From Octopus vulgaris (taxonomy: Eukaryota): 64,000 bases of DNA. The stretch covers positions 134,664,001-134,728,000 of the forward strand of contig OX597816.1 in the NCBI GenBank assembly GCA_951406725.2, in the 5' to 3' direction. Shown piece by piece: positions 1-64,000 of this stretch. Position 1 is the first letter of the stretch, and each line of letters starts with the position of its first letter. Position numbers and translations under genes: made by a program. Below the pieces are notes generated by a model. That model saw only the letters and a list, made by a program, of their open reading frames with translations. It was not told the origin of the DNA and did not search any database.

Positions 1-170
1 AAGAACATCTGAGGTCTCAACGGTGCCGAGCAGAAACTGATAGCGGCCGGTCAGGCCCTTGTATTTATTTATTTTTCTCTCCTCTACGTTGCGGGCAGCA
101 AGGTTGACGCAGGAGATCTATAATACTTCAGATATGTATGATTAATATTGGTTTCTAAGTTTAAAAAATC

Positions 171-525
171 GGCGTGGCTGTGTGGTAAGAAGCTTGCTTC
201 CCAACCACATGGTTCAGTCCCACTGCGTGGCACCTTGGACAAGTGTTTTTCTACTATATCCTCGGGCCGACCAAAGCCTTGTGAGTGGATTTGGTAGACG
301 GAAACTGAAAGTAGCCCGTAGTATATATGTATGTACCCCTCGCTATCGCTAGACAACCAATGCTGGTTTGTTTATGCTCCCGTAACTTAGCGGATTGGCA
401 TAAAAGACTGTTAGAATAAGTATGAGGTTTACAAAGAATAAGTCCTGGGGTCCATTTCTTTGACTAAAGTCCTTTAAGGTGGTGCTCCAGAATGGCCGCA
501 GTGAACTGACTGAAACAAAAGAATA
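171..525 (+). mobile_element. tRNA-derived SINE, family A. Other copies near 661-1000, 1280-1430(-), 3125-3265(-), 8870-9240, 19550-19690, 31350-31700
   Basis: Recurrent GGCGTGGCTGTGTGGTAAGAAG...GGTTCAGTCCC (A/B-box-like) and CACCTTGGGCAAGTG core; central TA microsatellite. Confidence 0.8.
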
Positions 526-2097
526 AAAGAACAGTTGTTTTGTTAGTATAGTAGTGACTCTACTGTTAGATACTTTTTGTTTCTGTATAGGTGTCGAAGC
601 AAAAAAAAAAAATCCCTTCATATAGCTAAAAAATAAAGTCTTATAAGTCTAATAGATGCAAGCGTGGCTGTGTGTAGTAAGAAGCTTCCTTCCCAACAAC
701 ATGGTTCTGGATTCTGTCCCACTTTGTAGCACCTTGGACACTTCAGGCTAACCGAAACCTAAAGAGTGGATTTGGTAGATAGAAACTGAAAGAAGCCCAT
801 CGTATACCTGTCTGTCTTTGTGTCTGTGTTTGTCCCCCACTACCACTTGACAACTTGTCCCTAATCCTAGCGGTTCAGCAAAGGATATGGATAGAATAAG
901 TACCAAGTATAACAAAAAAGTAAGTACTGGGATCGATTCATTGGACTGAAAATTCAAAGTAGCATGACCTCAGTCTAATGACTGAAACAAGTAAAAGATA
1001 AAACTATAAACAGGTCTCAGTCTTGTTAAATATATACTTTCAGCATCATTGTTATTGTTTTATCGTCCATCTTTTCATGCTTGCATGGGTCTGATGAAGT
1101 TTATTGAGGGAGATTTTCTATGGCAAGATGCCCTTCCTGTTGCCAACCCTCACCTGTCTCCAAGTGAGGTAATTTTTTCCCTGTGGTCAGACATGTTTGC
1201 ACAGGATATTGAAAATGAGTGACACTCAAAAAATAAGTTATGTGATATCAAGACAGGGATACAAGTATACACTCACTCACATACACCCATGTCCATCAAC
1301 CAGATCCATTTACAAGGCTTTGCTTATCCCATGGTTATAGTAGAAAACACTTTCCAAAGTGGCATTTGATGGGACTGAATCTAAAACCATGTGGTTTAGA
1401 AGCAAGCTTCTTACCCACACAGTCATGTCTGTGCCTTAATATATTTAATATACATCTTTTAAATGATGATCATGTTAATGTACTTCTGGTTTTTGTTTCT
1501 ATCTTTTGAATTTATGAGGAAAACGTGATGTACTTGTTGACCCTAGTGAGAGTTTTAAATATCTTCTCTGATGTTGAATGTAATTAAATGTTTTTTGTTT
1601 TGTTTAGCCTCTGGCTTTTTATACAGGGCAGAAAAAAAGGAATAATTTTCTCATAGTGTAGTATAAATTATTTAACCTAACAGGCCTAGAAGACGATATA
1701 ATGAGACCAGTTTAGAAGAAAAAATGAAAACAAAACATTGTTATTGTGGTTGTTAGTTAAAAAATAGAACTGAATATGTCTTATTAAAACAAAACAAAAA
1801 AAAATTTTTTAATCATCAGTTGGTGACAAAATACCTAAACCACAATTACAATCAATTTTTCTTCTTAAAAACTATTGAATAAATTTCTTAATTTTATTAA
1901 AGAAAAAGTGAATAAAATATTCTTGTAGCACTACTGTACATCATGAATATACATGATTTACTTTTGTTATCCAATGTTTTAGTTCTTTTTACTGGAATTA
2001 AAAAACAGTTTCTTGATCACATACATTTTAATGTAAGACACACAGCCTGCATTCATGACTAGAAAATAGAATAAAATAAAAATTTAACATGATGCTG

Positions 2098-2175
2098 GAT
2101 TATTGATCTAATGTACACCAGTTTAAGATTATTGATCTAATGTACACCAGTTTAAGATTATTGATCTAATGTATC
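2098..2175. repeat. Tandem repeat, 29-bp unit x ~2.6
   Basis: GATTATTGATCTAATGTACACCAGTTTAA repeated. Confidence 0.9.
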
Positions 2176-4629
2176 CATTTTTTTAAGGATGTAGGATGGA
2201 TGTATTGTAAACGAATATGAGAAACAAATGTTTTGTTATTTAACATTACTGAACATTATTAATAAGTAATGATATTTTTATACTAACCTTTTCTTCAGGG
2301 AAGGGTATTGTCCATGATCTTTTGGACAAAACAATAATTAAAAAGTTAGAATATCATATGCCTTAAATAAAGTGGTAAGTTGGCAGAATTGTTTGCACAC
2401 TGGGCAAAATGCTTAGTGGAATTTCGTCTGCCCACCGAGGTCTACTTTACCTTTCATTTCAAGGTCGATAAAATAAATACCAGTTGAGCAATGGGATTGA
2501 TGCAAATGATTTACACCCTCCCCTGAAATTGCTGAACATGTGCTAAAATTTGAAACCCATGCCATAGGCCTTAATTAGATCACCATATTTGCCTTTGTAT
2601 AATGCACAATAGAGGAATTGTTTTTAATATAAAAAATGTGTCCATATGTAATGTGTGATTTTGCTACAAGTGTTTCTCATTGAAATGCCATTGAAGTGTT
2701 TATCATTGTTTTTTGTTTTAATATCATCACATTAATCCACGGTTTTATTTTAGTCTTTGAATCACAATTGCTTTCCACCAGCTGTTCACTCGTATTTTCA
2801 TCATCATCATCAGCGATTTCTTAACATTTTTGTTAACTTTGAACTATCAGATTAAAATTGATGTCCTCATGCTGCTTTTTATCTTCATTGTTTTCACATC
2901 CATTTTTCCATGTTCATATGTTTGGACAGAATTTGAGGCGGACTGAATGCTCTTCCTGTCACCAACTCACTGTTTTCAAGTGAGGTAATATTTCCCCATT
3001 GTTAGACATGTTTTCATGGAAAATTGGAAATAGACACTTGACTGACGGTGACACTTGTTTACAATAATCACTCAACATCAAGACAAGGAGTCCCAAACTC
3101 ACACACATATACATATGTGTGACAAGTTTCTTTTGATGTCAATTGAATCCACTCACAAAGCTTTGGTTTGCTTGCAGCTATAGTAGAAGACACTTGCCCT
3201 AGGTGTCATGTGGGACTAAACTTGGAATCAAGTGGTTGGGAAGCAAGCTTCTAAATAAGTCATGTCTGTGCTTTCTTTATCCACAATAAAATTTCTTACA
3301 TTGAAGGCTTTACTACCTGAGGCAGTAAAGTTATGATTGTGATTTTATACATTCAAAATATACTGTTTTCAACTTTTTATTTAAAGGATTTATTGATATA
3401 GATGTCCAGTGGCTGTAAAATGCATGTGAACTAACAAGGAATGACAAGTATATTATGGCTCTTGTAACTTTCCATCCATATTGCTGAGGATCCTTTCATT
3501 GAACATTATGCGCAAATTTACTCTCTTCAGGCAGCATTTTCTTTGAATATTACAAAATATTACTACTGTCAGCTATAGCAAGAAATTACTGTACAACACT
3601 TGGTTTTTCTTTTGCAAACCAATGATAACATTGTTGAAATTGAATATGTGCTTTTTCAAAGCCTTTAGGCATATATTGATCAATGAATCTGCAACATGTA
3701 CTAGTAGAATGACAATTTATAAAATGTGTAAGCCAATTATGACTTGCCTTCATATAAGAATTAAGAATCACAGTTTGCTTTAGTTTCAGAGCTTGACAAC
3801 ATATTTTATTTGAAACACTATAATAACATTCTCTCAGATAATGAAAATGTTTTCATTCTCTTCTATCAAACAAATACCAGCAATTTTTTTCCCTTCTAAA
3901 TGCTCTTCAATTTCTTGATGCAGTGCTTAATTTTTCTTGCAAAATTTGCTTGACTGCGTCATAATTTCCTTCAGCTATTTTTGCTATTTGAAGTTTTTTT
4001 CTAGTTTAAGAGTGACAATGCTTTGAAGCATTCATATCGAAGATTATGATGTAACCTGCGTGCAGGAAGTTACATATAAATTAAAGAGAAAAACAAGTTC
4101 ATGATGTGATTTTTGTATTTTCAAACTGAATAAATTTTAAAAGGCACAGTATGATCACAATAGCTGCCAGCCTACTGACTGTGCTAACACTCCATGTTTG
4201 AAAGATGAGGTGTAAAGATTGTGGAAGGTCCATTAATGATGTCCCTACTGTGCACCATGTCTTGGTGCACAGCAGGGGTATATCTTGGTCACAAAGAGCG
4301 ATTCATCATCATCAAAAACTCAGGAAGGCGTCAAAATAGATACTAAAAGCAAAATTAATGAAACTAGATCGAAAAGTTATAAAAGGTTGTGGTAGGTCAA
4401 AAACAGCATACTAGTTCAGTATAGCTGAATCAAATGACCCTGCTCTTTACTAAGGAAATAGATTTGTTAATGTGTAATTCGAACTTCTTCCCGATAACAT
4501 GAAATTTGCCCATTTCCCATTGAATAACTTTAAAAATCAGCTATTGCTTCATATGTTGTCTTCGGGAGTGTTTAGGTTACCTCCCTTCATTACATGTGTA
4601 TTTGAGTATGTGTTTGTGGGGATATTGGT

Positions 4630-5070
4630 AAATTACACTGTGTAACACGATTTTTGTCTTGGGTAGCAACTGTTATTTCCCATTTGCTTATCTGTAGAAA
4701 GTATGATAAATGACTAATATTTCCTGCTAACTTTGCTTTTGTTACATTTATTGAAATCTTAAAGAATCCCTCTCAACACATAGCTATGATGTTCCCCTGC
4801 TACTCCTGCTCATGATAGCCACTAAGGAACTTGCTCAAGTGGTTAAGGTCAAGTGGTATTGAGCAGAATATTTATATAATATTTCTACTTCAGCAGTTCA
4901 GTGCAGAATCTATCTGAAATGCAATGGAAGCTATGTCAGTTTCAAAACATTGATGTACAGGTCACAGAAGCAAAGTTTGAAGGGAATAGTTGTAATTTCC
5001 TTCAATTTCTAGATAAAAACAAATAGGAAATAACACTTACTGACCAAAGACTAAAATAAATAATTTTATG
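4630..5070. repeat. Interspersed repeat, second copy at ~29720-30110; core shared with 63465-63612
   Basis: Shared AATTACACTGT..AACACGATTTT and AAGAATCCCTCT..GCTATGATG..GTGGTATTGAGCAGAATATT blocks. Confidence 0.7.
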
Positions 5071-5186
5071 GTATTTTAGGATATATACTCTTTTAGAAAT
5101 TAAAAAAAAAAAATTCTTATCAATGTCTAACTTCATTTAATTTTGTTAATTTTCTCTTGCAGGTTTTTATCAGAATAGCAGACATT

Positions 5187-31862
<26,676 letters not shown>

Positions 31863-31868
<6 letters not shown>

Positions 31869-31984
31869 TTTGCTGCTGCCCTCTATACACCTTGGTAAAG
31901 TATTTAAAGTGAGATAGTTTGTTTCATTACTGAATGAAACATCTTCAATAATCTTTTACCAAGGTGTGGGCAGCAGCATTGACC
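31863..31984 (+). promoter_or_regulatory. Long stem-loop immediately 3' of the Sec codon (candidate Sec redefinition element)
   Basis: Stems: GGTTAA/TTGACC, TGCTGCTGCCC/GGGCAGCAGCA, ACACCTTGGTAAA/TTTACCAAGGTGT, TGTTTCATT/AATGAAACA. Structure is read from the sequence; function is inferred. Confidence 0.6.
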
Positions 31985-32020
31985 AAAACAGTGTGGTGCT
32001 AAATTGGTTACTTGCATTTG

Positions 32021-32099
32021 TAATATGCTTCTATGACGATTATGTTTTTGAAATCCTTCATTTGAGGAAGAAACTGATCTGATCCTGTAACCAGTATTG
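32021..32099 (+). promoter_or_regulatory. SECIS element (type II) in the TGR 3' UTR
   Basis: ATGAC (32033) and TGAT (32080) form the kink-turn core. Helix II is GATTA-t-GTTTTT / AGAAAC-TGATC. Unpaired AAA at 32051-53, apical mini-stem TCC..TCA / TGA.GGA, helix I TAATA / TATTG. Confidence 0.92.
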
Positions 32100-32759
32100 T
32101 GCCATATCTTAGAAATTCTGTCAACAAAATATTCATCTATATGTATCAAAAACTTTAGTACAACTTTTGCAAATTTGAATTCACTATATTAGTGGGGTGT
32201 TGGGAAAGGGCTAAGGCTATATATTAGACTAAAATACATTACTGTCCCTTTTGGTTTTTCCTTCTCAGTTTTGTTGGTTGGTGTTTTCATCTGATACTTG
32301 GTAAAATAAATACCAGTATCTTATCAAGTGAAATCATTGCATTAAACCACTATTCTCCTGACGAAATTGGCCTTGTGCCTATTAAAGAAATTATTTAAAA
32401 ATGTTTTCCTACTAAGGCCGTGAGCTGGCAGAAATGTTAGCATACCGGGCAGAATGCTTAGCGGTATTTTGTCTGTCTTTGCTCTTTGTTCAAATTCTGC
32501 CAAGGTCATCTTTGCCTTTCATTCTTTCAGGGTCGATAAATTAAGTACCAGTTACATACTGGAGTTGATCTAATCGACTGGCCCCTTCCCCCAAAATTTC
32601 AGGCCTTGTGCCTAGAGTAGAAAAAAAACAATGTTTTACTACTGTATTTTTTTCAATAATTATAGAACCAAGGGCAGTCATAGGTTAATGTGTTATAGAG
32701 AAAAAGATATACTTGAATATTTTAATGACAGGATTTCTTGAAACATTGAATATTAATAC

Positions 32760-32931
32760 AATAAAAGAATTTTATTTTAAGAATACACTTTTTCTAAAAA
32801 TTCAAAGTGGAATCAAATCAGTTAGAAATTCCTTGATCACATGTTGGCTTATAGTTTTGTGCCTTCTGATTATATTATTGATGCTGATTTAATTACGGGT
32901 TCTTATTCTGTATTTGGTGGAAATCAATAAA
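32760..32931 (+). terminator. Candidate polyadenylation signals of TGR (AATAAA at 32760 and 32926)
   Basis: Hexamers downstream of the SECIS followed by T/GT-rich sequence; weak evidence in AT-rich DNA. Confidence 0.35.
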
Positions 32932-33319
32932 GGAAAAAAAAATATATATCACTATCATTATTGTTACTGGTTGTTTGCTAAGGTAATTTTATTAATTATC
33001 TAATGAAGTAGGTTAGTATTTAAAAAATATTTTTACACTCATTATTTCATGGTAGATGTTTGTGACAGTATAAACAGTATAATGATGTGACTAAATCTTC
33101 TCTTGTCTGTCTTGAAATCCCGTTAGGGCTGGTTTTATTTTTTCTCATTCTAGTACCAATAAAATACTAGGTATGTACTGATGGGAGTTGGATTTGATTG
33201 ACTTATATATACCTTCTTCAGTACAAATTTGACTTTGTGCCAGTTAAGAATGCATTTATTTTATCAACACCAGTGAAATGAAAGGCAGAACTGATGCTGG
33301 TGGATTAGAAGAAAAAATG

Positions 33320-36110
33320 TTATTGGCTACAAGGGCTCCAAAAAACATTTAAGACAATATAAAGACAAAGAGCAGTGGGAATTTACATAAATATGTATAA
33401 ACAATAAAAGCAGCAACAGTTAAGAAAATTATAACAATTTCCCCAATGGGTGGGTGGGAAACAATCTGAGGCAACCCCTATACATCCTGACTGAACTTAC
33501 TCACCAGGAGTACCCTGGCAAGTGTCCTTCTTCGCCATACTTCTCATCCTACAGGCACACGTTTAAAGTAAGGGTTAGGTTCGATTATTCTTGCAACATT
33601 CACCCACCTTTCAACAAATTTAAGGGCAACACCTTTCTCTCAACGATTATTTTCAAAGTGGAACCTGAAAAAATCGATGTAGATTTAATTGAAAAGGAAA
33701 GCTCTATCTTCAATCTTTTCAACCTCATTCATCACAACCACTAAACAGAAGAAAATTGCCTGTCCTTCCCAACCAAAGGAAGGCGATGTACCTGTCTTTA
33801 CGATGGATTCGGTCGATAGCCGGATCCATCCTACACGTGAAAGCAGCTGTTTGACATAATCTACAAGTCAGTAATGCTCGATTACTGTACTGGCGTGTGC
33901 ATGATTGTTTCGTCCTTCAGTGCACAGTTGACGACACTACCATATTTGCAAAGTTTATCCCTGACCTGCAATGCCTCTCGGTAACACTGCTGGGTGAGGG
34001 ATTTCTGGAAATTATCCATGGGTTCCGGCCGGAAAATCCTCAGGAAAAGACCTGTTAATTGACTTTCATCGACGCTGTTTCTCCGAGGGCATCTCACTCT
34101 TACCACTAATCCTGTATACAACATCATGGCAGAAGATCCACCCTTTGCTTTTCTGACTAGCTAAGGGCTGTGAGCGCCTGACAGTACTCAAAGTACCATG
34201 CATCTTGCTTCGGTCTACCCTTGATCCAGGATTGCAACTCTATCAGAGGAACGGCTCCGTCCGTCCAGCGCCTTAAGACGATGTTGGATGATATGGACCT
34301 CTCCGGGTGCCTAGCCACAGACCCAACAACTTCAGGTTAATTTTCGCTCTTGTCACTGATAGAAGTAACAGAATTGTGCCGATCACCTCAATGTGTCTGG
34401 TGTCTAACGCTATTTCGATGACGTCTGCGTATGCAAATACAGGTCTTCCTCCTAGTTGCTGCGGGTTTTCGCTCAAAACTTTCAGCTTCTGCAATAGTGG
34501 CTCTAGAGTCAGTTTGTACAGAAGTTACGAAAGTAAACACCCTTGACGGACTGCACGCTTGATATGAACAGTTCCGACAAGTGGCCATTTACTCTGACCA
34601 CTAAGCAAATGTCCGCCAACTATTGCTGGTCGATCCTATCGTAAACTTTCAACTGATCTAAATTGATCAGAACTCCACTCATGGTAGGTTCTTTACCCAC
34701 CCTTTCTATGGTGTATCTCGCGAGATGGATGTCGCAGATAGATCTACTTGGTATGCCACAAGTCAGTTTCACCTGCCAGAGTGACGATGGCAACCGTCAA
34801 CTTAGCTATCATCTTAACCAAAATCTTCAGCTCTGCATTTAACACGGTTAATGGGGACTGGAAGTAGTTAGAATATCCCCCCCCCCCCGTTCAGGGTCTT
34901 AGCAGTACCACTTCATTTTTTACAGGACTGGGAATTCTCCCATTCCATTGTCAGTTATCGAGAGGTGCCCGAGCAAGTCTGGCATATGAAGGTAAAGCAC
35001 GTAGAGCAGACCGTCTAGCCCCGACAACTTCTCCCTCCTCCATCGCTTTCCGTATTTCGTTAGCTGTTATCGACCTTTTGCAGAACTCTATATCCCCGGT
35101 CGAGAGCTGCGGTAGGCTGTTAAGATAGACTGTAAGATCCAATCCTGCTTCCGCTCCATCTCCAAATAGCTGAGCGAATTACCATTGAAAAGCCATACAC
35201 ATCTGCTTGGAATCGAGTCGTATGTGTTCTTTCCGATTGTCAAAGACCGAATTGTGGCTTTGTTTCCACGTTTTACTGTTGTAGTTCAGGTCCCTCGAAT
35301 GGCTTTCATTCTTTCATGTTTTAGAGCGTGCATCCTAGCTCTGACAACACAATCTTCGTGCTTAGCGTTGATGAACCGGTCAAGAGCTAATTTCGATGTC
35401 AGCACGCTAGTAGCAATTCCTTTTCTAGGCTATTAACTAGCTTTCTCTCTACCCTAGAATTCTCTGTCACTATTTCTTTACTGAACCTAATAGATTTTTT
35501 TACCATTTTCAGGGTTTACCACCATTGGTTGTTGACGACTACCCCTGTCAACCGCCTCTTAACTAGTTCTTTAATCAACTCTCTGTAAACTAGGCGCACG
35601 AGTAAAGATACGTTCATCTTCCTGTAACCAGGTTTCCGTCTATACAGCCTTTTTAGGTCGACTGAACAGATCACAAACTTGTGGTCTGTGTAGCCGACAA
35701 TTGAATTGTTGACAATCTCTGCTATTCCTATCCAGTATACATTATATAGATTCGATTTGAATAACACAATACTGTGAACCCATGTCTACATTGGCGCAAC
35801 TGGAACATTCATTCGGTACCTGTTAGTCAGTGAGAAAAGAGTGCAGGTTTGTGAAGCTTTTACACCCTTCTATCAGCTAACCCCACACAGTCCAGACGTA
35901 CATTCAGGATGGTGTCCCAATCGCCCACGAGCGATAAAGTGCAGGACTTTCTCTGGGAGCGAAGAAATTCAGCCACCTTGCTCCGGCAGGTGACAAGTCT
36001 AAAGGTACCACCTTCGATACTGTTCGGGTCCTTTACAAAACAGCACCACCATCGCGTCCCCAACTATTCCGGGCTGAGCAAGAGATGCAAAGATTTCAAA
36101 ATCGCCAAAA
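33320..36110 (-). mobile_element. Degraded L1/Tx1-like LINE (endonuclease + RT pseudogene)
   Basis: Frameshifted peptides LVGDWDTIL, VGYTDHKFV, LPQLS..SITANEIRKAM, AYADVI, LLGLWLG. Confidence 0.8.
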
Positions 36111-37200
36111 ATAGGTGCTAAGGCACGTATGTCGGAAATTCTGGTCTTACCTTTGTGGGATAGAAAACTGAGTGTGTTAGTGAGGACTATCTGCCAATAA
36201 GTTACGTGACCTTCAGGAATTTCTAATGTGACGAAAATGTTCCAAATGTAGAAACAATATTCCATTGAGGGCTTCACGAGCTTTGTAGCGAGGAAATATT
36301 TTTAGTTCTGAGGAGGTGAGTTAGCCTCTGGGATTCGGTTTTTGTTATTAGGAAACGAGCGATTTTGATGGTTTTATTTGTGTATTGTCCAAGATTAGAG
36401 ACATTGGATTTAAAAAAAGATGCTACCTTGATTGTGCAGTGGCTGTTACTGCGCTGTTGAAGAAGGTATGTCATGTCCTTGTTGGAGAATGCTTTGAAGG
36501 TCTTTGTTTAGTGAGGAAATGCAGGTTTCTCATGCGACGTTTAGGTTGTGTACGGATGACACATCTATGGAAATGTATAATCTGCATTAGAATGAGTTAT
36601 TAGATGACTGTAAGCAGAATTGTTAATGACGAGTGTGAGCGACATACCTCATTTCTGTGAGCCCTGGGGTACACCAGACTTGGGATTTGGCTCGGAAGGA
36701 ATCCTATTTTTGCACGCTGTGCTGATGTGATCTAGCAGGAAAGCTTTGATCCAAAAGACAAAAGACGAAAGAACTTTTAGCAGGATAGTTTCATGCCAGA
36801 TGCGGTCCAACTGTTTGCTAATGTTAAGAGTAAAGATATTATTTTCACAAAATTTCTTATGGTCGATAGACCACGGGGGCAGTGGGGAATGGAGTGATTG
36901 GCACTGCACAACCCAGACAGTTGGCCCAATGGAAATATTAGATGGTTGTTGAAGGGGAAAAGGAGCTCATGATGCTGGAGAACATTAGTTTTTTGAAATT
37001 GTTTTAAATTACCTTTCAGATAATAAAAATGGGATTGATGGATTAAAAGTTGTGAAAGAAGATGATTTGATCTTCTTGGAGATAGGACACACAGCAGGTT
37101 TCAAAGTTTAGCATAAATCCTGGAGACTGTAACACTGAAAAGTTTGGTGAATATATAGGCTAGCTCTTGCACACAGTGAGAGTACTGGAGGAGACATCAG
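36110..37200 (-). mobile_element. Degraded CR1/jockey-like LINE RT fragment
   Basis: LNISKQLDRIWHETILLK, SGVPQGS and MKPSMEYC..IW peptides. Confidence 0.7.
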
Positions 37201-38012
37201 ATCCGTTGGTTTTCGATGGTTTGAAGTGGCAGAAAGTAGGTAATTTCCTATTTTACGTTCGTAAAATTAGTTGTTTTATTCTCAGTTTCATTTCAACTTA
37301 ATAAGCATGTCTCGTGGACCTGCTACTGCTCCTCGTTTTATTGTAAATCTTAACTAAGTACTTACAAATCAGCAGATAATCATCTTTCATTGATTATAAT
37401 CAATGAAAGGCATAGAATTAAGACACTGGCTCGATCTTTGTCAGATTCAGCAACTGGTATTGCTTGGCGTGTCCGCCGTGGATTGTTAAAGAATTCTCAC
37501 ATATGTCCAGTGTGCAACGTGCACTGTGGTCTTATAAACAGAGGAGGCATTAACGACATTGAGCTTGTTCCCAAGCTGCCACCACAAGTTCATTTGGCGA
37601 ACTCATTTCAAAATAAGTCTTACATTTTTCCTTACTTTTCACTCGCTGAAATGTTTTATGCAAATAAACTTTTTTGCCGCATGTGTACGATGTCGAGTCA
37701 GTTGCAAATTAGTAGAAAATGCGGAAGCTTTCTCTTTAGGAATAGTGGATAGATGTATCCCGTTAAGTTGGTTGTTGACAAGAGACCAGAAGAATCAGCT
37801 GCAATTTGAGAGGTGGGGAAGTTTTGCATGCTGTGCAATGCACGAAGACGGCAGTTGGTAGTCTTGAATGAGTTGCAGTTGTAGATAAAAGACACTTAAT
37901 TGGTAGAAGTGGATTTTTTACTCATCAGGCGTTGTAGGTATCGTTATTAGCTTGTCCTGCTGAGATTATGAGCTTTGTTTATGTGGGAGATTTGAAGGAA
38001 TATGCCTTAGAA

Positions 38013-38812
38013 CAGCGGCTCTTAACCCGGGCGTCATGACCCTTGTGGGGTGAGAAGGTCATTTGGGGTTTCTCGGGGGGAGTGGGTCACGGAGGGTTTG
38101 GGAGAAAATAATTTATTTCATATTGCGTTGCAGCGTTCCCTCAGATGACAACTATCTTGGATTTTATGCTAGAAGTTGAATGCAGTTTCCGTAAAGAGAT
38201 AGCTCGTCTTCTGGCAATGACGCTAACTTCCTAGGATTAGATGACCGCTGTATTGATGCGTGGATCTACAGACCTTTTTCAGCGAAGGACAGTGCCATCA
38301 GTGATATTCATGTTGCTGCGAAGGTAGAATTGCTTCAAATTCGTGAGGATATTCAGTTGAAAGTCGATTTTTCTGAACAATGGATTCCGACATTTTGGGC
38401 GAAACTGAAACGATTTTTCTCTTCTTTCGATGCCTGCACGATCATGCTGATCCAGTCCCCCTCGACCTATAGCTGCGAGGCTGGATTCTCAGCAATGATG
38501 GCACTGAAAACGAAGGCATGCTTTGATTACAAAACAATATCAATCATCTCACTGAGTGAATGTATAGGTTTTGTATGATGTACAGTAGCTCCATGCGTTT
38601 TTTAGCACTTGTAGCATTTTTCAAGGTCATTTATTTATAATATTTTCAATAAATTAGGATCTTCTCAGAGAAGTTTTAACTTACCTTTGCACAAAGTTCA
38701 CCATTACAAAATTTATTATAGGAGTCACCGTTACAAAATTTATTATATGTATCACGGTAATACCCTGGAGAGTCTCAGGGGGTAAGACGACGAAAATGGT
38801 TAAAAACCATTG
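38013..38812 (+). mobile_element. Internally deleted hAT (Buster/Charlie-like) transposon
   Basis: 8-bp TSD CCTTAGAA (38005-12 and 38813-20); TIRs CAGCGGCTCTTAACC / GGTTAAAAACCATTG; dimerisation-domain remnant PSTYSCEAGFSAM. Confidence 0.88.
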
Positions 38813-39828
38813 CCTTAGAAGATGGTTTCCACCATCTGCTTAATTATCTCGGATGGGTTAAGAATGAAACACATTTGTTGTCCGACTTACCCAGCGAAAA
38901 ACTAGCGGCGTTCCAACCAGTTTGCTGTCTTGACGTACCATAAGGTCCAGGAGATAGAAGGCATCGTAGTTCCGATTAGGCAAGTGGTCGGGCGATCCGA
39001 TGAGTATGCAGATAACAGTTATGGTGTCGATAGAAACTAGGTTTGGGGATGAAATTATAACTTCAATACTAGCCTGGTTACTGCGCGGTGCCGGGTGAAA
39101 AGCCTGAATTCTTAGAAAGAGAAACACTGTGAACAGTCAATATTAAATACTGATATAATATCAAATACTGATATAATCACAAGACATGAATACCATTTGA
39201 ATCTTGAAGTGTTAGCGAAGTACGACGATATACTACATTACATTGCACACACATACACATGCCCATACACACACGCACACGTGCGCGCGTGAAGAAACAG
39301 CCACACGCATGTACGCGCACAAACGTGTAAGCTGCTGCACCTTGCAATTTCATCTGTCTGTCATTAATGAATTCAATCCAGTTAATTTTGCTGTATATAA
39401 ATATGTATAAGGTGACCAAAATGTTTGCGCGTGAAAAAATATCACGTTGGAAAACTTAATCAGAATAAAAATGATTCCAAGGATGAATATTTTAACTGAA
39501 ATACTCTCTGATGTTTCTTTTTATTCCTTGCAAGAACATTCTGTAATGAACATTTCTATCTGGTATCTTCACTCCTGTTATCCTTCTCAAAGAAGAAAAA
39601 TCTTACCTGCAGTTCTACGACTCCTCCCCCATATTATTCCTCATAGAAACTGCAACCGATTATTTTATGAATGAGGTAAAAAAATTTTAATATCTAAGAT
39701 ATACAAAATTTGATATTTTTAGTGAATTTGTAGAAGTGAAGTAAGTTAGTCTGAAGAAGGCATTGTGTCTAACTGCAAATCGAAACTGATTTCCTCATTC
39801 TACAGCACTTCTAACACTATAAATAGTT

Positions 39829-42538
39829 TGTAGTGATCCTATATAACGGTGCGCGCTCGCGCACCGTCCATTTCTGTTTCGCGCGTGCGAGGTTGGTGCT
39901 TTCACCACCGGAAGTAGGACCATTTGCCTACGTGGCAGTTTAGCCGCGTGGCAAGGGGATCATAGGACGTTGACCACTAGCGTCCAGTAAGCAGTGACTT
40001 GAGACACGGCTATCGAAGGTACAACACGTATATTTCTCTCTGTCCGGATTTGATAGCAGCAGTCAGCCTTTTCATAGAAGAGGACGCGTATTATCTTCGT
40101 TTCTCCCTGAAATTTGTTGCCGACCACATCATCTTCCTTTCTCCGGACGCCATCTTTGACCAGTGTCGTTAGCATTTGAACACTGTAAATTCTACAGCGA
40201 TAAAGTTCAGGTGAGACACATCCATACCAAAGGGATACCAAGTCCACCACTTATTTGTTACTGTCATAAGAGAATAAAGTAGATATATATTTTTTACGTC
40301 TGCGTTTTGTTGTTTCTGACTGGTAGAATCTGGATATTAAAGCAACGGAAAGTGATTGCACCAACTTGCACCCCAAAAGTGCAAGAGAAGACGTTCACTT
40401 TCGTTACACTGGTGACCTCCGACGTGATTCTGGTCTTAAACCAGAGATCACTTAACAACAAAAAAATCCAGTTTTTCTGCCAAGTCCGAACACGATCAAC
40501 TCTACGCATTCATCTTTCGACGATTTGTTTCCGGTCCCCTCAAACAGTTATAGAAGGAGCCTTTCTTATTCTTCAACAATAATGACGGACGCCATCATAT
40601 CATCGATGCCTTTTCTCTACCGTCATCGCCATCGTCGTCTTTCGACTTCATGTCGTCGCTATCTTCGTCGCCATCACCACTAAGAACAATGTGTCTCAAG
40701 TCCACCACAGTCGCCTTCATCACCGTCGCCTTCAACACCGTCGACCTCAACAAGATGTAAATAGCAACTCGCGGAAGTTTAGCCCACTCGCTGTTCGTGT
40801 ATACACACCGGAATTAACAGCACAGTCTATCTGCGAGATTCTTCTGTACCCAGTTAACTTGTCACAGCATTGAAGCCACAACCGCTACACGACATGTGTT
40901 CAACCGGCATCTGCATTTGTGATCTCAACATTCTGTTACAGAACGAACTGCTATTATGCATCAGGCTATTACGGACTGGTAAATTAACTCCATCTTGTCT
41001 GAAATAGCTCTGAGAGACTTTTTTCCTATGCGCTGTATTTTTATCTTGCTCGCATTCACCTTGTTTGTATTTCTGTCGCACACACGTACACACACATAAA
41101 TGCTATCTCTCTCACATACATACGTCACACATGCCTTTTCTCGCTTGTTTTTTCCATGCTAATTTGCCTTTGTGGACACACCTCATTTCTGTAAGACCCT
41201 AGGGGTCACGTATACATAGAGAGGGTTGTTTGTCCATTATAACGAGCCAGCATGTCACACTTTTGTTCCTGCACGAACGAGGCATATTCATTGCTGTTTT
41301 TCGGTCTGGCAAGCCCTATTGCATTCATGCACCTTTGCTCTGCACGTGTACTGCCTTGTTTTTGCAACACGTTTGCGTTAGCTTAATTCTTTTCCCGACT
41401 CCTAGAACGTCGGATGTTCACATGCGCTGCGCCCATGTATAGGCGTAATTTTTCCCTGTTAGACCCCTGTTGGTCACGTAATTAACAGAGAAAATTATCT
41501 GTCTCGCGCATCACACCAGCATGCTTGCACTGTCACCTTGCTAACCTTTCACTTTTAGCCGAAGCACTGTCTGCCTTTTGTGTTACTGGCGATCTATCTG
41601 TCGATTCCATTTTCTCTCCTGCAGCAATTGATTTAACTGCTATTTCGCAGGATCAACTACCTTTAGAGGAGTTGGATTTAACTTCGCCTAGGTTCATTAA
41701 CTGTGAGTTTGCTTTCCTTCCGCTCCCTTCAGCGGAAGGCTCTATACTTTGTGACGTATCCACCTTCACGCATGCACTTTTGATTTTGCTCATTTTGAGT
41801 ATTTTTTCTCTTTTTTCCTTTTGGTAAATTTCTTATGTATGTTATAAATTCTGCCATTTTTGTATATTTTTTGCTATTTGGTTATCTGTTATCCACCTTG
41901 AGTTTTATAGTCACTACAAGGAATTTTGTGTCGTGCTTATGCACTGGAGGGGAGCTTTGTAGTGATCCTATATAACGGTGCGCGCTCGCGCACCGTCCAT
42001 TTCTGTTTCGCGCGTGCGAGGTTGGTGCTTTCACCACCGGAAGTAGGACCATTTGCCTACGTGGCAGTTTAGCCGCGAGGCAAGGGGATCGTAGGACGTT
42101 GACCACTAGCGTCCAGTAAGCAGTGACTTGAGACACGGCTATCGAAGGTACAACACGTATATTTCTCTCTGTCCGGATTTGATAGCAGCAGTCAGCCTTT
42201 TCATAGAAGAGGACGCGTATTATCTTCGTTTCTCCCTGACATTTGTTGCCGACCACATCATCTTCCTTTCTCCGGACGCCATCTTTGACCAGTGTCGTTA
42301 GCATTTGAACACTGTAAATTCTACAGCGATAAAGTTCAGGTGAGACACATCCATACCAAAGTGATACCAAGTCCACCACTTATTTGTTACTGTCATAAGA
42401 GAATAAAGTAGATATATATTTTTTACGTCTGCGTCTTGTTGTTTCTGACTGGTAGAATCTGGATATTAAAGCAACGGAAAGTGATTGCACCAACTTGCAC
42501 CCCAAAAGTGCAAGAGAAGATATTTCACTTTCGTTTCA
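39829..42538 (+). mobile_element. Non-autonomous LTR retrotransposon (Gypsy-like; TRIM/LARD type)
   Basis: LTRs 39829-40408 and 41958-42538 (TG..CA, nearly identical); TSD AGTT; PBS TGGTGACCtCCGACGTGAT (tRNA-Trp) at 40410-28; PPT GGAGGGGAG at 41946-54; no recognisable gag or pol. Confidence 0.92.
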
Positions 42539-43675
42539 AGTTTCTGTATACTGCCTTGCTAGATTTTGAGTTTTCTTAATTTTTTTGACATAAAAGCTGG
42601 GTGACTCTATCAATGTAAGTTCATGAACTTATGGCAGTTGTTTTAACTCAATTTCCGATCACATGTAAATCACGAGTTTATCATGCGTGCAGACCTCATT
42701 TCAGCCAATTAGAATTTTTGTCCTCGTGATAAGTTCTAGAACTTTCAACGAAAGTCTTAAATACAAAGGATTTTAGCGAGAAAAGGCAGGGAGAATTTGA
42801 ATTTCGTTGAATCGATCTCGATCGAATTTTCTCTTTCATAGCTGTTTTTACAGCTTCATACTCAAACCAGCGCGATTCTCCTAATAGCTGTTTTCACATC
42901 TCTATACCCAACCCGAAGATGGATGAAGAATCAGTGCGGCAATGCGAAAAATCAGCTTAATTATCACTTATCTGTTGAAGAAGTCCGGTGCCTCAAAACA
43001 CGATGTTCATATAAGATTAACTCTGTCTAAGACATGTTTCTATGTTGCATTCATCACGTGGCTTGAAAACAGTGTTTCTGTATGTTTCCTCTTAATTAGT
43101 ATATAGTGATTAGTAGAAAATGCTTCTTAAATTAGAAATCCACACCTAATCTGGTTCTTAAGTGACATGAATAGATTCAGTTGGGTTTAGTGAACATTTC
43201 TGCGAAGTAATTGACGCTGGAGCAGAAAGTCTAATTAATTACTAATTACGTGACTAATTAAAACTTCTTAATTTGTTTTTCCATACCCGTTTTTTTCTTA
43301 AGTTTTTCATTTAAGTATCACTTGTCTCTAAGGAGTAATAGTCAATGTAATTCATTACTGGAGCTTAAAGTCTAATTAAATTAATTATTTACGCAAGTTG
43401 ATTATCTCATAATTAATTAATTAATCCATGCCTAAGCATACTTAAGAATCACGTTTCATGGTATTAGGACCATTTGTAGACATATTGTGCCCTGTTAGTA
43501 TTTTGGAGCTTCAAGTCTAATTAAATCAGGACTGACTCCTGCATTATAACGTGCTTTGTAACCCGGTGGAATCCATGTCTTCTTCGATTGAAACGTGACA
43601 AGACTATCTTAAGTGAGAATAGACAACAGATGATTTCATTCTGGGTTTGTTCTATGCAAAGAAAATGAGTGAATG

Positions 43676-43682
43676 AGAGAGT

Positions 43683-43748
<66 letters not shown>
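43676..43748. repeat. (GA)n microsatellite
   Basis: Read directly from sequence. Confidence 0.95.
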
Positions 43749-43752
<4 letters not shown>

Positions 43753-46585
43753 TTTAATTGCTTCTTACCGAGAAGTGCTGCAAATTCAGTTGATCGAGAG
43801 CTCACTTCCTGCTACACGATTATGAGAGAAAATGAGAAGGAATATCTCTTGCCTTTCTCATGAGCTTTGAAGTCGAAAAGGAAATGGGTACAACCGGGTA
43901 TCGAAACAGGGTACTTGATGCAGTGACACCCAAATGTAGCCTTTAACTCTATATTCTGAATTGATTTAAATTTCTCACCAAGACTGAGCATTTAATTTCT
44001 TTTCAACTCTTCTTTTCCAGTAATATTAAAAAAAAATTTTCTTACCCTCTCTATCTCTGCCATTTCCTGGCATTCTTCGTCCTCTCCTTATCCTGACACA
44101 TCAAATTATATTTACATATTTGCTAGTATTTCTTTGTTTTCTTCTAGTTCTATTGATTTTCATAATTTAATTGTTGTTCATCATATTTTTCATTTGCTAT
44201 CCCTCAATTTCCACGATTTACGTAAGTCTCTCATTCTTTTACTTCAATTTCGAATTCTTTTCATAAATAATAAGGTGTTTTTTTTCACACAGACGTAAAG
44301 TTTTATAATTGAGATTTAGGTATCGACTACAGTTTATGCTGAATTTTTAAAAAAAGAACAAAAACAAAAACCCCTTATTTCTATGTCCCACTCAGATTAA
44401 ATCTTAAGAATACAGCAGATATGTTTTATAGCTGGGAACTTTAACTTTCCTTGCGTAAAGTACCTAAATAATTATATAATAATTCATAATATGGTTTTAA
44501 AAAATGTTGGTTAAAAGCATTGAACCTTAACTGTTCTCTTTCCCACTGGTTTTTAATGAATGCTCAATATATTTATTTTCTGCCAGGCCTGTTGTTTTTA
44601 TAATTTGTGGAAACTTTGATGGAAATGTTCCACCAATATTTCTAGTTTACGTTTATTTCGGACAGTTCTTCCCTTGTATATTGTATATTTATTAACATCA
44701 TCATGAATTATTCGGATTCCTGGCGGAACATATAATCTCTTCTCAGCAATTTTCCAATGCGCTGTCCTTTATTTTCCTTTCCACTTGACTTGTGTCACCC
44801 CTGTTATCTTCAGTTCTTCTATCGTTCTCCACCAGATTATTCTCGAGTGCCTTACCTTCCTTTTGCCTCTTGAGTTCCAATCCAAAGTTTCCCTTGTCAA
44901 AAATCTCTCTGGTCTTGTTAACATATAGTTCACTCATCTCTACATACATAAGCCTCGCTCTTTGTTGGTCGATGGGTTTTCGCTTGTTTTTGATCCAGAT
45001 GTCTTTGTTGTTCAACGTTTCTGGATACCTTATGTTAAAATTGTTTCTGAGGCACCTTTTCGTGAATGTTTGGAGCTTTCTGAGAATGTGTCTTTAGATT
45101 AATATAGCTTATAGAAGAAAACTTCAAAATGTCGCATCATATAATGATCTCGAATCGATGTTTGCATCGCTTTCAAGTCCACAGAAAACTTACATATGTA
45201 TAACTTTTTGCTGATAATTACAGCGTTTCTTTTTGAGGTATTTGCAAAGGGAGATCCATTTTTGAGTTTTGGAGTCATATGCTACTCTCGTCTTACTTAA
45301 GCACATGAATAATGCAGTTTTTTAAAGCTACAGTTCAGCATATTTTGTCAAAGTGATTATATACCACACTCAGTGGCTGCCTAGATTATTCTTCAACTCC
45401 TACCTTCGATTTTCATTCTACTGTTGAACCTGTTGACATCACCATTTCCGTGGAAGCTTTCATTACATATATAACTTTCACTTCATGTGTGTTTACTTTT
45501 TTTATTTCGATTCTCTGAATTATCTTTCTAAAAAATGTTAGAAACAAAGCTTCATGGTTAACATTTAGGCAACAATAACCGCGTAGAGCTACGAGCAACA
45601 CTTGAATCTTGGCATAATTTGTGCGAATGATCACTAGAACATGTTACTGGTACAAATTGTCTGCCTTAAATATCATGTATTCGTTCGCTTGTTAGATAAT
45701 CTAGCTAAGCATCTATATAGCGAACTACCTGCCAATCTAGAGGGATGGACAGAAATTTTACTACCGAGGTGAGTAGAAAGAGGCGTATGGAAATAGTTTA
45801 ATGCTTGCTTGATTGGCAGACACTGTAGTGCTGTCCTAAGTTTCCGAGGAGCCAGGTTTGCAAGCCAGTTTCGATTTCTAGTTAGCATTATTTCACTTAT
45901 AACATTAATGATCACAAAAAGCTAAGCTGTTAAAAAAATCATATATTCTTTCTGTCATAAATTCAGCATTTCACACTTATTTCAAAGAATTTTAATTATC
46001 TGCATATGCGACAAACAGATTAGCTATGTTTCTAGTTGGAGGAATAGGTAGATAGCTATAAAATCTTGATGTTGTTCCGTGCAATAGCTCACAGCCAAAT
46101 CTCGACGGTGTTTGAAAACGAAGACAGATTTCGAAAGTTTTACTCTTGTCAGTAACAACAACATTAATGTCGATGTCTTTGCAACGCGATTAATTTCCAC
46201 TACACTCACTTCCTATGGCTATCATTTGTTTATATATCGATTTCTTGTTTGAAACTAGTTATTTTTAAAAAAAATTCCAAGAAACACATCTCTTTCAAAT
46301 TTGTAATGTTTTGAGTCTAAAATATACATGTTTTCTGCCATTGCTATTTAGTTTTATAATAATAATAATCATAATAAAAGCTTAAGCTTGTGCTATTTCT
46401 CATTCGGCATCCTTGCTTATTTCATTTTATTAATGCTTTATCACATGAAAGCAGCATTTTATTATTAAAGTATTTACTATTTTGCTCCCGAGATATCAAA
46501 TTGCAGTTGTTTTCTCAATAAACGCTGACGATGTTATCTAATGCTTCATGTTGTATTATTCGCGGCACTCATTATGATTTTATAT

Positions 46586-46625
<40 letters not shown>

Positions 46626-46628
<3 letters not shown>

Positions 46629-47260
46629 GGGTTGGACAAAATAATGGAAACACCTTAAAACTTCGAACAAATTAATTTTAATATGGGGTAAGACTGCTTT
46701 TGGCAGTAATTACAGCTTGAATTCTACGAGTTATGGACTGGTACATAGTTTGAATTGCTTCCAAAGGAATTTTTGTCCATTCTTCAGCTAAAACCGTCTC
46801 TAGTTCTTGTAATGATGATGGTGGAGGATATCGACTCCTTACTTGTTTTTCTAAAATGCACCATAAATGTTCAATAATATTGAGATATGGGCACTGTGGT
46901 GGCCAGATAAGATGTTCAACTTCTCTAGAATGTTCCTCGTGCCATTTAGTAACAACTTTAGCTGTGTGAATTGGTGCATTATCATGCTGGAAGATTGCGT
47001 TTCCCGCCAGAAACAGTTCTGCAACCATAGGGTGAATTTGATCAGATCAAATGCTTAAATATTCTTGACTATTAATTCTGCCAAGAAGGGAAACCATTGA
47101 ACTGACGGATTTCCAAGATATAGCACTATCCAGATCATCACAGATCCCCCTCCATGTTTAACAGTTGGAAGAAGGCAGTTTGGGTCAAATGCTTCTTTTG
47201 GATATTGGAAATACGATAAAGGATGACTCGTCCAAGAAAATAACATTCTTCTACTGCTCT
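46626..47260 (-). mobile_element. Tc1/mariner transposase fragment (DD34E region) with one TIR
   Basis: TVKHGGGSVMIW, IFQHDNAPIH and WPPQCPYLNIIEHLW peptides; TA|CATGGGTTGGACAAAATAATGGAAACACC end. Confidence 0.88.
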
Positions 47261-47315
47261 AGGGACCAATTCTGTGGTACAAGACCAGCAATTTCAGGGG
47301 AAGGGATAAGTAGAT

Positions 47316-47427
<112 letters not shown>

Positions 47428-48740
47428 TATTTTCTTACTCTCCAACGTTACTTGTGCTGATTACGATCAAACAAATGCGAGTTGATCTTCCTTTTGATGC
47501 TTTGGTAGTTTAATGCAAGTTGATCTTCCTTTTGATGTTTTAGTAGTTTAAATATTCTAGTAATAGACAGGTACTTTACTGCCATATTGCTAGTTTAAGA
47601 TACAAAGTATGGTATGTCATGCAAACCTGATTTAGTATCATTGCTGACTGTTTTTATGTTTTGTATAAATGTCAAGAAAGTCTAGTGGAACTTGAAATTC
47701 ACCAAGCTACGCACATATAAGGAAGTATTTTGAATTTGAATCTAAAAAAATCAACGACTCGTAATTACAGTACAGTAGTGAACTGTACGTCAAAATAGTA
47801 TTTATTTACAGGCAAGTGTATTGCTAGTAAGTATCATGTGACAAGTTGATATACTTTTTGATAAAAACTATGAATTGAATGGAATTTTTGGAGAAAATGT
47901 GTCTTTCTGTTGTAAATCTTGAAACTACACATAATACGAAGACAATTTCATACTGAAATATTCAACCTTTGTTGCCTCGTAGCTTTCTTTGCATCACTTA
48001 ACCTTCAAGACGGAGCAAATCAACTGTTTAGTATTAGCCTCTTCCGAATAATATTAATCGACTTTCTGTTAATAAGGTTAGGGATATTCAAGTCAGTCGG
48101 CAAGTTGTCTTTAGGTCATAGGAAGTAAATTTACTCTCTTTGTAGTTGCGATTTTATTTCATTTGTCTATCGCTTGTGCATGAATGAAATAGTTTGGAAA
48201 TGCAATAAAACACTCGACTTCGATTTTACGTCGCTCGACAAAAATAGGTTGTCGACTTGAATATACATACATTTCTATCTACCCCCATTCCCAGTTTCAT
48301 AGATATAAGTTATATGAAGATATAACCTCTAAATCTGGAGCTGGTTATTAAATTTTTCTGAATTCTAACAACTGTAGAGGGCTGAAGTGACTTTTTTTAT
48401 AATATTTAACTTTAGCCAGCTTTATGGTGGGTTTTAATCTTGCTGAGACAATTTTACATTCCACGCTCGACCAATTAAATAAATAACAGAAAACAATATA
48501 ATCGGAATGAGTCAATCAGTCATATTTTTCTATAAAGAAAATATACAAAAATAAAACGGTTTAGAACAGAAACGAAACAAATTGATATATGTCATATTCA
48601 TATATCATTAACCAGAACACGAAAAAGAAAGGAGTGAGAATCATGAAGTAAAATGTTAATGCCTTACAATATTTAGTTTTGTTCATCAATGCTCTGTGTT
48701 AGATTGTCATCTCAATCAAACCTTTGGAGGTCAATAAAGA

Positions 48741-49412
48741 AAATAATAAATCTCTGAACGAGGTATAAACAGTAGCTGCACGACAATGTGAAGTATATTT
48801 GTCACTTAAATGTTGCTAACCACTAAGGGTGGATGCTACTGTAGCTTGTAGCCTCGGGAGAACATCTTCTCCAGCTGGCTATTGTCACACTTTCTGTGCC
48901 CTATCAGTATTTGCAAAGGGAAGCCATCCTTCCCATCGTCGACCTGATACACACGGACCCGGGTTTCTGGATATTTACCCGTCGTCAGCGCACAACAATC
49001 ACCGGTCTTCGATACGAAGGGGTCCCAATGCAAATATATATATCCTTTTTCCAATGACGTAAAGTCACTGATCTCGAAAAAGTGTAAACAAGCAATAATA
49101 AATCTCTGAACGAGGTATAAACAGTAGCTGCACGACAATGTGAAGTATATTTGCCACTTTTCGAGATCAGTGACTTTACATCATTGGAAAAAAGATATAT
49201 ATATTTGCATTGGGACCCCTTCGCATCGAAGACCGGTGATTGTTGTGCGCTGACGACGGGTAAATATTCAGAAACCCGGGTCCGTGCGTATACTCATAGG
49301 GCACAGAAAGTGTGTCAATAGCCAGCTGGAGAAGATGTTCTCCTGGGCTACAAGCTACAATAGCATCCACCCTTAGTGGTTAGCCACATTTAAGTGGCAA
49401 ATATACTTCACA
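48741..49412. repeat. Inverted repeat (arms ~260-300 bp) whose spacer is a direct duplication
   Basis: 48787-49083 matches the reverse complement of 49154-49412; spacer 49093-49159 copies 48741-48807. Confidence 0.9.
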
Positions 49413-50335
49413 ATAAAGGAAATGTTATTCACAAACTAAAGTCAACTGAATCGAAAATTTTGATCTTGTGTTGCTTTTTAAGAGTAATAACTTTTAAGTA
49501 GTCTTAAAAAGGAATTACTTTTTAGCAACTTTAAATTTTATCGATCAATACAAAGGCTTTAAATTTTGTTTCATTACTGAATTATTGTTTTCTTGTCACG
49601 ATCATGTTTTACCTTCCATGTTGAAATAATCTTCTAACGAGCTAAATCAGTGATACAGTTTCCCATTCTCTAAATAGCGGTCTTTTGGACCGATTTCGTG
49701 TAAGACAATTTTTCCACGGACCGGGGGATCACGTGCGTAATAGAACGCAATAAAGTGTGTAGTATATAGTTTAATTATTACATATATATTGCATATGTGT
49801 GAATTCACACGACAAAAACCTTTTCGAACGAGCAACACAGATTCTACGGCTCCATACTTTGAAATGACTAAACATTAACTGCTATTGGAACTTACATACC
49901 ATGCACAGGAAACTTTTTTACCACTTCTATACAACATTTTCCTCGAATAAAGGAACTGCAACTACAATATCTTTATATATCTTATTCCTACTTTCATTCT
50001 CTTATTTCCCTCTATATTTCCTATCTCCTCCTTTTTCATAATAATTCGAACTCAAATATTTCCTCAATTTAACCTTCTCACACTGTCTCTGATGAATGGA
50101 TATCCATATTATCCCAGAAGCAGCTGTAAAACTATTTCATTATAACTGTCCTGAAAACTCCTCACAGCCTCTCATTCTCTCTAATATATATATATGCATG
50201 CTAATACAAGACCTACATTAGGTTCCTCACTCGTATCACTCTCGAACCAAGAGTTTAACTACGGTCTGACCATAGCACTTAGCGTTACCTGACACTCTTT
50301 GGGTCTTCTAGATACCAATACCTCTCATAACTTCG

Positions 50336-50378
<43 letters not shown>

Positions 50379-51339
50379 TATACTTTTTAAGAATTTTGAA
50401 GATGTGGTGTAGATGTCTCTCTCTCGCTCACTCTCTCTCTCTCTCTCTCTCTCTCCCTCTCTCTCTCTATATATATAATGTACACGCGCGTGCACACACA
50501 CGCACACACACACACACACAGACACACACACACACACTCACCTCACATTGCTTTTTACATATGAACTTTGTCCGTTAACTATATTTCATTCTTTTCATTC
50601 ATTGTAACATTACTTAGATAAATTTTGCACCCATTCACAGACCTTACCCAGACTCATACAGAACACTGGTTCTGCCATTGAATAATGCCGCCCTAGATTG
50701 AATATATCTGAATAGAAGATAGAATACGTGATAAGAGTTATTTGAGGCCTTGTCAACAGCAGCAAAACCAACTGCAGCAGCAGCAGCAACTATCGTTGCC
50801 ATCGTCACCACCACGAATCCTCATAGATGTTTTTTTTTTCAATATTTCTTGCAAATCAATTCCGCCGAGGTCATCATTGCCTTTCATCCTTTCAGGGTCA
50901 ATGAAATAAGTACCTGTTGAGCACTGGTGGGTCGATGCAATCGACTTCCCCTTCCTCCGAACTTGCTGCCTTGTGCCAGAATTTGAAACCAGTATTTCTC
51001 ATAAAACTAAGGCGGCGAGTTGACAGACTCGTTAGCACGCCGGATAAAATGCTTAGCAGTATTTCGTCCGTCTTTACGTTCTGAGTTCCACTGCCGCCGG
51101 GGTCAACTTTGCCTTTCATCATTTCAGAGTCGATAAAATAAGTACCAGTTGAGTACTGTAATCAACTAATCCCATCCCTCAAACTTACTGGCCTTGTACC
51201 AAAATTTGAGACCAATATTTCCTATAAAGTATTGTCTACGAAACCCGTAGGGCAGAACCTGATCCTCTCCATTCGTTTCGGGTTACCTATATTCACCTCT
51301 TATGTTTCCCTATCAGATAATCAGCATTCACCACACATA

Positions 51340-51862
51340 CCGTAAATCCTTGGGTATAATCCGCATTTTCCCACCAAAATTTAAAGGTCAAAATCCCTAG
51401 TGCGTACTATATACGAGGTTAAAAATGAAAAATATTTTCTAAGCAATGTCCGAGTCTCTATTTACTGTCCGGCAATGTTTATTCAGACGCATTTTGTGAC
51501 GTTGGACGCGAAAATACCTTAAGCTAAGCCTGAAAGCAATGGAGTCATAAAAGAATCATCATTAACTTGCAGTAAGCAAGATTTATTAAAATAAAAGTAT
51601 TCAGAACATCAGAATAACATGTAACAAAAACAATTTGCAAACATATTTACATTCTCATATAACAGTTAAGAACATCACCATTATTGTATTACACATGCAC
51701 GGAAGTGTTTGTTCGACTAAATGCTGCTGGCTTAATTACGCACGACTCAAGTTAGAAAAGGGGTGCGTATTATACACAAGGTTTAGATTTTTCAGAGGTA
51801 CAGCCCCCTAAAAATCTCCTGCGTATTATACTCAAGGGCGGACTATACTCAAGGATTTACAG
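51340..51862. mobile_element. pogo/Tigger-like MITE
   Basis: TIRs ta|CCGTAAATCCTTGGGTATAATCCGC / GCGACTATACTCAAGGATTTACAG. Confidence 0.75.
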
Positions 51863-52209
51863 TGTTTCTCATGTTAATCTACCACCTAGAAACAATAAAA
51901 GGTACATAGGATAATCCTTTCTACTATAGGGACAAGAACTGAAATTTTGCGTGGGGTGGGGCGCTCGTCGATTACATAGACTCCGGTGCTGAAGTTATAC
52001 ATATTTTATCGACCACGAAAGGATGAAAGGCAAAGTCAGCCTCGACAGAAATGGAACTCAGAACGTAAAGTCGGACGAAATGCCGGTGTGCCAACGATTC
52101 TGCCAGCTCGCTGCCTTAAGGATACACGAGTATTTAGGAAATACTGAATATATAGAAATGATGGTCATGACTGGAATGTCTTTGACATAACTGTTCACTC
52201 AGGGCTGAC

Positions 52210-52590
52210 TAACCAGCCAACCAACCAACCAACAAGCCAACCGACAAGCCAACCGACCGACCGACCGACCGACCGACCGACCGACCGACCGACCGACCGA
52301 CCGACCGACCGACCGACCGACCGACCGACCGACCGACCGACCGACCGACCGACCGACCGACCGACGAACGAACGAACGAACGAACGAACCAACAAACCAA
52401 CCAACCAACCAACCAACCAACCAACCAACCAACCAACCAACCAACCAACCAACCAACCAACCAGCCAACCAACCAGCCAGCCAACCAGCCAACCAACCAA
52501 CCAACCAAACAACCAACCAACCGACCAACCAACCAACCAACCAGCCAGCCAGCCAGCCAACAAACCAACCAACCAGCCAACCAGCCAACT
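52210..52590. repeat. Compound tetranucleotide array (ACCG)n(ACGA)n(ACCA)n
   Basis: Read directly from sequence. Confidence 0.95.
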
Positions 52591-53347
52591 TCCAACAAGT
52601 CTGGCAATTTCAATGAAACTTTGGGACATTAACACCCATTTTGCAAGCTACCGGTGTTGATACGATAGTATTTTCCAGAATATCACTCACATATTTCAAA
52701 CACTGCACGTTCATATCACTTATATATAAACATTAAGACTTATAGTAAAACTGTCTGATTGAGTTAGCTTTTGCCACTCGAGGAAAGCAAGAGAAACTTG
52801 ACTATAATTGAATCGAAATAACAGACACGGACTAACTGTGGCTATAATCGAAGTGGAAGAGTTCGACATTTTTAACCTATTGCAAACGGCATTCATACAC
52901 ACATGTAAATATGCTCGGTTAATGTTGTTATATAAAGTTCATGTTTACATATCTGCCAGTAGTTTGTGTTAATCTAGACTTTATAACTTAATTTATACAT
53001 TCGTTTTGTATATTTTTCTTCATTTAATGTTGCCATGGTAAATTATAGATGTACGACCTTCAAGATACTGACGTATTTTAGAAAAATTAACATGTTCTCA
53101 TTGGCCATGTTTTTTTTTTTTCAGTAACTGTTTTTCAACACTTGAATAATCACTATTGATTTCTTTCTTAAAGGCATAAGCGATTAAATATAAAACGAAT
53201 TCATTCAGGAATTGAAACCGTTAAGTAAATAGAAGAGTTCATAAATATCGGGAACCCCCCCCCCCCGAAAAAACAAAAAGCAAAACAAAAGCATCATTAC
53301 TATTCTCATGCTCAGTTCTAAATCCACAGTGTATATATGTAGACTCA

Positions 53348-53698
<351 letters not shown>

Positions 53699-54810
53699 AA
53701 GACGACTCCAGATCATCAACGTCACTCGGGCTCATCACAGATTTTTCATAAGACACAAGCATAAAAGAAGGTAAGAAACGTAATGCACACCGCAGATTTA
53801 CATATGCATGCATGGATAATTTAACTGTAAGCAAGTTTGCTGCGTCTAACAAATGAATGCCTCACGTTTTTCCGCAATATTTCTAGCCCCAAATGGGTTT
53901 TTTTTAGATATATATCTAGCACTATGTCTTTCTCTATTTCTAAGTTGAGGGTAAAAATAAAGCAACAGTGCAAGACACAACTGATCTTTTACACATAGAC
54001 GCACAGAGTAAGAGCAATCAAATAATGAAAGCAGAGTGCACATGAAACATCAGCGATCTGACTGTCGCCTTTACTCTTGACAAGTGATGCCAGTTAATTC
54101 TTTTCACCTACCAGGCTCGTTCGTAATTAGCCCGAGTTGCTAGATACTTTTTCGTTCCTTTAAGAATATTGTAGAACGGAAACTTATCATAGATTGGAAT
54201 TTAAATACTAATCTCTATTATGTGAAGAGATAATTTGTAAGAGATCTTTAGTGTTGGAAAAACGAATCCTAACCGTATATGAGTTGATAATAGAGTAATA
54301 CCTAGAATTCTTTGGAAAATTCCTAATAATAGCTTCACGAAACTGCAATGGGAGATTAGATTTAATTTGCCTCCCGTATATCTTATAACGTTTTTTTGAA
54401 ACAATATTAATAGCGTTCACTATATACATCCATCATTTTCCGTTAAAATGTCTTATTGACGAGTTTCATTTCTTCACTTCCCTTAAGAGAAGATTACATT
54501 GTTTTACACCACTTTATTCTTTTGGAATAATATCAGTGATATCTTCAAAACATGTGTCGGAAGTAAAAGAATTTGAATAACACCTGCGTTTAACTCCATT
54601 TATTTATTTATATATATTATACAAAAAATTTCACGTAAAGCCGAAGATTCAACCTTTAAAAACAAGGAGTTACAACCTTTCTACTTATGTGATTTTTTAC
54701 TACCCTGGTAACTATTTATCAATTTTTTCCGTGTCAATTGTTAACAAGGGAAAAATACACACACACAAACACACACACATACACACATATATATGTATAT
54801 TTATATATAT

Positions 54811-55211
54811 GTATGTTTGTCACATATTTCAACTGCTAAAGACAAATACACTGCATTTACCGCAGAGAAAAAATCTCACAGTTCGTTCAGTGTCGCCATC
54901 TCTCGAGAATCTCAGACATCGATGTTTCGAGTTTATTGACTCTTGTCGATGAGATGTATCTAAGAGAAGCAACCCTGAACGAACTAAATAAAGCTTTTAT
55001 CTTTATAATTCAGCCAACACTTTATTTATTTAGTTCGTTCAGGCTTGACAAGAGTCAAGAAACTCGAAACATCGATGTCTGAGATTCCCGAGAGATGGCG
55101 ACACTGAACGAACTGGGTGTTTTTACACCTTTTTACCATAAGTGAGATTTTTCTCTCCATGGTATCTGCAGTGTATTTACCTTTAGCAGCTGAAATATGT
55201 GACAAACATAT
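54811..55211. repeat. Foldback of a Penelope-like terminus carrying a variant hammerhead
   Basis: 54811-54992 matches the reverse complement of 55025-55211 with indels. Confidence 0.85.
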
Positions 55212-57064
55212 TTCATCTAACCTAAATTGTGATTATACGTAAACACTGATTTGCACCATTACTTCGTTATATACATACATTCTTTTTTCCTTCTTTTCTT
55301 TTATTCTTTTACTTGTTTCAGTCATCTTGACTGCTGCCATGCTGGAGCACGGCATTTAGTCGAACAAATCGACCCCAGGACTTATTCTTTGTAAGCCTTG
55401 TACTTAAATAATAATATCTACTGCTAGTAGATAATATTATTTAATTTACTAATGTTACGAGCTGGCAGAATCGTTAGCACGCCGGGTAAAAGGCTTAGCG
55501 GCATTTCGTCTGTCTTCACGTTCTGCGTTCAAATTCCGCCGAGGTCGACTTCGCCTTTCATCCTTTCGAGGTCGATAAATTAAGTACCAGTTGCGTACTG
55601 GGGTCGGTCAAATCGACTGGCTACCTCCCACCAAATTTCAGGCCTTGTGCCTATAGTAGAAAGGTGTTTTAATTTACTACTGTAGAGTTGTCTATATCAT
55701 ACATACTGTAGAGCATGGGCAACCTTTTTCGAGAAACATGCCACATGAAACATGACTCGGCATCAAGTGGGCTGCACTACAAAAATTCAAAGCTTTCGTG
55801 AGGCGTAACATTCAGTAATTCCCGCGAGCTACAATTGATCCATGACTGCTGTAAATGAATCTGCATTCCACATAAATATATTTAAAACGGAAAAAAAGTT
55901 GGAATTCAAACTCTGCATCTACGGTACACCATATAGTTGTACCAGCCTCTTGACTGAAGAGACATCACAAAAATCACCGTTGAAATTCAGTGACTTAACC
56001 TAAAACATGAGATTATAGACTAGAGACCTATCATGGAAATTTCTGTCCACACAGCGTCAATGCATGGTATTACTACGAATAACTTATTACATTCAAATCT
56101 GGGCAGCTGTTAATGTCACACAATGATAAGTTAGGGTTACATATGATTCAGATAAAATCTTCTCTCAGTATGACTGAAAAATTGTGACAATAATCGCAAA
56201 ACAGATTTGTAAGAAGATTCCCAATTGTTTTATTTTTGTTTGCTAAAAAGAATAATATGAAGTTTTCACGTCGTCTTAATCTCTAAAAGATATTAATAGC
56301 TGTAGAATTATCTACATTATTTTTGCTTCAGGTATTCTTAATTATGGTATACATATGCATGCATGTAGACAGGCAGGTAGGCATGTAGAAAAACAGGCAG
56401 GCTGGCATGTAGGTAGGCAGGCAGGTAGGTAGGTTGATAAGTTGGTAGGGTGGGTAGGTAAGTAGCACGTGCAGTAGGGTGTGATTGTCCAAAGTCAATC
56501 TTCTAAGTTATATGGGATCTCACGCCATCTTTATTAATTGAAGAGATGGATAGCCTCTGCTGTAAAGAAGTGGTAATAACCATATACGCACGCGCACCCC
56601 CCCCCATATTTTTGTGTGCAAATCTATGTATATATGCATATATGTGCGACTGTGTTTGAGCGTATGTGTAGGTATATGCACGTGTTTACGTAAATTATAC
56701 ACACACACACACACGTATATGTATATTCATATACTTGCATATACATATATACACATACGTATATATATACACGCATATAACACACACACATATTAGCACT
56801 AACCAGTCCAGTCCATAATTTTATATCGTTAAGATTTGAACAAAGTATTTAAAGTACTGAGACTAAACACTGACCAGCACTCTACTCTCTCTCTCTCTCG
56901 TTCGGTCACCCTTTAAAAAAATAATTTATAACACGACCAGAGGATTTCAACCATATACACAAGACCGCACATTTCGAGGAGAAAGGAGCAGTCGATTAAA
57001 GTGTGCAAAGTACTTGACTGATACTGAACCAATGAAGGAAATCAACCGCCTAGCGTGACTGTCT

Positions 57065-57205
57065 GATTAGGAGTTGGTAAGAAGTTTGCTTCCCAACCAC
57101 AACAACATGGTACTAGGTTCAGTCCCTATACGTGGCATTTTGGGCAAGTGCCGGCCAAAGCCTTGTGAATTGATTTGATTGACGGAAACTGAAAGAAGCC
57201 CTTCG

Positions 57206-57239
<34 letters not shown>

Positions 57240-57489
57240 GAGGATCGCGGTTTCGATTCCCAGACCGGGCGTTGTGTGTGTTTATTGAGCGAAAACACCT
57301 AAAAGCTCCATGAGGCTCCGGCAGGGGGTGGTGATCCCTGCTGTACTCTTTCACCACACTTTCTCCCACTCTTTCTTCTGTTATCTGCTCGCTTAGCCAG
57401 CGGGGTGGCGTCGTTCGAAGGCTAAAACAATGCGAACGCATTGTGACCAGCGATGTGTAACAACATCTGATGGTCTGGTCGGTCACGTG

Positions 57490-57520
<31 letters not shown>

Positions 57521-57622
57521 TGACTGAAGAATGAAGGCTTTGAATGACCCGTTTGTCTTTTTGTTCGTCCCTTCGTGTATTTCACGTTATTTATTTATGT
57601 AAAGGTTTATTATATATATATA

Positions 57623-57707
<85 letters not shown>

Positions 57708-57935
57708 GTGTGTATGTATGTATGTATGTATGTACGTGTGTGTGCATTTGAGTTTGTACGGTGTTTGTTTGCACCACCGCTTGACAACCGATTTTGGTTG
57801 TTTACGACCCTCGTAACTTTGTGGTGTAGCGAAAGAAACCGAGAGAATAACTTTGGAGGTTGATTTGTCCGATTAAAATACTTCCTGGCGATGTCACAGC
57901 ATGGCTGCAGTCCGATGACTGAAAAGAGTAAAAAA
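57065..57935 (-). mobile_element. SINE family A split at its TA tract by another SINE-like insert (57238-57492, +)
   Basis: Head at 57065-57205 and tail at 57740-57935; insert has B-box-like GGTTTCGATTCCC and is flanked by (TA)n. Confidence 0.7.
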
Positions 57936-58559
57936 TAAAAGATAAAAACAACAACAATAAAACGAAACAAAAGCAAAAACAAAAAATAGTTAATTTAAAC
58001 GGAGTCAGGACAGATTTCTTCAAGGAATACCAGATAAGCCACCCATAACTGGATACAACTCACTCAACAAAAACACACTACTTGAATGGACCATAAGCAA
58101 AACTTGACTTAAAAAGGATTTAGATAATCCTATCAGGTGATGCTATTAAGTTAGACAGACATGGCCTGGACCAATCTTTGGTCGAAACATATCTAAGTTT
58201 TATCTAATTTTTACAATTGTCACCTCACACAAGTATTGCCATTTCATATATATTTCTATCATGTTTATATTCCTTTATTGCATTAGATATATAATTTCAC
58301 AAAGAAGATTTTTAAAACAAAGATGGAAGCGGCAAGAGATTGGAACGATAATAAAGAAAGAAAAAAAAAAAGAAAAAACTTTACGAACTACATCTTCTGA
58401 GAGCATTTCATGGTCAAACGCAATAAATACAAACAGAAACAAAAGACAACATTAATCAGGATAACCAACGTAACCAAACGATCGAACATAAACAAACGAG
58501 CTCTCTTTTATTTGTAGAACAGCTATCAATCTTCTGATATTTCTAGAGACGTAAATTTA

Positions 58560-58603
58560 TACGTACGTACATACATACATACATACATACATACATACAT
58601 ACA

Positions 58604-58637
<34 letters not shown>

Positions 58638-58855
58638 CATACATACATGCATGCATGTATACATACATATATACATATATTCCTATTAATGTATGGATGC
58701 GTATATGTTATTTACTTCATAATTTCTGTAACATTGAAATAAATTTTACTGCAACGAAAAAATAATGTCTGTATACATGATAGTTTGTGAATATACGCGC
58801 GCGCGTGTGTACACGCTCACACACTTTTATGCATTATACACATGAATGCATTCTG

Positions 58856-58918
<63 letters not shown>

Positions 58919-59041
58919 TATATATATCTTGTATATGTATATATATCTATATGTATTGTACAAGTTTGCATACATCCATCTCATGTAGAGATGGTCGTAA
59001 ATACAGATTAAGAAATAACGATAAAAAAGCGTGTTTACACA

Positions 59042-59098
<57 letters not shown>

Positions 59099-59310
59099 AC
59101 ACACACACACACACGCACACACGCACGAACGACGCACGCACGCACGAACGCACGCACGAACGCACGCACGAACGCACGCAGACACACACATACACACACA
59201 TTCATACACACAAATATTTATATATAGTGTGTGCGTACGTATGTATGTGTATGTATGTATGTGTTTATGTATGTGTTTATGTATGTGTGTGTGTGTGTGT
59301 GTGTGTGTTT
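58560..59310. repeat. Microsatellite cluster: (TACA)n, (CA)n, (CGCA)n, (TG)n
   Basis: Read directly from sequence. Confidence 0.9.
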
Positions 59311-59517
59311 TACAATTGTGCTAAAACAAAAAAATAACATTATTGGGACATCGGTACATTGCACCAAATGTACTTGATTTATTTTACTATGTCCCTATAG
59401 GTTCCATCGATGTATTTATGTATGTTTCCATTCTTATTTTGATTCTTTGAATTATTTCTATAAAAAGAAGGACTAGTTTTTAACAAAGAACAAAATCTCC
59501 ATTATTGGAATTTAGAT

Positions 59518-62395
59518 CAGTGGTTCTCAACCTTTTTCAGCCCAGGGACCATTTTTTACTGGAAAAAATTTCTAGGGACCACGTCTACTTTTACTTTATG
59601 CTGTTCTATTTTCACACTAAGATACTTAATGAAAAAAGCAAAATAGTCTATTTACACTTTAAAATTTATTTTAGCAATCTGTTGTGTGGACGCCCCCAGA
59701 CGATGAAGTAGACTAGCCCAATACGTAGATATAGAGGGAGAAGTCTAGACGTCAGGGTGGCAGTGTAGTAGAGTGAGTAGAGGTCATCCGAACGTGCGAC
59801 ATAACACAAACCAAAGATAAAATTTAAAATTTATTTTAGTAAACAAAGATAAACACAAGATATCAAAATCATTTTTCATAAAGTCATTCATTTTTTAATC
59901 CATTCAGCTGGTGACTAGCTTGATATTGGTGTTTCTGACAAAAGATATCATAATCAATTTTAATGAACTCATTTAGTCTTAGTCTGATAGTTACACTTCT
60001 GTTGGCATCTGATTTATTTCTTTTTCTACTTAAAATATCTCCAACAGCTGAAAATGCAGATTCTACCAACCATGTGGTAGGGGGAAAATGATGCTTGCTT
60101 CTACATGTCGAAAAATATTTGTATATGACTCCTTTATCGATATGTAGGCAAAGACACCTTCTTTTGCAACTCTTCCTCTCAGTTTCATATTCTCTTTCAA
60201 ATCCAATAACATTTCAGCCAACTCAAAATTTTCACCTCCTAGCTCAATTTTCTAGGTCTATAAACCGGAGTGGATAATCCATCTTTAATAAATCATTGTA
60301 TCTTCTCTCAAAGTCTACATGAAGACCTTCAAGACGGGTAATACATGCAGCAATGCATTCTGATGCAGGAACAGCGGTGTTAAAATTTTGAAATGATGCC
60401 AAATTTTCTTTTCAAACTGTTTTTTCTAAAATTTTAATTTCCCCATATACCTTTTATCTTCTGAGAACAGGTGACCAAATCTGATTTTCTACCTTGCGGC
60501 TCTAAGTTAAGCAGATTCACTGTTTTAAAAATATCACTCAAGTAGAATATTTTTGATTTAAACTCAGAAAGTCTTTCCAAAATTTTCTTAGCTGTATCAG
60601 CTTGTTTCTTGGTGTTGCAATGATTCATCTGACTCTTGAACATGAGAAAGTTGATTAATGATTCCCACAAATTCACTAGTCTTTCAAGGCTCAGGCCTTT
60701 TGACAACCATCTTCTGTGTGAAGCAATAGGGTTTTAAAATCTATTCACAGAATTGCATAAAAAAAATCTATTATTCACTGAGTTTGATTTGACAAAGTTA
60801 CAGTCAACTCTCGCTACTATGCCACTCTCGCTACTATGCCAGTTTTGCGCGGTCCCGGCCAAATAATAAACAAAAATTTTTTACTATGCCACTCTCAACT
60901 CTCGCTACTATGCCACTTGTAAATTGAAGCGCACGCAACTTTTCGAAATTTTGTACATTTCGTATTTGTAATCTTGTGGAAAAGTTCAGAAAGTAGCACA
61001 CAATGTCAGCTCAGAAACGCGAGCGGACTGAGTTTACGCTGAAGGAAAAGGAGATTATCGATGCTGCAAAAAACGTTATTGTCGGGCCCCTCGTATCATT
61101 AGTAATATCTGATACAAGTTACCGCCCCTTGTATTGTCCGACATGTTTCACTCTAGAAGAAATAGCAAAGGAGGTAATGCATAACGAAGAGCCGGTGGAA
61201 AGTGAAGACGACGAGGTAATTGTGGAAGAGGAATACGTTTCGTTTGCAGATGCCCAGAGAGCATGGAGCACTATCCGAAAGTTTATGCAGCAGCAGAGCA
61301 ACGAAAAACCCAGCGTCATGCAGGCGTGTGATAGGCTAGACAATGAAATGAATGAAATCCGCCGAAAGAAGATGCGTCAGCCGACAATTTTTGAGAGCTT
61401 CGGGATTAACTAAAAGCAATATAAACTTAATAAACTTGGATGTCTTCTTTTTACCATTGCATTGAACTTCTTATTGGCCTTACTTCCTACCCTATGAATT
61501 TTCATTCGTATGTTCAGTAAATTTTTGGTTATGTAGTGTTTAGATAACAGACCCTCGGTACTATGCCACTCTCGGTACTATGCCACTTTGGCTCAGTCTC
61601 ACAGGGTGGCATAGTAGCGAGAGTTGACAGTAATTGCATGTATGGCAGTGTTGAGTGCTTCCATGTGTCCTCCAATATTCTTAGCAACCAAATGCTGTCT
61701 GTGGATAATGCAATGTATATAAAAAATGTGAGGAGTAACTGATTTCATTTTAGAAACAGAAGCCTTTCACTTTTCCAGTTATGGCTGCAGCTCCATCTGA
61801 TGCAATGTTGATCAAATTCGTCAATGTTATTTTTTTATCATTAAAATGCTGCATTACTTCATTGAATATATCTTCTCCATTAGTAGTTTCAGACAAACTT
61901 TTAATGATTAACATTTCTTCCCTTATATCATCTTCATGGATGAATCTGACATAGACCAGAAGGATAGCTTGGCTATGAATTGTGCTATCATCAATGTGGA
62001 TAGAAAAATTTGTCTTTTGGAGAATTTTCCACAATCTTCTCAACAAAATTAGACATTTCATCCTGTCTTCTTGTAATTGTGTTATTTGAAAGTGGAATTG
62101 TACTCAGAGTAGATGCAGCATCTCTTCTCAGAGCCTCATTTGCACAAGCTAGCTTTGCATCTCTTCCCAGAACCTCATTTGCACAGGCTTGACAAGTTTC
62201 TCACCATAAATCTGAGGTGCTTCAACCTTGGCAATAATTTCAGAGACCAAATAACTTGGTTTGAGTGTCTTTGCTTTTTCAGTTTTTATCTTCTTTACAA
62301 ACTCGGGTAGTTTGATTGGCTGTATCTTTTTTTATTCTCAAAATATTCCCAACCTTTCAAGACATTTATGAGCCCCTGTCTGGTGCTGCATCAGG
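59518..62395 (-). mobile_element. hAT (Buster/Charlie-like) transposon with pseudogenised transposase
   Basis: TIR CAGTGGTTCTCAACCTTTTT; peptides FSIHIDDST, LLVYVRFI, IASDGAAAITGK, IHCIIHRQHL, SKGLSLERL, FYLSDIF and VESAFS in shifted frames. Confidence 0.88.
60801..61630 (+). mobile_element. pogo/Tigger-like deletion derivative nested in the hAT element; 136-aa ORF at 61003-61413
   Basis: TA TSD; 25-bp TIR CAGTCAACTCTCGCTACTATGCCAC (1 mismatch); subterminal repeats; ORF starts with a psq-HTH-like RTEFTLKEK and has an acidic C-terminus ending RQPTIFESF. Confidence 0.88.
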
Positions 62396-62397
62396 GC

Positions 62398-62451
<54 letters not shown>

Positions 62452-62457
62452 TATTAT

Positions 62458-63100
62458 TCCGTAGTTTTATTTTTATAGCGTGCTTTCACTTCACTACCGA
62501 GCGCAGCTCTGTGTGCCTTCGGTATGTGCTGTGATTTGTTGTGATGCTCTGATGGTTATTGTATGGAAAGTGCTCTGCGTAGGATGTGTGCAGTGCCTAG
62601 CAGTGCATTTTTCTGTATGATATATGTGTTTGTAAGTCCTGGTGTTTTTGTTATGTATTTGTCTGAATATTTTTTTATCATGCCTAATGCACCTACTATG
62701 ATAGGAATTGTTTCTGTTTTCAGATTCCACATTCCTCTATTTCCAGGTCTTTGTATTTTGAGAGTTTCTCCATTTCTTTTAGAGACACGTTGTCATCTGC
62801 CGGTATTGATACATCAATTAGAAAGCATTTTTTTTCTTCATGATCTCTGACAACTATATCTGGTCTGTTGGCCTTAATTTCTCTATCTGTGTGTATCGGC
62901 ATATCCCAGAGTATTGTTGCTTTCTCGTTTTCTGTAACCTTTTCTGGTGTGTGCCTATACCATCTTTTTTCTGTTGTTATTCCATAATGTTGGCATAGCT
63001 TCCAGTGTATGTAGGTTCCAACTCTGTCATGTCTGTGAATATATTCCTTCTTAGCCAGGACTGGGCAGCTAGAGATAATATGATTTATTGTTTCTTGTCC
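62458..63100 (-). mobile_element. 5'-truncated R4/Dong-like non-LTR retrotransposon (restriction-like endonuclease domain)
   Basis: ETINHIISSC, YIHRHD and NRPDIVV..LIDVSIP peptides; flanked by (TCA)n and (TTA)n. Confidence 0.85.
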
Positions 63101-63104
63101 ATCA

Positions 63105-63166
<62 letters not shown>

Positions 63167-63624
63167 GAGTGAGAGAGCAGTGCATGCCATTAACGTGACA
63201 CTGGGGTAAAATATACGAAGCCTAATATACCCATCATGACTACCCGTCTGATAAGGGTACACCAGGCATATGCATCACAACCATATGTGCACGACAAAGT
63301 GATCTTATATCAAGATAAACAGCGCGTGACCTTGCAGGTGGGGCCCAATAAAAATTTTCTCCTGGTCGAGTAGCCCATCCCACTTAAAAGTTCCCTGAAT
63401 AAGGATTGTTTAAGGATGTTGAACGAACCACCCATGTTTCCAAAGGTGAATTATCCAAACCTCTAAGAATTCCTTTCAACATACGGCTATGATGCTCTCC
63501 CACTACTTCTGCTTGTGATCAGAGATGCACATATTGTCAGCCACTAAGGAATATACTCAACTGGTTAAGGTCAAACAACTGACAAGCAAATCTGTGGTAT
63601 TGAGCAGAATATTATTATTATTCA

Positions 63625-63780
63625 AGAGTGGCTGTGTGCTAAGTAGCTTGTTTACCAACCACATGGTTCCGGGTTCAGTCGCACTGCATGGTACTTTGGG
63701 CAAGTGTCTTCTACTATAACCTCGGGCCGACCAAAGCTTTGTGAGTGGATTTAGTAGAGGGAAACTGAAAGAAACCCGTC

Positions 63781-63834
<54 letters not shown>

Positions 63835-64000
63835 ATGTTTGTGTGTCTGTGTTTGTCCCCACCAACATCGCTTGACAATTGATGCTGGTGTCTTTACGTC
63901 CCTGTATCTTAGCGGTTCGGCAAAAAGAAACCGATAGAATAAGTACTAAGCTTACAAAAAATAAGTCCTAGGGTCGATTTGCTCGACTAAAGGCGGTGCC
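63625..64000 (+). mobile_element. SINE family A
   Basis: Colinear with 171-525. Confidence 0.85.

Follow-up and report, generated by a model that had tools for sequence, protein, structure and literature searches.

It has long been asked how a SECIS can reach the ribosome at the right UGA from hundreds of bases away. A strong hairpin that begins at the first base after a Sec UGA in Octopus vulgaris prompts two questions: does this structure take part in decoding the UGA, and is it particular to the octopus? The hairpin lies in a 64,000-nt stretch of contig OX597816.1 (the window), whose relevant features are collected in Table 1. The penultimate exon matches the Octopus vulgaris protein cluster P0001, which carries Glutaredoxin, Pyr_redox_2 and Pyr_redox_dim domains and is thus a Grx and TrxR protein, and the gene is therefore octopus TGR. 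A motif scan of the upstream exons found the CPFC glutaredoxin motif, GGGSGG, CVNVGC and GIHPT. At the 3' end of the reading frame, the TGA is followed by GGT and then by TAA at 31866-31868; a TrxR without its penultimate Sec is two residues shorter and inactive. In one contig of run X1 (contig 2), position 31800 is spliced to penultimate-exon sequence and the contig continues through 32360, so the hairpin is present in the spliced TGR mRNA, the evidence for transcription being this splice junction, as the runs carry no RNA label on record. An AATAAA is found at 32305, yet the same contig continues beyond 32360, and the UTR may be longer or have several ends. Among related proteins, the Argonauta TrxR1-like sequences P0002 and P0007 group together in the tree (99/98), which suggests a lineage-specific duplication.

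Table 1. Features of the octopus TGR 3' end, in window coordinates
Feature	Position	Strand	Basis
TGR penultimate coding exon	30554..30685	+	motif scan; 100% identity over 44 aa to cluster P0001
Last exon, coding part	31800..31868	+	translation; ends VEAGGC-U-G-stop
Sec UGA, penultimate residue	31860..31862	+	downstream type II SECIS and family C-terminal motif
Gly codon and UAA stop, 5' strand of the outer 6-bp helix (partner 31979-31984)	31863..31868	+	folding
5' strand of the basal helix (+9 to +19 after the UGA), conserved element	31871..31881	+	pair probability; X23 contig; 44 TrxR ends
5-nt bulge in the 5' strand, between basal and second helix	31882..31886	+	folding; length and sequence differ in X23
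5' strand of the second helix (14 bp, partner 31954-31967)	31887..31900	+	folding; 9 of 10 core letters kept in X23
AT-rich hairpin top including a 9-bp helix (31920-31928 with 31933-31941); variable loop region	31901..31953	+	about 25% GC, weaker pairing
Continuous 3' strand of the second, basal (31968-31978) and outer helices	31954..31984	+	folding
Type II SECIS	32003..32095	+	own pattern script and folding

The first-pass annotation had described four stacked helices directly after the Sec UGA, and all four were found where it placed them. The segment 31860-31984 folds into these helices with an energy of -55.9 kcal/mol (z -9.39), and none of 200 shuffled sequences was equally stable. When the 541-nt context 31800-32340 was folded, pair probabilities were 0.83-1.0 for the outer 6 bp, which include one G-U, 0.69-1.0 for the 11 bp of the basal helix, 0.66-1.0 for the 14 bp of the second helix and 0.58-0.76 for the top 9 bp, with the SECIS forming alongside the hairpin. 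Some details were revised: the helix counted as the third by the annotation is present but has 14 bp instead of 13 bp by folding; the GC-richness ascribed to the hairpin holds for the basal arms only (73%), the whole having 38% as against 32% in the rest of the UTR and 36% in the window; and the distance to the SECIS, given as about 35 nt, comes to 18 nt when measured to helix I (32003) and to 48 nt when measured to the AUGA core (32033). The SECIS consists of helix I (32003-32011 with 32087-32095), the core formed by AUGA at 32033 and UGAU at 32080, an AA at 32051 and an apical ministem. The hairpin itself is without SECIS features, the sole SECIS call in the downstream region being the one at 32033, outside the hairpin. 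A predicted 9-bp helix (31991-31999 with 32099-32107) prolongs the SECIS below helix I, and 6 unpaired nt then remain to the hairpin.

The part of the hairpin that carries the conservation is not the one first singled out. The annotation had presented sequestering of the real stop codon as the point of the structure, yet the stop is paired in just 17 of the 44 TrxR 3' ends described below, so this emphasis was misplaced. The outer 6-bp pairing over the stop is not the conserved core; the conserved part is the basal helix. In the octopus, this 11-bp helix starts 2 nt past the UAA, which leaves an 8-nt spacer after the UGA, encloses 86 nt and closes at +116, counted from the first base after the UGA. 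By folding, it still forms when the bases up to 31870 are removed. The stop-codon bases would sit inside the mRNA channel of the ribosome during UGA decoding.

A diverged relative of the octopus sequence was found in run X23, in which a 2,801-nt contig aligns with 31845-31878 with 2 differences. Its 30-nt upstream loose end encodes ETTKSSGLNV, and similar proteins form the sister clade of octopods in the tree (100/100), from which we infer that the source is likely a non-octopod cephalopod. Compared with the window by eye, the coding part is identical at 14 of 30 positions and has 1 of 10 third positions in common, whereas the basal 5' strand is intact apart from a terminal C-to-U change. In both length and sequence the bulge is different, and the core of the second 5' strand is identical at 9 of 10 positions, followed by divergence. 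The visible region is confined to the 5' strands, no contig piece lying on the 3' strand or the SECIS, which is not proof of their absence; as the 3' strand is unseen, this contig shows constraint on the paired segments and not covariation within cephalopods.

For a wider comparison, metagenome contigs were scanned for TrxR, giving 80 loci, 74 of which have a usable Sec-type end. L017 (too short), L067 (no last exon found) and L068 (UGA-UAG end) were left out, and L051, L058 and L072, which have non-Sec ends, were left out of the Sec set and served as controls. Together with the window, the Sec-type ends dereplicate to 44, a convenience sample that includes related members. Judged by best matches, some loci are corals (73-90% identity, to named coral proteins) and some are green algae (72-82% to Micromonas commoda). 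Averaged over the 44 ends, the 5'-pairing probability peaks at 0.70-0.87 from +11 to +18 and dips at +20 to +22. With +11 to +18 as the scoring interval, which was picked after the profile was seen, a pairing score of at least 0.8 is reached by 34 of the 44 Sec-TrxR ends, the octopus included, and in 16 of 23 rough lineage groups, as compared with 15 of 103 other ORF stops, 2-7 of 32-43 shifted anchors and none of the three non-Sec TrxR ends. A duplex test without a span limit gave a similar separation (31 of 44 ends versus 0-5 of 35-44 shifted anchors). The first score was missed by 10 ends and the second by 13, no convincing partner was seen in L019 and L049, and an exact 22-nt pattern spanning the UGA and the basal arm had no match in the metagenome contigs.

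Covariation had been proposed in the first-pass annotation as a check on the structure, and the outcome differs among groups. In 14 green-algal ends (alignment A4, with hand-set start points and 14 of 16 rows, L040 and L042 being left out), 5 of the 8 basal pairs have both bases substituted, and none of 500 shuffles matches the covariation score; in slid registers, pairing drops to 28-57%. Among six coral ends, 99.4% of cells are paired and covariation is weak (18 of 500 shuffles), and the cephalopod 3' strand is unseen. The positional peak, the controls and the algal covariation bear out the suggestion of a second cis-structure that goes with the Sec codon, and from these comparisons a basal helix conserved at the same position in Sec-TrxR mRNAs across eukaryotes is well supported. 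Alignment A2 was rejected with its green-algal 5' strands out of register, as was the cross-phylum alignment A3, which is too gapped to count pairs. A bulge-tolerant helix-length statistic was also rejected for poor discrimination (37 of 44 ends versus 50% of shuffles at 8 bp), and an anchored energy within 125 nt is weak (16 of 44 ends beat all 20 shuffles; P 0.027 versus other stops).

Several other regularities were seen in these ends. The motif UGYUGYU recurs in the 5' strand of nine of the 44 (the window at 31871-31878, L001, L007, L019, L048, L056, L060, L074 and L076), and UGCUGCUG is common to the 5' strands of octopus and mouse Txnrd3, which hints at sequence-specific recognition or deep homology. 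A layout of basal helix, 3-6 nt 5' bulge and second helix is found in the window, L002, L018, L033, L044, L056, L060, L061, L069, L077 and L048, and also in human TXNRD2, the bulge being a possible protein-binding or bending site. At the protein level, L009, L012 and L074 have C-U followed by Ser or Val, not Gly, before the stop, and Euplotes TR1 and TR2 end in C-U-S. L068 (1675-1760; UGA then UAG) and L077 have C-A-T-UGA instead of C-UGA, with a strong downstream stem in both; from the sequence, these are possible variant C-terminal C-X-X-U motifs.

We then considered where the 3' strand of the helix lies relative to the SECIS. SECIS cores were called with a simple pattern script and not with SECISearch, and 35 of the 44 ends were analysed, seven having no call and two doubtful calls being dropped; for L008 the second-ranked call was taken. 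Over these 35 ends, the distance from UGA to core is 77-246 nt. Yet the gap that separates the partner of +13 from the core falls within 45-70 nt in 24 of the 35 ends, for a null mean of 10.6, and in 10 of the 16 groups, where the null gives 5.2 (P 0.011), the band having been set post hoc. As a rule, irrespective of how long the loop is, the 3' strand lies about 50-70 nt ahead of the core. The gap is 59 nt in the octopus, with the partner of +13 at 31974, and 61 nt in four coral ends. The remaining 11 gaps lie outside the band, the full range being 36-160 nt, and most of the larger ones hold a second long hairpin. The loop in the homologues ranges from a few to about 420 nt, and the UGA-SECIS spacer is predicted to be folded throughout in most loci. 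L048 has the same 5' motif without a local stem, and its partner was therefore expected, ahead of looking, about 60 nt before the distant SECIS. A perfect 12-bp partner is found at +433 to +444, with the core at +498, that is, a gap of 59 nt across a 420-nt loop, and the fold of the whole region shows a basal helix, a 5' bulge and a second helix, like the octopus. The proximity of the 3' strand to the SECIS across loci thus lends support to the earlier idea that the hairpin would shorten the effective UGA-SECIS distance, as modelled from the predicted folds. In the octopus, the 170-nt spacer collapses to about 63 nt. The collapsed path length was nevertheless set aside as a measure because folded RNAs generally have their ends close together. 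The octopus value is near the minimum UGA-SECIS distance given for Dio1 in the available text of PMC3316567, 51-111 nt.

The same arrangement can be traced in mammals. The mammalian sequences were those printed in Figs S1-S3 of PMC3737529 (mouse Txnrd3 in Fig S3), and were counted by eye and not computed. In human TXNRD1, the stretch from +8 to +24 has its partner at +183 to +198, in blocks of 10 bp and 6 bp on either side of a 1-nt bulge, and the SECIS core is at +251, giving a gap of 58 nt, although our stop-to-core count exceeds the 221 nt stated in PMC3737529. In mouse Txnrd3, +9 to +21 forms 13 bp with +125 to +137, the gap being 53 nt (47-53 nt depending on the CAG register). In human TXNRD2, +9 to +18 pairs perfectly with +175 to +184 (10 bp), beyond which come a 5' bulge and another helix of 10 bp; here the gap is 85 nt and includes a 25-nt hairpin. 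For Euplotes TR1, the stem is local and the gap is 84 nt.

Local stems at this position have been described before. The stem-loop of Euplotes crassus TR1 (Turanov et al. 2013, PMC3737529) belongs to the same family and has the same start position and the same location between UGA and SECIS, and it is very likely the same element as the conserved TrxR helix. In the passages of that paper available, it is described in one gene as a local hairpin, and its conservation, long-range form and spacing to the SECIS are not noted. The PSL/SL1 of C-terminal-Sec mRNAs is known from SELENOS and predicted for SelI, SelK, SelO, TR1 and TR2 (Bubenik 2013, PMC3628699; Cockman 2019, PMC6844570; both as excerpted). 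It resembles the TrxR helix as a stem right after a penultimate-Sec UGA and stop, and SL1 of SelS begins 9 nt past the UGA and covaries. It differs in that, according to these excerpts, the PSL of SelS forms a local hairpin of 34 nt, a long way from its own SECIS, and in that PSLs close within the first 30-50 nt of the 3' UTR, unlike the helices of the octopus (+116) and L048 (+444). As PSLs were predicted from those first 30-50 nt, the TXNRD1 and TXNRD2 partners 170-190 nt away could not appear. The SelS PSL was first reported to promote insertion and was later found replaceable by unstructured sequence, in the portion of PMC6844570 at hand.

The SELENON SRE is likewise a conserved stem a few nt 3' of a Sec UGA that acts with a 3' UTR SECIS (PMC3159437, PMC8704476 and PMC6844570, in extract), and in the octopus both the stem start at +9 after the Sec UGA and the phylogenetic conservation that characterize SREs are found. 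The SELENON element, of proven activity, is a compact coding-sequence hairpin of 16 bp whose spacer measures 6 nt, whereas the TrxR helix, known here by geometry and conservation, lies in the UTR, with an 8-nt spacer and a loop of any length. The SRE screen folded +1 to +60 only, by the available account in PMC3159437, so the long-range form could be missed. A further likeness is to the readthrough stems of alphaviruses and of Drosophila kelch and headcase (Firth et al. 2011, PMC3159437, in part), which have a 10-14 bp basal stem, an 8-12 nt spacer and a long unconserved loop; the octopus helix shows this geometry, with 11 bp, 8 nt and variable loops in its homologues. In the sections of that source available, those stems have no SECIS, serve near-cognate readthrough and place the 3' strand freely, whereas the TrxR 3' strand tracks the SECIS. 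The claim that such an element was undescribed thus does not hold for local stems, which are known in Euplotes TR1 (PMC3737529) and predicted in human TR1 and TR2 (PMC6844570), and it stands for the long-range form: the literature searched, which had few subscription papers in scope, gave no account of long-range helices in TrxR or of UTR structures in cephalopod TGR, and the long-range helix is absent from the passages seen of the reviews PMC8704476, PMC13059024 and PMC12936836.

A role of the basal helix in Sec decoding is likely, as far as the modelled geometry can tell. The reading that we prefer, held with about even confidence, is that the octopus hairpin is a form of the conserved Sec-TrxR helix, which at the mRNA entrance slows the ribosome and brings the SECIS near. 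With the UGA in the A site, the first approximately 8 bases after it would be in the mRNA channel; the outer 6-bp helix would by then have melted open, which would leave the 11-bp basal helix as the first barrier. In the literature, a structure spaced by 8 nt sits at the unwinding site of the ribosome and, by analogy, extended stems located 8-12 nt past a stop codon increase readthrough by as much as about 10-fold (both PMC3159437, in extract). A basal helix that resists unwinding would favour Sec-tRNA over the release factor. The spacer would be looped out. The 3' strand lies close to the SECIS, at a spacing that varies rather little, and this would keep the SECIS-SBP2-eEFSec complex near the ribosome at the moment of UGA decoding. 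The ribosome would afterwards unwind the helix and read Gly and UAA, and the content of the loop would be free to vary.

The published experiment closest to this model concerns Euplotes crassus TR1, in which the stem lies 10 nt past the UGA and neither an 8-nt disruption nor a 52-nt deletion affected Sec insertion in HEK 293 cells (PMC3737529 Fig S23, as available). The assay used a 75Se gel read-out of an overexpressed foreign gene with a short spacer. A gel-based read-out, a foreign host and a short spacer mean that the result weakens the positioning model for TXNRD1 and TGR without excluding it; under that model, the deletion would be expected to be neutral, and the disruption would not. 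One alternative is a purely local Sec redefinition element, in which the helix only slows the ribosome or hinders the release factor, its spacing to the SECIS being an incidental outcome of how the UTR evolved. It would agree with a spacer like those of SELENON (6 nt), SelS SL1 (9 nt) and viral readthrough stems (8-12 nt), with the dispensable loop of VEEV (in the excerpt of PMC3159437) and with the spread of gaps over 36-160 nt. A local barrier, however, has no need for a 3' strand that tracks the SECIS over loops of a few to about 420 nt, and the Euplotes TR1 stem is dispensable; we regard this explanation as unlikely. The helix may also have been selected for a role other than UGA decoding, such as insulating the SECIS from spacer misfolding, mRNA stability, protein binding or shaping of termination at the UAA two codons further on. 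Deletions published without loss of Sec insertion (Euplotes TR1, FLAG-SelS and a SelK reporter, as given in partial sources) and the predicted folding of the whole spacer in most loci speak for this, but an insulator needs no fixed start at +8 to +12 after the UGA, and none of the three non-Sec TrxR ends, a small number, reaches the pairing score, which leaves such a role quite improbable.

An origin in the octopus lineage finds still less room. A cephalopod-specific dsRNA substrate, whether an ADAR guide, as the first-pass annotation had suggested, or a pre-miRNA, could make use of the approximately 30-nt continuous 3' strand, and coleoids edit RNA heavily. The spliced X1 contig, however, carries 0 changed letters over 31800-32360, 58-60 of 60 sampled words matched across 20 runs, and the helix is conserved in algae, corals and mammals, far outside cephalopods, all of which argues against the ADAR idea. 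Contigs drop minority variants, so the X1 contig speaks against majority editing, and minority editing would be invisible in it. An Rfam scan of the hairpin gave no family at gathering score (best 28 versus 100 bits), and MIR2934, MIR1508, mir-297 and SNORD29 were rejected as its identity with scores far under the gathering thresholds. The motifs of the hairpin arms are absent from the supplement text of PMC9699675, which may not contain miRNA lists. We consider such a substrate very improbable. Run X22 had no contig over the stretch, which is not proof of absence. Finally, the hairpin could be a neutral relic of a MITE or of a local inverted duplication, in a window that does have stronger transposon-like palindromes, for example at 17775-17957. 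As the annotation had it, the window has no other copy of the hairpin, the best other match being an AT-rich 18-mer at 49565. The copy search in contigs agrees: in run X15 (2,225 million letters, possibly the DNA's own source), a single contig spans 31860-31984 at 80% likeness, and four short chance pieces matched elsewhere on the stretch, which argues against a MITE family, the copy number being judged from this one contig set and contigs being able to miss copies. With 5' strands conserved against saturated third positions in the X23 contig and homologous helices across eukaryotes, this explanation is largely refuted and retains next to no weight. As for the palindromes of the window in their own right, those at 17775-17957 (87 nt, 97%, in a TGR intron) and 48947-49291 (134 nt, 96%) are likely MITE-type elements, the former folding more stably than the TGR hairpin, and two near-identical GC-rich structured stretches, 39851-39975 and 41976-42100, lie about 2.1 kb apart.

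Beyond the octopus, we put forward tentatively, with doubt outweighing belief, that TrxR mRNAs across eukaryotes, including those of human TXNRD1, TXNRD2 and TXNRD3, may carry an overlooked third recoding element: a long-range helix in which the stretch immediately after the Sec codon pairs with a strand some 55-60 nt upstream of the SECIS core, and which would dock the SECIS on the ribosome exactly at UGA decoding. TR1 and TGR insert Sec only close to the natural site, a position dependence that has been attributed to the SECIS itself (PMC3737529, in the sections available), and TXNRD1 expression persists after loss of Secisbp2 (PMC9599142). If true, the docking helix would help account for this restriction of TR1 and TGR to the vicinity of the natural C-terminal position and for the persistence of TXNRD1 without SECISBP2. 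The defined helix coordinates in human TXNRD1, TXNRD2 and mouse Txnrd3 make the positioning model testable, and they mark two short UTR stretches where variants could matter. Even if it were without effect on Sec insertion, a helix kept from algae to humans needs an explanation.
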